Shown: one piece after another, positions 1 through 64,000 of the stretch | How positions within the stretch are numbered: position 1 is the first letter of the stretch | How the letters are laid out: every line of letters starts with the position of its first letter | DNA from: a virus | Virus record (IMG/VR): IMGVR_UViG_3300033150_001569 | Span: 32,001-96,000 of that record | Reading direction: 5' to 3' (one strand) | DNA: 64,000 bases | Translations under genes and position numbers: made by a program | Notes under the pieces: model-generated | The model's database searches: none | Told to the model about the DNA's origin: nothing | What the model saw: the letters and a program-made list of their open reading frames with translations, nothing else

Positions 1-35
1 GAAAAAACTTTGTGAATTAGAAAGTTAAAATAATT

Positions 36-723
36 ATGACTAAAAGAGTGCAACAAATATTATATTATAAATATAAATATAATAAATTAGGATTGAAAAA
101 TGAAAAGGGAGAATTATATAAATATGTAACTAATGAGGTATTGGAAGAAATAAAAAATCATCCTGATTATGTTTTTGAAAATGGTAAGTGGAAATATATT
201 GGTATATTAGATTGTCGAAAAAATATTCATTGGTTAATTAGAAAAGCATATAGATCATGGTTAGCTCAAGGTAATAGATGTAATAATCCTAATGATGTTG
301 CTTATAAATATTATGGTGGTAAAGATAAACCTGTTAAACGTATATGGAATAGTAGAATTATGGTTAATTTTTGGATTAATGAATTTTTTAAAAGAAAATA
401 TTGGATATATCCTGTACTAAGTAGATTTAAAGACAAAGGCGATTATAAATTAGGTAATTGTATTTTGGAAGAAAATATTGAAAATATTAGTAAAATTAAA
501 TCAACAGAATTAATGCAAAAAACAAGAAGTAAAAATGGATTAAAAAATTCAAAAAAAAGTTAAATTAATTAATATTAATGATTTAAATGATTTTATAGAA
601 TTTTATTCTACTTTAGAAGCATGTAGACAATTAAATAAAGAAAAAACTTGTATAACAAATGCTATAAGAAGAAATGGAAATATTTATTATAATAATAAAA
701 AATATAAACCAGAAAAAATATAA
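36..723 (+). CDS. HNH-type homing endonuclease with C-terminal NUMOD1/IENR1-like DNA-binding domain, split by a frameshift at the A8 run 551-558
   Basis: ORF 36-563 has YKYYGGK..W and LSRFKDKGDYKLGNC, like the YGGRGI..DRID..Y...NC HNH subfamily. Removing one A gives a continuation KKVKLININD..EFYSTLEACRQL..ITNAIRRNG to TAA at 721-723, typical of NUMOD1. Confidence 0.6.
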
Positions 724-746
724 ACCAGAATATATAAAAGGATAAT

Positions 747-1721
747 ATGGATATTAAAAATTTAAATAATTTTAAAAATAAAAATATAATACTTATAGGA
801 GATGTAGCGATTGATATTTATGAATATTATAAATCAACTGAGTCTTCTCCTGAACATAAAGATATTCCAAAATGTATATTAGAAAATAGAAAAATTAATT
901 TAGGAATGACAGGAAATGTTGCAACAAATCTTGCTGCATTAGGAGCAAATGTTTATTTTTTCTGTGTTGGTAATAGAGAATTTTATGATGAATTAATGAA
1001 AATAAGTAATAAATTTGATAATAGAATAAAACTAATTTTTTATTCATCAGATAATATTACTTATAAGAAAAGAATAATAGTTAATAATAAACATATAATG
1101 AGAATTGACGAAGATATAAATATATCTAAAGATGAAAAGATTTTATTTAGATTTGATAGTATTTTATCATTGTCTCTTTCATCTAATATTAATATTGATG
1201 CAATTATATTATCTGATTATAATCGTGGATTAATAAAAAATTATGGTCAAGAATTTATAAATAAATTAAAAAATAAATTTAAAAATATTTCTATTTTTTA
1301 TGACCCACATGAAAAACAAAATAATATTCCAAATGGTATTGATTATTTAACACCTAATTTAAAAGAAGCAAAAGCAATTACTAAAAATAAAACTAATTTT
1401 TATTTAGATACGTATAATAATTTAATAAATAAAAATTTAGCAAAAAATATTATATTAAAATTGTCTGAAGATGGAGTTGTTTTTAAAGACGAAGATAATA
1501 AAGTTCAAAAAATTTCAGCTTGTAAAGAATCTGTTATTGATGTATCAGGAGCAGGAGATACATTAGTTTCAGTATTAGCATTAGCATTATCTTCAGGATT
1601 TTCTTTATATGATTCTGTTAATATTGCTAATATAGCATCAGGATTAGTAGTTATGAAAGAAGGAACACAACCAGTTTATTTTGAAGAATTAGAAAAGGAA
1701 TTAAAAAATTATGGAAAGTAA
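747..1721 (+). CDS. rfaE: PfkB-family kinase, HldE/RfaE domain I-like (D-glycero-D-manno-heptose-7-phosphate kinase)
   Basis: IGDVAID, SPE, GMTGNVATNLAALG, KKRI, RID, ILSDYNRG, TPNLKEA and DVSGAGDT motifs. Confidence 0.8.
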   Translation: MDIKNLNNFKNKNIILIGDVAIDIYEYYKSTESSPEHKDIPKCILENRKINLGMTGNVATNLAALGANVYFFCVGNREFYDELMKISNKFDNRIKLIFYSSDNITYKKRIIVNNKHIMRIDEDINISKDEKILFRFDSILSLSLSSNINIDAIILSDYNRGLIKNYGQEFINKLKNKFKNISIFYDPHEKQNNIPNGIDYLTPNLKEAKAITKNKTNFYLDTYNNLINKNLAKNIILKLSEDGVVFKDEDNKVQKISACKESVIDVSGAGDTLVSVLALALSSGFSLYDSVNIANIASGLVVMKEGTQPVYFEELEKELKNYGK

Positions 1722-1923
1722 AAAGATAGAATTTAAAAAATATAATGGACAAATTAAAATTTATATTGATGTAAAAGGAATGCAAGCAAAAAGTAAAAGT
1801 GATTGTAAGGATATTATTATAAAAAAGGCAAAAATTATTATAAGTAAATTACTTGAGAAACGTAATGATTTTGATGATGAATCATTATATATTATTAAGG
1901 ACGTAGAAACTAAAATATTATAA
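1711..1923 (+). CDS. hypothetical protein
   Basis: 70-aa ORF overlapping the upstream stop, with an AAGGA SD. Confidence 0.55.
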   Translation: MESKKIEFKKYNGQIKIYIDVKGMQAKSKSDCKDIIIKKAKIIISKLLEKRNDFDDESLYIIKDVETKIL

Positions 1924-1935
1924 ACAAAATTAATT

Positions 1936-2523
1936 ATGAACATAATCAAAGCAAATTTAGATGATTTTTTGTCCAGTGATCATCATATAGGACATTATAA
2001 TATAATAAATTATTGTAAACGACCATTTTATTCAATTCAAGAGATGGATTATATATTAATTAAAAATTGGAATGATAATATTACAAACAATGATATTGTT
2101 TTTTATCTTGGTGATTTTTGTATGAATCCTAAATATTATCAAATATTGTTACAATTTAATTTTAAAAAAATATATTTTATAATAGGAAATCATGATAAAA
2201 GAAAAAAATTACAAAAATTAATTGATGAATATAATTTAAATATTGAAATTTTTGATAATTTAATTATAGAAGTTGATAATAAGCAATATTATTTAACACA
2301 TATGCCTATTAATTGTTCAGATAACATTCCTAGTATAATTGGTCATGTTCATGAAAAATTTTTAAAATTAAATAAAAATAGTATTATTACACATTTTAAT
2401 CGTCAATTAAAAAAAGAAATTAAAAAAGAATTAAAACAATCAATTATTAATGTTGGTGTAGATGTTCATAATTTCAAACCTCTTAAAATAAGAGACTGTT
2501 TAAAAATTTTAAATGGAGAGTAA
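1936..2523 (+). CDS. calcineurin-like metallophosphoesterase
   Basis: SDHHIGH, LGDF, GNHD, LTHMP, GHVH and NVGVD motifs. Confidence 0.85.
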   Translation: MNIIKANLDDFLSSDHHIGHYNIINYCKRPFYSIQEMDYILIKNWNDNITNNDIVFYLGDFCMNPKYYQILLQFNFKKIYFIIGNHDKRKKLQKLIDEYNLNIEIFDNLIIEVDNKQYYLTHMPINCSDNIPSIIGHVHEKFLKLNKNSIITHFNRQLKKEIKKELKQSIINVGVDVHNFKPLKIRDCLKILNGE

Positions 2524-2527
2524 TAAA

Positions 2528-3142
2528 ATGAAAAATTTAATATTAATTTTATATATTTTACCTAGTATATTATTTGCTAATATTTGTGACAAACATCCTA
2601 TTTATTGCCAGATTATTAAAAATAAACAAAAAGTGAATGAAAAAATAAATTATAAATATGCAATGAAATTATCTAATAGTATATATAAAGTATGTAGAAA
2701 AGTTTTAAGAGAACAAACAAAACAAAATGAAATAGATAAAAAATCTTATTTATATAAATCTACTGATTATATTACTTGGAAAAATTTTATTGATTGTGAA
2801 AAAGATATGCAAATATATACTGCGATATTAGCTCAGGAATCGAGATATCAATTAAACGCAACTAATTGTATTCGAGGTTTAGATAAAACTACTCATGAAG
2901 AAACAACAGTTTGTATTGATTTTGGAATTTCTCAAGTAAATTTAAGAAATATTATTAAATATGATTTAGATACTCGTAAATTACTTACTGATATTGATTA
3001 TTCAGTTGAACAAGGAATTTGGATTTTAGCTAAATTTAAAAATCAATATTATGATAAAGAAGATAATTATTGGTCTAGATATAATGCTTCTTCTCATAAA
3101 AAAAGAAAAATATATGAAGATTTAGTTTCTAGATTTTTTTAA
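2528..3142 (+). CDS. lytic transglycosylase (SLT/lysozyme-like) with N-terminal signal peptide
   Basis: Signal-like N-terminus MKNLILILYILPSILFA; AILAQESRY (catalytic Glu), DFGISQVN and RYN motifs. Start moved from 2513 to ATG 2528, after GGAG. Confidence 0.75.
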   Translation: MKNLILILYILPSILFANICDKHPIYCQIIKNKQKVNEKINYKYAMKLSNSIYKVCRKVLREQTKQNEIDKKSYLYKSTDYITWKNFIDCEKDMQIYTAILAQESRYQLNATNCIRGLDKTTHEETTVCIDFGISQVNLRNIIKYDLDTRKLLTDIDYSVEQGIWILAKFKNQYYDKEDNYWSRYNASSHKKRKIYEDLVSRFF

Positions 3143-3158
3143 TTATTTGATAATGTTC

Positions 3159-3187
3159 TTGACTTATCATACAAATTAATATATAAA
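3159..3187 (+). promoter_or_regulatory. sigma70-like promoter
   Basis: TTGACT-N17-TATAAA in the intergenic gap upstream of the 3237 ORF; the AT-rich background weakens this call. Confidence 0.4.
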
Positions 3188-3236
3188 TTATATACTTAAT
3201 AAATAACATAAGTTATTGAAATTAAATGAGGAATTT

Positions 3237-3343
3237 ATGCCAAGAACTAAGAAAAAGACTACAAAGAAAACTCCAGATAAAAAAAATATTAAAAAAATAC
3301 TAAAAAGACTAATAAAAGAGGAAGACCTAAAACAAAAAAATAA
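3237..3343 (+). CDS. small Lys-rich AT-hook peptide (apparent frameshift at A7 run 3291-3297)
   Basis: GAGG SD, then MPRTKKKTTKKTPDKKNIKK. One extra A gives NTKKTNKRGRPKTKK-stop, containing a GRP AT-hook. Confidence 0.5.
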
Positions 3344-3369
3344 GTTTAAATTAAATACCCAAAATTTTT

Positions 3370-3404
3370 AAACCCTCAATATCAATATGGTATTGAGGGT
3401 TTTT
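3370..3404 (+). terminator. intrinsic terminator
   Basis: AAACCCTCAATA-loop-TATTGAGGGTTT stem running into T residues. Confidence 0.8.
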
Positions 3405-3414
3405 ATTATCTAAT

Positions 3415-3450
3415 CTATTCTAAAATAGCAAAATTCTCTACATTTTAGAT
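3415..3450 (+). promoter_or_regulatory. putative late promoter/operator motif, copy 1
   Basis: CTATTCTAAAATAG palindrome, then 16 nt and TTAGAT; recurs at 17567, 19479, 49989 and 58472. Confidence 0.65.
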
Positions 3451-3502
3451 AAAAAATAATATTTAATATTTATTTAAATTTTTTAATAAATGAGGTTTTA
3501 AA

Positions 3503-3886
3503 ATGGCAGTTCCTTCAAAAGATGCTAGTAATGAAGAAAAAAGAAATGCTCAAAAAGCAAGAGCGTCAAAATATGGTATAGAAGCTTTAGATGGTAAAGG
3601 AGAGAATTTATCTTATCCTGCTGGTTTTCCAACAAAAGAAAGTCTTTATGGTGATCCAGTAAATTTAAAATATCCTCTTGAATCTAAAGCAAGAGCAGCA
3701 AATGCTAGAGTTCGTTTTAAACAATTTGCTGATAATTATTCAAAAACATCATCTAAAAGAATAATTCATGAAAGAATAGTCAGAGCAGAAATAGCTCATG
3801 GAATTGAACCTAAATATAATGAAGATGATGCTCTTGATAGATTACTTCCTGCTTCTTTAGTAGATCAAATGATGAAATCTGAATAA
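3503..3886 (+). CDS. small head-associated protein, DUF6582-like
   Basis: YGDPVNLKYPL..RAANARVRFKQ motif resembles DUF6582-type domains of phage head proteins (recalled); GAGG SD. Confidence 0.5.
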   Translation: MAVPSKDASNEEKRNAQKARASKYGIEALDGKGENLSYPAGFPTKESLYGDPVNLKYPLESKARAANARVRFKQFADNYSKTSSKRIIHERIVRAEIAHGIEPKYNEDDALDRLLPASLVDQMMKSE

Positions 3887-3917
3887 TTCAGATAAATAAG
3901 TATAAATTTATATAAGT

Positions 3918-4226
3918 ATGATAGATAAAAAAACTATAATATCTAATTTTATTTCTAAATATGACATCTATGATTTTTCTCCTAAACAACAATATATTTT
4001 CGGATTATTTATTTCTAAATTAGAAAATTTTAATATTGAACAAATTAAAGGGGCAATCTCTCTATTTCAAAAAGAGATTATGCCCCTTTTTACGTTAACA
4101 GATGATGAAAATAAATTTTTAGAAGAATTTGATAAAAAATATTTAGAATTACAAAAACAAAATAAAAAAGAACTTATTAAATTTTTATCAGATGAAGGAG
4201 AATATGAGAAAATCGAACATTTGTAA
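3918..4226 (+). CDS. hypothetical protein
   Basis: 102-aa ORF in operon context. Confidence 0.6.
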   Translation: MIDKKTIISNFISKYDIYDFSPKQQYIFGLFISKLENFNIEQIKGAISLFQKEIMPLFTLTDDENKFLEEFDKKYLELQKQNKKELIKFLSDEGEYEKIEHL

Positions 4227-4788
4227 ATATATTTGTTTTGAAGGAATAAATGGTTCTGGAAAAACTACACAAGCATTAAAGTTAACTGACTATTTAACAG
4301 AAAAAGGTTTTAATACTATTTATACAACAGAATATAATCCAATATTTTTAGAAAATTTATCTAATTATAAAAATAAAGATAAAGTAGTAAAACAATTAAT
4401 AATTGGTGCTAATTCAAGAGCACATTATTTAGATATTATTAAACCAGGGTTAAAACAATATGATTATATAATTTCTGATCGTGGTCCATTTTATAATTTT
4501 TGTTATGGTGAAGTCGATATTCCTGATATTAATTTTATATTTGAATATATTTATAGAAAAACTTATGTACCTGATTTAAATATTTTATGTGATGTTAAAA
4601 ATATAGAAGATGCAATTAATAGAATAAAAAATAAATCTTCTAGTAAATCAATTAAATATCATGAGAAAGCAAAAGATTTATTTTTAAGAGCAGCAGATGT
4701 TTATCCTAATTTTAGAATTGTTGATACTAGTATTTATAATATAGATCAAGCTCATAATGTTGTTAAAAAAATAATAGATAATTTTTAG
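4204..4788 (+). CDS. tmk: thymidylate (dTMP) kinase
   Basis: FEGINGSGKTTQ P-loop, IISDRG and PDL motifs; start at ATG 4204 after AAGGAG. Confidence 0.85.
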   Translation: MRKSNICKYICFEGINGSGKTTQALKLTDYLTEKGFNTIYTTEYNPIFLENLSNYKNKDKVVKQLIIGANSRAHYLDIIKPGLKQYDYIISDRGPFYNFCYGEVDIPDINFIFEYIYRKTYVPDLNILCDVKNIEDAINRIKNKSSSKSIKYHEKAKDLFLRAADVYPNFRIVDTSIYNIDQAHNVVKKIIDNF

Positions 4789-4796
4789 GTTATTTT

Positions 4797-5582
4797 ATGT
4801 CTGATGATTTTACTTTTGAATTGGAAGAAAAAGTTCCTAATAAAGAATTAAAAATAGAAAAACAAGGTGATTGGCAAGTAATTAAAAATAATAGTGATAG
4901 ACCTATTACAGCAGAAGAATTTGAAGCATTAATTAATAAAGATTATAAAAAAGCAAAAGATAAAGTATTAATTAAACCAAAAAAAGATAAACAATTACCA
5001 TCTCCAAAAGATACTAAAAATAAAGATGAGGAAAAAATAGAAGAGAAAGATCCTCCTAAAAAATGTTCATTTATAATGAAAGATGGACAACAATGTAGTA
5101 ATTGGGTTATTCCAGGTAGTGATTATTGTTCTAAACATACTAATCCAGTTCCATCTAAACCAAGTGATTTTAAACCTAAAGTTATTCCAAAAGGAAAAGT
5201 AAAAGAAGGATTATATAGTACTACTAAATATACTGCTTCTGTACAAGGAATGGTTAGTGAATATAGAAAAGATCCTGATTTAGAAAATTTAGATATTGAA
5301 TTAGCATATATGAAATCATTAAAAGATAGAGTAGAGAATCTTGAAATACCTGAATTTGATAAAGTTAAATTAGTAGGAGATATATTAATTGAAACAACTA
5401 AAATGGCAGAAAGAAGACAAAAAATTATTGAAGCTAGAAAATATTATTTAGAAGTATCTCAGATAACTTATTTCGTGACACAAATTTTAAATATTATAAA
5501 TCGTCACGTTCAAAGTCCTGAAGAAAGATTAGCAATTAAGGAAGATATTCAAGGACTTTATATAAAAAGATTAAAAAAATAA
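4797..5582 (+). CDS. probable terminase small subunit with Cys/His zinc finger
   Basis: C-x9-C-x10-C-x2-H followed by GLYS and a helical C-terminus; two genes upstream of TerL. Confidence 0.5.
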   Translation: MSDDFTFELEEKVPNKELKIEKQGDWQVIKNNSDRPITAEEFEALINKDYKKAKDKVLIKPKKDKQLPSPKDTKNKDEEKIEEKDPPKKCSFIMKDGQQCSNWVIPGSDYCSKHTNPVPSKPSDFKPKVIPKGKVKEGLYSTTKYTASVQGMVSEYRKDPDLENLDIELAYMKSLKDRVENLEIPEFDKVKLVGDILIETTKMAERRQKIIEARKYYLEVSQITYFVTQILNIINRHVQSPEERLAIKEDIQGLYIKRLKK

Positions 5583-5591
5583 GGATATCTA

Positions 5592-6944
5592 ATGGATAAA
5601 GAAAAAATTAAAAATGATATTATAAGAGTTGCTAATAAATTAAATAAAAGACCTAGTAGAGATGAATATTTAGTTTATGGTAAATATTCAAAAAGAAATA
5701 TTGATAAAGTTTTTGGTTCTTATAGTGCAGCAATTTTTGAATCGGGTGTTGAAAAAATTGAAACAATTAAAAATCTTAAAAAATTAAGAAATGAATTAGT
5801 TAATTATGATTCTGATTGTGAAAAAGAAATAATTGAAGAAATGGAAAAACATAAAGAAAAAGTAAAAGAAAAAGTAACTAAAAGATATTATGAACAATTA
5901 AAAAAACAAAAAATGATAGGAGATCTTGTTATAGAAACAATTGAGGGATGTGCTGCTTCATTAGAAGCTAATGAGTTAAGTATAAAAGTTATTCCTTCAG
6001 ATACTAAAAAATGTGATTTTAATAAAAGTAAAGCTATTTTATGGTTAGATTTTAGTGATAGTCATATAGGAGAATTAGTTAAAAAAGAAGTTGTTGGAGG
6101 TTTGGGTGAACATAATTGGCAAATTTGGGAAGAAAAATTAAGTAAATGGGTAAATAAAGTAATTAATAAAATAAGAAATCTTAAAAATATTTATAATATA
6201 GAAAAAGTAATAATAGCATTTTTAGGAGATATAATTGATGGTGATAGTATTTATAGAAGTCATACCTATAATATTGATACTGATAAATTTTTTCAAATAA
6301 CAGAAGGTTCAGAAGATATAACAAATGCTTTAGTTAAGATTGCAAGTACATTTCCTAATATTGATTTTGAAATTTATGGAACTGGTGGAAATCATGGTAG
6401 AGATGGAAGAAAAGGAGAAAAACCATATCATATTAATTTTGATTTAATGGTTTATAAATTTATTGAAACTAGATTAAAATGTTATAATCTTAAAAATATT
6501 CAATTCAATTTTTCTATAGTTTGGTTTTCAGTAGTTTCTTTATTTTATGAAGATAAAGATTGTCCTGTTAAAGAAACAGGATGGTTAAATCTTATTCAAC
6601 ATGGTGATGGAATACCACAGAATTTAGGGATTCCTTTTTATGGTATATCAAGATCTGCTGCTAAATATGATAAAATGCTTCAAAAATGTATTCATTATAG
6701 ACATTTAGGACATTTTCATACAGGTGGAGATTTAGGTAATTCAGCAGGTGCAGATTTATTAAATGGTTGTTTTCCTGGTGGAAATGAATTTTCTGCAAAA
6801 GATTTAGCAGTTACTTCTAGACCAGAACAAAGAGGTTATTTATTTACTCCACAAGAAGGAATAGTTGATACATATCGTTTTTATCTTAGTGATTTTATAG
6901 TTCCCGATATTAAGATTTATGGAAAAGATAAAGATAAGGAATAG
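5592..6944 (+). CDS. metallophosphoesterase/nuclease with N-terminal homing-endonuclease-associated HTH repeat
   Basis: N-terminal IIRVANKLNKRPS..EY..FGSYSAA; SDSHIG, LGDIIDG, GNHGR, HGD and GHFH motifs. Confidence 0.75.
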   Translation: MDKEKIKNDIIRVANKLNKRPSRDEYLVYGKYSKRNIDKVFGSYSAAIFESGVEKIETIKNLKKLRNELVNYDSDCEKEIIEEMEKHKEKVKEKVTKRYYEQLKKQKMIGDLVIETIEGCAASLEANELSIKVIPSDTKKCDFNKSKAILWLDFSDSHIGELVKKEVVGGLGEHNWQIWEEKLSKWVNKVINKIRNLKNIYNIEKVIIAFLGDIIDGDSIYRSHTYNIDTDKFFQITEGSEDITNALVKIASTFPNIDFEIYGTGGNHGRDGRKGEKPYHINFDLMVYKFIETRLKCYNLKNIQFNFSIVWFSVVSLFYEDKDCPVKETGWLNLIQHGDGIPQNLGIPFYGISRSAAKYDKMLQKCIHYRHLGHFHTGGDLGNSAGADLLNGCFPGGNEFSAKDLAVTSRPEQRGYLFTPQEGIVDTYRFYLSDFIVPDIKIYGKDKDKE

Positions 6945-6946
6945 TT

Positions 6947-9238
6947 ATCAAAGATCATTTAAAATTACGTTATGTTACTTCTTCAAAAAAAGAAAATAGA
7001 GCAAAAGTAGATCCATTAACAGATGCATTTAAAGAATTATCAGATAGTAGTATTTTACTTTCAAATGAGAGAGAAAGTATATGGGAGCATGAAGTAGTTG
7101 ATGTTGAAAAATTTTTGTTACATAGTGACTATTTAGATCAAAAAGAATATGCACGTCCCTGGGTAGTAGATATTTTAAATGAAGTATTTGATGGTGTTGT
7201 TTATAATGCTAAAAATGGTGGAAATGATAAAGAAGGAGATTTATTATTTAAATATAAAGAAGTAATATTTAATACTGCTATTGGATGTGGTAAATGTTTA
7301 ACAGGAGAATCAATAATTAAATTAGATAATGGAACTCCAGTAGAAGTAAAAGATTTATATGATAGGTATCAAAATGGAGATAATAATTATTATACTTATT
7401 CATTAGATGAAAATAAAATAGAATTAGTAAAAAATAAAATTAAAACTGTTATTTCTAATGGTTATAAATATACTTTTGAAATATTTACAACTAATAAAAA
7501 AATAATAAGATGTACAAGTAATCATCCATTTTGGGGAACAATAAAACAAATAAATAAAATAAAACCATGTTGGAGACAATTACATACTATTAATGTTGGT
7601 GAAAAAATATTAACTTATGATTGGGAAAAGAAAAAATTTGTTTGGGATAGAATTAAAAGTATAAAATTTTCAGGAGTTAGAGAAGTATATGATTTATCAA
7701 TGGAAAATATAAATTATCCTTCTTTTGTTGCAAATGAATTTATAGTTCATAATTCATATACTTTATCATTAATATCATGTTATGTTGCTTATTTAATTTT
7801 GTGTTTAAAAGATCCTTGTAAATTTTTTAATCTTGCTCCTGGTAGTAAATTTGCAATTGTTAATAATTCTATTACACAGAAAAATGCTAAACGAGTTGTT
7901 TTTAGTGAAATATATAATAAAATATTAACATCTCCTTGGTTTCAAGATAAATATAGACCAAATCCAAGAATACAATCAGAATTACAATTTGATTATTTAC
8001 CAGATAATCCTGATTTAATTGATCCAAGAAGAAAATATAAATCAGTAACAATTATTCCTGGTTCTAGTAGTGAATTTTCTGCAATTGGTTTACAATTATT
8101 TTTAGGTATAATTGATGAAGCAAGTAAATATCCTATTATTAATGAAGTATCACAAGCAGAAACTATTTATACTACAATGGATAGACGAGTTACTTCTAGA
8201 TTTGGTTCTAGAGGATTGTTAGTTATAGCTGGATCACCTCAATATACAGGTGATTGGTTAGATGCAAAATATAAAGAGTCATTAGATGATGAATTAATTT
8301 TAACTAAAAATATTCCTTTATGGGAAGCAAAACAATCTACTTGGTTTATTGATGAAGAAACTAAAAATAAATTTTTCTATTTTCATCCTACTGATGAAGT
8401 AATTATAGAAGAAGATAATCCTAAAAAATATGATTGTATTAAAATACCTGATTTAAGAGAATATCGTAAAGCATTTGAAAAAAATCCTTCAGGAGCAAAA
8501 AGAGATTTAGGTGGAATGCCAAGTGATTCTCTTAAACCATTTTTTACAATACAAAGTGCTATTGATAAATGCATTGATTATACTAGAAAAAGTCCTTGTT
8601 TTAAAGAAACAGGAGATCAACCATTTAAATTTAAAGATTGGTTTAGACCTATTTCAGCAGGTGTTCATATTGTTCATGCTGACTTTTCATTAATGCGTGG
8701 TAAAGATTCCACGGGAATTTCGATAGGTCATATAGATCATGTTGATGAAGAAGGTTCTGTTTATGTTTATATTGATGCAATGATTAGAATGCGTGGTACT
8801 AAAGAAAAAAGATTAGATTTAGCAACTATTCGTGAAGTTATATATGAATTAACAGCTAGAGGATTTAATATTGGTTTAATTACTACAGATAGATTTCAAA
8901 GTTATGATTGTAGACAAATATTAGAAAAGAAAGGTTATAATTGTGATTTATTATCTGTAGATCAAAATATTCAACCTTATAATGATTTAAAAGAAGCTGT
9001 TTATGAAAAAAGAGTAAATTATTATGATGATCCTATATTTATACGTGAAATTAAATTACTTGAAGATATTAATGGAAAAAGAGTTGATCATCCACCAGGA
9101 GTTAATGCAATTGATGGTATGAAAAATAGTAAAGATATAAGTGATTCTGTTGCTGGTGTTGTTCATAATTTAATTAAATATCATAGAGAAATTTTAGATA
9201 ATATTGAAGAAGAAGATAATCAAGCTATTTTAATATAA
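6947..9238 (+). CDS. terL: terminase large subunit with mini-intein in Walker A; probable non-canonical start
   Basis: Spliced Walker A TAIGCGK|S, Walker B IIDEA, nuclease HADFS..DSTG, TTDRFQS, DHPPG..SKDISD. The frame is open from 6938 with no ATG/GTG/TTG until 7115; SD AAGGA at 6936-6940 precedes ATA/ATC. Confidence 0.9.
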   Translation: MKDHLKLRYVTSSKKENRAKVDPLTDAFKELSDSSILLSNERESIWEHEVVDVEKFLLHSDYLDQKEYARPWVVDILNEVFDGVVYNAKNGGNDKEGDLLFKYKEVIFNTAIGCGKCLTGESIIKLDNGTPVEVKDLYDRYQNGDNNYYTYSLDENKIELVKNKIKTVISNGYKYTFEIFTTNKKIIRCTSNHPFWGTIKQINKIKPCWRQLHTINVGEKILTYDWEKKKFVWDRIKSIKFSGVREVYDLSMENINYPSFVANEFIVHNSYTLSLISCYVAYLILCLKDPCKFFNLAPGSKFAIVNNSITQKNAKRVVFSEIYNKILTSPWFQDKYRPNPRIQSELQFDYLPDNPDLIDPRRKYKSVTIIPGSSSEFSAIGLQLFLGIIDEASKYPIINEVSQAETIYTTMDRRVTSRFGSRGLLVIAGSPQYTGDWLDAKYKESLDDELILTKNIPLWEAKQSTWFIDEETKNKFFYFHPTDEVIIEEDNPKKYDCIKIPDLREYRKAFEKNPSGAKRDLGGMPSDSLKPFFTIQSAIDKCIDYTRKSPCFKETGDQPFKFKDWFRPISAGVHIVHADFSLMRGKDSTGISIGHIDHVDEEGSVYVYIDAMIRMRGTKEKRLDLATIREVIYELTARGFNIGLITTDRFQSYDCRQILEKKGYNCDLLSVDQNIQPYNDLKEAVYEKRVNYYDDPIFIREIKLLEDINGKRVDHPPGVNAIDGMKNSKDISDSVAGVVHNLIKYHREILDNIEEEDNQAILI
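7295..7753 (+). mobile_element. mini-intein (153 aa, no endonuclease) in TerL
   Basis: Starts CLTGES; block B CTSNHPF; ends VYDLSM..FVANEFIVHN followed by Ser+1. Confidence 0.92.
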
Positions 9239-9248
9239 AATAATTAAT

Positions 9249-9515
9249 ATGTCTGAAAAAAGATCTAAAATAATTATTTGTAAAATACGTGGAAAAGTAA
9301 AACTTTTTAAACGTGGATATGGTTTTATTAATTTTTTAGAAGAAGATAATATCAATATTAAAAATGATATTTTTGTACATTATTCAAAAATAATTAGTGA
9401 TGAAAAATTTAAAACTTTAGAAGAAGGAGATATAGTAGAGTTTGATTTAGTTGAATATATAGATGGTCGTTTAAGAGCATTAAATGTTCGCAAAATAGAT
9501 AGGATAGGAGATTAA
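9249..9515 (+). CDS. cold-shock domain (CSP) RNA-binding protein
   Basis: GKVKLF..RGYGFI (RNP1), DIFVHYSKI (RNP2), FKTLEEGDIVEF, ALNV. Confidence 0.9.
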   Translation: MSEKRSKIIICKIRGKVKLFKRGYGFINFLEEDNINIKNDIFVHYSKIISDEKFKTLEEGDIVEFDLVEYIDGRLRALNVRKIDRIGD

Positions 9516-9517
9516 AT

Positions 9518-9616
9518 ATGAAGAATTTATTATTAAATTTTTATATTAAATTTTATTATTTAATAAATTATATAGAAATTATAACTTTTATAACTTTATA
9601 TTATTTAGGAGTATAA
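9518..9616 (+). CDS. 32-aa hydrophobic peptide
   Basis: AGGAG SD; MKNLLLNFYIKFYYLINYIEIITFITLYYLGV fills the gap exactly; below the ORF-track cutoff. Confidence 0.45.
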   Translation: MKNLLLNFYIKFYYLINYIEIITFITLYYLGV

Positions 9617-9617
9617 A

Positions 9618-9983
9618 ATGAATAATGAAGATATGAGAGAAATATTTGATAAAGATTTAATTGAATATAATTTTTATACAATTGAAAAAAATAAAAAGAA
9701 AAAACAAATATTATATGATTTAAATTTATTAGGAGCACAAGGTTGGGAATATTGTGAAAGATTAGATACTGATACAATTTTATTAAAAAGATTAAGAAAT
9801 TTTTTAACAATGATTAATGAAGCTAGAGATATTTTGGATGGTAAAGAAGATGAAAATTTACCTATTGAAAATATTAAATATTGTACTGAGGATTGTAAAT
9901 TTTTTGATGTTAATCATGAATATTGTACTAAATTAAAACAACAAAGTGTTTATGGAAGTCCTTGTATGGAGGAATTAAAATGA
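9618..9983 (+). CDS. hypothetical protein (DUF4177-like LNxLGxxGWE motif, Cys-rich C-terminus)
   Basis: LNLLGAQGWEY; C..C..C..C cluster. Confidence 0.6.
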   Translation: MNNEDMREIFDKDLIEYNFYTIEKNKKKKQILYDLNLLGAQGWEYCERLDTDTILLKRLRNFLTMINEARDILDGKEDENLPIENIKYCTEDCKFFDVNHEYCTKLKQQSVYGSPCMEELK

Positions 9984-10225
9984 ATGATATAATTGATTTT
10001 GATAAATTAAATAATGAAATTAAAAATTTATTTAATAAAATAAGAAGTACTAAAGATATTGATGAAGGAGTATGTGCAGATAAATTTATTTTACAAATTT
10101 CGAGATATATAGATAAAAATAAAGAAGAAAATTTAAGTATTAAATCATTTTATGAAACTAATAAAGGTAATAATAAAACAGCTTATCAATTAGTAAAGTT
10201 TAATGATATTTCAATGGATGAATAA
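9980..10225 (+). CDS. hypothetical protein
   Basis: GGAGG SD before ATG 9980, with ATGA overlap. Confidence 0.55.
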   Translation: MNDIIDFDKLNNEIKNLFNKIRSTKDIDEGVCADKFILQISRYIDKNKEENLSIKSFYETNKGNNKTAYQLVKFNDISMDE

Positions 10226-10227
10226 AT

Positions 10228-11445
10228 ATGGATGATAAAATTAAATATAAAATTTTTCAAAAATTTTTAAAATTTAAATATATAGAATCTATATTAAAAC
10301 AATTTCCAATTGATAGAGCAGATATGGGCGAAGAAGCAATGTATGATGAATTAATTGATTTTGAATTAGAATTATATGAAGCATTACAAACAGAATTTTC
10401 AAAATTATCTAAAGATTTTCAAAAATTAGAAAGTGATGCTTTTTTTGAATTATATAATGAAGAAAATATAGAAGCTGTACCATTAGTAGGAGGATTTGTT
10501 TTGGGTGTTGCTGCTTTAGATATATTTCATAATAAAGCAAATGCTTATTTAGGAACAGATTTTTTTATTAATATAAAAGATAAATTAAATGGTAATATGT
10601 TGGGAATGTATAATGAAGCATCTTCAAGAACTATTAATGAAATAGTTGCTAAATTACCTAGAGGATATAAAACTGATGGAAAAAATTATCTTAAAAATTT
10701 GCCAATTGATGATGTATTAGCAAGTGTTGATGCACAATATAGTAATTTTTTAACTGCTAATTATTTAGAAAATATATCAGGTAGAATATCAACTAGAGCT
10801 AATAAAATTTTAAATGAATTTGAAAGTAATATTGATAGAGTATTTGCTTTAAAACAAGATTTTTTAAATATTGATATTTATTCTGCTCCTTATTTATATG
10901 CCGCTTCTAGTACAATACAAAATTTAATTAGAAATAGAGCTATTGTTAATGTATATCAAAGAGCAAAAGTTACTACAGTAACATTTAATGCAGTTGGTGA
11001 TGATAGAACTTGTTTTCCAGAATTTGTTTCAGTTTTAACTTCTAATGGTAGAAAAAAAATTAAAGATATAAAAATTAATGATGAAGTATTAACACATAAA
11101 GGTAATTATAAAAAAGTTTTGGCAAGACAATGTTTCAATTATAATGATGATATTTATGAAATAAAACCAGAAAATAAAAAATTTAGAAATTTAAAATGTA
11201 CGAAGAATCATCCAATTTTAATTAAAAGAAATAATGAATATTATTGGATAGAAGCTAGAAATTTAAAAATTGGTGATATAATCATTAAATATAATTATTT
11301 AATTAAAAAATCAAAATGTAAATTTTGTGGAAAAGAATTTTATGCTAAATATTATTCTACTCATAAAAATTATTCATTATATTGTTCTTTAGATTGTTAT
11401 TTTAAAAGAAAAACTAAAAATATGATTGAAACTAAGTGTTGGTAA
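10228..11445 (+). CDS. MuF/SPP1-gp7-like head morphogenesis protein, N-terminal part plus N-intein
   Basis: FNAVGDDRT followed by intein start CFPEFVSVLT at 11011; block B CTKNHP; then a CxxCGK zinc finger and stop. Confidence 0.85.
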   Translation: MDDKIKYKIFQKFLKFKYIESILKQFPIDRADMGEEAMYDELIDFELELYEALQTEFSKLSKDFQKLESDAFFELYNEENIEAVPLVGGFVLGVAALDIFHNKANAYLGTDFFINIKDKLNGNMLGMYNEASSRTINEIVAKLPRGYKTDGKNYLKNLPIDDVLASVDAQYSNFLTANYLENISGRISTRANKILNEFESNIDRVFALKQDFLNIDIYSAPYLYAASSTIQNLIRNRAIVNVYQRAKVTTVTFNAVGDDRTCFPEFVSVLTSNGRKKIKDIKINDEVLTHKGNYKKVLARQCFNYNDDIYEIKPENKKFRNLKCTKNHPILIKRNNEYYWIEARNLKIGDIIIKYNYLIKKSKCKFCGKEFYAKYYSTHKNYSLYCSLDCYFKRKTKNMIETKCW

Positions 11446-11933
11446 AAGAATAAAACATATTAATAAATTTGATAATAAAGAAATTATTTTTAGTAGTTCT
11501 TGGGAATATAAATATGCATTATATTTAGAAAAAATAATATTAAATATATTTATGAATATAAAAGATTTAAAATAAAAAATAAAAATTTTAGAGATTATAC
11601 TCCAGATTTTTATTTAATAGATTCCGATGAATATATAGAAATAAAAGGAAGAAAAAAGAAAAAATTTGAAGAAAAATATATTATATTTAAAAAAGAAAGT
11701 CCAAATATAAAAATTAAAATATTATATCAAAATGATCTTAAAAATTTAGGAATTAAATTATGTTAAAATTAACAAAAGAAGAATCAAAAATAATTGATGA
11801 TATGTTAAAAAATAAGGTTTGTAGTGAAACTAAAATTAAAGAAATTAATAATAAAAAGAGAAATATTAAAGTTTATAATTTAGAAGTAGAAGACGATTTT
11901 ACATATAATGCAAATGATTATATTGTTCATAAT
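11011..11933 (+). mobile_element. split (fractured) intein with intervening degraded endonuclease
   Basis: IntN 11011-11445; IntC 11760-11933 (VYNLEVEDDFTYNANDYIVHN|T) with its own ATG and AGGA SD. Confidence 0.75.
11426..11766 (+). pseudogene. PD-(D/E)xK endonuclease remnant (frameshifted)
   Basis: FSSSWEYKYALYLEK, shift at the A6 run 11529-11534, then NNIKYIYEYKRF..YTPDFYL..YIEIKG..QNDLKNLGIKLC-stop; absent from the ORF track. Confidence 0.75.
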
Positions 11934-13427
11934 ACTGCTCTTTGTTTAAGTCTTAATCAAAGAGAATGGCAATTAACAGATATTTTAAATAAATTTGCAG
12001 AAGTTGATAATTTAGAATTACCTAGTGATGATTATAAAGAATCAATTAATAGATTAAAAGAAGCTCATCCATTTTTTAGATTTGATACTATAGCAGCAAG
12101 AGAAGGAAAAGATTCTATATATAAAGTTGATCGTGAAGGTAATAGAGATTATATAAAAGGTTCACGATTTGCTTATGATAGTGATACAGGAAAATATCGT
12201 CCTAATGTTAGTGATGATTATGTTGGTAATTTTATAGAAGCTGGAATTCCTTGTCCTCCGCTTCACAATTTTTGCTATCAGATAGATACGGAAGTTTATA
12301 CTAAAAGAGGTTGGTTATTATTTAAAAATTTAAAAGATAATGATTTAATTCTTACATTAAATCCAGAAACAAAAGATTTAGAATGGAGTAAAATTATAAG
12401 ACAAATATCATATAAATATAATGGTAAAATGATTTTATTTACAAATAATCAACATTCTTTAGATTTATGTGTTACTCCAGATCATCAACATTTTTATTAT
12501 AAAAGAGTAGATCATGCTACTAAAGGTAGATGGATGGAACCTATTTTTGCTAATTTTGAACAATTAAAAAAATCTGGTTCTGAAGTTATGTTTTATATTT
12601 CTAGTGAATGGAAAGGTGAAGATAAAAAATATATTGAAATAAATGGATTAAAATTAAAAACTGAAGATTATTGTAGATTAATGGGTTATTATTTATCTGA
12701 AGGTAGTACTAAAAAAGTAAGAAGTAATTCTGGTAATTATTATGCTCAAATAGCACAAGAAAAATTTATTAATAAAATGTATGAAGATATTAAAGATATT
12801 GGTTTAAAAAATATTACTAAAACAAAAGATAAAATACATATTTATGATATTAGATTTGGAAATTATGCAAAACAATTTGGTTATTCTTATGAAAAATATA
12901 TTCCAGAAGAAATTATGGAATTATCTCCAAATTATATAAGAATATTTTTAGATGCTTATAATTTAGGAGATGGTAGTATATTTATTAATAATAATTTTAA
13001 AGATTATCGAAAAGATATAAAATTTAAAGAATTAAAAAATTATTGTACAAGTTCTAAAAAAATTGCAAATCAAATAGGAGAATTAATATTAAAAGTTGGA
13101 AAATCTCCTAGTTTTAGAAAAGAAATGGTTAAAGGTAAAAAACAAAAATTTAGAAATGGTATTTATATAATTAATCATAATATTTATATTATTAATGAAT
13201 TATCATCTAAATATAGAAAACCAAGAATAATAAAAGAAATAGATTATAATGATTATGTTTATGATATAGAAGTAGAAAAAAATCATACGTTATGGGTAAG
13301 AAGAAATGGCAAAGCAGTTTGGTCAAGTAATTGTCGTTCTTGGTTAACAAGCACTCAAGAAACTTTTGATGAATTAGTTGAAACAATAGAAACAGAAAGA
13401 AAAAAAGATAATAAAAATTATATTTAA
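11760..13427 (+). CDS. MuF-like head morphogenesis protein, C-terminal part (C-intein, extein, second intein, extein)
   Basis: Splicing restores DDRT|TALCLSLN and PPLHNF|CRS, the two conserved MuF motifs. Confidence 0.85.
   Translation: MLKLTKEESKIIDDMLKNKVCSETKIKEINNKKRNIKVYNLEVEDDFTYNANDYIVHNTALCLSLNQREWQLTDILNKFAEVDNLELPSDDYKESINRLKEAHPFFRFDTIAAREGKDSIYKVDREGNRDYIKGSRFAYDSDTGKYRPNVSDDYVGNFIEAGIPCPPLHNFCYQIDTEVYTKRGWLLFKNLKDNDLILTLNPETKDLEWSKIIRQISYKYNGKMILFTNNQHSLDLCVTPDHQHFYYKRVDHATKGRWMEPIFANFEQLKKSGSEVMFYISSEWKGEDKKYIEINGLKLKTEDYCRLMGYYLSEGSTKKVRSNSGNYYAQIAQEKFINKMYEDIKDIGLKNITKTKDKIHIYDIRFGNYAKQFGYSYEKYIPEEIMELSPNYIRIFLDAYNLGDGSIFINNNFKDYRKDIKFKELKNYCTSSKKIANQIGELILKVGKSPSFRKEMVKGKKQKFRNGIYIINHNIYIINELSSKYRKPRIIKEIDYNDYVYDIEVEKNHTLWVRRNGKAVWSSNCRSWLTSTQETFDELVETIETERKKDNKNYI
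12273..13331 (+). mobile_element. intein with LAGLIDADG (DOD) homing endonuclease, 353 aa
   Basis: CYQIDTEVYT start, VTPDH, LMGYYLSEGS and FLDAYNLGDGS motifs, end KAVWSSN|C. Confidence 0.92.
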
Positions 13428-13456
13428 TAAAAATAAAGAATATAAGAGGTTTAAAT

Positions 13457-13621
13457 ATGTCAGAAAATGAAAAAGAAACAACTGAAAAGAAAGTTATTTG
13501 TGTTATCAAAACTTATGAAAAAAAATCTCATAAAAAAAGAAAACAAAATAATTCTCCTTTAAAATTTAAACCATTTGATATTGAAGTTATACAAAAATTA
13601 AAATTAAAATTAAAAAAATAA
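13457..13621 (+). CDS. small basic hypothetical protein (54 aa)
   Basis: GAGG SD; MSENEKETTEKK...KLKK fills the gap before the portal gene. Confidence 0.55.
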   Translation: MSENEKETTEKKVICVIKTYEKKSHKKRKQNNSPLKFKPFDIEVIQKLKLKLKK

Positions 13622-13636
13622 AGATATGAGGTTAAA

Positions 13637-15247
13637 ATGAGTAGAAAAAGAAAAAATAATAAACAAGTAGATAATAAATCTACTAAAATAAAAGAAGAAA
13701 TTATTGAAACTAAAAAAATATATAATGAAGAAGAATTTAATAAAGCAATTAAAAATTCAGATCCTAATTCAATAATGAAAGCATTTCTTATATCTGATGA
13801 AGGTGTAGAATCTAAACAATTAAAGGATGAATGGGCAGATTTAGAAATAGAAGATGCAGTAGTTCCTCCATATGATCCTGAAACATGGGCAGAATATTTA
13901 GAATTAAGCTCATCATTAAGATCATCAATAGATTCATTAGCATTAAATACAGTTGGATTAGGTTGGAATACAATTAGAAATAAAAAATTTGATAGATCAT
14001 TTGATGAAAAAGAAGAAAAAGCTTTTCAAAAAGAAAAACAAATATTAGATGAATTATTTGAATTTCCTAATCAAGAAATGCCTTTTTTAACAGTTACAAC
14101 ACGTATTAAAACAGATGAAGAAGCAACTGGTAATGGATATATGGAAGTTGCAAGAAATAGAAAAAATAAAATTAAAGCATTATATCATGTACCTAGTCAT
14201 ACAATGAGAGTTAGAAAAAATGGTGGATTTATTCAATTAAGAAATGGTGTTATTAGATATTTTAAAGATTTTGGTGATGAAAGAATAATTGATGCAGAAA
14301 CAGGATATGAAAATAAAAATATTCCTTTTGAAGAAAGGGCAAATGAAATAATACATTTTAAATTATATTGTCCTAGAGATTCATTTTATGGAATACCTAG
14401 ACATGCAAGTGCTCAATATGCAATTGAAGGTAATTATAATGCTGCTGAATATAATGCATCATTTTTTAAAAATGCTGCTACACCTAGATATATTATTTTA
14501 TGTGATGGTACTAATATTGATAAAGAATCAATTGAACATGTTAAACAATTTTTTCAAGCAAGTGGAAAGGGACCAAAAAATGCTCATAGATGTCTTATTC
14601 TTCAAACAAGTAAAAAAAGTTTTGCAGGTCCAAGTCAAGCAGATAAAGGACATATTAAGTTAGAACCAGTTACAATAGGAAAGACAGATGATGCTAGTCA
14701 TTTAAATTATCAAAAGAAAAATGATGAAGAAATAAGAAGTGTACATAGAATACCATCTATACTTTTAGGTATTCTTGAAGATGCAAATAGAGCAACTGCT
14801 TTAACAGCTATTGGAATAGTTAATCAACAAGTATTTTTACCAGAACAAGTTAGATATGAATATATAATAAATCATACACTTGTAAAAGATTTTGGATTTA
14901 AATATGCAAAATTTGAATTTGTCGATTTAGAATCTACTGATCCAGTTGAAAAAGCAGAAATTGATGAAATATATGCAAAAGCAGGTACATTATCAATTGA
15001 TGAAATAAGAAGTAGCATTAAGAAACAACCTTTTAATAAAACATGGTCTAAAATACCATTTGAGGTATTAAAGATATATCTTACATCACAGAGAGATGCA
15101 GAATTAAAAGAAAATGAAAATATGAAAGATGATGATGTTAAAAAAATTGCAGATATTAGAAAGAAAATTATTAAAAGTTTAAGAAAAGTTAATAAAGATC
15201 TTCAAAAAGATTTGAAAGATAAAAATATTGATGATTTATTTATTTAA
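13637..15247 (+). CDS. portal protein (PBSX/P2-like)
   Basis: VVPPYDP, DEEATGNGYMEV, NEIIHFK..DSFYGIP, FFKNAATPR, HRIPSILLG. Confidence 0.92.
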   Translation: MSRKRKNNKQVDNKSTKIKEEIIETKKIYNEEEFNKAIKNSDPNSIMKAFLISDEGVESKQLKDEWADLEIEDAVVPPYDPETWAEYLELSSSLRSSIDSLALNTVGLGWNTIRNKKFDRSFDEKEEKAFQKEKQILDELFEFPNQEMPFLTVTTRIKTDEEATGNGYMEVARNRKNKIKALYHVPSHTMRVRKNGGFIQLRNGVIRYFKDFGDERIIDAETGYENKNIPFEERANEIIHFKLYCPRDSFYGIPRHASAQYAIEGNYNAAEYNASFFKNAATPRYIILCDGTNIDKESIEHVKQFFQASGKGPKNAHRCLILQTSKKSFAGPSQADKGHIKLEPVTIGKTDDASHLNYQKKNDEEIRSVHRIPSILLGILEDANRATALTAIGIVNQQVFLPEQVRYEYIINHTLVKDFGFKYAKFEFVDLESTDPVEKAEIDEIYAKAGTLSIDEIRSSIKKQPFNKTWSKIPFEVLKIYLTSQRDAELKENENMKDDDVKKIADIRKKIIKSLRKVNKDLQKDLKDKNIDDLFI

Positions 15248-15258
15248 AGGAGAATAAA

Positions 15259-16056
15259 ATGAAGAATGAAAAAATTAAAAAAGATAATGTTAAAGATGAT
15301 GAACATTTAAGTTTTTTGTTTAGAGAAGATGAACAAGATGAAGAAATTAAAGATGATAATGAAAGTTTACTTAGTGAGGATGATGATAAAGATGAAATAT
15401 TAACAAATGCTTTATTTGGAATAGAAGATGATAATGAAGATGATAGTAATGATGATGAAGATAATAAAGATGATAACAAAGAAGATAATAAAGATGATAA
15501 CAAAGAAGATAATAAAGATGAAGATAATAAAGACGAAGATAATAAAGACGAAGATAATAAAGACGAAGATAATAAAGATGAAGATGAAGACGATGATAAA
15601 GAAAATAAAAATAATAATGAAGATGAAAATGAAGATAAAAATAATGAAAATAATACTAAAGATGATAACAAAGATGAAGAAAATAAAGATGATAATATTA
15701 CTATGACTTTAGAAGAAGCTAAAAAAATAATTGCTGAAGAAGAGGAAAGAATTAGACTTGAACAAGAAGAAAAGAAAAGAAAATTAGAAGAAGCAAGAAA
15801 ATTAGTAGAAGAAGATGAAGAAAAAAGAAAAAAAGAACAAAAAGAAAAAGAAGATAAAGTTTCAGAAGCTACATCACAAGTAGATGATAATAAAGATAAA
15901 ACTAAAGAAGATGATGCAGTTGATGATAAACAACAAAAAGACGATGATAAAACAGAAGAAGATCATCAAAAAGAAGAAAAAGACAAAAATAATAAAGATG
16001 ATGAAGATAATAAAAAGGATGATAAGGACAAAGATAAGGATAAAAAAGATGAATAA
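15259..16056 (+). CDS. extremely acidic low-complexity protein (scaffold/internal protein-like)
   Basis: D/E/K/N-rich tandem repeats plus a coiled coil; between portal and protease; AAGGAG SD. Confidence 0.7.
   Translation: MKNEKIKKDNVKDDEHLSFLFREDEQDEEIKDDNESLLSEDDDKDEILTNALFGIEDDNEDDSNDDEDNKDDNKEDNKDDNKEDNKDEDNKDEDNKDEDNKDEDNKDEDEDDDKENKNNNEDENEDKNNENNTKDDNKDEENKDDNITMTLEEAKKIIAEEEERIRLEQEEKKRKLEEARKLVEEDEEKRKKEQKEKEDKVSEATSQVDDNKDKTKEDDAVDDKQQKDDDKTEEDHQKEEKDKNNKDDEDNKKDDKDKDKDKKDE
15457..15579 (+). repeat. coding tandem repeat: 2 x 24-mer, then 5 x 15-mer GAAGATAATAAAGAY
   Basis: Read directly from the sequence; encodes EDNKDDNK and EDNKD units. Confidence 0.9.
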
Positions 16057-17527
16057 GTTAAATTATTTACCTATTCAAAAAATATTAAATAGTGATATTA
16101 ATATTAAGAAAACAGATAATAATTTTAATTGTAAATCTTCTTATGACAATTGGAAAACTGAAAATTTAAGTACAGATACAATATTAAACCAAATTAAACA
16201 AATAATTTCTGAAGATGAAAGATTTAGTAAATATAATTATGTTGCAATTTTAGATTATAATTCAAAATTAGAAGAATATTTTCTTAATAAAGAATTATAT
16301 AATACAATATTTTATTCAAATATTTTTCAGAAAAAATATGAAGATAATATAGTTTTAAAGTTTTTTAAATATTTTGGTGATGATTTTGCTGCTCAATTAA
16401 CTAGTTTTCAATTAAATTATAATGATGATATTTTATTATTATTTTTTAATGATAAAGAAATAATTTATAAAACTTTTTTTGAAGAAAGTAAATTTGAAAT
16501 TGATTATGGTAATTATCAATTATTGTTAACTCCTTTTGGTTATATTCTTGAAAAATTTAAAATAGGTAAAAATATTCAACCAATTTTAAATGAAAATATT
16601 TTTGATGATTTAAAAGAAGAAATTGATACTTTCTTTGAAAGTGAAGATTTTTATTTAAATGATGATAAAATATCAAGTGATTATAAGTCAGGTATTTTAA
16701 TTCCTGGACCTCCAGGAAGTGGTAAGAGTTTATCAATAAAATATCTTTTAAGTACTATTAAAGATTCATATAATATTTTTATGGATTCAGCCGATTTTTC
16801 TAGATCATTATATAATTTTATTAAAGGTAATTTTGATAATAATAAAAAGAAAATTTTTGTTGTAGAAGATATAGATAGTTTACATGAGTACGATAGATCA
16901 GGGTTTTTGAACTTTATGGACGGGTGCAAAACACTTAACAAGATTTTATTTATTGCTACAACTAATTATCCTAAAAAAGTAGATGAAGCATTAAAAGATA
17001 GACCTAGTAGATTTGATAAAATTGTAAGAATAGGATTTCCTTATTTTGAAACAAGAACTAAATTTTTAAAATATTATTTTCCAGAATTAAGTAATGAACA
17101 ATTAATTGATTATGCTGATAAAACTAAGGGATATACAGGATCATATTATAAATATTTATATGAATTACATAAAAAAAGAAAAATATCAGTAGAAGAAGCA
17201 ATTAAAAGAATAGAACATCAAAAAAGTATTTGTTGTGAAACATTTGAATATGATTTAGAAAATAATGATGATACTAAAGAAAGATATATAGAATCAATAA
17301 CGAAATCTATTCCAAAACCTAAAAATACTGAACAAGAACCAAAATGTGTTGAAGATGAAATAATAAATAAATTAAGAAATAAGGTTCCTAGAAAACCTGG
17401 TGAAAGTATTGATGATTGTGTTAGTAGAAATATTCCAATTATAAGAGAAGAATTTCCTGATATGGAAATGGATCAAGTAATTGCTATTGCTTATCAAACT
17501 TGTAAAAAACCTCCAGAAAAAGAATAA
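16049..17527 (+). CDS. AAA+ ATPase with C-terminal head-protein-like motif
   Basis: GPPGSGKS, VVEDID, ATTNYP..DEALKDRPSRFD. Start reassigned to ATG 16049; the upstream part of the 15884 ORF is a shadow of the repeat gene. Confidence 0.85.
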   Translation: MNKLNYLPIQKILNSDINIKKTDNNFNCKSSYDNWKTENLSTDTILNQIKQIISEDERFSKYNYVAILDYNSKLEEYFLNKELYNTIFYSNIFQKKYEDNIVLKFFKYFGDDFAAQLTSFQLNYNDDILLLFFNDKEIIYKTFFEESKFEIDYGNYQLLLTPFGYILEKFKIGKNIQPILNENIFDDLKEEIDTFFESEDFYLNDDKISSDYKSGILIPGPPGSGKSLSIKYLLSTIKDSYNIFMDSADFSRSLYNFIKGNFDNNKKKIFVVEDIDSLHEYDRSGFLNFMDGCKTLNKILFIATTNYPKKVDEALKDRPSRFDKIVRIGFPYFETRTKFLKYYFPELSNEQLIDYADKTKGYTGSYYKYLYELHKKRKISVEEAIKRIEHQKSICCETFEYDLENNDDTKERYIESITKSIPKPKNTEQEPKCVEDEIINKLRNKVPRKPGESIDDCVSRNIPIIREEFPDMEMDQVIAIAYQTCKKPPEKE

Positions 17528-17566
17528 TCTATATTATTTAATTCATTAAATAAATCTTAATAAAAT

Positions 17567-17603
17567 CAATTCTAAAATAGAAAATTCTTAAAACAATTAT
17601 GAT
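17567..17603 (+). promoter_or_regulatory. putative late promoter motif, copy 2
   Basis: CAATTCTAAAATAG, then 17 nt and TATGAT, upstream of the protease gene. Confidence 0.65.
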
Positions 17604-17640
17604 ATATTTGTATGTATAAATTTATTAAGGATGAATTAAA

Positions 17641-19764
17641 ATGAAGATGAATATAAAATTTAATTTTGATGTAAAAATAAATAAATTTTTTTCTCTTGAA
17701 ACAGATGGTGAAAAAATTGAAGGTGTTCCAAAAAATTCTTGGATCATAGAAGGATATGCAGCTACATCACATTATGATACTCAAGGCGATATAATAAAAC
17801 CTGATGCGTTAAAAGAAGTTGAATCTAGTTTATTACAAAATTCTACTGTTTTATATAATCATGATCCTGATGAAGAAATTGGTAAAATTGTTCATAGTGA
17901 ATTTACTAATAAAGGATTGTTAGTAAAAGTAATGATTAGCAAAACAAGAGAAGATATTTGGACTAAAATAAAAGAAGGAGTTCTTAATAAATTTTCTATT
18001 GCTGGTATTTGTTTGGAATCAAAAGAGGAATATATAGAAGAATTAAGAAATTTTGTACATGTTATATATAAATTAAGAATTGATGAAGTTTCTATAGTTC
18101 CTATTCCAGCAAATCCTAAAGCAGAAGCAATTGCATGGTATATTTCTAAAGCAATTGATGAATATAGAAATAATTTACAAACTAAAGAAATAAGAATTGA
18201 TGATGCTCCTTCATTTAAAGTAACAAAATCATATGAAGATGAAAATGATAATAATTTTTATATTGAAGGATTTGCTTCAACTACAGATATTGATAAAGAT
18301 GATGAAATGTTTAGTGCTAGTGCAATGATTGGTATAAGGGATGGATTAATAAAAAATCCAACTGTATTTTATAACCATGATACTAATTATCCTATTGGAG
18401 CAGTAAAACAAGCAGAAATAAAAGAAAAAGATGGAAAATATGGTGTTTGGGTAAAAATATTAATAAGTAAAACAGAAGAAACTATTATTACTAAAATAAA
18501 AGAAGGTATTTTAACAGGTCTTTCTATTGGTGGTAAAGCAGTTGCAGCTTTTCAAGAATTTAGTGAAAAAATAGGTCGTGCAATTGATATAGTTACTAGA
18601 TTTTTATGTTATGAGGTATCATTAGTTGGTATTCCTTCAAATGATAATGCAAGAGCATTAGATTATTATATTTCTAAAGCATTTAAAATAAATAAAAAAT
18701 ATAATAAAGATGATAAAAAAATTAATAAAATAGAAAAAACATTATCAAATATGTTACAAAATTATATTTTATATAATTTAAATAGTGAAAATAAAAATGA
18801 AAGATTAACTGCACAATCACAAGCAATAGAATCTATTAATGGTATTATAGAATATTTAAATCAAGCTGCTGAAATTAATGAAGAAAATTTACTTCCTTAT
18901 CCATATCCAGAAGCAGTTCCTAATAAAATTTCGTTATCAATATCTGAAATAACGTCTTCATTAATTGGATTTTTAATTAATTATGATCAAGTTGTTCCAC
19001 AAGGATTATCAGCTAGATTAAAAAGAGATTTATATTCTTTAACTGAAAAAATAAATGAATTAAAAGATCCATCATTATCAGATGGTGATGATATTATTGA
19101 TTTTAAAAATTTAAATTTCAAAAATTTAATAGAAAAATCAAAAAGTTATAAACCTAAAAAAGATGAAATTGATAGTGAATTACATACAGTTAAAGTAAAA
19201 GTTGATGAAAGTGAAAAAGAAGAATTAATTAATTTAATTAATAAAGCTAAAGATAATCTTGAAAAAGAAATTCATGAAAAATTAAATAAAAATAATAATT
19301 CAGTTAGAGAAGATTTATTAGAACAAATTAAAAATTTAAAATTAGAATTAAAAGATTTAAATAAAGAATTTAAAGAAGTTATGAATTATTCTGATGAAAA
19401 TCTTAGAAAGAAATCTGTGGAAATAGATGAAAAGATTGAGAAAAATCAAAATAATTTTATAGAAACATTAACAAAAATCAATTCTAAAATAGAAAAATTC
19501 TCTACTGATATAGAAAATAAGTTCAAAGATATAGATAATCATTCTCATAAAGAATTTAAATCATTAGAAGATAATATTAATTCATTTAAAGAAGATAATA
19601 ATAAATTAGATGATCGTATAAAAGAATTAGAGAATGATGGTGGGTTTTCAAAAAGTATAGATGGTCAAGAAATTAAGAAAAAAATAAATCAAGAAAAAAA
19701 TCAAGAATTGAATTGGTTTGAACAATCTGTTTTAAGTAATTCAAATAAAGTAAGTTCTGAGTAA
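17641..19764 (+). CDS. prohead protease with two tandem HK97-type protease domains and a C-terminal coiled-coil scaffold
   Basis: Domain 1: IEGYAAT..D..GD, LYNHD, FSIAG, EVSIVPIPANP. Domain 2: IEGFAST..D..DE, FYNHD, LSIGG, EVSLVGIPSN. Confidence 0.9.
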   Translation: MKMNIKFNFDVKINKFFSLETDGEKIEGVPKNSWIIEGYAATSHYDTQGDIIKPDALKEVESSLLQNSTVLYNHDPDEEIGKIVHSEFTNKGLLVKVMISKTREDIWTKIKEGVLNKFSIAGICLESKEEYIEELRNFVHVIYKLRIDEVSIVPIPANPKAEAIAWYISKAIDEYRNNLQTKEIRIDDAPSFKVTKSYEDENDNNFYIEGFASTTDIDKDDEMFSASAMIGIRDGLIKNPTVFYNHDTNYPIGAVKQAEIKEKDGKYGVWVKILISKTEETIITKIKEGILTGLSIGGKAVAAFQEFSEKIGRAIDIVTRFLCYEVSLVGIPSNDNARALDYYISKAFKINKKYNKDDKKINKIEKTLSNMLQNYILYNLNSENKNERLTAQSQAIESINGIIEYLNQAAEINEENLLPYPYPEAVPNKISLSISEITSSLIGFLINYDQVVPQGLSARLKRDLYSLTEKINELKDPSLSDGDDIIDFKNLNFKNLIEKSKSYKPKKDEIDSELHTVKVKVDESEKEELINLINKAKDNLEKEIHEKLNKNNNSVREDLLEQIKNLKLELKDLNKEFKEVMNYSDENLRKKSVEIDEKIEKNQNNFIETLTKINSKIEKFSTDIENKFKDIDNHSHKEFKSLEDNINSFKEDNNKLDDRIKELENDGGFSKSIDGQEIKKKINQEKNQELNWFEQSVLSNSNKVSSE
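19479..19505 (+). promoter_or_regulatory. putative late promoter motif, copy 3 (inside the protease gene, upstream of MCP)
   Basis: CAATTCTAAAATAGAAAAATTCTCTAC, 25/27 identical to 3415-3441. Confidence 0.55.
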
Positions 19765-19768
19765 AAGT

Positions 19769-19795
19769 TTCACAATTTCCCCCACAAATTGTGAA
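19769..19795 (+). other. stem-loop in the MCP leader
   Basis: TTCACAATTT-CCCCCAC-AAATTGTGAA, perfect 10-bp stem without a long U tract. Confidence 0.6.
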
Positions 19796-19836
19796 TTTAT
19801 AGTAAATGAAAAATAAATTATTAAAGGGAGATACAA

Positions 19837-21138
19837 ATGAACGAAAAATTTAAAAAAGCTGGTAGCGTTCTTGATACTGCTGGATTAGGTGTTGGTGCAT
19901 TAAATCCAAAACAGCAAGAAGCATTTATAATGATGGTGTGGGATAAGAGTATTCTTTTAAAGATGGCTCGTCATGAGACAGTATCACAAGCTAAAACAGA
20001 AATAGAAAAAATGTGGATTGGTGAACCTGTTACTGAAGCAGTTGGAGAAGGAATTGATTCAGGTAATTTATCTAGTCCTCAGTTTTCAAAAATTGATATT
20101 TATTGTAAAAAATTGCGTAGTGCATGGTCATTGAATTATGAAGTATTGCAGGAAGCTATTAATCAGAAAAAAGTACAAAGTGATATTATGAATGCTATGA
20201 CAACTCGTATTGCATCTGATTTGGAAATGCTTTCTATTCAGGGTGATGATAGTCTTACTGGAACTAATGCAAGACAGAGATTGTTAAAAAGATGTGATGG
20301 TTTCTTGAAACAAGCTGAAGAAGCTCATATTGTTGATGTTGCTGGTGGAAATATTCATAAAAAAGTTTTTGCACAAGCATTGAGAAGTATGCCTGATCAA
20401 TATTTAGAAGATCCTCAAATGAAATTTTTCTGTTCTCCTTCAATTTATATTGATTATGCAGACTTAGTAGCTGATAGGGTATCTGGATATGGTGATGAAA
20501 CCTTGTCTGGAAAATCTCCTCTTCAAGTTTATGGTGTTCCTATTGCTCGTATTCCATTAATTCCTAGTTCTCTTCCTGTAGTTGTTTCTGGTGCTAGTGC
20601 TGGTCAGTGTGTTGGTACTGAATATCAATTGTTTATTATTACTGCTGGAAGTAATGATAAATTATTGCTTAATATTGATGCAGGTACTGATCGTACTGTT
20701 ACTTTAACTGCTGGTCAAAGAACTGCTGCTCAAATTGCTGCTGATATCAATGCTGCTCATGCTGATCTTGATGGAGTAGCAAGTGTTGTTAATGATGATG
20801 CTGGATCAAAAATTGTTTTAAAATCAAAAACTACTGGTGCAAGTTCTAGTGTTCAAATTAAAACTGTTGCTGATGATGCATATACTGAACTTGGTTTAAC
20901 AGTTGGTACTTATAGTGGTGCTGCTGCTTCTGGTACTGTATATGAAGGAAGTAAGATTCTTCTTACTAATCCACAGAATTTGATTGCTGTAATGCTTGAT
21001 AAAACTCGTATATTGAAAGAATTCATCAATAGAAATGACAGATGGGAATTTACTATTTATAATCAAGTAGATTACAAAATCGAAAATCTTGAAGCTCTCG
21101 TAATGATTAAGAATGTAAGAAAAAGAAGTTTAGTATAA
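19837..21138 (+). CDS. major capsid protein (HK97 fold) with inserted surface domain
   Basis: GALNPKQQEAFI, RIASDLEMLSIQGD, DGFLKQA, ALRSMPDQY, YGVPI, LLTNPQNL; follows the protease gene and precedes a terminator. Confidence 0.92.
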   Translation: MNEKFKKAGSVLDTAGLGVGALNPKQQEAFIMMVWDKSILLKMARHETVSQAKTEIEKMWIGEPVTEAVGEGIDSGNLSSPQFSKIDIYCKKLRSAWSLNYEVLQEAINQKKVQSDIMNAMTTRIASDLEMLSIQGDDSLTGTNARQRLLKRCDGFLKQAEEAHIVDVAGGNIHKKVFAQALRSMPDQYLEDPQMKFFCSPSIYIDYADLVADRVSGYGDETLSGKSPLQVYGVPIARIPLIPSSLPVVVSGASAGQCVGTEYQLFIITAGSNDKLLLNIDAGTDRTVTLTAGQRTAAQIAADINAAHADLDGVASVVNDDAGSKIVLKSKTTGASSSVQIKTVADDAYTELGLTVGTYSGAAASGTVYEGSKILLTNPQNLIAVMLDKTRILKEFINRNDRWEFTIYNQVDYKIENLEALVMIKNVRKRSLV

Positions 21139-21193
21139 TTTAGTCTCCCTTTTGGGGGATAATCTGTAACATAATGCAATAATGTATATAACC

Positions 21194-21230
21194 AAAAGGG
21201 GAATGATTATAAAATCATTCCCCTTTTTTT
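21194..21230 (+). terminator. intrinsic terminator after MCP
   Basis: AAAAGGGGAATGATT-ATAA-AATCATTCCCCTTTT followed by further T residues. Confidence 0.9.
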
Positions 21231-21263
21231 ATGTATGATAATAACGAATTTAAAGGAGATATT

Positions 21264-21830
21264 ATGAAGTTTGTTTTGAAAAAAGGTCAATCATATTCTA
21301 CTATTTGTCCATCTGGAACTAGATATAAATTTTATAAAGATCAAGATGGTAAATCAATTCCAGTTGAAGTTGAAAAGAAAGAAGATATTGAAAGATTAAA
21401 AGAATTAGATGAATTTGTTGCAATTTTAGGTCAAGAAAATATTAAAAAAGAATCTAAACCTATTTCAGTTGCTACAATAAAACCTATGGAAAATTCAATA
21501 GAAGCACCAAAACCAAATGGAAAAATAGAAGAAATTGAAAATGAAAAAATTGAAAATAAAGGAACAAAAACAATTGTTACAATGAAACCAGAAGAAACTC
21601 CTATGTCTATGAATGAAAATGATATAGTTGAAAAAACTGATAATAATAAAATTCATTCTAAAATAGAATTGGAAGAAGATGAAGAAAAACTTAGTCCAAA
21701 AGATATTGAGAAAAAAGAAATAAATGAAGGTAATAAAATTGCTATGAAAACTCCTACTAAAGTTAATTTTGATGAATTAAAAGACGATTTTGTTGATTTA
21801 AAAGATAACAAAAATAAGAAAGATAAATAA
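21264..21830 (+). CDS. hypothetical protein (head accessory)
   Basis: AAGGAG SD before ATG 21264; charged low-complexity C-terminus. Confidence 0.65.
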   Translation: MKFVLKKGQSYSTICPSGTRYKFYKDQDGKSIPVEVEKKEDIERLKELDEFVAILGQENIKKESKPISVATIKPMENSIEAPKPNGKIEEIENEKIENKGTKTIVTMKPEETPMSMNENDIVEKTDNNKIHSKIELEEDEEKLSPKDIEKKEINEGNKIAMKTPTKVNFDELKDDFVDLKDNKNKKDK

Positions 21831-22709
21831 ATGATTTTTGTAACTGAAAAATTTAGATATTGCAATATTCCTCAATTACAAGATGAAGGAATGGATACTG
21901 ATTTAACAGATGCACAAGTACTTAAAATTATTGAAGCAGCAAGTAAATTAATTAATAGAATGACTGATCAATGGTTTTATCCAATTGAAACAACTTTTAA
22001 ACAAATTGAAGAAGGTTGTAATATTATTACTCTTCCTAATTTAATTCCTATTATTAAATTAAATAATGTTAAAATTGATGATGATGAAATTGATTCAGAA
22101 TCATATAATTTTGATATGGTTAATTTAACTACTATTGAACAACAAAGAATAATTAAATATAAAAATTTTAATACTGAATTTGTAGGGGAATTATCTATAG
22201 ATGGTATTTTTGGTTATTTAGAAAGAAGATCTTATAATGAAACAACAACTTCAACTGCTGTTAATAGTAGCAGTACTAATGTAACAGTTGTTGATGCTAG
22301 TAAATTTAAAGTTAATGATGTATTAATTTTTGATGATGGTGTTAATGATAAATTTAAAACTATTTGTACACAAGTAGATAAATCTGGTAATAAATTATAT
22401 TTTGCAGATGTAGATGATGAGACTGAAATAGATAGTGGAGCTAAAGTATATAGATATGGTCAAGTACCTACTTTAATTAATCGTGCATGTAAAATATTAG
22501 TTTTAAGAAGTCTTTTTGAATTAGCTAGTGAAAATTTAGAAGAACAAGATTTAGCTAATAGATTAATTTCTGAAACAACTGATAGATATTCTTATAGATT
22601 ATCACCTAATGGTTCTGGAGAAGGTGGTGCAAATTATAGTACTGGAATAACTGAAGTTGATAGAATATTAACTCAATTTACACCACCACCATTAGTGAAA
22701 GGAATATAA
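21831..22709 (+). CDS. head-tail connector/adaptor
   Basis: YC...L..EG, IEAASKLINRMTDQWF, GIFGY, VPTLINRAC, SETTDRYSY..TGITEVDRIL; position after MCP. Confidence 0.7.
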   Translation: MIFVTEKFRYCNIPQLQDEGMDTDLTDAQVLKIIEAASKLINRMTDQWFYPIETTFKQIEEGCNIITLPNLIPIIKLNNVKIDDDEIDSESYNFDMVNLTTIEQQRIIKYKNFNTEFVGELSIDGIFGYLERRSYNETTTSTAVNSSSTNVTVVDASKFKVNDVLIFDDGVNDKFKTICTQVDKSGNKLYFADVDDETEIDSGAKVYRYGQVPTLINRACKILVLRSLFELASENLEEQDLANRLISETTDRYSYRLSPNGSGEGGANYSTGITEVDRILTQFTPPPLVKGI

Positions 22710-22710
22710 A

Positions 22711-23085
22711 ATGAATTTTGATTCAAATGTAAATTATAATAAATGGGAAGGTAATGAAGAAGAAGTAGTATTAACACTTAATGGAAGTAAGCAAAATATT
22801 AAAGGTCAATGTTTAGATTATAATAATTTAATAATATATTTAGATTATGCAAAAAATAGTGAAACAAGCATAGATATTAAATTATTTATTAAACCAGATA
22901 ATAATGATAGTAGAAGATATGAACATCCAGTTAGTAAAAATATAACAACAGATGGATTATATAGATTAGAATGGGAAATTGCAAATGAAGAAAGAAATTT
23001 TGATTTAGAAGTTAAAGGAAATGGTGGAACTGGTGGAACATTAAAAGCTCGTTATTTAATGACTAATAAATATATTCATCAGTAA
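22711..23085 (+). CDS. hypothetical virion protein (beta-rich)
   Basis: 124-aa ORF in the neck cluster. Confidence 0.6.
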   Translation: MNFDSNVNYNKWEGNEEEVVLTLNGSKQNIKGQCLDYNNLIIYLDYAKNSETSIDIKLFIKPDNNDSRRYEHPVSKNITTDGLYRLEWEIANEERNFDLEVKGNGGTGGTLKARYLMTNKYIHQ

Positions 23086-23100
23086 AAATAAAGATATAAA

Positions 23101-23526
23101 ATGACATATCCTAGACGTTATAATCCTGTGGAGATAAAAATAAAACAATTATCTCTAACTAAACCTAATATAGATCCTGATTTTCATGAACCTGTATCTG
23201 GAAAAGTTTATTCATCTCCTATTACAATTGAAGGACAAATTTTTTATATTTTTACAGAAGATAGAGATGGAATAACTACTGTTGGTGATAGAGAAGAAAC
23301 AGAAGGATATTTTGTAATTCGTAGAAAATATTTAATTGATAATAGTATTTTAAATCCTATCAATGAAGAACTTACTATTAAAAAAGGAGATATAGTTGTA
23401 GAAATAGCAAAAAGAATAGTATTTTATAAAATAATTAGAATAGATCCACATGGACATTTAAGAGGTAAGTCAAATACATATCATTTTTATTTTGAAGAAG
23501 TTAAAGAAGAAAGAGGAAGTGTTTAA
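23101..23526 (+). CDS. head closure/stopper-like protein
   Basis: DPDFHEP, GYFVIR, IKKGD..YKII pattern; size and position. Confidence 0.55.
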   Translation: MTYPRRYNPVEIKIKQLSLTKPNIDPDFHEPVSGKVYSSPITIEGQIFYIFTEDRDGITTVGDREETEGYFVIRRKYLIDNSILNPINEELTIKKGDIVVEIAKRIVFYKIIRIDPHGHLRGKSNTYHFYFEEVKEERGSV

Positions 23527-23566
23527 ATATTTAAAAATAAATTTTAATTTTAAAAAAGGAGAAAAA

Positions 23567-25510
23567 ATGAAAAAATTAATTTTTGGATTAATGTTTAGTA
23601 TTTGCCTTATTTTTATTGCAAATACTGCATTAGCAACACCATTTTACACAAAAGGTACAAGAGAAATTTACACAATTTTTGACGAATTTGATGAAGTAAG
23701 AAGTAATTTAGAAACAGCTTTTGAAAATGTTAATAGTAATTTAGGAGCAGGACTTGCACTTAAAGAAGATATAGCAAATAAAGATCAACCAGATGGTTAT
23801 GCTGGCCTTGATTCAAGTGGTTATTTAAAGATTGCAGAACTTCCTGATGGATTTGGAAATGCTTATTATGTTAGAGATGATCAAGCAAATATGAATGCTA
23901 TTTCACTTCCAGTTGAAGGAAATATGTGTTTAGTATTAGATGATGGTGATGGAAAAAGAGCTGCGTATGTTTATCGTGGTGCTCCTACAAATTCATGGCA
24001 AAAAATATCAGATCCTGATTTTATCAATTTAGACTTAGATGCAGGAAATATTACAACTGGAACTTTAGATCTTGATAGACTTCCTTCTACTTTAACAGGA
24101 AAAGATGCTGATACAGTTGATGGAATTGAAGGTGCAGAAATTTTCAAACATGATGGTACCGTAGTAATGACAGGTGATTTAGAAATGAATGATTATAGTA
24201 TAAATAATGTAAATGCTACTTCAATTAATTTTACTTCAGGTAAAAAGATAGTAGCTGCTAAATTTGATTCTAGTGGGAATATTGAAGCTGAAACATTGGG
24301 AACAAAAAATATAAATACTATTGAAAGCGAAAGAGCTGCTGAAATTTTACAAGCAACACAAAGTAGAATATTTAAATTAGATTCTGTTAATGGAACTACT
24401 GCTGCATTAGGAGCAGATGGTTATTCAATACCATTTTCAAATATTAGCGAATTAATGACAGCTATTGAAACTGATATTCAAACAAGAATAACAGGTTCAG
24501 AAACTAGAAGTGATTGTAAATATCTTGTAGATATTGCTCCTGGTGTTTATACTGAAGATTTTGATATTCCAGCTTGTGCATTTTTACAAATTAATATGCC
24601 AGGTTCAGAATTAAGTGGTAATATTAATAGAACTGTTACACAAACAGGATTTGGTGGAGATTATTATTCAAAAATTGTTTTTAATGGTGGAGAAAGTCAT
24701 AGAGCAGAAAAAGGACATCAATCAATACTTTCTGGAGATTTATCAATATCAACTGCTGATGCTTCTAGTTATTTACATTATACTACTTTTAAAGGAATAG
24801 AATTATCAGGAGATATAACAGTTAATCATGGTGTAGATTTGATGATATTTGATCATTCAAGTCATTATACAAGTGGTAAAACTATTCTTGGAACTGGTGC
24901 AATATTGTTAGAAATGTTAAATAGATCAAGGATAAAAGCTACTTTAAGTGGTGATGTTGCTTGTTATAATTGTTTTGATAGCGAATTAAATAGTGTTAAT
25001 GTTACTCCAACTAATGATTCTAAATTTTATAATATGGAATTTAGTGGTAGTTTTACTATTGCTGCTGGTAATATTTATGTTGATGCTGTATCTCATAAAA
25101 GTTTAATGTCACAAACTCCTACTTTAACTGGTGCAACATTACAATATTTTGAAAGTGCTAGTAATATTGAAAATGATTCTGGTGTTAGTGGTACATTTGT
25201 AAAAGATGCATTAAATACATTAGATGGAAATTTTTCTAGTTATCTTAATCTTGCAGGTTCTGGAGTTATGACAGGTGATATTGATGCAGGTGGAAATTCT
25301 CTTACTAATGTTAATTTAGTAGATGGTATTGATGTTTCAGCTTCAGATGCAAAACAACAATCAGGTACTTCTAAACCTACTTGTGATGCATCTGTTAGAG
25401 GTTATATATATGTAACCGAAGGTGGTTCAAGTGTTGCTGATGCTGCTGAAATTTGTGTTAAAAATAGTTCTGATGTTTATGGATGGATTTCTATAGCAAC
25501 TATTCCTTAA
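23567..25510 (+). CDS. fibre-like virion protein with Sec signal peptide
   Basis: AAGGAG SD; MKKLIFGLMFSICLIFIANTALA; NKDQPDGYAGLD, DADTVDG and GxMTGD fibre motifs; C-terminal PTCDASVRG..C..YGW. Confidence 0.7.
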   Translation: MKKLIFGLMFSICLIFIANTALATPFYTKGTREIYTIFDEFDEVRSNLETAFENVNSNLGAGLALKEDIANKDQPDGYAGLDSSGYLKIAELPDGFGNAYYVRDDQANMNAISLPVEGNMCLVLDDGDGKRAAYVYRGAPTNSWQKISDPDFINLDLDAGNITTGTLDLDRLPSTLTGKDADTVDGIEGAEIFKHDGTVVMTGDLEMNDYSINNVNATSINFTSGKKIVAAKFDSSGNIEAETLGTKNINTIESERAAEILQATQSRIFKLDSVNGTTAALGADGYSIPFSNISELMTAIETDIQTRITGSETRSDCKYLVDIAPGVYTEDFDIPACAFLQINMPGSELSGNINRTVTQTGFGGDYYSKIVFNGGESHRAEKGHQSILSGDLSISTADASSYLHYTTFKGIELSGDITVNHGVDLMIFDHSSHYTSGKTILGTGAILLEMLNRSRIKATLSGDVACYNCFDSELNSVNVTPTNDSKFYNMEFSGSFTIAAGNIYVDAVSHKSLMSQTPTLTGATLQYFESASNIENDSGVSGTFVKDALNTLDGNFSSYLNLAGSGVMTGDIDAGGNSLTNVNLVDGIDVSASDAKQQSGTSKPTCDASVRGYIYVTEGGSSVADAAEICVKNSSDVYGWISIATIP

Positions 25511-25528
25511 CATTCAATTTTATATTTA

Positions 25529-25563
25529 TAGATGGTAGATTAATTTCTACCCTCTTTTTTTTT
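25529..25563 (+). terminator. intrinsic terminator
   Basis: AGATGGTAGA-loop-TCTACCCTCT followed by a long T run. Confidence 0.65.
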
Positions 25564-25580
25564 AAATTAGGAGTTTAAAA

Positions 25581-27167
25581 ATTAATATTCAACCTTATTA
25601 TCAAAAACCAGATAGACAAATTTATACTATTCATGAAGAATTTGATCAAGAAAGAAATGAATTAGAAGAAGCATTTCAAGAAGTTTATGAAGATATTTCT
25701 AGTGGAAGAGGATCAATTGATTTAGTTCCTGATATATTAGATGAAGATAACTTACCTGAAGCTGATATTATTTTAACTGATTCAAATTCTAATGCACTGG
25801 CAAATACTATTAGTTCTGCAAATGATTATGATGTCATATTAATTGATGTTGATGCAATATATGATCCTATTGTTATTAATAAACCAATAACAATATTAGT
25901 ATCAAGTGATAAAACAGTAAAAATAAATGCAACTGGAAGTACTTATGGTATTTCTTTTACTGATGGAACAAAAAATGTTTTAATTTATGGTATTGAAGTT
26001 TATGGACAACAAGGTTCAAATACTCCTGGTGCTACTGATAATGCAGGAGGAATATGTTTACAATCTCCTGCTCTAGTTCAAAATATTGTTTTATATAAAT
26101 GTTATGTTCATGATTGTGATGAAGCAGGAATTCAATTTCAAAGAACAGCATTAGTAACAAGTTCTCCTAGTAGTGAAGAAGATTTATGTAGAAATATATG
26201 GATAATAGAATGTACTATTGATAATTGTTCTAGAGTTGATAATTCTGAAAATGGTGGAATTGTTTTTTATGATGCAAGAGATGTATATATAATTGGAAAC
26301 AATTCTTATAATAATTTACGTGGAATATTATGTAGTAATACAATTAAAGCTATTATTAAAGGAAATTTAACTAAAAATAGTAAACAATGTGGAATTAAAT
26401 TTGATACTGTTGTTTCAGCACAATTTCCTAGATCACATGGTTTAATTGCAGATAATCTTTCAATTGAAGATTGTACTATTGTATATGGTGCTGGTATTAG
26501 AATTGATGATTTATCTAGTGTAAGTGTTATAAATAATGTTGTATATAAAAGTTATAATGATGGTATTTTAATAGAAGACAATTCTGATTCATCATTTGTT
26601 GTTAATAATATTATTATGGATTGTAATGCAAATGGTATAAAAATAGAAGATAGTATAGATCGTATTTTAGTTTTAAATAATAATAGTTATAATAATGGAA
26701 CAGATTATGATTTAGGAATTAATACTCCTAATTCTATAACTAATATTTCATGTAATCCATATTTTGAAGATGTTTCAAATGAAAATTTTGCATTAAAACA
26801 GAAATCACCATGTTTATTTTCTGGTTTTAATATGACAAAAATGGGAAATTTAACTTTAGAAAGAACATTAAAAAATATTTTTAATAATATATTAGTAAGA
26901 AATACTTTAGATCATTTATGTAGTTTAAGATTAATATTATTTCCACAAACAGAAAGAAATGGAACAATTAATGTTTCTTCTGTTACTTATGTTGATATTT
27001 ATTTTAGATATCCATTTCCAAATAATGATTATCGAGTATTTCTTACTCCAAATGATAATATTAATTTTTGGGTTACAAATAAAACAAAAGATGGATTTAA
27101 AATAAATTTTTCATCTAGTTTTTCTGGTGATGTTGATTGGTTTGTTAAATCATTAGGATTATCATAA
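25581..27167 (+). CDS. right-handed parallel beta-helix (pectate-lyase/tailspike-like) protein, 528 aa, ATT start
   Basis: Frame is open from ATT 25581 (after AGGAG) with no ATG/GTG/TTG for 345 codons; GI-x-x/N-x-x-x-x-N beta-helix repeats; C-terminal H-type-lectin-like segment. Confidence 0.8.
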   Translation: MNIQPYYQKPDRQIYTIHEEFDQERNELEEAFQEVYEDISSGRGSIDLVPDILDEDNLPEADIILTDSNSNALANTISSANDYDVILIDVDAIYDPIVINKPITILVSSDKTVKINATGSTYGISFTDGTKNVLIYGIEVYGQQGSNTPGATDNAGGICLQSPALVQNIVLYKCYVHDCDEAGIQFQRTALVTSSPSSEEDLCRNIWIIECTIDNCSRVDNSENGGIVFYDARDVYIIGNNSYNNLRGILCSNTIKAIIKGNLTKNSKQCGIKFDTVVSAQFPRSHGLIADNLSIEDCTIVYGAGIRIDDLSSVSVINNVVYKSYNDGILIEDNSDSSFVVNNIIMDCNANGIKIEDSIDRILVLNNNSYNNGTDYDLGINTPNSITNISCNPYFEDVSNENFALKQKSPCLFSGFNMTKMGNLTLERTLKNIFNNILVRNTLDHLCSLRLILFPQTERNGTINVSSVTYVDIYFRYPFPNNDYRVFLTPNDNINFWVTNKTKDGFKINFSSSFSGDVDWFVKSLGLS

Positions 27168-27168
27168 T

Positions 27169-27672
27169 ATGGAAATTAATATTTATAAAAAATTAATAAA
27201 TTATATTAAATCAATTGGTATTGATATAGTTATTAATAGTTTTAAAAATGAATTTCCTTGGTATTATGATATTGTATTAAATGAAAAAACTGTAATATTT
27301 TATATGTTTTTTAGATCTCAACAAAATAAAAATGAAAAAATAATTTTAATATTAGAAACATTAGCTAAATATTTATTTTATTTAAAAAATAAAGAATATA
27401 AAAAATATATTAATACTTATAATTTTGTTGAAAATAATAAAATTAGTTTAGAATATGCAAAAATAATTTATGATTATAATATTGAAATAAATAAAATTAA
27501 ATATAATCTTTTAAATAAATTAAATATTAATTTAAAAGAAAAATATATTAAAGCAGATGAAGTAAGTAATAAATGGATTTATGAATATATTGTTAATAAT
27601 AATGGTAAATATATTCCATTTAAACAATATAAAGAATTTTTAATAAATTATCGAAAAAATTATGTTAAATAA
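27169..27672 (+). CDS. hypothetical protein
   Basis: 167-aa, very AT-rich ORF. Confidence 0.6.
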   Translation: MEINIYKKLINYIKSIGIDIVINSFKNEFPWYYDIVLNEKTVIFYMFFRSQQNKNEKIILILETLAKYLFYLKNKEYKKYINTYNFVENNKISLEYAKIIYDYNIEINKIKYNLLNKLNINLKEKYIKADEVSNKWIYEYIVNNNGKYIPFKQYKEFLINYRKNYVK

Positions 27673-27949
27673 TCAATATTATATTAAAAATTTATTAGAA
27701 CTATCAACTAAACAAGAATATCTTATGAATAATGGTGATATTGTTGTACCGATAAAAATTTGGAACAAAAGAATAAAACCATCAGATTATGATTTATTTT
27801 TTCTAGGTAGAAATCAAAATTGGAAAACAAAATATTATAGTATTCATGATATTATTTGTGAAATAGATCATCCATCTGTTTATATTTTAAGAGGTGGAGA
27901 AAAAATTTTTATAATAAATGATAATGGTGAAAAAGTGGATATAAAATAA
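27662..27949 (+). CDS. hypothetical protein
   Basis: 95-aa ORF coupled to its neighbours. Confidence 0.55.
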   Translation: MLNNQYYIKNLLELSTKQEYLMNNGDIVVPIKIWNKRIKPSDYDLFFLGRNQNWKTKYYSIHDIICEIDHPSVYILRGGEKIFIINDNGEKVDIK

Positions 27950-28176
27950 TGTCTGATTTTCCAAATTATAATAAAAAAACAATTAATAAAATAAGAAAAC
28001 AATTAAAATTATCTAAAATAAAAACTGGAATAATCAAATGTTTAAATTGTGGTAAAAAATTTAATTCATTTAACATTAAATTAAATAAAATATGTCCTAA
28101 ATGTTCACATAATACTGAAAGAAAAAATACTTATTATAATCCATATCCAATATATTCCGATAATATTAATGAATAA
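27949..28176 (+). CDS. small zinc-ribbon protein
   Basis: CLNCGK..CPKC. Confidence 0.6.
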   Translation: MSDFPNYNKKTINKIRKQLKLSKIKTGIIKCLNCGKKFNSFNIKLNKICPKCSHNTERKNTYYNPYPIYSDNINE

Positions 28177-28197
28177 AAAAATTTAAGGATAAACAAT

Positions 28198-29006
28198 TTG
28201 GCAGGTTATCGTTATAATATTTATGGTGGTAGAGGAGGAATGACTGTAAGTAGTAAATTTGGAGCAAGTAAAAAAGTAGGTAGAGGAGTATATTTTGGTA
28301 CTGGTGAAAGTTTATTCAAAGAAGGTAAATCTAAAATAGGTAGCAGAAATAGATTTGAATTAATGAAGTTTTTTCGTTTTAGAGATATGTTTAGAGCAAC
28401 AAAAATGCGAAGTGTTATAGGTATGGTTTTTACTAGAATACAAATGGAAATGTCTCGTATTTTAATAGCAAATTTAAAAGATTCGATAAGAAAAAATGGA
28501 TGGCATCCTCATCATTGGTTAACATCTGTAATAGCTAATCGTAGACATCCATTATTAAGAGATAAAAGAAATATGTATAAATCAATATCATTTAAACCAA
28601 TGCCAGTTGTTGCAGGTATTACTAGTTTTTGGGTTGGATTTCCAGCAGATAAAAAAGGATTTACTGGTAGTAGAAAGACATCATCTTTAAATATTGCTCA
28701 AATTGCTCAAATTCATGATCAAAGAGGAGCAAGTATGAGAGTAACAAAAAAATGCAAGGATTCTTTTTTAAAGTTTTATATGAAAATTCAAGAATGAGAA
28801 AGAAATTTCAAGGTGATAAATCTCCTTATTTAATGTATCAAGCAGTTAGAAAAATGTTTCCTGAAGGAATGGTATTAAAAATAAAACCAAGACCATTTTT
28901 TACAAGAGCAATAGAAAAAACATATCGTGAATATCCATTATTATTAGTGTTCCGAAAACAATTGGGAACACAATTAAATTCAATGTTTAATTTTATGCGT
29001 ATGTAA
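28198..29006 (+). CDS. neck/tail-completion (virion morphogenesis) protein, split by a -1 shift at A-AAA-AAA 28746-28752
   Basis: Basic protein with IAQIHD..RVTKK/MQGFF..KIKPRPFF, the usual morphogenesis-family pattern, once the two ORFs are joined; TTG start after AAGGA. Confidence 0.65.
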
Positions 29007-29014
29007 GGATTAAA

Positions 29015-30337
29015 ATGCCAAATATATTATATAATTTTTATAATAAAAATAGAAATTATTATGATTATGATGATGAAGAAATATATCTTGGAGAAGGAAT
29101 TTGTCGTTTAAGAGGAATTAATTTCAGAACAGGTAGAGGAGCAATTAATAATCAAGATTTAATATATCCTGTTTCTAGTATAATAACTTTTAATAATTAT
29201 TCTGCATATGGATTAAATGAATTTTTTAGTTTTGAATTTGAAATTGAATATGATAGAATTTATCAAAAATTATCAAATAGTTATGATCAAGAAACTGATA
29301 GTGATATAGGAAAAGTTGAATTTCAGGTTAGTAATGATGATGGAATTACTTGGTATAGACATAATGGTTCTAATTGGGTAGTTACTACTGAAATAGGTGA
29401 TTGGAATAGTCCTGAAAATTTACAAAAATATATAAATTCATTTGAGCTAAAATTAAATAGACAAATTAAATTAAGAATGAAGATAACATCTTCAGATAAT
29501 AGAAAACATACACCAATTATTAAGAAATTAGCATTTGATGTTGAATTTTCCTTTGATTTTGAAGAAGATATTCGTAGAAGTTTCAAGCACTTCTTAGAAC
29601 AAAATCTATTGGTAAATAGAAAATTTACCTTACAAGTAGAACAGACAGATAATTCTATCAAAATTTATAATCATCAAGATGTAACAACAGTAAATAGTTT
29701 TAGATGGGATTTTGAATTAAAAGAAGTTTTTAAAATATATGATCTTACAAATGATGAAGGAAGAACAATAAATCTTTTTGATTCATTTAGTACGGTTGAT
29801 GGAATTAGTACTATTAACTTAACTTCTTCGGTTAATGTGGGGAATATCTTAGAAGTTTATGTTGGTGGTATACCAAAAATATTTTTTACAGCAGATGCAG
29901 ATTATTATGTTACTGAAATACCTCATATTGAAATAGATATGAAGGTTGATGAAGATGACATGATAAGAAGTCATACTAAAGTAATAGAAAAAAATGAGCA
30001 ACTTGAATTAGCAAGAGTGAGAAATGATAAAATATTAAAAAAGATAATAACAAAAGTTATGTTTGTTTCAAATACTTTATTAGATGTTATGGCATTTAGT
30101 AATAGTTATGACAAATTAATTTGTTTTCCTTTAGTTGAAGATCTTAAATCAGAAGCAATTGGTAAAGATTATGATGTTGCTAATATTATAAAAGAAGAAC
30201 CTAGTGAAGATTTAGAAGATCAATTATATGCTGAAACATTTTCTCATGATTTAGTTGGAGTTGATTATAGAGGTGAATATAAAGAAGTTAAATTAGTAAA
30301 AGAATTTATTTTTGATGTTGATATTTTTCGTAAGTAA
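29015..30337 (+). CDS. probable tail terminator with extra N-terminal beta domain
   Basis: Position two genes before the sheath; FQVSNDDGITWY beta-sandwich motif; inferred mainly from synteny. Confidence 0.5.
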   Translation: MPNILYNFYNKNRNYYDYDDEEIYLGEGICRLRGINFRTGRGAINNQDLIYPVSSIITFNNYSAYGLNEFFSFEFEIEYDRIYQKLSNSYDQETDSDIGKVEFQVSNDDGITWYRHNGSNWVVTTEIGDWNSPENLQKYINSFELKLNRQIKLRMKITSSDNRKHTPIIKKLAFDVEFSFDFEEDIRRSFKHFLEQNLLVNRKFTLQVEQTDNSIKIYNHQDVTTVNSFRWDFELKEVFKIYDLTNDEGRTINLFDSFSTVDGISTINLTSSVNVGNILEVYVGGIPKIFFTADADYYVTEIPHIEIDMKVDEDDMIRSHTKVIEKNEQLELARVRNDKILKKIITKVMFVSNTLLDVMAFSNSYDKLICFPLVEDLKSEAIGKDYDVANIIKEEPSEDLEDQLYAETFSHDLVGVDYRGEYKEVKLVKEFIFDVDIFRK

Positions 30338-30388
30338 TTTCTTATTAAGTATTCTGTAAATTTAAATAAATTTTGTTTGGAGCAAATA

Positions 30389-30664
30389 ATGAAAAAATAT
30401 ATTCTTAAAAATTTAGATAATAAACCATGTACATTAAATGTTGCAAAGGTTGATAGAAAAATAGGTGAAGCAATTAATTTAAGTAAAAAAGGAGAATTAA
30501 GTAGAGAAATTTCTGAATTAGAATTTAAATCTAAAGAAATACAAAAAGCATTAAATAAAAAGAAAATAGCAATTTATAAAACTATCGAACCAAAGAAGCA
30601 GGAGTTAAAAATAGAAGAAAATAAAGAAAGTCCTAAACAACCACAACCACAAAAGGGGAAATAA
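30389..30664 (+). CDS. small hypothetical protein preceding the sheath
   Basis: GGAG SD before ATG 30389. Confidence 0.6.
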   Translation: MKKYILKNLDNKPCTLNVAKVDRKIGEAINLSKKGELSREISELEFKSKEIQKALNKKKIAIYKTIEPKKQELKIEENKESPKQPQPQKGK

Positions 30665-32614
30665 ATGGAAACTTTACATCCTGGTATATATATATTCGAT
30701 AAAAAAGCAGAACCAACAATTGAAGGTGTTGGTGTTTCAGCCTGTGGTATTGTAGGTGCTTTTCAAAAAGGACCAACGGATAAACCTGGATTTGTTACTA
30801 GTTGGGAAGCATTTAAAAGAGGTTATGGTAGTTATTATAAAAATCTTCATGCTCCTATTGCAGTAAAAGCATATTTTGATCAAGGTGGTACTAAACTTTA
30901 TGTAGGAAGAGTTGCTGGAACTGGTGCTGCACAAGCTGATGTTTCTTTAAAAGATAGTGGTCAAGTAGCTAATACTTTAAAAATTGCTGCAAGAAATCAA
31001 GGTGCATGGGGTAATTTTATTGAAATAAATACTATTAAGGCTGAAAGTACAACTACTGCTGCATTAAATACTGCTGCTGTAGTTGAAATTCCTGTAACTA
31101 GTGCTTTAAATTTTGAAAAAGGTGATGTTTGTTATATTACTGATGGAACAAATAGTTCTACTTTTGTAGTTTATGAAGTAGATTATGCAAATAATAAATT
31201 AAAAATTAAATCACAAGATTTTTCAAGTAATGTTATTGCTTCTGGTGCAGTAGTTAAAACTTCAAGTAGACATAGAGTTGTTGGAACAATTGCTGAAGCT
31301 CTTGAAAATGGTGATACTAATTTAAGTTTATCTAAAACAGATGGTCTTTATGTTGGTAGTTTAATAACAATAATTACTTCTACAGATTTAGTTACATTAG
31401 AAATTACATCTATTAATGGAAATTCAATTGGATTTGCTGCTTATAGTGGATCTACTATTGCTAGTGGAAGTGATTTTGTTAGTCAAGAATTTAATATAGA
31501 TGTTTATGATGGTGAAGTAATAGTTGAAACTCATGAATTTTTATCAATGATTGATAATAATGAAAATGATTATGTAGAAAAGAAATTATATGGTGATAGT
31601 AATACAAGTAATTATATTGAATGTACTGATTTAGATACTACTAATACTAATAAAGAACAACATATTCCAATTTTTAAAGTAACTAAAACAGGTAAATTAC
31701 AACCTTTATCTGGTGGACTTGATGGTTCTACTCCTGGTGATACTGATTATAAAGGTACTCAAGCACCTGATACTGGAATTCATTTATTTGATAGAATTGA
31801 TGATATTACTACAGTTTGTATTCCAGGTATTACAAGTGTTGGAGTAATTCAATATGGTATTACATGGGCAAGAAATCATAAATATTGTATGTTTCTTGCT
31901 GAAGTTCCTGAAGCTTATGAATATCCTACAGAAGCAAGAGAATTTAGATTGAATGAGCTTAATGTTGATGATAGATTTGGTGCTTTATATTATCCTTGGT
32001 TAAAAATTGATCATCCTACAATTGATAAACAAATTGTAACTCAACCACCCACAGGACATGTTTTAGGTGTTCATGCTAATGTTGCTGCAACTAGAGGAGT
32101 ATTTAAAGCTCCTGCTAATGAATCATTATATAATATTCGTGATTTAACTTATAAAGTAACTGATCCTGAACAAGATATTCTTAATCCAATTGGTGTTAAT
32201 GCTATTCGAGTTTTTAAAGGTCTTGGTGTAAGAGTTTATGGTGCTAGAACGTTGCAAAATATTAAAGATGGTTATCATTATATTAACGTAGTTAAATATG
32301 TAAATTATGTACAACAATCAATAGTAGAAGATACAAGAGATTTACCTTTTGAACCTAATAATGAAGATCTTTGGGAAAGTATTGAAAATAGAGTTTATAA
32401 GTTTCTTTTAACCGAATGGAAAAATGGAGCATTATATCCTAGAAGTGATGCTAAAAAAGCTTTCTTTGTAAAATGTAATACAGAAACTAATATTCAAGCA
32501 ACTATAGATCAAGGAAAAGCAATAGGAGAAATTGGAATTAATCCTGTAAAACCTGCTGAATTTATCATCTTTAATTTTGCATTGTGGGATGGTGGAGCAG
32601 AATTTACTTCATAA
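30665..32614 (+). CDS. tail sheath protein
   Basis: HPGIYI, GPTDKP, YFDQGG, GAWGN, LYYPW, RGVFKAPAN, LNPIGVNAIR, FEPN, PVKPAEFI. Confidence 0.97.
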   Translation: METLHPGIYIFDKKAEPTIEGVGVSACGIVGAFQKGPTDKPGFVTSWEAFKRGYGSYYKNLHAPIAVKAYFDQGGTKLYVGRVAGTGAAQADVSLKDSGQVANTLKIAARNQGAWGNFIEINTIKAESTTTAALNTAAVVEIPVTSALNFEKGDVCYITDGTNSSTFVVYEVDYANNKLKIKSQDFSSNVIASGAVVKTSSRHRVVGTIAEALENGDTNLSLSKTDGLYVGSLITIITSTDLVTLEITSINGNSIGFAAYSGSTIASGSDFVSQEFNIDVYDGEVIVETHEFLSMIDNNENDYVEKKLYGDSNTSNYIECTDLDTTNTNKEQHIPIFKVTKTGKLQPLSGGLDGSTPGDTDYKGTQAPDTGIHLFDRIDDITTVCIPGITSVGVIQYGITWARNHKYCMFLAEVPEAYEYPTEAREFRLNELNVDDRFGALYYPWLKIDHPTIDKQIVTQPPTGHVLGVHANVAATRGVFKAPANESLYNIRDLTYKVTDPEQDILNPIGVNAIRVFKGLGVRVYGARTLQNIKDGYHYINVVKYVNYVQQSIVEDTRDLPFEPNNEDLWESIENRVYKFLLTEWKNGALYPRSDAKKAFFVKCNTETNIQATIDQGKAIGEIGINPVKPAEFIIFNFALWDGGAEFTS

Positions 32615-32634
32615 ATAAATAAAGGAGAATAAAA

Positions 32635-33141
32635 ATGCCTGAAGCTATAATTTCAACTGGTACTGTAAGGGGCGAAAGACCCAATCCTCTTCGTGGTTTT
32701 AAGTTTCGAGTTAAAGATTTAGAAGGTAATTATTTAGGTGGATATAACAGGATTTCAGGATTAAAAGATAATACTGATGTTTCTGAATATAGAGAAGGGG
32801 ATCAAATAGGTAATTATACTGAAAAAATGGCAGGAATAAGTAATCATGATGATGTAGTACTTGAACGAGGATTTTCTATTCAAGGTTTTATGCGTGAATG
32901 GCGTGATAAAGTAATGAAATGGGATGATTTAAGTGTTGGACTAGCTGACGATGTTGATGGTTATTATATGGATTTACAAATTGAAGTATTGAATAGAAAA
33001 GGTGAAATTGTTCGTAAAATTAATTTATATCGTGCTTTTCCAATTTCCTATGAAATAGATGATCTTGATGCTCGTTCAAGTGATGTAATTATGGAAAGAG
33101 TAACTTTAGCATGTGAAGGTACTGAAGTAATAACTATTTAA
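32635..33141 (+). CDS. tail tube protein (T4 gp19/Afp1-like)
   Basis: NPLRGFKFRV, ISGL, EYREG, LERG, AFP..LDARSSDVIME. Confidence 0.93.
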   Translation: MPEAIISTGTVRGERPNPLRGFKFRVKDLEGNYLGGYNRISGLKDNTDVSEYREGDQIGNYTEKMAGISNHDDVVLERGFSIQGFMREWRDKVMKWDDLSVGLADDVDGYYMDLQIEVLNRKGEIVRKINLYRAFPISYEIDDLDARSSDVIMERVTLACEGTEVITI

Positions 33142-33162
33142 CAAATTTTAATTTAACTATTT

Positions 33163-33204
33163 TAAAGGGGAATATGGAATTAATATATCCATATTCCCTT
33201 TTTT
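33163..33204 (+). terminator. intrinsic terminator after the tube gene
   Basis: AAAGGGGAATATGGA-loop-TCCATATTCCCTTTTTT. Confidence 0.85.
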
Positions 33205-33217
33205 GTTGTTGAGGATT

Positions 33218-33913
33218 ATGCCAAATTTAAATAAAGTTGAAGAATATTTTAAAAAAGAAAATAACAAAAATATAAATAAAAGAGAAGATTCAGTTAGATC
33301 ACATAGACCAAATCCATTAAGAGGATTTAATTTTATAGTACATTTTTATAATAATAAATTAGAAAAATCAGGAATAATTGGATTTTCTAAAATTTCTGGT
33401 TTAAAAATAACTAATAATATTTTTGAAATAAAACATACAGATAATAATGGTGGAACTATTACTTCAAAATTTCCTGGAAATATAACATATCCATCAGTAA
33501 CATTTGAAAAAGGTGTTTTACCATATACTCAATTAACAAGTGGTAGAGGATCTTATAATAGAAATGATTTTTATTTTTATGATAAATTAAGAGAATTACA
33601 AATATTACCATCAACAAAATTTTTTCATAAATTTAATATTTTAATATTACTTTATGATTATAAAGGACAAAGAATAACAGAAGATTCTCCTGCTAGTGCT
33701 CAAAAAAGATGGGCATTAAGAAATGCTCAAATTCAAGATATAGAATTTGGAACTTTAGACGCTAGTAGTAATGATGTTTTAATTGATAAATTTGTTATTG
33801 TTCATGAGGGTATTAAATATGATTATGGAGATTACATATCTGAACCTGATTTAAATAATTCTAATATTTTAAGTGAAATATTTGATATTCCTTTAAGAAA
33901 ACAACAGTTATAA
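33218..33913 (+). CDS. second tail tube paralogue (Afp5-like)
   Basis: RPNPLRGFNF, GFSKISGL, FPG..Y..VTFEKG, LDASSNDVLID; ATG after GAGG. Confidence 0.85.
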   Translation: MPNLNKVEEYFKKENNKNINKREDSVRSHRPNPLRGFNFIVHFYNNKLEKSGIIGFSKISGLKITNNIFEIKHTDNNGGTITSKFPGNITYPSVTFEKGVLPYTQLTSGRGSYNRNDFYFYDKLRELQILPSTKFFHKFNILILLYDYKGQRITEDSPASAQKRWALRNAQIQDIEFGTLDASSNDVLIDKFVIVHEGIKYDYGDYISEPDLNNSNILSEIFDIPLRKQQL

Positions 33914-33982
33914 TTTTAAATATATTTTTAACAATATTATTTTTTAAATTAGTTAAAAATAGAATATTGTTAAGGAGGAAAA

Positions 33983-34861
33983 ATGGAACAAGAAAAAAAT
34001 AAAAAACAAGAATTAACTTTAGATCAAACTGAAACTAAACCTGAAATTCCCACCATAAGAAAACCACTTACATTTGAATTTGATTTACCTTGTGGAGTTA
34101 TTAACTCTAATGGAGAAGTTTGTAAAAAAATTGAAATAAAACCAATGACAGGTAGAGTTAGAAAACAAATAGGTGATGTTAGATATAGAAATAATTTAGT
34201 AAAAATTTCACAAATGCTATTAAGAGAAACTATATTTAAAATAGAAGGTATTGAAAAAATAACTGATAAATTAATATTAAATATGTTATCTGCTGATAGA
34301 GATTTTATATTACTTAAATTAAAAGAAATTTCAATGCCAAAAAATGAAGAAACTATTTTATTTAGAACTAATTGCACAAATACTATGTGTAATGTAGAAA
34401 TGGAAACAGAATTTAATGTTAAATATGATTTTTCAATTAGAACAATACCAGATGAATTAAATAATAATAAAAATATAATTAATATAAATGGTAATTTTCA
34501 TAGAATATTTGAAGACGAAGATGATGAATTTGGTAAAATTATTATGAGATTACAAACTATGGCAGATCAAGAAGCTGTTGTTAATAAAGTTAATGATAAT
34601 CCATTAGAAGCAGAACATATTTTATTATCTAGATTAATTGTTGAATATAATGGTAATAAAAATTTTAGTCCTAATGATTTTGATGATTTAAGTATGCCTG
34701 AAATAAATTGGATTGAAGAATTAGCAACAAGACATAATTATGGTCCTAATATGACAAAAGAAATTATTTGTCATAATTGTAATACTAAAAATGTTACTAC
34801 AATAGATTTGTTAACTTTTTTATTCCAATCTGGCAGAGGCAAACAGACAATCCAGAATTAG
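33983..34861 (+). CDS. tail assembly chaperone (T4 gp26/gp51-like with CxxC)
   Basis: FDLPCG, MLSADRDFILL, C-x4-C and CHNC; directly upstream of the tape measure gene. Confidence 0.75.
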   Translation: MEQEKNKKQELTLDQTETKPEIPTIRKPLTFEFDLPCGVINSNGEVCKKIEIKPMTGRVRKQIGDVRYRNNLVKISQMLLRETIFKIEGIEKITDKLILNMLSADRDFILLKLKEISMPKNEETILFRTNCTNTMCNVEMETEFNVKYDFSIRTIPDELNNNKNIININGNFHRIFEDEDDEFGKIIMRLQTMADQEAVVNKVNDNPLEAEHILLSRLIVEYNGNKNFSPNDFDDLSMPEINWIEELATRHNYGPNMTKEIICHNCNTKNVTTIDLLTFLFQSGRGKQTIQN

Positions 34862-35052
34862 AACAAAAACAATTAGAACTGATTGAAAAAGATTTAGATT
34901 TATTAGATCAAGAAATATTTCATCTAGCTAAGGGATTACGTTGGAATTATCAAGATATTTTAGATATGCCAGAAGCAGATAGAAAAAAATTTGTTAGATT
35001 AGAAAGTGAATATAATGAAAGAATTCGAGATAAAATTGACGATATAAATTAA
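33983..35052 (+). CDS. extended chaperone (G-T type) made by -1 frameshift at T-TTT-TTA 34816-34822
   Basis: The -1 frame has no ATG near its start and is open to TAA 35050-35052: FIPIWQRQ..LDQEIFHLAKGLRWNYQDILDMPEADRKKF. Confidence 0.8.
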
Positions 35053-35062
35053 GGAGAAAAAT

Positions 35063-37759
35063 TTGGCTGCTCCAACTGCTTTCTTATCATCAATGGGTTT
35101 TGGTTTTGTAGTTAGAATGGTAGATGAAGCAAGTGGTAATCTTAATACCATAACTAAAGAATTAAATAAAACAAGTGCTGCTACTCAAGGTATGTTAGGT
35201 GGTATTGCTGCATTACAAACTCAATTAAAAGTAGGTATAGGTGCAATGATTGGTGGTTTAGCACTTAGTGGACCATTAATTGCTGCTGCAAATGCATCAG
35301 GTAGATTTGAATTTGTTTTAAAAACTGTACAAGCAATTACTCAATCAACAACAGCACAACTTGATCAATTAAGAATTAAAGCATTAGAAATAGCAATGAT
35401 AACTATGTATACTCCTCAACAAATAGTTGAAGGTATGAGAAATTTGTCTACAATGGGATTTACAGTTGTTCAGATAATGGACATGATAAAAGATGTATCA
35501 TATTTGGCTCAAGCATCATTTGGTCAATTAAATGTTGCATTAGCTGGCGAAGTTGTTGGTGGTGCATTAAGATCATTTGGATTAGGTGCAAACCAAGCAT
35601 CAAAGATTGTTGATATTTTAACTAGAGCTACACAATTAACAAATTTACAGGCTAGAGATTTTCAATATGTAATGGGTTTAGCAGGTCCAGCAGCACGTAT
35701 TGCAGGACAAGATGTTGTTGAATTGATTACTGTTATGGGTATGTTAAGAAATACTAATTTACAAGCATCTATGTCTGCTACTGCTTTTGCAAATTCAATT
35801 CGTGCAATTACTACAGCAACAGGTCAAGCAAAAATTAGAGAATTAGGAGTAGAATTAGGAGAATTAAATAAAAAAACAGGTGTAGTAGAATTTAGAAAAC
35901 TTGGTGATATTGTTATTGATGTTGCAGAAAAAATTGTTAAATATAAACATGAAGTAAAAGCAGCACAAATAGCAAATGAAATATTTGGTGAAAGAGGTAA
36001 AAGAGCTGCTGCTGCTATTATGAATCAAACAATAACATTAAATACGGCAATGACTGATTGGAAAGATGTAGTATTTAAAGGTGGTGGTGCAATAAAAGCA
36101 TTAAGAAATGAATTATATAATGCTACAGGTACTGCTGAAGGATTTAATGAAACTTTATTACCGACATTCCATAGAATAAAAGAATTAATTGGTGGTGCTC
36201 ATAGTGCCATAGTTGCATTAATTGGTGATCCTGTACAAAAATTATTAGCATCAATTTTATATATATATTTTAAATTTCTTGGATTAATTAATGAAATGCT
36301 ATTAATTTTAGGTCCAGTTAAAGATTTATTAATTAATATAACATTTTTAACAGGTGCTTTTTTAACATTAGGCGGTGCAATTGCTGCTTGTGCTGCTGCA
36401 TTAAAATTATTTAATAGATGGTTAATTGCTAGTATTGGAACTGAAGCTGCTAGAAAAGCTACTGTATTTGCTAATTTATGGTCTTGGATTGCTGGAAATG
36501 TAAAAATTGCAGCAGATGCAATGAGAAAAATGAGTACAATGGGTGCAATTATGAATTTAGTTGGATTAGGAGCACCAATAAGATCAGAAGGAGCTGCTAC
36601 TGCGATAATGGGAGCAAATTTAGCAGCACAATATAAAATGCAAGAAAAAATGTCTCAAACATTTTTTGGAAGATTACAACTTTTTGGAGGAAAAGTTGGT
36701 AATTTTTTTAAAGTAAAATTTATTAGTATATTTAATATATTTAAAAATTTAGGAACTATTTTATTATCTCCTTTTAAATTAATTTCAAGTGCAATTGGAG
36801 GAATATTTAAATTTACTGGTTTATTATTACCAATACTTGGAAAATTATTAATAGTTGGTCTTGTTATACAAGGAATTTTTACTTCAATAAATTTTTTAGT
36901 TAGAACATTAACAGGTGTAACATTAGTCGATTTAGTAAAAAGATTTAAAGAAATAATTAGTGTTACATTAGCTTTTAAGGATTTATTAAGTGGAAAAACT
37001 CTTGCAGAAAGTTTTAAAGTAATATTACCAAAAGAACTTGTAAAAAGATTTCAAGATTTAGGATTTACTAAAGTTCATATTGAAGCAATTGGTAGAGCAT
37101 TATTAATATGGAATACTGTAATGGATAGATTAAGTACTAAATTTGAATTTTTTAAAACTTTAAAAACAATTTTAGCAGGTGGAGAAAGTAATGCTGAAGC
37201 TATGGCAAAAGCTACTGAAAAAATGGTTAATGGAATAGTAAATGCAATTACTAGTTTAGCAAAAATGATTGGATGGATTGCTTCAGTATTTGAAGGATGG
37301 AGAAAAGGAGGAATACTTCAATTAAGTCCTGGAAAAGTTGGTGCAAAATCACTTGGAATTTATGATTTTGTTTATGAAGAACAAGAAGCATTTAAAAAAC
37401 ATGTAACAAAAATGGTATCAAAATCTCCTATGGGTGATGTATTTAGTATGAGTGGAATGGGATATACAGAAGCAACTATGCTTAGTGATTTAAGTAAATC
37501 ATTAAAAGGAAGAGAAGAGATAGAAATTAATTCTGAAGGAATTAATCAAACAAATAAAAGATTAGATAATGTTATTAAATCTGTTCGAGATTTAGAAAAA
37601 ACACTTAAAGAAAAAGAAACTAATTTTAATGTTTCAAGTTCAATTGATTCTGAAGGAATTACTAAAACAGTAATTGAAAAAAGTAGTGATGAAATTAAAA
37701 GAACAGGTAGTCCTAGTCCTGGTTTTATGACTACAATAAATACAACAACTGGTTATTAA
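35063..37759 (+). CDS. tail tape measure protein (TP901-family core), TTG start
   Basis: Ala/Gly-rich helical sequence, TMYTPQQ, IFGERG, hydrophobic segments; AAGGAG SD. Confidence 0.92.
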   Translation: MAAPTAFLSSMGFGFVVRMVDEASGNLNTITKELNKTSAATQGMLGGIAALQTQLKVGIGAMIGGLALSGPLIAAANASGRFEFVLKTVQAITQSTTAQLDQLRIKALEIAMITMYTPQQIVEGMRNLSTMGFTVVQIMDMIKDVSYLAQASFGQLNVALAGEVVGGALRSFGLGANQASKIVDILTRATQLTNLQARDFQYVMGLAGPAARIAGQDVVELITVMGMLRNTNLQASMSATAFANSIRAITTATGQAKIRELGVELGELNKKTGVVEFRKLGDIVIDVAEKIVKYKHEVKAAQIANEIFGERGKRAAAAIMNQTITLNTAMTDWKDVVFKGGGAIKALRNELYNATGTAEGFNETLLPTFHRIKELIGGAHSAIVALIGDPVQKLLASILYIYFKFLGLINEMLLILGPVKDLLINITFLTGAFLTLGGAIAACAAALKLFNRWLIASIGTEAARKATVFANLWSWIAGNVKIAADAMRKMSTMGAIMNLVGLGAPIRSEGAATAIMGANLAAQYKMQEKMSQTFFGRLQLFGGKVGNFFKVKFISIFNIFKNLGTILLSPFKLISSAIGGIFKFTGLLLPILGKLLIVGLVIQGIFTSINFLVRTLTGVTLVDLVKRFKEIISVTLAFKDLLSGKTLAESFKVILPKELVKRFQDLGFTKVHIEAIGRALLIWNTVMDRLSTKFEFFKTLKTILAGGESNAEAMAKATEKMVNGIVNAITSLAKMIGWIASVFEGWRKGGILQLSPGKVGAKSLGIYDFVYEEQEAFKKHVTKMVSKSPMGDVFSMSGMGYTEATMLSDLSKSLKGREEIEINSEGINQTNKRLDNVIKSVRDLEKTLKEKETNFNVSSSIDSEGITKTVIEKSSDEIKRTGSPSPGFMTTINTTTGY

Positions 37760-37770
37760 GGATTTAAAAA

Positions 37771-38346
37771 ATGTCTGAAGAAAAATCTTCAAAATGTTAT
37801 TTAATAGTAGATCCTCAAGATTATAAAAGATTATCTCAAAAAGGAGGTAATCGAAGAAAATTTTTACGTGTTTTAAATTTTCAATATATTCCAGCAGAAA
37901 TTATTAAAAGATTAGGTGGAACATATGCTGAAATTAAAATACCAGGTGCAGCAATACCAGTTCAACAATTTATTGCTAATAATCCTTATCAAGTACAAAT
38001 GACATTATTTTTTAATGGTTTAGGAGAAGATGAAAATAATTATAAAACAGAAAAACAAAAAGAAGATTTAAGAAATAATACATATGTAAAAGATAGAGTT
38101 GATTGGTTATTTACTTTTTGTAGTAGTCAAGGTGCTAATCAAGGACAAACTGTAAGATTAACTTTATTATGGGGAGAAACTAAATATATTTATGATGGTT
38201 CAGATTTAAGAGCAAATATACCAGGTTTTAAATGTATATTAAAAAGTGTACAAGTAAAAGAAGAACAATTTAGTCCTGTATCATTATATCCTATGAGAGC
38301 TACATGTGATATTGTTCTGGAATCAATTAAACAATTTCCATTTTAA
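37771..38346 (+). CDS. tube initiator/baseplate protein (CIS tube, Pvc7/Afp7-like)
   Basis: FQYIPAEI, YAEIKIPG, LLWG, PMRATCDIVL. Confidence 0.75.
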   Translation: MSEEKSSKCYLIVDPQDYKRLSQKGGNRRKFLRVLNFQYIPAEIIKRLGGTYAEIKIPGAAIPVQQFIANNPYQVQMTLFFNGLGEDENNYKTEKQKEDLRNNTYVKDRVDWLFTFCSSQGANQGQTVRLTLLWGETKYIYDGSDLRANIPGFKCILKSVQVKEEQFSPVSLYPMRATCDIVLESIKQFPF

Positions 38347-38355
38347 GGAGATAAT

Positions 38356-38661
38356 ATGCCTGTTTTTAAAGGTTCTAGATATGATCGTTCTAATATTATT
38401 TCTATTGAAAATGAAGAAGGAATTACAAAATTAGATGTTGATAAAGGAAAAGAATATTCAATAGAAGATTTAGAAGATGATGATTATATTATTCATAAAG
38501 TTGGTCCAGGAGAAACATTAGAATCTATTGTTTATAAATATACTGGAAATTCTTCTTATTATTATATTATTGCTCAAATTAATGATATATATGACCCATT
38601 TGAATCTATTGAAGGAAAAGATTTAATAATACCTTCTGAAAATTTTTTTAATAATATTTAA
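38356..38661 (+). CDS. LysM/gpX-like baseplate protein
   Basis: GSRY; HKVGPGETLESIVYKYTG...IAQIN..GKDLIIP. Confidence 0.85.
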   Translation: MPVFKGSRYDRSNIISIENEEGITKLDVDKGKEYSIEDLEDDDYIIHKVGPGETLESIVYKYTGNSSYYYIIAQINDIYDPFESIEGKDLIIPSENFFNNI

Positions 38662-38663
38662 TT

Positions 38664-40685
38664 ATGCCAAATACTATAAAATCTAAAAAAGAAAAATATA
38701 TAAGAGATCAAGAAACACAAATAGGTAAACTACCACCAAATTATGCTCCTACTGAAAAAGTTATAATTGATCGTGTTAGATTATTAGAAGATAAAGTTAA
38801 AGTTCTAAAAAAAGAATTAGAACCACAACCACATTGGACAGAAGGACAACAAATATCTTATTTGGAAAGAATAGATCCTTGGGTAGCAAAAGAATATCAA
38901 ACTACTATTAAAGAATATGAAGATTTAACAAATTTTTATAAAGACAAAAATGAATTAAAAAATTTAAAATTAGATATTGATAGATTTAAACCTAAAGTAT
39001 GGATAACTTTAAATGGTAAAAATATACAAAAATTTAATAAAATAGCTCCTGATTTTATTGATAGAATAGTTGTAAAAGAAAATGATGGAGGAGCAACTGA
39101 TTCAAAATCTAAAATGGGAACAGTTGAAATAACATTTAAAAATCCTTTAATAAATAAAGGAAACAAACAAAAATATGCTTTTGAAGGATTTAAACCATTT
39201 TTAACAAAAGCACAAGAAGGAGAAATATCAAAAGAAATTAAATCATATGATTATTTAGAAATTATTATTGGTTATGATAATGAAAAAAGAAATTTTGGTA
39301 AATTTTATGTTGATAGACCTAAATTAAATTTTGCTGAAACAAATGCTCCTACAATAATATTAAAAGGTATTACTTATGAAGAAAATCTTAATACAGGAGA
39401 AAAATATAGAGTTTGGTGGGATAAAACACCAGAAGATATAGTTAATCAAATTGCAAAAGAAGCGAATTTATCTGTAAATATTGAACCAACTGGAATACCA
39501 AGAAAAACTATTGTTCAAAATACAAGTGATTATTTATTTCTTAAAAAAATAGCTTACAATTTAGGTTATTTATTATATATTGAAAGAAATATTTTATATT
39601 TTCATTCAATTGGAAATACTGATCCAGCATTAAGAGGTAAAAAATTTAATGGATATAAATTAGAATATAGACCAAATTCTAAAGGAACATTAAGTTCTTT
39701 TAGAATAAATTCATTTGAATCTAAAAAATTTGAAGAAATAATTGGTACTACTATAAATGATACTGGTAGATTAACTGAACCAAAAAAATATGATGTTACT
39801 AAAACTCAAGATCCGTTATCATTAATTCAAAATAAAAATAATATTTCTAGTTTTGATTTTGAAAAAGAAACTAGAAAAACTGAATTAACTGGTTTTACTA
39901 AAAATGATGAAAAAATAAAAGATACTAATAAAATAAAAGAAAAATATGAAACAATTTCTAATGATGAATTAGCAACAAAATATAAATTATTATTTGGAGA
40001 AGATTCTACTATTCCTGAAATTGATAATTTAGGTCTTTTAACTTATAAAACAAGACAATGGTATGTTGATCAAATAACTAAATATGAAGCAGGAGAATTA
40101 TCTGAAAATGAATTTGCAGTTACAAATTTAATAGCAAGACAAGAAATTCAGAAAAGATTAATTGTTGGTATTTATGATGGTAAAGATATTGTAATTCCAG
40201 GTACTGATTGGTATCAAATACCTGCTGAAGCTTATATACCAGGAATGGTATCATTTCAAAAAAGAATATCTTATGCTGAAGCAATTAAAAATGAAGAAGA
40301 ATTAAATAAATTATTAAAAGCAAAAGCAATTCAAAAAAGATTTGCTGTTAAAGCAACTGGTAAAACTATAGGATTACCAAATTTAAAACCTAGAAATATT
40401 GTTGATATATCTGGAACAGGAGATTTTGATCAATATTATTATATAACTGATATAACACATACTTTTGATCAAAGTGGTTATAATATTTCTTTTGATTGTG
40501 TTTCTGTTGGAAGAAAAATTCCTGTAATTGAAGTTGATGAAATATTAAATAATCAAGATTTAAATGAAGTTGAATTAGAAGAAGAAATATTTGTCTTTGA
40601 AAAAGAAACTAAAACGACAAAATTAAAAAATTATGAAACTAAAGAAGAAGTTGAAGAAAGAAAGAAGAGACAAAAGGAAAAATAA
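38664..40685 (+). CDS. baseplate hub (gpD/gp27-like)
   Basis: SDYLFLKKIA, GKTIGLPNLKP, YYITDITHTF. Confidence 0.85.
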   Translation: MPNTIKSKKEKYIRDQETQIGKLPPNYAPTEKVIIDRVRLLEDKVKVLKKELEPQPHWTEGQQISYLERIDPWVAKEYQTTIKEYEDLTNFYKDKNELKNLKLDIDRFKPKVWITLNGKNIQKFNKIAPDFIDRIVVKENDGGATDSKSKMGTVEITFKNPLINKGNKQKYAFEGFKPFLTKAQEGEISKEIKSYDYLEIIIGYDNEKRNFGKFYVDRPKLNFAETNAPTIILKGITYEENLNTGEKYRVWWDKTPEDIVNQIAKEANLSVNIEPTGIPRKTIVQNTSDYLFLKKIAYNLGYLLYIERNILYFHSIGNTDPALRGKKFNGYKLEYRPNSKGTLSSFRINSFESKKFEEIIGTTINDTGRLTEPKKYDVTKTQDPLSLIQNKNNISSFDFEKETRKTELTGFTKNDEKIKDTNKIKEKYETISNDELATKYKLLFGEDSTIPEIDNLGLLTYKTRQWYVDQITKYEAGELSENEFAVTNLIARQEIQKRLIVGIYDGKDIVIPGTDWYQIPAEAYIPGMVSFQKRISYAEAIKNEEELNKLLKAKAIQKRFAVKATGKTIGLPNLKPRNIVDISGTGDFDQYYYITDITHTFDQSGYNISFDCVSVGRKIPVIEVDEILNNQDLNEVELEEEIFVFEKETKTTKLKNYETKEEVEERKKRQKEK

Positions 40686-40688
40686 ATA

Positions 40689-42098
40689 ATGGAAATATTT
40701 TTAGATAAAGATAGAATATTTGGTAAAACTAGAGGAAAGGTTATATCAAATAAAGATCCTCAAAAAATGGGAAGAATATTATTTATAGTTCCTGAGTTAA
40801 TGGGTTCTACTATAATGCCGTGGGCAAAACCTGTTAATAATCAAGGTAGATTACCTAATATTGGTGAAGATGTTTGGATAGAATTTGAAAGAGGAGATAT
40901 TAATTTTCCTATATATTCTGGTGAATGGGCAACAACAGAAGAAGGTACAAATCCAGTTCCTGATTTAGCAAAAGGATTACCTGATGAAACAGCACAAGGC
41001 AATATGGATCAAGGTTCTAAAGGTTTTGATAGAATGCCAATCCAAGGATCTGAAACATTATTTTTTGATGAACCTTATAGTGGATTTGGAGCAGAATATT
41101 CACATAATAGAATTATTAAAACTAAAAGTGGAAATCTTTTGGAAATAGATGATACACCAGATAATGAAAGAATTCATATTTATCATCGTAGAGGTTCTTT
41201 TTTAGAATATAAATCTGATGGAAGTTGTATTAAAAAAACAAGAGGTCGTGAACATTCTATAATTGAAGCAAATCATATCCAACATATTCATGAAAATGAA
41301 TATAAATCTATTGATCTTAATTCTAGATATCAAATTACTAAAAATAGAAGTGTTACTGTAGGAAATGATTATAAAAAAGAAATAGGTGGAGAAACAACTG
41401 AAATATATAAAAGTTCAACAAATAGATCATATAAAGGTAGAGTTGATAGTGAATATAATGGTGATATTAATAAAACTGTTTATGGAAGTGAGAGAAAAAC
41501 TATAGGTGGACCAAAATTAGAAGTAATAATGGAAAATAAAGATGCTACTGTTGTTGGAAGAAAATCAACTGTTATAACTAATTTAAATATTGATGATGAA
41601 GCAGAATTAAAAACAATTTTAATAGGAAATTTATATCAAAAATTAGTAGCAGGAGATAAAGAATTATTAATATTATTAGGAGATGTACTTAAAAAAATAT
41701 TAATTGGTAATTTAAAATATAATATCCAAATAGGAGATATGGAATTTAAAGTAGGAACTGGAGATATAGAAATATCTACATCTGCTGATGGATTTTTAGA
41801 TTTAGGTGAAATAACTATTAAAAATCAAGATAATAAAATTAAACTTTATAAAAATGGTAAAACTGAAATAATTACAAAAAATATAATTAATCTTATTTCT
41901 GATTTAATAAATATTAAAAAAGATGGAGAATCTGTTGAACCAATGGTTTTAGGTAATAAAATATTTGCTCAAATAGCTCATATTGTTCAAATGTTTTTAA
42001 ATCATCAACATACACATCCTTATGGTCCAACTACTGGTTTAATTGGTTCTATGCAAAATTTTGATGATTATAGAAGTGCAACTAATAATGTTTCTTAA
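40689..42098 (+). CDS. baseplate spike (gpV/gp5 OB fold plus beta-helix)
   Basis: RGKVISNKDP..GRI, WA, VWIEFERGD..P, EIDDTPDNERIHIYH, C-terminal HQHTH metal site. Confidence 0.9.
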   Translation: MEIFLDKDRIFGKTRGKVISNKDPQKMGRILFIVPELMGSTIMPWAKPVNNQGRLPNIGEDVWIEFERGDINFPIYSGEWATTEEGTNPVPDLAKGLPDETAQGNMDQGSKGFDRMPIQGSETLFFDEPYSGFGAEYSHNRIIKTKSGNLLEIDDTPDNERIHIYHRRGSFLEYKSDGSCIKKTRGREHSIIEANHIQHIHENEYKSIDLNSRYQITKNRSVTVGNDYKKEIGGETTEIYKSSTNRSYKGRVDSEYNGDINKTVYGSERKTIGGPKLEVIMENKDATVVGRKSTVITNLNIDDEAELKTILIGNLYQKLVAGDKELLILLGDVLKKILIGNLKYNIQIGDMEFKVGTGDIEISTSADGFLDLGEITIKNQDNKIKLYKNGKTEIITKNIINLISDLINIKKDGESVEPMVLGNKIFAQIAHIVQMFLNHQHTHPYGPTTGLIGSMQNFDDYRSATNNVS

Positions 42099-42110
42099 AA
42101 GGTCTATAAA

Positions 42111-43283
42111 ATGGCAAAATCTATAACAGATTTTTTTGGAAAAGTTATAAAAGATCATGTAAAAGATGGACTTGGAAGACCTATGCAAAATGGTAGTGCA
42201 GATGGAAGTTATCAAAATATTGCTGCTAGTGAATTGTGGTCGCAAATAAAACTTGCTAATGCAATGGAGAATCAATGGGTTAATTTTTGTAATAGTATGA
42301 AAAATAGTGATGGAAATTCAATTATTCCTCCAACAACAGTTACATATACATATGGTGGAAATAAAATTACCAATCCTGGAATTGAATATGAAATTGAATG
42401 GGGTTTAAAAGTTATTAAAAGTGGAATAGCAATTCCTTTTTACTGGATTAAATATAAATCAAATATAGATTTAAGTTCTGCTTCTAAAGATGATATTTGG
42501 ATTTGTGATAGAGGACATGAATATTTAGTAGAACAAGTTAATAATTTTGAAAATAAAATTTTAATAGCAGGACCAATTTCAAAAATTGATGGAACTTCTG
42601 GTGGTGGTCATATTAAAAGTGGAGATCAAGGAAAAATATCTAAATCTTTTCATGGTGGTACTCCAAGTGGTGAAACTCAAGAATTTGATGCAACAGGTTC
42701 TAGTGGAACTTTTAAATTAGGAGAAATGATAACAGGTTCTCCTAGTGGTGCTACTGGAAAAGTTCTTGATAGTGATGGATTAACAAAAGGATATTTTAAA
42801 AGTAATCCACAACATATACCTTATAGTATAGGTCCACCAATTGTTTTAGAACATTGGAAAGTTGAATTAACAGATGTATCACATTTATCAGTTGGAGTTC
42901 CTGTTATATTTGAAGATTATAATGGTCAAACATTAGAAACTATATTATTTAATATTGGTGGTGATACTGTTAAAACATATGATAATATTTCAGGATTTTC
43001 AAGAAATACACCTTCTTGGGTAAAACTTAAAAATCCAACAGATATTGCTACTTTTTTAAATATTGAACTTCAAGGAACAACTAAATTTTTAGTTGGAGAT
43101 ATTGTAACTGGAGATGAATCTGGAACTACTACAATTTTACAAACTGATAATACTGATTATTCAGAAAATAAAAGTAATCCAGAACATATTCAAGCATTAT
43201 TAAATATATTAAAAGCAGTATCTCCTCAATGTATATGCATAATTGGTCCTAGTAGTGTTCCATTACCTTTAATAGTTACATAA
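42111..43283 (+). CDS. hypothetical baseplate/virion protein
   Basis: Two F..GE/D..TG..SG.T motifs typical of virion beta domains. Confidence 0.6.
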   Translation: MAKSITDFFGKVIKDHVKDGLGRPMQNGSADGSYQNIAASELWSQIKLANAMENQWVNFCNSMKNSDGNSIIPPTTVTYTYGGNKITNPGIEYEIEWGLKVIKSGIAIPFYWIKYKSNIDLSSASKDDIWICDRGHEYLVEQVNNFENKILIAGPISKIDGTSGGGHIKSGDQGKISKSFHGGTPSGETQEFDATGSSGTFKLGEMITGSPSGATGKVLDSDGLTKGYFKSNPQHIPYSIGPPIVLEHWKVELTDVSHLSVGVPVIFEDYNGQTLETILFNIGGDTVKTYDNISGFSRNTPSWVKLKNPTDIATFLNIELQGTTKFLVGDIVTGDESGTTTILQTDNTDYSENKSNPEHIQALLNILKAVSPQCICIIGPSSVPLPLIVT

Positions 43284-43284
43284 A

Positions 43285-43569
43285 ATGATAATAAGAGAAA
43301 AAATTGAAAAATTATTATATGAAAATAATTCTAATAGTTTAAGTAAATGGTATTGTTTTAAATCAATAAGAGAAATACCTTTATTTAGAATGTTTGAATT
43401 TGCAATATTAATGATTAATTTAGAAATTGAAAAATTAACATATAAAATAAGATATTATTTACAAGATTGTTTTATTATTAAAAAACAAATTAATCAAAAT
43501 AATAAAAAAGAAAAATTAATAGAAAAAAGAAAAAATATACTTTTAAAATATTTTAAAGGAAATAAATAA
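43285..43569 (+). CDS. hypothetical protein
   Basis: 94-aa ORF. Confidence 0.5.
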   Translation: MIIREKIEKLLYENNSNSLSKWYCFKSIREIPLFRMFEFAILMINLEIEKLTYKIRYYLQDCFIIKKQINQNNKKEKLIEKRKNILLKYFKGNK

Positions 43570-43571
43570 TA

Positions 43572-46500
43572 ATGGCAAGAGAAGTTGATCTTACAAATGA
43601 TCAAAGAATAGAAAATATAGAAACAAGATATCGTAAAGAAAAAGGTCTTAAATTTGATAATACTCCTGGAAAATGGTTAGGAGCATCTATTGGTCAATTT
43701 TTACCTGTTGAACAAATTCTTAATTTTATTAAAGGAGTAGAGAAAGCAATTGCTCCATTAATCTTAGTATTAAATTTAACAGCAGGAGTTTTAAATAAAG
43801 CAAAAATATTTCTTAAAACGTTTCCTAATTTAACAGCATTAATAATTAAAATAGCATTATATCCTATAGTTAGATTTCTAGAAGATCTCAAAAATACTAA
43901 AGTATCAATGTTAATTATTAGTCCAAAATTAGGACCAATGAGCATTAAAAAAGCATTTACTGTATTAGAAAATAGTTTTTATGATAAAGCAGATCCTGAA
44001 AGACCTATACCTAAAACTGGTTTATTAGGTGGATTAATAATATTAGGTTATTTTCCAACATTATCAGCATTTACAAGATTTGGTAATACTATTGCAAAAT
44101 TTTTAAATCAACCTACTTTTGGTAATTTTGATAAAGTTAAATTAAAAAGTCCATTTGCAACTGCAACAGTAATAGATATGGCAAAAATTGATCATACTAC
44201 TAGAGATTCTGGTAATGATTCTTTATATAGTAATGAATTAAAATGGCAAGGAGATAATTCAAAAAAAGTTGTTAATTATAAACAATATATAGCAGATGCA
44301 AGAGGTGGAAGTGTATTTATAAATCCTAATTTTGATATAATTATTAGCACTAGTAATTTTTCATTTCCAGAGAAAGGTCTTTTAAAAGTAACACAAGGTT
44401 TAGATAAACCATATTATATACCTTATAATGGTAGAGCAGTTGTTTTAAATAATAATAGAATAGTACCAATTCATTTTAAATTTGATGATAAACAAGATAT
44501 TAAATATTATGCATTTATTAATTGTGAAATTCCACAAAATATTTATAAAATAACAGAAGTTTCAGATGATATTCAAACAACAAATAATGATAAAAATTAT
44601 AAAATAATTCATGATGTTGAATTTAGAAAAATAGAAATAAAAGGAAAAAAGAAAAGTAATTTTATTGATTCAATATCAGAATCATACGAAAACTTTTTAT
44701 CATTTGATACACAAGATATTATAGGAGATTTAATTGAACCAGATAAATCACAATATAATAGAAAAATTAATATTACAGATAAAAGAACGTTAAATATTAA
44801 TTATTCAGGTAGAGAAAGTGAATTTTTAAAAATTACTTCTTTTATTTTAATAGATCAAGAAACAGGAGAATATTTTGGTAAATTTTATAGAGATGAATTT
44901 GTAGTACCAGGTTCTCAAGTAGTTGATGATAAAGGTAATCTAACAATTTCTTATATTTTAACAGATATACCAAGTTCAATAAGAAAAGTATTAGTAATAG
45001 CATATATGAATATATTTGAAGATACTGATGAATTAGAAGAAATAACTAAATTTATAACAAGAATAACTAAAAAACATAGATTTGAAATAAAAGGAGCATT
45101 TTTAGAACCAGGAACTTTTCCATTTCAAGGTACTGCTCCAGATTGGTATAGTATAGGTTTAACTGATTTAATTAGACCATTAAAATATGTATTTAGATAT
45201 TTTTCTCAATTTATAGATTGGTTATCTAAATATTCATTTGATGTTACTGATATATTAATTAAAGGAATAGAAGTATTAGAACATAATGTTAAAACTTTAA
45301 AAGAAACATTAGATTCAATTAATTATATGTTAACCGAATATTTCACTTTTGAAATATTAAATACTAGAGCAAATTTTCTTTTATTAGATCCAAAATTAGG
45401 AGGAGTTCCTAATTTTATGTATAGAATAAGAAATAGTACTGGTTTAGAAACATTTGGTGCTAAAGATAATTATCAAGAATTAGATAAATATAGATTTACT
45501 GAAAATGAACAAGAATATTTGAAAAAATTTACTGTATCAGGTGGTCAAACACAAAGTTTAGTTAGTCTTGCTAATTCTGGTTATTTAAATAAAGAAGGAT
45601 ATACTTTTATAATAGCTTTATGTGTTACTTCAGGAAGAGATTATTCTGTATTTAGTAAATTTTTCCAATTTGCAGTTCAAGATACATGGAAAGATATTAG
45701 AAAAGTATTTAATGATAAATATTTAGAAGATCTTAAAAAAGGTTATAAAAGAGCATTTAATGGACAATATCCATTTGATAATACTAATTTAAATGATACA
45801 GATAGAAATAAATTAGAAGGAATTCTAGAACAAATAGAAAATAATAAAGAAGAAGCTGATGAACCAACTACATTACCAGAAGAAGTACCAGGAGATTTTG
45901 CAAGACCAACATATGATCCATATGGAACTATTAGTAGTCCTGGAGAAGCAAATGATGTTTTAAATACAGGACAAGGTAAAGATGGTAAATTAATTTCTGA
46001 TACTAATTATAGAGAACTTTATGAATTAGATGATGGTACTAAATGGGATATTATTAAAAATGGTGATAATGATTTAGGTAGAATTAATCTTGATAGTAAT
46101 GCTGGATTAATTGATGGAAATTTATTAACTTCTCCTCCTTTTGGAAGATATATTGATGGTTTATTTGATCAATTTAATAGATTATATATTATAACAGAAT
46201 TTGGTCTTGCTAGATATGATTATCAAAATTGGTATGGATTTATAGATTTAAATGGATTTTTAAATCCTAATCCTACATCTATTATTAGAGATCATAATAA
46301 TAAAATATGGATAGGAACTAAATTTGGTATATCTTGTTATGATCCTGGAAAAAATTGGATCAACTATAGTAAATATCAACCTATATATGATTTAGAAAAT
46401 AATCAATATACTTATAATAATAATTTTAAAAATATAATTGTTAAAACAATAGTTACAAATGAAACAATAGAAAATATTCAATCATTTCCTATTAAAAAAA

Positions 46501-47891
46501 TTAAAAAATTAAATAAATCTTTTATTAATAAAGAAGATTTAACATATTATCCAGAATCTTTTGAAATTAATTGTTTATATTTTGATTCAAATAATAAAAT
46601 TTTAGTAGGTACTAATAATGGATTAATTAAAATTGATCCTGATACATTTGATATTGAAAAAGTTTTAGTTAAAGAATTAGAAACAGATTTTAATAATTAT
46701 GATATAACTTCAATTACTGAATCTGATAATTATATATGGGCAACTACAATTGATTCTGGTTTATTTAAAATAGATAAAACTAATTATAATAATGTAACAC
46801 AATTTAAAAGAAATGACACATTTATTGCTAGTAATAATTTAACAAGTGTTGTTATAAAAGAAAATGATGATATTTTTATTGGTAATGCTTTTGATGGATT
46901 AAATTTTTATGATGAATCTGGTAATGATTGGGATATAATTAATAATCAAGTATTTATTGAAGGATCAAATATTGAACCATTTTTTATAAATTCAAATAAT
47001 AATAAATTAAAAATTAATATTAAAGATAAAATTTATGAATTAACAATAAATAATACATTAATTAATTCTTCTAGTACTGGTGAAATTCTTTCTTCATTAA
47101 ATGAATTTAAAGATATAAATTTTACTTTTGTTAATAATCATATTAATAAATATATTAAAATAACTAATGCAGTTGATCCTTTAAATATTACTTATAAAAA
47201 AATATTAGAAATAATTGATTCAAATACAGTATTAATAGATAGTAGTTTAAATAGTGCTGAAGCAGGAATTACTTATGAATTACATAATGCTAGTGCTGAA
47301 AAAATATCTCAGGATATTAATAATGCTGCTGGTGCTAATAATGATAATGCTAAAATTGATTTATCATTAATTACTAAAGCAAATGATAAAGGACAAATAG
47401 TATTTGTAAGAGAAAAACAAAATTTTGAATTATTTAAATTAATAAGTACAACAAATTCTATATATTCAACAATTGGTATAAATGTTGGAACTGAAAGAGA
47501 ATTTAATTATCCTAAAATAGTAAGTAATAGATTAGTAACAATGACTTTTTATAATAAAAAAGAAGAATTATTGGTAGGAACTTTTAATACTGGATTTTTT
47601 AAAAAAGATAAAAATGATAATTATTATAATTATACACCAATAAATAGTTATTTACCAGAAATATATGTTAATAAAATTTTAGTTGATGCTTCTGGAAGTA
47701 AATGGATTATAACTAATTATTTTATAACTAAATTTGTTGATAAAACAAGTGATCAAATTGAAATTAAAATTAATGATACTTCTAAAGTTGTTGATTGTAA
47801 AGTTGATGATTATCAAATAGAAATTAAACAAAGTACTGATGATATAGATATAGAAATTGATAATAACGATTTAGATTATGATATATTTTAA
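43572..47891 (+). CDS. large baseplate-region protein with C-terminal beta-propeller (Reg_prop-like) repeats
   Basis: Repeated D..N.IWIGT..G / ILVGTNNGL / LVGTFNTG blades; helical N-terminus. Confidence 0.65.
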   Translation: MAREVDLTNDQRIENIETRYRKEKGLKFDNTPGKWLGASIGQFLPVEQILNFIKGVEKAIAPLILVLNLTAGVLNKAKIFLKTFPNLTALIIKIALYPIVRFLEDLKNTKVSMLIISPKLGPMSIKKAFTVLENSFYDKADPERPIPKTGLLGGLIILGYFPTLSAFTRFGNTIAKFLNQPTFGNFDKVKLKSPFATATVIDMAKIDHTTRDSGNDSLYSNELKWQGDNSKKVVNYKQYIADARGGSVFINPNFDIIISTSNFSFPEKGLLKVTQGLDKPYYIPYNGRAVVLNNNRIVPIHFKFDDKQDIKYYAFINCEIPQNIYKITEVSDDIQTTNNDKNYKIIHDVEFRKIEIKGKKKSNFIDSISESYENFLSFDTQDIIGDLIEPDKSQYNRKINITDKRTLNINYSGRESEFLKITSFILIDQETGEYFGKFYRDEFVVPGSQVVDDKGNLTISYILTDIPSSIRKVLVIAYMNIFEDTDELEEITKFITRITKKHRFEIKGAFLEPGTFPFQGTAPDWYSIGLTDLIRPLKYVFRYFSQFIDWLSKYSFDVTDILIKGIEVLEHNVKTLKETLDSINYMLTEYFTFEILNTRANFLLLDPKLGGVPNFMYRIRNSTGLETFGAKDNYQELDKYRFTENEQEYLKKFTVSGGQTQSLVSLANSGYLNKEGYTFIIALCVTSGRDYSVFSKFFQFAVQDTWKDIRKVFNDKYLEDLKKGYKRAFNGQYPFDNTNLNDTDRNKLEGILEQIENNKEEADEPTTLPEEVPGDFARPTYDPYGTISSPGEANDVLNTGQGKDGKLISDTNYRELYELDDGTKWDIIKNGDNDLGRINLDSNAGLIDGNLLTSPPFGRYIDGLFDQFNRLYIITEFGLARYDYQNWYGFIDLNGFLNPNPTSIIRDHNNKIWIGTKFGISCYDPGKNWINYSKYQPIYDLENNQYTYNNNFKNIIVKTIVTNETIENIQSFPIKKIKKLNKSFINKEDLTYYPESFEINCLYFDSNNKILVGTNNGLIKIDPDTFDIEKVLVKELETDFNNYDITSITESDNYIWATTIDSGLFKIDKTNYNNVTQFKRNDTFIASNNLTSVVIKENDDIFIGNAFDGLNFYDESGNDWDIINNQVFIEGSNIEPFFINSNNNKLKINIKDKIYELTINNTLINSSSTGEILSSLNEFKDINFTFVNNHINKYIKITNAVDPLNITYKKILEIIDSNTVLIDSSLNSAEAGITYELHNASAEKISQDINNAAGANNDNAKIDLSLITKANDKGQIVFVREKQNFELFKLISTTNSIYSTIGINVGTEREFNYPKIVSNRLVTMTFYNKKEELLVGTFNTGFFKKDKNDNYYNYTPINSYLPEIYVNKILVDASGSKWIITNYFITKFVDKTSDQIEIKINDTSKVVDCKVDDYQIEIKQSTDDIDIEIDNNDLDYDIF

Positions 47892-47903
47892 AGGAGAAAT
47901 AAA

Positions 47904-48953
47904 ATGGAATTTAAAATTAAAAAGAAAGATAGATTACCAGATTTAGGAATAACAGCATATAAAGTAGGTACAAGTGATCCGCATAATTTTAATGATGATG
48001 GTACTATTTATGATAAAAAATTAGTTAATGGTGCAGAGATTTCTGATAAAAAACATGTATTTTTTATAATGAAAAAAACTCAAGTATCTTATACAGGTTC
48101 TTATCCATTAACTAGTGAAAGATTAAATCAAGGAGTTGAAACAGGAGATGAACCACTTAGTACTAGTGCTTATAATATTATATTAAGTATTGATAATTTT
48201 GATCCATTATTAATAGATGTAACAGGAGATGAAGGAGTAGGAGGTAATTATGAACCTTCTGATATAGTTGATAATATTAATGCTGCTTTTGCTAATTTAG
48301 ATACATCATTAGCTAATGTTGCTTCATTAACAACAGAAGGTTATTTAAAAATTACTTCTCCTTCTACTGGAATTAATAGTCGTGTAATAGTTCATAATAA
48401 TCCTGGTGAAGTTAGTAAAAATGCTACTGAAATTTTATTTGATGTTGAAGAAGATAGTGGTACTGTTTATTCTCAAGATGATATTCCTGTTAATCCTAAT
48501 TTATTTGGACATGAAGGAATTAATGCTGAAATAGTAAGTGATGATCCTAGTCTTGGTAAATTAAAATATAAATGGAATGTATTAGATACACAAAATGAAG
48601 GAATTTATATTGCAGAATTTAAAATAAAATATGTAATAGATATTACTTTAACAGGTAGTATTAAATTTTTTAATGGATCTAAAACATTAGAAGGTATTAA
48701 TGCTAAATTATTATCAGAAATTAAAAAAGGTGATTTTATTTCTGATGGTTCTAAATTATATATGATTAATAAAATAACAAATGATAATGCAGCAGTATTA
48801 GTTGATAATTATGATAGTGTTGATAAAACAGTTTCAACTCCTTCTGGTAAAGGATTCAAATTTCGATCATTTCCTAGTACTGATGATACTGAAAAGAAAT
48901 TATTTGTAAAAGTTGCTGATGATGTTGATAATGATGATGATTTTTATGAATAA
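47904..48953 (+). CDS. BppU-like virion protein with inserted beta domain
   Basis: FKIKKKDRLP N-terminus and GKLKYKW...DT...GIYIAEF motif. Confidence 0.6.
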   Translation: MEFKIKKKDRLPDLGITAYKVGTSDPHNFNDDGTIYDKKLVNGAEISDKKHVFFIMKKTQVSYTGSYPLTSERLNQGVETGDEPLSTSAYNIILSIDNFDPLLIDVTGDEGVGGNYEPSDIVDNINAAFANLDTSLANVASLTTEGYLKITSPSTGINSRVIVHNNPGEVSKNATEILFDVEEDSGTVYSQDDIPVNPNLFGHEGINAEIVSDDPSLGKLKYKWNVLDTQNEGIYIAEFKIKYVIDITLTGSIKFFNGSKTLEGINAKLLSEIKKGDFISDGSKLYMINKITNDNAAVLVDNYDSVDKTVSTPSGKGFKFRSFPSTDDTEKKLFVKVADDVDNDDDFYE

Positions 48954-48967
48954 AAATTGGAGGATTT

Positions 48968-49405
48968 GTGAAAACATTTTATGATAATTTAAATCATACT
49001 GATAAAGATATTTTTCAATTTGTAATAAGTGATTTAGAACAGGATTATAATAATATTGAAATTAGAAAAATTAATCAATCTATATCTGATATGGAAAAAG
49101 AACTTAGAGATAAAAATAATCGTAGAAAAATACTTGAAAATCGTATTAATAATATTATATATCTTTTAAAAATTATTAATGAAGTTAAAAATCCTTCAGA
49201 TGAATTATTATTATTTAAAAATAATTTAATTGAAAATTTACAAATAACTCATGATGAAATACCTAAATGTAATGTACAGAAATTACATATTAGAATATTA
49301 GAACAAAAAAAATTATTAGAAAGATTTACTCAAATTAAAAAATTAATTAATAAATTTTTTAATAATAAAATTAATAATGATAAACAAGATAATAAAAAAA
49401 ATTAA
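48968..49405 (+). CDS. hypothetical coiled-coil protein, GTG start
   Basis: GGAGG SD. Confidence 0.6.
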   Translation: MKTFYDNLNHTDKDIFQFVISDLEQDYNNIEIRKINQSISDMEKELRDKNNRRKILENRINNIIYLLKIINEVKNPSDELLLFKNNLIENLQITHDEIPKCNVQKLHIRILEQKKLLERFTQIKKLINKFFNNKINNDKQDNKKN

Positions 49406-49535
49406 TAAAAGATTAAAAGAAATTAAAGAAATAAAAAAACATTGTGAAACTATAGGTGAAGATTGTAAAATTTGTAAAGTAGTTATTAAAGAATTAAATA
49501 ATATTTTAAATTATATTAAATTTTTTAAAAAATAA
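49377..49535 (+). CDS. small hypothetical protein (52 aa) with C-x6-C-x2-C
   Basis: MINKIIKK..HCETIGEDCKICK..; fills the gap before the gp25-like gene. Confidence 0.4.
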   Translation: MINKIIKKINKRLKEIKEIKKHCETIGEDCKICKVVIKELNNILNYIKFFKK

Positions 49536-49545
49536 GGATTAAATA

Positions 49546-49980
49546 ATGACAACTAAAACTAAAATAGATCTTATATTAGGTAGAGCAGCAAAATATCCTT
49601 TTAAAATAGAAAATGGTACATGGCCTTTAACTCAACCTGGAAAAGTAGGTCAACAAAAACATATTAAAGATAGTTTATTAGATTTAATATTTACAACTTT
49701 AGGAGAAAGATTACATCGTAGAGGTTATGGATCATTAGCATTAGAATATATTTTTGAAAATATTGATGAGGTTTATGCTAGAGAATTAGAAACTAATATT
49801 TATGATATTATAGCAAATTATGAAGGAAAAATTGATGTTCAATTAATAACAGTTACACCTGATCCAGATAATGCTCGGTACATTGTAAATATAGAATATA
49901 CATTTGCAAATGAAGTAAAACCGAATAATATAATTTTTCCAATTTCAGCTAAAGATTTCAAAGAATCTGAATACTTATAA
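49546..49980 (+). CDS. baseplate wedge gpW/gp25-like
   Basis: YPF, IFTTLGERLHRRGYGS, FEN, YE.KI. Confidence 0.9.
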   Translation: MTTKTKIDLILGRAAKYPFKIENGTWPLTQPGKVGQQKHIKDSLLDLIFTTLGERLHRRGYGSLALEYIFENIDEVYARELETNIYDIIANYEGKIDVQLITVTPDPDNARYIVNIEYTFANEVKPNNIIFPISAKDFKESEYL

Positions 49981-49988
49981 ATAAAAAT

Positions 49989-50025
49989 CTATTCAATAAT
50001 AGAAATTTTATAAATAAGATAAGAT
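49989..50025 (+). promoter_or_regulatory. putative late promoter motif, copy 4
   Basis: CTATTCAATAATAG, then 17 nt and TAAGAT, upstream of baseplate J. Confidence 0.55.
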
Positions 50026-50062
50026 TGTGTTTAATAATATTAAATAGTATTGGGGGTAAAAA

Positions 50063-51826
50063 TTGGCAAATAATTTACCTAAAATTGATTATAGTAGTAG
50101 AGATTTTATTGCTATTTTGGCAGATATAAGAAGATTATTTCCTTATTTTCTACCAGAAATGACAGATTTAAATCCTAGTAATCCTGCTATTGCTTTAGCA
50201 GAAATTGATGCTGTTATGGCAGATCAATTGCATTTTTATGTAGATAGAATGGTAAATGAAATGTTTCTTGCTACTGCACTTCGTAGAAGAAATGTTAAAA
50301 ATATATTAAGACTTATTGATTATGAAATGAGTTCTGCTCAATCATCAATAGTTCCATTAAAATTTACTTTAGGTTCAACATATCCAAATCCTATTATTAT
50401 TCCAGTTGGAACTCAATGTCAATCAGTTGGATTAGATGAAGTAATTTATTTTGAAACAGTTAAAGATTTAATAATACCATCTGGTGAATTATCTAATACT
50501 ATTGAAGCTGAGGAAGGACAAACGATAAGTGAATCAATAGGGGTTTCAGATGGAACTTCATATCAATCTTTTATAACTAATGAATATCCTATTATAGATG
50601 ATAGTTTAAAAATATTTGTGAATGAAGGTTCTGGTTATTTTTTATGGAAAGAGGTAGAAAATTTTGCAAATTCAAATTCAACTAGTCGTCATTATGCTGT
50701 TCAAAAAGATGAATTTGATAGAGCAATTATATTTTTTGGTGATGATGGTCAAGGAAAAATACCTGCTCCTGATTCTTCTATTCTTGCTATATATAAAATA
50801 GGTGGTGGAGAAAGAGGAAATGTTGAGATAGGAGTTATTCAACAAATAAATAGTATTATTTTGCATAATGGTAATCAAGTTTCTATTTCAGTTATTAATG
50901 AAGAAGCAGCACAGGGAGGTGTTGAAAGAGAAAGTATTGAAACTGCAAAAATTCAAGGACCATTAAATCTTAGAACTTTAGGTAAAGCAGTAACATTAGA
51001 AGATTTTGAAACATTGGCATTAAAAGTAAGTGGAGTTGGTAAATGTCAAGCAAAAAAAACAGATTTTAATGAAGTTACTTTATATATATTTGGAAATGCA
51101 GGAATTGAGGCATCTATTGCATTAAAATCTAAAACAAAAGAATATTTTGATGGTAATGGAGTTGATATTCCACAAAAAAGATTATGTACAGTAGAAGTAT
51201 TAGTTGAAGGTGGAACTTATGTAGATCCTTGGATTGAAGGGTATATTAAAGTATTACCTAATTATAAAAATTCAAGTGTTAAAGCATTAGTTAATGATGC
51301 TTTAAAAGAATTATTTGATTTTGATGAACAAGAATTTGGTAAAACAGATGATGATATAGGAAATTTAAATACTAGTGATGTAATTAGTGTTATTCGTAAT
51401 GTAGAAGGTGTTGATTATTTTAATCCTGATATTATTTCAATGCGTCCTAAAATTAATAAAGAAGTATGGTCTGGTGATGCTGATTTTGTTGATGATGCTT
51501 GGGTTATTAATGATGAAACAGTTGATGAAACATGGACATTAAATTTTGTTAGTCCTACTAAATTTCAAGTTCAGGGAAGTGTTAGTGGAGTACAATCAAA
51601 TCAAGGAGTAATTGGAACTTTATATCAATCAGATGGTACAGAACCAAAAATTAAATTTAAATTAGAAAATAATGGTCAAGCAATGCAAATAGGAGATAGA
51701 GTAAAATTTAGAGTTTCTAAAATTAATGATAATATTGATGTTAATGATTCTGAAATTTTGTCTCCAACATTAGATATTAATGGATTATTTAAATATTTTG
51801 ATTTAACTTATGAAGGAGGGGCATAA
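50063..51826 (+). CDS. baseplate J/gp6-like wedge protein, TTG start
   Basis: IDYSSRDF, FYVDR..NE.FL.TA, FGDDGQGKIP, YKIGGGERGNV, KAVTLEDFE. Confidence 0.92.
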   Translation: MANNLPKIDYSSRDFIAILADIRRLFPYFLPEMTDLNPSNPAIALAEIDAVMADQLHFYVDRMVNEMFLATALRRRNVKNILRLIDYEMSSAQSSIVPLKFTLGSTYPNPIIIPVGTQCQSVGLDEVIYFETVKDLIIPSGELSNTIEAEEGQTISESIGVSDGTSYQSFITNEYPIIDDSLKIFVNEGSGYFLWKEVENFANSNSTSRHYAVQKDEFDRAIIFFGDDGQGKIPAPDSSILAIYKIGGGERGNVEIGVIQQINSIILHNGNQVSISVINEEAAQGGVERESIETAKIQGPLNLRTLGKAVTLEDFETLALKVSGVGKCQAKKTDFNEVTLYIFGNAGIEASIALKSKTKEYFDGNGVDIPQKRLCTVEVLVEGGTYVDPWIEGYIKVLPNYKNSSVKALVNDALKELFDFDEQEFGKTDDDIGNLNTSDVISVIRNVEGVDYFNPDIISMRPKINKEVWSGDADFVDDAWVINDETVDETWTLNFVSPTKFQVQGSVSGVQSNQGVIGTLYQSDGTEPKIKFKLENNGQAMQIGDRVKFRVSKINDNIDVNDSEILSPTLDINGLFKYFDLTYEGGA

Positions 51827-51996
51827 TGAATAATTTTATTTTAAATTTAGCAAGACCAAGAAGAAATGGTGGAAATGGTAGACGTGATGGTTCTGGAAGA
51901 GGAAGAGGTCAATCAGGTGGAGGAAGAAGAAATAGAAATCCTAAACCATGTGGTAGAGGTGGAAATGGAAATGGAAGAGGTAGAAATCGTAAATAA
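51826..51996 (+). CDS. 56-aa Arg/Gly-rich peptide
   Basis: TAATG coupling and GGAGG SD; MNNFILNLARPRRNGGNGRRDGSGRGRGQSGGGRRNRNPKPCGRGGNGNGRGRNRK. Confidence 0.7.
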   Translation: MNNFILNLARPRRNGGNGRRDGSGRGRGQSGGGRRNRNPKPCGRGGNGNGRGRNRK

Positions 51997-51997
51997 T

Positions 51998-52264
51998 ATG
52001 GATGATAAAAAAATAGTTAAAAAATTTATTTTAAGTACATTAGAAGGATTATTAGATGAAATAGATAAATTAAAAATTAAAATAAATAAAAAAAATAATT
52101 ATATTGAATATTTAATTAAAGTTGATGATAAAGATTATGGAAAAGTAATAGGTAAAGATGGTAGAAATTTAAAAGCTATTAAAACTTTATTTAATTCAAT
52201 TACTAGTAAATTAAAAATATCTGCTAATATTAATTTTGATATTCCTAAATTAAAGAAAAAATAA
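51998..52264 (+). CDS. khpA: KH-domain RNA-binding protein, KhpA/UPF0109-like
   Basis: IKVDDKDYGKVIGKDGRNLKAIKTL (GxxG loop), 88 aa; start reassigned to ATG 51998. Confidence 0.8.
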   Translation: MDDKKIVKKFILSTLEGLLDEIDKLKIKINKKNNYIEYLIKVDDKDYGKVIGKDGRNLKAIKTLFNSITSKLKISANINFDIPKLKKK

Positions 52265-53496
52265 TGCTTAAAATTAAAAAACCAATTTATACAGTATTTC
52301 AATCTTATCAAGAACAAAGTGAAGATTATCCAAAAGGTCGTACTGTATTAACATTAAATTGGCAAATACCTACTAAATATGAAGAAATTGAAAAAATAAT
52401 AATTGAATCATTTAATGGTTTAGATACTAATTTTCAATTACCTTATGGAAATATTGAAAATATTACTTTATATGCTGATGATATTGAAATTGATAGTAGT
52501 CATTATATAATTGATTTAATAGAAGGAAATGGAACTGTTTATTCTACTGCTGCAAATAATGGTCAAAAAATAAAAATAACATATACTCCACTTAATCCTG
52601 TAAAAGTAACAGATGAAATAGAAGGAGAAATTTTAATTAATTCTTGTGTTCCAAATAGAGATAATGAATTCAAAATAGGTAATAAAAATATAATACCAAC
52701 AATTACTCCTAAATTTTATACTAATGGAATTTATATTACTCATAATACTCCAATAATTGATAGTATTAATAAAATAATTACAACTGATAAATGGTATTTT
52801 AATTATAAAACTGGTAAAGGTGTTCTTAGATCTGGTGCAGCATTACCTGCTACTTTAAGTGAAATAACAATTGATTATTATAGAGAAATAAAATTAGATA
52901 AATTTGAATTATATAAAATTGAAAATGGATTATATATATATACAACTTATGAAGAAGTTATAAATGATCCTAATAAAATTATTGTTAATGATAATATTAA
53001 TTATTCTTCTAATAACTACATTGAAGAAATGATTTCAGACCAAAATGGTCGTAATTATATGTATTATTTATTTGCTGTTGATTCTGATGGCAATCATTCT
53101 ATTTGTGATTTACAATTAATAGAAACATTACCTTCAATTGTACAAAATTTTGTATTATATACTAGAACTGGTGAAGTAAATTTATTTTGGGATAAAGTAA
53201 TTGATCCTAATGTTAATGGTTATAATATTTGGAGATGTGAAGGAACTATTTTACAAAAACAAAATCTTGTTAAATTAAATAGTAAATTAATAACATCTAA
53301 TGAATTTTCTGATAGTGCAACAAATACTACAAATAGAAAATCTTCTACTGAAATTACATATCCATTAGAAGCAAAAAGTTATGTTTATTTAGTTGAAGCA
53401 GTAGATGAATATTCTAGTTGGAAAGTAGGAACTGAAAATAAAAGTAGTGAAGCAAGTGAAAATTTAATAACTCAATTAATTCCTGACGATAAATAA
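52264..53496 (+). CDS. virion protein with FN3/Ig-like domains
   Basis: LNWQIP, YMYYLFAVD, LFWDK..GYNIWR, YVYLVEAVD. Confidence 0.65.
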   Translation: MLKIKKPIYTVFQSYQEQSEDYPKGRTVLTLNWQIPTKYEEIEKIIIESFNGLDTNFQLPYGNIENITLYADDIEIDSSHYIIDLIEGNGTVYSTAANNGQKIKITYTPLNPVKVTDEIEGEILINSCVPNRDNEFKIGNKNIIPTITPKFYTNGIYITHNTPIIDSINKIITTDKWYFNYKTGKGVLRSGAALPATLSEITIDYYREIKLDKFELYKIENGLYIYTTYEEVINDPNKIIVNDNINYSSNNYIEEMISDQNGRNYMYYLFAVDSDGNHSICDLQLIETLPSIVQNFVLYTRTGEVNLFWDKVIDPNVNGYNIWRCEGTILQKQNLVKLNSKLITSNEFSDSATNTTNRKSSTEITYPLEAKSYVYLVEAVDEYSSWKVGTENKSSEASENLITQLIPDDK

Positions 53497-53497
53497 A

Positions 53498-56400
53498 ATG
53501 GCAAAACTTAAATCATTATATTCTACTGAAGCTAGTGTTTCAATTCCTGGTAGTGCTATATATGAATATTTAGTAAGAAATTTAACTGTTGAAGCTACTG
53601 TTGAAGGTCCACAAATTTTAATTTCTTTTACTAATCCAACAATTAGTAATTTTTTAAAAGTTCATATTGTAAGAAAATTACGATCATATCCTTTAAGTCC
53701 TACTGATGGAGTTAAAGTATATGAAGGAACTGGTAATGTATTTAGTGATAGAAATATAGTTGGTGGTCAATGTTATTATTATACTGTTTTTGTAGAATTA
53801 GATGATGGTAGTATTTATTATGATGTAAATTTTAGTACTGGATTTGCTATATCTTTTTCAACAGGAAACATGCCAGATTATGCTTATGAATCAACGGTTA
53901 GACATTATAAAATAAGTGATTCTAAAACTCCATCTAGAATATTAGAAGAAGTGCAAACTGATAAAGGTGATTATGTAAATATAAATGAAGAAACTGATAA
54001 ACATCAATTACAAAGATATTTTAAAACTACTAAAGTAGAATTTGATAGAATTAAATCATTAATAGAATATTCACCAACTTTATTAGATATAGATAATTGT
54101 CCAGAATATATTCTTCCATATATTTCTCAATTTTTAGGAGTAGATTTTAATGCAGATATTCCAATTGAAGCAAGACGTGCAGAATTAAAAAATATTATTG
54201 GAATATATAAAACTAAAGGTACTCCTGATTCAATAACTAATCAATTACAAAATATTTCTAAATTAGATGTTGGTATACAAGAATATTATAAAAATATTCT
54301 TAAATCTAATAGAAGAGATAGAACGTCTGCAAAATTTGGACCTGAATGGTCATTAGCTATAGGTTTAGAAGGTGATCCAAGTGTTAATAGTTTAAATTTT
54401 GATGAAAATGGTTTATATGATTGGAGAAAATATGGTTTATGGTTTCTTATAGATGAAGAAGAAACTTTAACTAAAGCAGTTATTGATAAAACAAATAGAA
54501 TAATTGATAAATATGAACCTGCAAATGCTATTCATTTATTAGGTGCTTATACTGAAATAGAGGAAGATTTTACTATTTTAGTAGAAGATATGTTTGATGA
54601 TCAATTTGAATATGGATTTAAATTTGATCTATATACTTTAGATAATGAAATTATTCATATTGAATCATTTGTAGATGAATGGTTTACTGATATTACTTTT
54701 ATAGAATATCTCGATGTATTATATGATTATGATAAAGTATTAATATCAAATATAATTGATAAAGTATCTAATGTTGCATTAATTCAATCTGCTGATATGA
54801 TAACTGATGCAGGAATTGGTGGTTCATTAGGTAGAAAATTATCTGATAGTTTTACAAATTATAATGAAAATGGAAAATTTAAATATACTGATTATCCAGA
54901 AATTAATGAAGATCTTTCAGCATTAAAAGTATTGGGTCAAGGTTGGTATCATGATGATTATAGTTATGGCCCATATATTGAAACTTATTTATTTGATATT
55001 TTAGAAGAAAATTTAGAAGAAATTGATACAGATAATAATGAAGATATTAATACAAGTATAACAATTTCTGAAGATACGAATGTTGAATTTCAAATTGAAT
55101 CATTAGATATAGAAAATATTAATATAATTACTGAATCAAATTATGATGAAATATTCATATTAGATTCAGAAAATTATTTAATTAGTTCAATTTCTGATGG
55201 TAAAAAATTAGATGCAGATACTATATTTAATGAATTAATTTATAATAAAGAAAATTGGTTATATTCAAATAATATTGAAAAATTATCAAATGATATATTA
55301 ATTAAATCTACTCAATGGATAATTGATTCATATATTGATCAACAATATTATAGTGGTATTGGAGAAGAATCTTTTACAGATGCAATAGATAGTGAAGAAA
55401 ATTTAACAACTGTTGAAAATATTTATTTAGAAAATTATGATATTTCAAATATAATTGATGAAATACTTAATGATCCTGTTCAAGAAATAAATAATGAAAA
55501 TATATTATCATCAAATTTTATTGAATCATCATTAAATGCAATAGAAACTTTAGAAGAAGAATTATTAGAATCAACTGATGATTCTTGGTTTACAGAATTA
55601 TATTTTGCAACTACTCCTGAAATGGAAGAAAATCTTGGTATAATTCCATTTGATCAAGTAATGCCTGATGAATCAGAATCAATAAATCAAGAAATATATT
55701 CAAATATTATCAATGAAGAATTAATAAATGAAATAAATATTTTACCAGAAGATGAAACAATATTATATAGTTATTTAGATTCAGATTTAAATGAATTAGA
55801 TATTTTAAATAATGAAAATTATAATTTATTATCAATAATTGATAATAGTGTAAATGAAGAAATAAATACTTTAGATATTGATTCATATAATATTAATTGG
55901 GTAGATGTAGATGTAACAACAATTTATGATGGAAGAGAAAAAATTTATACAGAATTGTTTTATGTAGAAAAATTTAGTGATATTATTGATTTAAATTTTG
56001 AAAATTATTCATTTTTTATTAATGATAATAATATAGATAATATAGAATTTTTAAATTCTGAAATTTATTCTTTTATTATTAATGAACTTTCTGTAAATGA
56101 AGATATTGAATCATTAATACAGGATAATTTTTCTTTTACATTTTTAGATCAAGAATTAACAGAATTAGATAAAATAGATTCAGATAATTATAATTTAACT
56201 GCTAGTGATTATGCTGATCTTTTAATTGAAAGTGAAAATTTAGAATCATATTCAAATATTATATCAGAAGAATTATTATCTGAAATATATGAAATATCAG
56301 ATGATACTATCACATTATCTTTATTTGATTCATATTTAACTGAAAGTGAAAAATTAGATACTGAAAATCTTGGAATAACTATTCAAGAAGAAATAATTCC

Positions 56401-58426
56401 TTATATAATAGAAACAATAGATAATGAAATTTATGATATTAATTGGATTGAAACTGAAATAACTAATGTATTAGATGGAACTGAAACTTTTTATATTAAT
56501 CTTTTTCAAGATGAAAAAATAACAGAATTAGAATCAATAAATCAAGAAAATTATTCAATATTATTTTCTGAATCAATTTTTAATGATATCGAAATTTTAG
56601 AACAAGAAAATTATTTATTTTCAATTAATATAGAATTATTAAATGATATTTTTGATTTATCACAAGAAACTATTTCTATTTTATTAAGTGATGAATCATT
56701 TATTCAAATTGAAGGTATTAATCAAGAAAATTATTCCTTCATTTTGATAGAAAATTTAATATCTGATATTGAATCAATTGAAAATGAAAATATTTCTAAT
56801 TCTTTAATTGAAAATTACTTAGCAGAAATATATTCTTTAAATAGTGAAATTTATTCATATATTTTATCAGATGATTCATATCTTAGCATTGAAACATTAG
56901 AAACAGAAAATTATAATATAAACTGGAATGACATAGATATAACTGCTGTATATGATGGTCGAGAAGTAATATATATTCAGCTTTTTGCTGAAAGTAAATT
57001 TAGTGATATAAGTACAATTAATACTGAAGATATAATTATATCTGTTTTAGATTCCTTTGAAGATGAACGTGAAACATCACATACAGAAAATTATTTATTA
57101 TCAATATTAGATTTAGAATTATATGAATTAATAGAATCAATAAATCAAGAAAATTATTCAATATTATTTTCAGAATTAGTTTTAAATGAACTAGATATTA
57201 TTAATATTGATATTTTTAATTTAACTTATAATGAAACATATTTATCTGAATTAAATATAATTTCTCAAGATAATTTTTCTTATTCATATAGTGATGATTA
57301 TTTAAGTGAAATTGAATCATTAATTTCAGATATATTTAATTTTATCTATGAAGATTCTGATTTAATTGAAATAGAAAGTTTAAAATTAGATGAATTTAAT
57401 TTTACATATATTGATAATTCATTAAGTTTAATAGAAACAATAAATAATGAAATTTATGATATTAATTGGATTGAAACTGAAATAACTAATGTATTAGATG
57501 GAACTGAAACAATTATTTCTGATTTATTCCAAGAAACAAAATTTACTGAATTAGAATCATTAATACAAGAAAATTATTCAATATTATTTAATGATAATAA
57601 TATAGATAATTTTGAAAGTTTAATATCTGAAAATTATTCTATATTATTGAATGAAACAATTATAAATAATATTTATGATTTAAATAGTGATAATTTTTCA
57701 TATTCTTATTTAGATTCATTATTGACAAATATTTATGATTTAAATAGTGACAGTTTTTCCTATTCTTATTTAGATTCAGTTTTAAATGAAATAAATATTA
57801 TTGAAGAAGAAAATTATAATATTAATTTTATTGAAACAAAAATAGAAGAAATATATCAAATTAATTCAGATTCATTTTCATATTCTTATTTAGATCAAGA
57901 TTTATCTGATATTTATGATTTAAATATTGATACTTCATCATTATCATTTATTGATTCTAATATTGAAGAAGTTGAAACTTTAATTCAAGATAATTATAAT
58001 ATTTCATCAATTATTGATAGTAATTTTTATGATATTATAGATACTTTAGATAATGAAAATTATAATATAAACTGGAATGATATTGATATAACAGCAGTTT
58101 ATGATGGTAGAGAAAGTTTTTATATTCAATTATTTGCTGAAAGTAAATTTACAGATATTACTGATTTAAATAATGATAATATAAATTTATCAATAAATGA
58201 ACAAAAAATAGATAGTTTAAATACTATTAAACAAGAAAATTATAATATAAATAATATTACAATATCAGAATATGATTCATTATATTCTTTAAATACAGAT
58301 ACATCTAGTTTATCATTTTTAGATTATTATGATGATACTGAAACTCAACTTTTTGGAACATTATATTCAAATGATGCAACAAATGTATCAAATAGCTTAT
58401 ATTATTTATCAGCAATTTCATCATAA
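53498..58426 (+). CDS. baseplate/tail protein I (P2 gpI-like) domain fused to about 1000 aa of acidic repeats
   Basis: FN3-like N-terminus; LLDIDNCPEYILPYISQFLG..YKTKGT gpI motif; repetitive D/E/I/N/S-rich C-terminus. Confidence 0.75.
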   Translation: MAKLKSLYSTEASVSIPGSAIYEYLVRNLTVEATVEGPQILISFTNPTISNFLKVHIVRKLRSYPLSPTDGVKVYEGTGNVFSDRNIVGGQCYYYTVFVELDDGSIYYDVNFSTGFAISFSTGNMPDYAYESTVRHYKISDSKTPSRILEEVQTDKGDYVNINEETDKHQLQRYFKTTKVEFDRIKSLIEYSPTLLDIDNCPEYILPYISQFLGVDFNADIPIEARRAELKNIIGIYKTKGTPDSITNQLQNISKLDVGIQEYYKNILKSNRRDRTSAKFGPEWSLAIGLEGDPSVNSLNFDENGLYDWRKYGLWFLIDEEETLTKAVIDKTNRIIDKYEPANAIHLLGAYTEIEEDFTILVEDMFDDQFEYGFKFDLYTLDNEIIHIESFVDEWFTDITFIEYLDVLYDYDKVLISNIIDKVSNVALIQSADMITDAGIGGSLGRKLSDSFTNYNENGKFKYTDYPEINEDLSALKVLGQGWYHDDYSYGPYIETYLFDILEENLEEIDTDNNEDINTSITISEDTNVEFQIESLDIENINIITESNYDEIFILDSENYLISSISDGKKLDADTIFNELIYNKENWLYSNNIEKLSNDILIKSTQWIIDSYIDQQYYSGIGEESFTDAIDSEENLTTVENIYLENYDISNIIDEILNDPVQEINNENILSSNFIESSLNAIETLEEELLESTDDSWFTELYFATTPEMEENLGIIPFDQVMPDESESINQEIYSNIINEELINEINILPEDETILYSYLDSDLNELDILNNENYNLLSIIDNSVNEEINTLDIDSYNINWVDVDVTTIYDGREKIYTELFYVEKFSDIIDLNFENYSFFINDNNIDNIEFLNSEIYSFIINELSVNEDIESLIQDNFSFTFLDQELTELDKIDSDNYNLTASDYADLLIESENLESYSNIISEELLSEIYEISDDTITLSLFDSYLTESEKLDTENLGITIQEEIIPYIIETIDNEIYDINWIETEITNVLDGTETFYINLFQDEKITELESINQENYSILFSESIFNDIEILEQENYLFSINIELLNDIFDLSQETISILLSDESFIQIEGINQENYSFILIENLISDIESIENENISNSLIENYLAEIYSLNSEIYSYILSDDSYLSIETLETENYNINWNDIDITAVYDGREVIYIQLFAESKFSDISTINTEDIIISVLDSFEDERETSHTENYLLSILDLELYELIESINQENYSILFSELVLNELDIINIDIFNLTYNETYLSELNIISQDNFSYSYSDDYLSEIESLISDIFNFIYEDSDLIEIESLKLDEFNFTYIDNSLSLIETINNEIYDINWIETEITNVLDGTETIISDLFQETKFTELESLIQENYSILFNDNNIDNFESLISENYSILLNETIINNIYDLNSDNFSYSYLDSLLTNIYDLNSDSFSYSYLDSVLNEINIIEEENYNINFIETKIEEIYQINSDSFSYSYLDQDLSDIYDLNIDTSSLSFIDSNIEEVETLIQDNYNISSIIDSNFYDIIDTLDNENYNINWNDIDITAVYDGRESFYIQLFAESKFTDITDLNNDNINLSINEQKIDSLNTIKQENYNINNITISEYDSLYSLNTDTSSLSFLDYYDDTETQLFGTLYSNDATNVSNSLYYLSAISS
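56408..57510 (+). repeat. 80-bp direct repeat (56408-56487 and 57431-57510) with one mismatch
   Basis: Read directly; encodes IETI(D/N)NEIYDINWIETEITNVLDGTET. Confidence 0.9.
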
Positions 58427-58471
58427 TATAAAATATTTTTTATTTATTTTTAAAAAGTTACTTTAAATTAT

Positions 58472-58507
58472 CTATTCTAAAATAGATATTTTCACCAACA
58501 ATTAGAT
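58472..58507 (+). promoter_or_regulatory. putative late promoter motif, copy 5
   Basis: ATCTATT-CTAA-AATAGAT 7-bp inverted repeat; TTAGAT lies 16 nt after the AATAG. Confidence 0.65.
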
Positions 58508-58527
58508 TATTAAAAAAGAGGTTTATT

Positions 58528-58626
58528 ATGACTGAATATTTTTCAAAAGATGAAGTTTATAAAAAAGTAGATGAGGAAGAAACTTTAGATAAAGTCATAA
58601 TAGATGGAGAAGAACAAGAATCTTAA
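58528..58626 (+). CDS. 32-aa acidic peptide
   Basis: GAGG SD; MTEYFSKDEVYKKVDEEETLDKVIIDGEEQES. Confidence 0.5.
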   Translation: MTEYFSKDEVYKKVDEEETLDKVIIDGEEQES

Positions 58627-58655
58627 TAATAACAATAACTTAAAGGAGATTAAAA

Positions 58656-59234
58656 ATGAAAGAAAGGGTAAATCTTGAAAATTTAAGTATTAAATTAGAA
58701 GGTCAATATCAAGATGAAATTTATCAAAAAGAGGAAAATGGTAAAGAAGTATTAGTAACTACACAATCTGGAAAAATTGATTGTTTTCCTTTTTGGAAAA
58801 ATAATCTTATTGTTGATGTAGTTAAAGCATTATTAGCAGGTCTTTTTGCTAATGAATCTAGTTTTACTGGTGGTATTTTATATCATGCTTTGGGTCGTGG
58901 AGATGTTTCATGGGATACTACTGTTCCTGATCCTGGTTCTAGTGATGTTGCTTTATATGATGAACATTTTAGAAAATCTCCTGATTCTATAAATTATCTT
59001 GATGGTAGTAATAATGTTGTTTCTTTTAGTCATAGTGTGTCAAAAATCGAAGTAACTACTACTTTTGATTATGGTGATAGTGGAGCAGATGGTAGTATTC
59101 GTGAACAAGGTCTTTTTGGTGGAGATGCTACTGGAAGTCTTGATTCTGGAATTATGATTAATGCTATCAGACATAAAGAAATTTATAAAGATAATACAAT
59201 TAAAATCGTAAGACGTATTAGAATTCAATTTTAA
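58656..59234 (+). CDS. tail collar/baseplate-fibre junction protein
   Basis: NLIV, ALGRG..WD, IREQGLFGG, IYKD..I.RRIRIQF pattern. Confidence 0.7.
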   Translation: MKERVNLENLSIKLEGQYQDEIYQKEENGKEVLVTTQSGKIDCFPFWKNNLIVDVVKALLAGLFANESSFTGGILYHALGRGDVSWDTTVPDPGSSDVALYDEHFRKSPDSINYLDGSNNVVSFSHSVSKIEVTTTFDYGDSGADGSIREQGLFGGDATGSLDSGIMINAIRHKEIYKDNTIKIVRRIRIQF

Positions 59235-59270
59235 ATTTGGATAATTTTTATCATCCATTGTGTCGTCCTA

Positions 59271-59313
59271 AAAAAGAGCTAAGATTTAAAATTAATTAAA
59301 TCTTAGCTCTTTT
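59271..59313. terminator. intrinsic, possibly bidirectional, terminator
   Basis: AAAAAGAGCTAAGATTTAA-loop-TTAAATCTTAGCTCTTTTT. Confidence 0.85.
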
Positions 59314-59505
59314 AATAAAATATTTTTATAAATTTAATTTGAAAAAAATAAAAAAGAAAAAGAAAAAACAAATACCTAAGCATAACGGACAAGATTCAGA
59401 ATTATTTAAAGAATTAATTAAAGAAGTAAGAAAATACAAAAAAGGTCCAGAAATTATTACTGAAGTTTTAAGACTAATACAAATTAAAAAAGATAAGAAG
59501 AAAAA

Positions 59506-60276
59506 ATGATTGAACATGGAATTCAACAAGAGTTTAAACCTCTTTTAAATATATCTAATTCATTATTATCATTAATTCAAAATAATGGTACTAATCCTAA
59601 AATTAGAGTAAGAGCAATTCAATTATTCAGTAAAATTACAACTGATGACCATAAAAATTTTTGGTTAAATATAATTGATAGTTCTAATAATGAAAAGATT
59701 CAATTTCATTCAGTTCAAGCACTTAAAAAAATAAAATCTATTACAAATAAAGATATAATTCCATTATTAAATAATTTTTCTTCTTTACCAATAAAAAAAG
59801 CTTTATTTCAAATTTTAATAAATATTTATAAATTAAATAATAAAGATGATTTTTTATTTAATTATTTTCGCAAAGAAATGTATGAAATTCCTAATGAAAC
59901 TCCTGAAATTATAGAATATAAATCAGAATTAATCAGAAGTTTTATTGAATTAAAAGATATCAAAGTTATAAATTGTCTTTTTGAATTAATGTCTAAAGAT
60001 AATTATAAATTTTATAATTATCAAGTTAATGCTTTAAAAATTTTTGAAAATTTTATTCATCCTTATTCACTTCAAAAATTATGTGAAGTTTATCAAATTG
60101 CTAAAGATGATAAATTGAGGGAACTAGTTTTAATATCTTTGAATAATATGTATGACAAAGTTTATGAGAGAAAAAAGAAATTTGAAGAAGAAATTATAAA
60201 AAGAAAAACTTTAGAAAATGTAATTAAAAATCAAATGAAAAATAAACTTCCCTTTAATGATATAAAAAATAATTAA
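59506..60276 (+). CDS. HEAT/ARM-repeat-like helical protein
   Basis: NPKIRVRAIQLF, IQFHSVQALKKI and LRELVLISL repeats. Confidence 0.6.
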   Translation: MIEHGIQQEFKPLLNISNSLLSLIQNNGTNPKIRVRAIQLFSKITTDDHKNFWLNIIDSSNNEKIQFHSVQALKKIKSITNKDIIPLLNNFSSLPIKKALFQILINIYKLNNKDDFLFNYFRKEMYEIPNETPEIIEYKSELIRSFIELKDIKVINCLFELMSKDNYKFYNYQVNALKIFENFIHPYSLQKLCEVYQIAKDDKLRELVLISLNNMYDKVYERKKKFEEEIIKRKTLENVIKNQMKNKLPFNDIKNN

Positions 60277-60300
60277 TAATATATTAATGAGGAGACAATA

Positions 60301-63300
60301 ATGGGCGCAAGCACAGCTAATATATCACGAAATATGTATAACGAGGCCGAAAGATACATAATGAATTTAGTACAGCAGGGCGTACCTTGGGTAGATGCAG
60401 ATGATAATAGTCAATCACAAGGTTTCGTTAATCAAATTCAAAGATTAATTCAAAATACTTTTGGAAATGGAGCACCAGAAGGTAATGATGGTTTTAAAAT
60501 AGAAGGTGATGGATCTTCAAATGATTTTACTGTTAAAGGTGGTGATGGAACGAATGAAGGTAGTGGTAGATTCTGGTGTGGTGGATATCCTGCAATGCTT
60601 TTATCAGATGTTGATTTTTTAGGTGCTATTGATTCACTTGCTGGAAAAGGTGCTGATGAAATTACACATGTTAGTACAGGATTAACAGAAACAGTTTTAA
60701 CTGATAGTGCTGCTAATTTTACTTTAGATGCTGATGGTTCAACAAATGCTAATAATCTTGCTGGTAGAATTTTAGTTCCTGATATTTCTCAACCTGCAAA
60801 AACATATACTATTGTATCTAATACCAAAACTACTATTACTATTTCAGGAACTATGTTGACAGATGGTATTCAAGCAGGTTCTAATTATCAAATTAAAATG
60901 TCAACTCCTAGTGGTTCTGATAGAAGTGATTATGTTTTTTTAGATGTTTATTTAGATGAAATTGGTGCTGATGAAGATCCTAATTTATATCATACATTAG
61001 GAAGTAATATCGAAGCTCAAGTAAGATTAAAACTTATTCAAAATATTATAGTTGATCAAGGTCAACTTGCTACTACTGATTTTAGAGGTAGTGGAACTGA
61101 TTGGAAAGAAAATGGTGGTACTTGGGTAGATGCTGATGGACGTAGACATTATACTCAGTTATTAGCAGAAATAGAAAGATATAATGCTCAAGACGCTATT
61201 AATGCAGTTGATGTTGTTGATAAAGGAAATCGTGAATGGGGTCAAACAGGAGCAGGTGGAGGAACAGATTTTGTAGCTAAATATGTCAGTAATGATCAAT
61301 ATAGAATTCTTAAAACAAAAGGTCGTTTAGTAAGATTAAATAATAAATATTATAGTCTTGCTGCTGATTTATATATTAATTTTGATAAATCTGTAGATAC
61401 TACTTGGTATATTTGTTTTGATACAACTAAAGCAGAAGGTGCAGTTGATGCAACATATTTTACAGAAACAAGATTAGATCCAACTAGTCCTACGTTTCCT
61501 CAAAGTTTAGTTCCTCTTGGAAAATATATTGTTAGTGGAGGAAATGTTACTAGTTCTAATTTTACTGAAATTTCAACTAGAGAATCTAATATAATACTTG
61601 GTGATTTAATTCCTTCTTATAATAGCTCAACTCAATATAGAGTACAAAATACTGATGGAAAGAAAATAAGATTAAATAATAAATATTTTAAATTAACCAA
61701 TGATTTATTAGTTAATTTTGATGTCTCTAGTGATGGTACTTGGTATATTTGTATTGATACTAGAAAAACTGAAGGTGAAATGGATGCAACTTATTTTCTT
61801 GAAACTCAAACTTCTCCAACCAATGCTAATTTTAATCCTGAATTTGTAGTTATTGGTGAATATGTTGTAGCAACTGGAGCAGTAACACAAGCAAATTTTG
61901 TAGCATATAGTGATAGAGAAATGCTTCCTAAATCTGGATTAAATGATCTTATTCCTAATTATAAAGATGCAACTTATTATACAGTACAATCAAGTAAAAA
62001 TAAAAAAGTAAATATTAATAATAAATTCTTTTATCTTGCAAGTAACTTAGATGTTACTTTTGATACAAGTTCAGATGGACAATGGTATATTTATTTTGAT
62101 TCTAGTCAAGCAGAAGGTGCTATTGGAAGTTCTCATTTTGTAGAAAGTCAAACTGTTCCTAATTCAAGTGGATTAAATCCTTATTGGTTTGTAATAGGTG
62201 AATATCAAGTAAGTGGTAGTACAGTTGTTGAAAGTTCTTTTAATGGATATTCATTAAGACAAATGATAAGTTGGGTTTATGGAATAAGTAATATCAAAAA
62301 AGCTTCTGAAACAAAAACTTCTGCTGGAACTTATTCATTATCTCATGGATTTAATGCTACTCCTGAAAATGTAACTTATAGATATTGGGATGATAGTGAA
62401 AATAAATTTTATAATTATGCAAGAACAGATATTGAAAATTATTATAGTAATACAATAATTAATTACACAATTCCAGGAGATTTTACATTTGATAGTGGAG
62501 ATTATTTTGAAGTTATTGCTGAATATTATCATTCTGAAGGAAGTGGTTTTGCAAGTCCAAAAATTTCTGATGAAACAGATTGGTATTCAAGTACTCCAGG
62601 AACAACTATTAGTCATAGTTTAACTTTAAGACCTAAAGCAATCACTTTAGAATTTTATGATGTTTCTAATAATATTTACTGGTTAGAAGATGGTAAACAA
62701 TTTGTAAATAAATCAAGTGGAGGTATTGAAGCTACTCAAGTTACTTTTGATTGGACAGGTCTTTCTTCAATTGCAATATTAAGTGCTAATATGAAAATGA
62801 AAATTCACTTTGATTTAAGTGAAGTTAGTGCTGGTGCTTTTGCTGCAAGTAAAACAGAAAGAGGAACAGTTAAAGTATTAGGTGATGCTAATACAGTTGA
62901 AAGTCCTGATTTAATTTTAGATTCAAGTGATGCAGCTACTTTTGCAACTCAAATAAATGCTTTAGCTGACAATAGTTTTGTTTATATAAAAGAAAGTATT
63001 ACTTTAACTGCATTACAATCTATTAGTAAAGAAGTAAGAATATTTGCTGCAAAGGGAGCTAAATTAATTTGTGCTACAAGTTTAACAACTTTATTAAAAT
63101 TTACAGCAATGCCTTGGATTCAAAGACTTGAAATTGAAACACAAGAAGATATTACAAATGCAATTGAATTTGATGCTAATGGAATTGCTGATAGTTTAGA
63201 ATTTTATCAAAATGCAAGTGGAAAAACTTTAACTAACACTGTTAAAGTAAATACTGGATATAAAATAAATGTAAGAGGAATTGCAATTGCTGAAGCAGGA

Positions 63301-63360
63301 AGTATTACTAATTTAGATGGTTCGGATGCTGATGGAAATTCTGTAATATTAATTAATTAA
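60301..63360 (+). CDS. tail fibre/baseplate protein with DUF6519-like N-terminus and three internal repeats
   Basis: ISRNMY..RY....QQGVPWVDADDN, VFLDVY; three repeats of about 113 aa starting near 61267, 61603 and 61945. Confidence 0.7.
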   Translation: MGASTANISRNMYNEAERYIMNLVQQGVPWVDADDNSQSQGFVNQIQRLIQNTFGNGAPEGNDGFKIEGDGSSNDFTVKGGDGTNEGSGRFWCGGYPAMLLSDVDFLGAIDSLAGKGADEITHVSTGLTETVLTDSAANFTLDADGSTNANNLAGRILVPDISQPAKTYTIVSNTKTTITISGTMLTDGIQAGSNYQIKMSTPSGSDRSDYVFLDVYLDEIGADEDPNLYHTLGSNIEAQVRLKLIQNIIVDQGQLATTDFRGSGTDWKENGGTWVDADGRRHYTQLLAEIERYNAQDAINAVDVVDKGNREWGQTGAGGGTDFVAKYVSNDQYRILKTKGRLVRLNNKYYSLAADLYINFDKSVDTTWYICFDTTKAEGAVDATYFTETRLDPTSPTFPQSLVPLGKYIVSGGNVTSSNFTEISTRESNIILGDLIPSYNSSTQYRVQNTDGKKIRLNNKYFKLTNDLLVNFDVSSDGTWYICIDTRKTEGEMDATYFLETQTSPTNANFNPEFVVIGEYVVATGAVTQANFVAYSDREMLPKSGLNDLIPNYKDATYYTVQSSKNKKVNINNKFFYLASNLDVTFDTSSDGQWYIYFDSSQAEGAIGSSHFVESQTVPNSSGLNPYWFVIGEYQVSGSTVVESSFNGYSLRQMISWVYGISNIKKASETKTSAGTYSLSHGFNATPENVTYRYWDDSENKFYNYARTDIENYYSNTIINYTIPGDFTFDSGDYFEVIAEYYHSEGSGFASPKISDETDWYSSTPGTTISHSLTLRPKAITLEFYDVSNNIYWLEDGKQFVNKSSGGIEATQVTFDWTGLSSIAILSANMKMKIHFDLSEVSAGAFAASKTERGTVKVLGDANTVESPDLILDSSDAATFATQINALADNSFVYIKESITLTALQSISKEVRIFAAKGAKLICATSLTTLLKFTAMPWIQRLEIETQEDITNAIEFDANGIADSLEFYQNASGKTLTNTVKVNTGYKINVRGIAIAEAGSITNLDGSDADGNSVILIN

Positions 63361-63374
63361 TTCGGAGATATAAT

Positions 63375-63876
63375 ATGAAAACGTTAAAATGGTTAACATT
63401 AATAATAATATTAATATCATTTGATATTTATGCTGTAAAACTTCCTGATATTAAAACTGAAAAATTAAATGGCGTAGAATTAGTACAAACAAACCAATAT
63501 CTAACAGAAAATGATTTTCCAGATAGCGCTAATCATAATGGTAATCTTTTTGGATGGCGCGCAGGAACTAATGAAGGTGATAATTTTGTAACAGTTTATG
63601 GCGGACAAGATTTAACAGAGGAAGGAAGCACGTCATTAACTACTGGAACAGACCAGTTAGGAAATACAACTGCTCATGTTTTTGATGGGACTAATGATTG
63701 GTTAAGTAATTCAGGACACAACAGATTTAGAAGCTGTTTATAGTTATCCAAAAATCATACACTTAGAAAAGAAATCATTTGTAGATGTTAAAGCTTATAT
63801 TGGTGTTATTGGTGGTACAGTAACTTCTAGAGATTTACATGATGGATTTTTTATTGCTACAAAAATATCTGATTAA
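63375..63876 (+). pseudogene. signal-peptide protein with LamG-like start, apparently deleted or frameshifted near 63718
   Basis: MKTLKWLTLIIILISFDIYA..AHVFDGTNDW stops at 63743; the +1 frame continues without a start as TTDLEAVYSYP..FFIATKISD to 63876. Confidence 0.55.
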
Positions 63877-63888
63877 TTGGAGGATAGA

Positions 63889-64000
63889 ATGAAACAAATT
63901 ATACAATTATTTTTAATATTACTAATGATAGCAAATATAGTTAACGCAAGAGATGTAGTTAGATATAGTCAAGATGAAAATAGTAATTATATTATTAAAA
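63889..64000 (+). CDS. signal-peptide protein, truncated by the window end
   Basis: GGAGG SD; MKQIIQLFLILLMIANIVNA-RDVV. Confidence 0.65.
   Translation, partial: MKQIIQLFLILLMIANIVNARDVVRYSQDENSNYIIK

Follow-up and report, generated by a model that had tools for sequence, protein, structure and literature searches.

We propose, with a probability of about 0.7, that the locus described here is a 'fractured' MuF-like head-morphogenesis gene, in which a split intein (intein 1) would be removed by trans-splicing and a second, contiguous intein (intein 2) by cis-splicing. It lies in a window of 64,000 nt, the whole stretch of DNA that was analysed, corresponding to positions 32,001 to 96,000 of IMG/VR record IMGVR_UViG_3300033150_001569. 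The predicted architecture, a split intein around an endonuclease and a second cis intein in a MuF-like host of 405 aa once spliced, is supported by the sequence, and the protein is probably stitched from two polypeptides and then relieved of a second, ordinary intein. The features, with the comparisons on which each is based, are:

10228 to 11010, + strand: N-extein of the MuF-like head protein, residues 1-261, ending ...AVGDDRT (homologue P0002 and family profile)
11011 to 11301, + strand: IntN, the N-lobe of intein 1, ~97 aa, with Cys1 in CFPEF and block B TKNH (Pfam, PDB, Barsten); the border at 11301/11302 is approximate
11302 to 11445, + strand: Zn-ribbon tail CKFCGK...YCSLDC, in frame with IntN, then the TAA of ORF1 (alignment with nuclease relatives)
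11426 to 11534, + strand: endonuclease remnant, piece 1, second frame, ...GKRIKHIN...SSSWEYKYALYLEK (eight full-length relatives)
11533 to 11766, + strand: endonuclease remnant, piece 2, in the frame of ORF1, NNIKY...YTPDFYLIDSDEYIEIKG...LKNLGIKLC, stop TAA at 11764-11766 (T7 endonuclease I structures)
11748 to 11751, + strand: AGGA Shine-Dalgarno (SD) motif, 8 nt 5' of the ORF3 ATG (SD counts at gene starts)
11760 to 11933, + strand: IntC, the C-half of intein 1, 58 aa, ending ...VYNLEVEDDFTYNANDYIVHN, then Thr (Pfam, TIGR01443, Barsten)
11934 to 12272, + strand: middle extein, 113 aa, TALCLSLNQ...PPLHNF (P0002 and family profile)
12273 to 13331, + strand: intein 2, contiguous, 353 aa, LAGLIDADG, CYQIDT...VWSSN, before CRSW (Pfam, TIGR01443, contig L007, Barsten)
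13332 to 13427, + strand: C-extein, 31 aa, CRSWLTSTQ..., and stop (P0002 C-terminus and family profile)

ORF1 (10228-11445, + strand, 405 aa, TAA at 11443-11445) is made up of the 261-aa N-extein, ending ...GDDRT, and 144 aa that begin at CFPEF, include TKNH and end in the CKFCGK...YCSLDC tail. ORF3 (11760-13427, + strand, 555 aa) runs from the 58-aa IntC through the middle extein and the 353-aa LAGLIDADG intein to the C-extein, and the extein lengths (261+113+31) add up to 405 aa. At the local 24% GC a stop is expected roughly every tenth codon of a random frame, and the frames of ORF1 and ORF3 hold the terminal stop only, against 34-104 stops in the other frames. These stop-free frames, together with the Pfam and TIGR01443 matches, indicate that the intein and ORF anatomy is more than chance. 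A preliminary description of this DNA had ORF1 ending in an intein N-half (CFPE.., TKNH) and a Zn finger with a stop at 11445, followed further on by a 58-aa C-intein ending IVHN before T and a complete LAGLIDADG intein within PPLHNF|CRS; the recomputed coordinates and motifs agree, the latter two occupying ORF3 residues 1-58 and 172-524 (353 aa). A promoter scan gave 40 sites against 40.6 expected, and a terminator scan found none.

The two halves of intein 1 cover successive parts of the Pfam model Intein_splicing, IntN positions 30-102 (E 4.5e-7) and IntC positions 107-155; IntN also matches Hom_end_hint positions 1-84 and, weakly, PDB inteins, and IntC matches TIGR01443 positions 1-24 at 15.8 bits against a cut-off of 15.6. 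IntN is 34% identical (E 2e-11) to the N-end, and IntC 38% identical (E 4e-4) to the C-end, of the contiguous intein in gp15 of Gordonia phage Barsten. IntN is also ~38-40% identical to the IntN-bearing IMPDH fragments P0065 and P0071, and at most 42% to any protein found. Intein 1 keeps Cys1, TxxH, the terminal HN and Thr+1, and its insertion point is the conserved motif DERT|T. In block F, IntC has an Asn early in the block and a Phe, at positions where many inteins presumably have Asp and His respectively, and the Barsten intein shares both. A Zn-ribbon tail of 47 aa is attached to IntN, and IntC has about 25 additional residues at its N-terminus; the net charge is +9 for the Hint part of IntN and 0 for IntC, so that the halves are not oppositely charged.

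Intein 2, which starts 113 residues downstream of intein 1, matches Intein_splicing (E 1.4e-7) and TIGR01443 (22.6 bits), and LAGLIDADG_3 at 21.3 bits, just under the cut-off of 22.5. It has Cys1 (CYQIDT), block B TPDH, a terminal Asn (...SSN) and a +1 Cys. Its penultimate residue is Ser (VWSSN) and not His, and its relative on metagenome contig L007 has Gly; a penultimate His is common in inteins but not universal. The tail is 76% identical to the L007 intein, which is located at the same ...N|CRC site, as is the intein of Barsten gp15 (NC_055856.1). Barsten gp15 belongs to the same host family, and the two ends of its intein resemble IntN and IntC of the window, yet that intein is contiguous, whereas the related intein 1 is split and sits at a different site, DERT|T.

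The host protein was placed through an intein-free homologue, P0002 (389 aa), which aligns over both junctions with no residue gained or lost (...ADERS|TDICLSLNQ... and ...PPLHYL|CRSW...), covering ORF1 residues 10-262 and ORF3 residues 59-171 and 525-543. The N-extein is 51% identical to P0002 residues 10-259, the middle extein corresponds to residues 259-370 inside a 48%-identical alignment, and the C-extein aligns with the P0002 C-terminus CRSWLTTAN.... In a family profile built from 25 MuF-family relatives, with P0002 left out, ORF1 takes up positions 23-257 (E 2e-19) and ORF3 positions 257-363 and 362-382 (E 7e-16), a gapless tiling of the three exteins (E 4.5e-19 for the N-extein, 4.6e-15 for the middle extein). 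The expectation of a MuF of ~405 aa with both conserved motifs restored is borne out by the extein sum and by the alignments across the junctions, where D-E-R-T..C..G and PP.H..CR, the motifs that we take to define MuF, are re-formed. Within the family D255 and C262 are invariant and P365, P366, H368, C371 and R372 nearly so.

The label 'MuF' rests on Pfam matches of the relatives, as Pfam makes no such call on the exteins themselves: PF04233 (Phage_Mu_F) is matched at E <= 0.01 by 24 of the 26 phmmer relatives of P0002, and in a re-scan by six of seven relatives, two of which pass the curated cut-off, and by neither the three extein pieces nor P0002 even at E <= 10. To this extent the assignment to a MuF head gene made from the letters alone holds through the relatives and not through the gene's own Pfam matches. 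The relatives P0004 and P0021 match the PHROG minor head protein and head morphogenesis families, and the gene lies between those for TerL (7115-9238) and portal (13637-15247). Searches of 50,697 phage records by tblastn and megablast gave no match to the locus, and neither the N-extein nor P0002 found a relative when scanned against viral contigs. Metagenome contigs scanned with ORF3 yielded only L007 (the tail of the intein 2 relative) and L008 (the LAGLIDADG part only), and word-index searches with the N-extein and IntN returned one useful relative, P0002, and no intein above 42% identity.

Between the halves lies a 340-nt nuclease stretch, broken twice and written in two frames: one open over 11426-11575, then one that ends ...DLKNLGIKLC* at 11766, with the frame changing at about 11426-11445 and in an A6 run at 11529-11534. 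Piece 1, whose sole candidate start is a TTG at 11426 without a core SD motif, aligns with ...GKxxxHGK...MRSSWEIxYAKYLDK of eight full-length relatives. Piece 2 matches the T7 endonuclease I structures 3cae (E 7.6e-4) and 1m0d (2e-3) with the PD...E.K residues aligned, and Pfam Phage_endo_I (PF05367) with E 9e-4, at 19.3 bits against a cut-off of 29.1; intact relatives in two other viral records, L060 and L061, score 35.1 and 38.2 bits, above that cut-off. Thirty-one longer relatives of 194-310 aa combine PF12773 or PF07460 with PF05367, and a tblastn search of phages with the 74-aa nuclease piece gave no match. The preliminary description had seen here a frameshifted PD-(D/E)xK nuclease with a natural-looking C-terminus, and the end of the frame does coincide with the natural C-termini of eight free-standing relatives (...LKNLG[IV]L).

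Judged by these alignments, the nuclease is a Zn-ribbon/NUMOD3 + T7-endonuclease-I-like protein, and the Zn-ribbon tail of ORF1 is its N-terminal DNA-binding part, fused in frame to IntN. Pfam names nothing in that tail; its segment KCKFCGKEF aligns with the N-terminal CxxC ribbon of the free-standing relatives, and the rest is not placed convincingly. The Zn finger noticed earlier is indeed present after IntN, but as its start aligns with the ribbon of the nuclease family we assign it to the nuclease and not to the intein. The PD...E.K core is shared with T7 endonuclease I, which is a junction resolvase and lacks any Zn-ribbon or NUMOD3 module. Unlike it, the family represented in the window matches homing endonucleases both in domain composition and in its behaviour in genomes, the window copy being broken.

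As first described, the ATG of ORF3 at 11760 has an AGGA before it and overlaps the stop of the nuclease; the overlap is 7 nt. Of the first-ATG starts of ORFs of 100 aa or longer, 46 of 90 have a core SD motif 5' of them, compared with 11 of 341 internal in-frame ATGs. As the nuclease stop falls at the native C-terminus of its family and overlaps this AGGA-preceded ATG, the split, judging from sequence, is a gene boundary and not an assembly error. A programmed frameshift producing a contiguous intein was rejected since the nuclease frame ends at the family's native stop, and another genetic code was rejected as the two stops that matter are both TAA and long table 11 frames are found in the remainder of the record. 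We regard as very improbable an assembly or sequencing artefact, in which the true genome would have a single contiguous intein containing the endonuclease in frame, and all three frame changes would come from indel errors. The internal nuclease frame change does fall within the A6 run, and a genome of 24% GC has many homopolymers, but no run longer than 4-5 nt lies at the first or the third change, and the third needs no indel, as it coincides with the family's native C-terminus. Moreover, 272 A/T runs of at least 6 lie inside 36 uninterrupted frames of at least 300 codons in the same record, a count that is biased towards intact frames, and the same split layout is found in four other records. 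The exact ORF1 and ORF3 proteins occur on three and four JGI contigs, which may be one and the same assembly.

If the DNA is real, intein 1 may no longer splice, leaving a MuF-like pseudogene in a defective genome or in a phage that tolerates the loss. As MuF-type proteins are not known to be essential in every phage, a dead gene of this kind is conceivable, and the clear decay of the nuclease through two frame changes, the non-consensus residues in block F of IntC, the additional tails on IntN and IntC, the lack of charge complementarity between them and the completeness of the record (67% by CheckV) all point that way. We nevertheless consider it unlikely, given that no stop interrupts the 405 codons of ORF1 or the 555 of ORF3, where random sequence would meet one about every 10, that the core splicing residues of both inteins are all kept along with the SD motif and the overlapping ATG, and that Barsten, an isolated phage, has the same block F residues in its intein. 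Somewhat less likely still is a two-piece protein without splicing, whose intein halves would dock the ORF1 and ORF3 products non-covalently or whose products would act separately. Gene fission by an endonuclease without inteins does exist, at an SbcD-like locus and in Aeh1 nrdA, both cited in Dassa et al. 2009 (PMC2677866). Here, however, the break falls in the motif that is best conserved in the family (D255 and C262 are invariant), the catalytic intein residues are all retained, and without splicing the halves would add 144 and 58 foreign residues there.

For the fractured gene that we favour, we propose that a Zn-ribbon/NUMOD3 + T7-endonuclease-I-like homing endonuclease invaded an intein in the DERT|T motif of a MuF-like gene, became fused in frame to the intein N-lobe with its native stop codon intact, and provided the remainder of the gene with an overlapping ATG and an SD motif. 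Intein 1 would have been split since this invasion, ORF1 giving N-extein-IntN(-Zn ribbon) and ORF3 giving IntC-middle extein-intein 2-C-extein, and the endonuclease would later have decayed through its two frame changes. IntN and IntC would associate and trans-splice, joining ...DDRT to TALC..., and intein 2 (LAGLIDADG) would be excised in cis, joining ...PPLHNF to CRSW..., to yield a MuF-like protein of 405 aa. One protein needing both trans- and cis-splicing is also known from Trichodesmium erythraeum, in which a split dnaE carries contiguous inteins; unlike in the window, this is a cellular replication gene whose halves lie far apart with no endonuclease gene known between them.

The fractured genes described in Dassa et al. 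2009 (PMC2677866) include the gp41-1, IMPDH-1, NrdJ-1, NrdA, DnaE, ligase and terminase loci, with overlaps of 6-69 bp between the end of the endonuclease and the IntC ORF in 15 loci. As a phage terminase is among them, the known host range given in the preliminary description (replication and nucleotide metabolism) was too narrow. The window has their anatomy, namely an upstream IntN followed by a stop, a downstream ORF that starts Met-IntC, consecutive exteins and, between them, an endonuclease gene whose 3' end the second ORF overlaps; the phage genome context and the proposed origin, an intein invaded by a free-standing endonuclease, are likewise shared. Unlike those loci as described there, the window has a MuF-like virion morphogenesis protein as host, a nuclease that is neither GIY-YIG nor Vsr-like, is fused in frame to IntN and is broken by two frame changes, and a second contiguous intein 113 residues downstream. 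On this comparison the window shows the layout described by Dassa et al. 2009, with a new host protein and with a decayed nuclease from a different family, although the supplementary lists of that paper, and of the preprint cited next, may hold further hosts. Inteins in the MuF-type minor capsid proteins (IPR006528) of actinobacteriophages were reported by Gosselin et al. (bioRxiv 10.1101/2025.01.02.630785), where, among the matches listed, one split intein is named, in the nucleotidyltransferase of phage Zeenon, and none in minor capsid proteins. Our literature searches returned no paper pairing a split intein with head morphogenesis, nothing relevant on intein and MuF and, among the matches listed, no paper linking T7 endonuclease I with a homing endonuclease, intein or NUMOD.

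Tools for protein ligation are developed from natural split inteins, and the independent pairs known from nature are few. The window pair is distant from other split inteins (no protein found exceeds 42% identity to IntN), has Thr as its +1 residue and resides in a virion protein and not in an enzyme of DNA metabolism. Tentatively, and as a joint proposal that is possible rather than probable, nucleases of the Zn-ribbon/NUMOD3 + T7-endonuclease-I-like type would be an undescribed class of homing endonucleases whose repeated entry into inteins gives rise to natural split inteins in phage genes, those for packaging and for virion proteins among them, and the MuF pair would be active in trans-splicing, of the Cys1/Thr+1 type and with no more than 42% identity to anything found, in series with a cis-splicing intein on the same protein.

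Of 79 other viral records, 4 have the same nuclease family flanked by IntN and IntC matches, and these four loci provide independent support for the predicted architecture of a split intein around a nuclease. In L060 IntN runs in frame into an intact nuclease, and the IntC ORF overlaps this fusion at an ATGA; the nuclease is free-standing in L061 and L070 and fused to IntC in L082. Together with the window, they show a third nuclease family that acts like the GIY-YIG and Vsr-like endonucleases in fractured genes. The stages caught, fused to IntN, free-standing, fused to IntC and, in the window, decayed, make the gene-breaking model of the origin of split inteins more directly testable.

The source record (122,307 bp, linear, 67% complete by CheckV, 24% G+C), of which the window is bases 32001-96000, carries long plus-strand ORFs across its whole length under table 11, and the fractured gene lies in its head module among the following genes.

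Genes of the head module and their neighbours (window positions)
7115-9238: terminase large subunit (TerL) with its own contiguous mini-intein, head module
9249-9515: gene for a cold-shock-domain protein (CSD, E 1.7e-15), lying after the terminase gene and before the MuF-like one
3' of the cold-shock-domain gene, ahead of the fractured locus: two small ORFs
10228-13427: fractured MuF-like locus, head module
13637-15247: portal gene, head module

The TerL mini-intein is about 144 aa long (residues 70-213, CLTGES...FIVHN/S, the slash here and below marking the junction).

The preliminary description had read this locus as a MuF head gene divided by a split intein and interrupted again by a second, contiguous one. 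All of the features it listed are present at their coordinates, which confirms the observation, and the evidence supports its interpretation as far as the architecture goes. ORF1 (10228-11445, 405 aa) consists of 261 extein residues up to GDDRT, followed by 144 residues that begin with CFPEF, contain the block B motif TKNH and end with a CKFCGK...YCSLDC tail before a TAA stop. ORF3 (11760-13427, 555 aa) opens with 58 residues that end in IVHN with Thr next, and continues with 113 extein residues (...PPLHNF), an intein of 353 aa (CYQIDT...VWSSN) and 31 extein residues (CRSW...), so that the extein over the two ORFs totals 405 aa. A nuclease remnant, spread over two frames, occupies the space between the ORFs, and its terminus ...LKNLGIKLC* is at 11766. 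As judged from sequence, the split MuF-like gene probably functions through splicing (a probability of about 0.7), and Trichodesmium DnaE is an earlier example of one protein that requires trans- as well as cis-splicing.

The extein pieces gave no named match in Pfam, NCBIfam or PHROGs, and a word-index search with the N-extein returned one relative, the intein-free protein P0002 (389 aa). P0002 aligns with ORF1 residues 10-262 at 51% identity and continues directly into ORF3 residues 59-171 (part of a 48%-identical alignment) and then 525-543, reading ADERS/TDICLSLNQ at the site of intein 1 and PPLHYL/CRSW at that of intein 2. As this alignment is unbroken across both junctions, the two inteins are inserted exactly. 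P0002 was also the query of an exhaustive phmmer search of 1.84 billion representatives, which yielded 28 proteins at E <= 0.001, ORF1 and ORF3 included; 24 of the remaining 26, P0002 counted among them, match PF04233 (Phage_Mu_F) at E <= 0.01. When seven relatives were re-scanned, six matched PF04233, two of the seven above the curated cut-off, and both relatives checked against PHROGs (P0004 and P0021) matched minor head protein / head morphogenesis families. In a family profile built from 25 relatives, P0002 excluded, positions 23-257 correspond to ORF1 and positions 257-363 and 362-382 to ORF3, the three extein pieces covering the model end to end. The MuF identity proposed for the host protein thus holds through its relatives and through both motifs being restored, and fails as a direct Pfam match, of which the extein pieces have none; we call it MuF-like because of this transitive homology and the two restored motifs.

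Another MuF-like relative, P0020 (997 aa), carries a contiguous intein of ~370 aa at ...TTPI/C, three residues C-terminal to the intein-1 site; inteins therefore occur at two or more points in this MuF motif, in addition to the /CR[CS] site. Some members of the family, P0004 and P0020 among them, are 620-1233 aa long, with C-terminal ATLF-like or M90-like peptidase domains or Rho_N repeats, and are MuF fusions to cargo domains.

IntN matches Pfam Intein_splicing at positions 30-102 and Hom_end_hint at positions 1-84, and IntC matches Intein_splicing at positions 107-155 and reaches the curated cut-off of TIGR01443; jointly the halves make up one splicing domain, broken where endonuclease domains are usually inserted. 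The two ends of the single contiguous intein of Barsten gp15, annotated as a head morphogenesis / minor capsid protein of an isolated Gordonia phage, match IntN (E 2e-11) and IntC (E 4e-4). Some features count against a working pair or limit this reading. Block F of IntC, like that of the Barsten intein, carries Asn and Phe in place of the Asp and His found in many inteins. Extra tails of ~47 residues on IntN and ~25 on IntC were seen, and a search for charge complementarity between the halves found none. Intein 2 matches Intein_splicing and, slightly below the cut-off, LAGLIDADG_3; its tail is 76% identical to that of an intein at the same ...N/CRC site in another phage's gene (contig L007), the site also occupied by the Barsten gp15 intein.

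The larger piece of the nuclease is similar to T7 endonuclease I structures (E 7.6e-4), the alignment pairing the PD and E.K residues, and it has 31 longer relatives of 194-310 aa, among whose precomputed domains are PF05367 (Phage_endo_I), PF07460 (NUMOD3) and PF12773 (double zinc ribbon). Eight relatives were aligned with the three window pieces entered as separate rows. The start of the zinc-finger tail of ORF1 aligned with the N-terminal ribbon of the relatives, and the window's nuclease frame ended exactly at the terminus of the free-standing ones; the alignment therefore indicates an endonuclease fused in frame to IntN and now broken twice. The catalytic Glu region is parted from the D/E/K region, and this copy is most likely dead.

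Could the interrupted frames be sequence errors instead? The frame change at 11760-11766 requires no indel, since the nuclease stop is native and is overlapped by the ORF3 ATG. The overlap is 7 nt, with AGGA 8 nt upstream of the ATG; in this record a core SD motif stands ahead of 46 of the 90 first-ATG starts of ORFs that are 100 aa or longer, but ahead of just 11 among 341 internal in-frame ATGs. Overlap of the endonuclease and IntC ORFs, by 6-69 bp in 15 loci, is a hallmark of fractured genes in the accessible text of Dassa et al. (2009, PMC2677866). The internal change of the nuclease frame, between YLEK and NNIKY, falls within an A6 run (11529-11534), while the first and third breaks lie outside long homopolymers; 272 A/T runs of at least six lie within 36 unbroken frames of at least 300 codons, a count biased towards intact frames. 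ORF1 and ORF3 contain their terminal stops only, random frames here averaging one stop per ~10 codons. On these sequence features we regard the ORF1/ORF3 split as a gene boundary, not an error. Limiting results are that the exact ORF1 protein occurs on three JGI contigs and the ORF3 protein on four, possibly all from a single assembly, and that searches of phage records, viral contigs and metagenome contigs turned up no close relative of the locus.

[quoted passage not shown] 2009, PMC2677866). Similar arrangements were seen in other phages. In the isolated Streptococcus phage vB_SagM-GXN1 (PQ819873.1, ~122.9-125.4 kb, unannotated) a TerL-like gene runs in one frame from ...DHPPNS/C through IntN and a long nuclease-like domain to a stop, and IntC (...VVHN/SKDISDS...) resumes in a different frame, an apparent split intein in a packaging gene. 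Ribonucleotide reductase genes of Campylobacter phage CPt10 (NC_027996.1) and Tenacibaculum phage PTm1 (AP019524.1) read IntN-stop...IntC, where the annotations have 'disrupted' genes or two CDS; in PTm1, the annotated start of ORF-049 is preceded by IntC and ~100 extein residues.

Scanning IMG/VR with the nuclease-family alignment, we obtained at least 512 confirmed stretches and retained 80 loci from 79 records, which were then searched with PF14890. The nuclease lay between IntN and IntC matches in four records, and the other 75 showed no PF14890 match flanking it.

Loci with the nuclease between intein halves
L060: host TerL; IntN fused in frame to an intact nuclease, ATGA overlap with the IntC ORF
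L061: host B12-binding radical SAM protein; methyltransferase gene and free-standing nuclease between the halves
L070: host ResIII/DEAD helicase; free-standing nuclease
L082: host small unnamed gene; nuclease fused in frame to IntC

All four nucleases belong to the Zn-ribbon/NUMOD3 plus Phage_endo_I family, as in the window, and the L060 insertion site corresponds to the one that the contiguous mini-intein occupies in TerL of the window. From this comparison we infer that the L060 architecture may be ancestral to that of the window. Our literature search found nothing joining a split intein with head morphogenesis and, among the papers listed, no link between T7-endonuclease-I-like nucleases and inteins; inteins in MuF-type minor capsid proteins of actinobacteriophages are reported in the accessible part of a preprint (bioRxiv 10.1101/2025.01.02.630785). 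The novelty of the locus is modest and consists of the host protein and the nuclease family.
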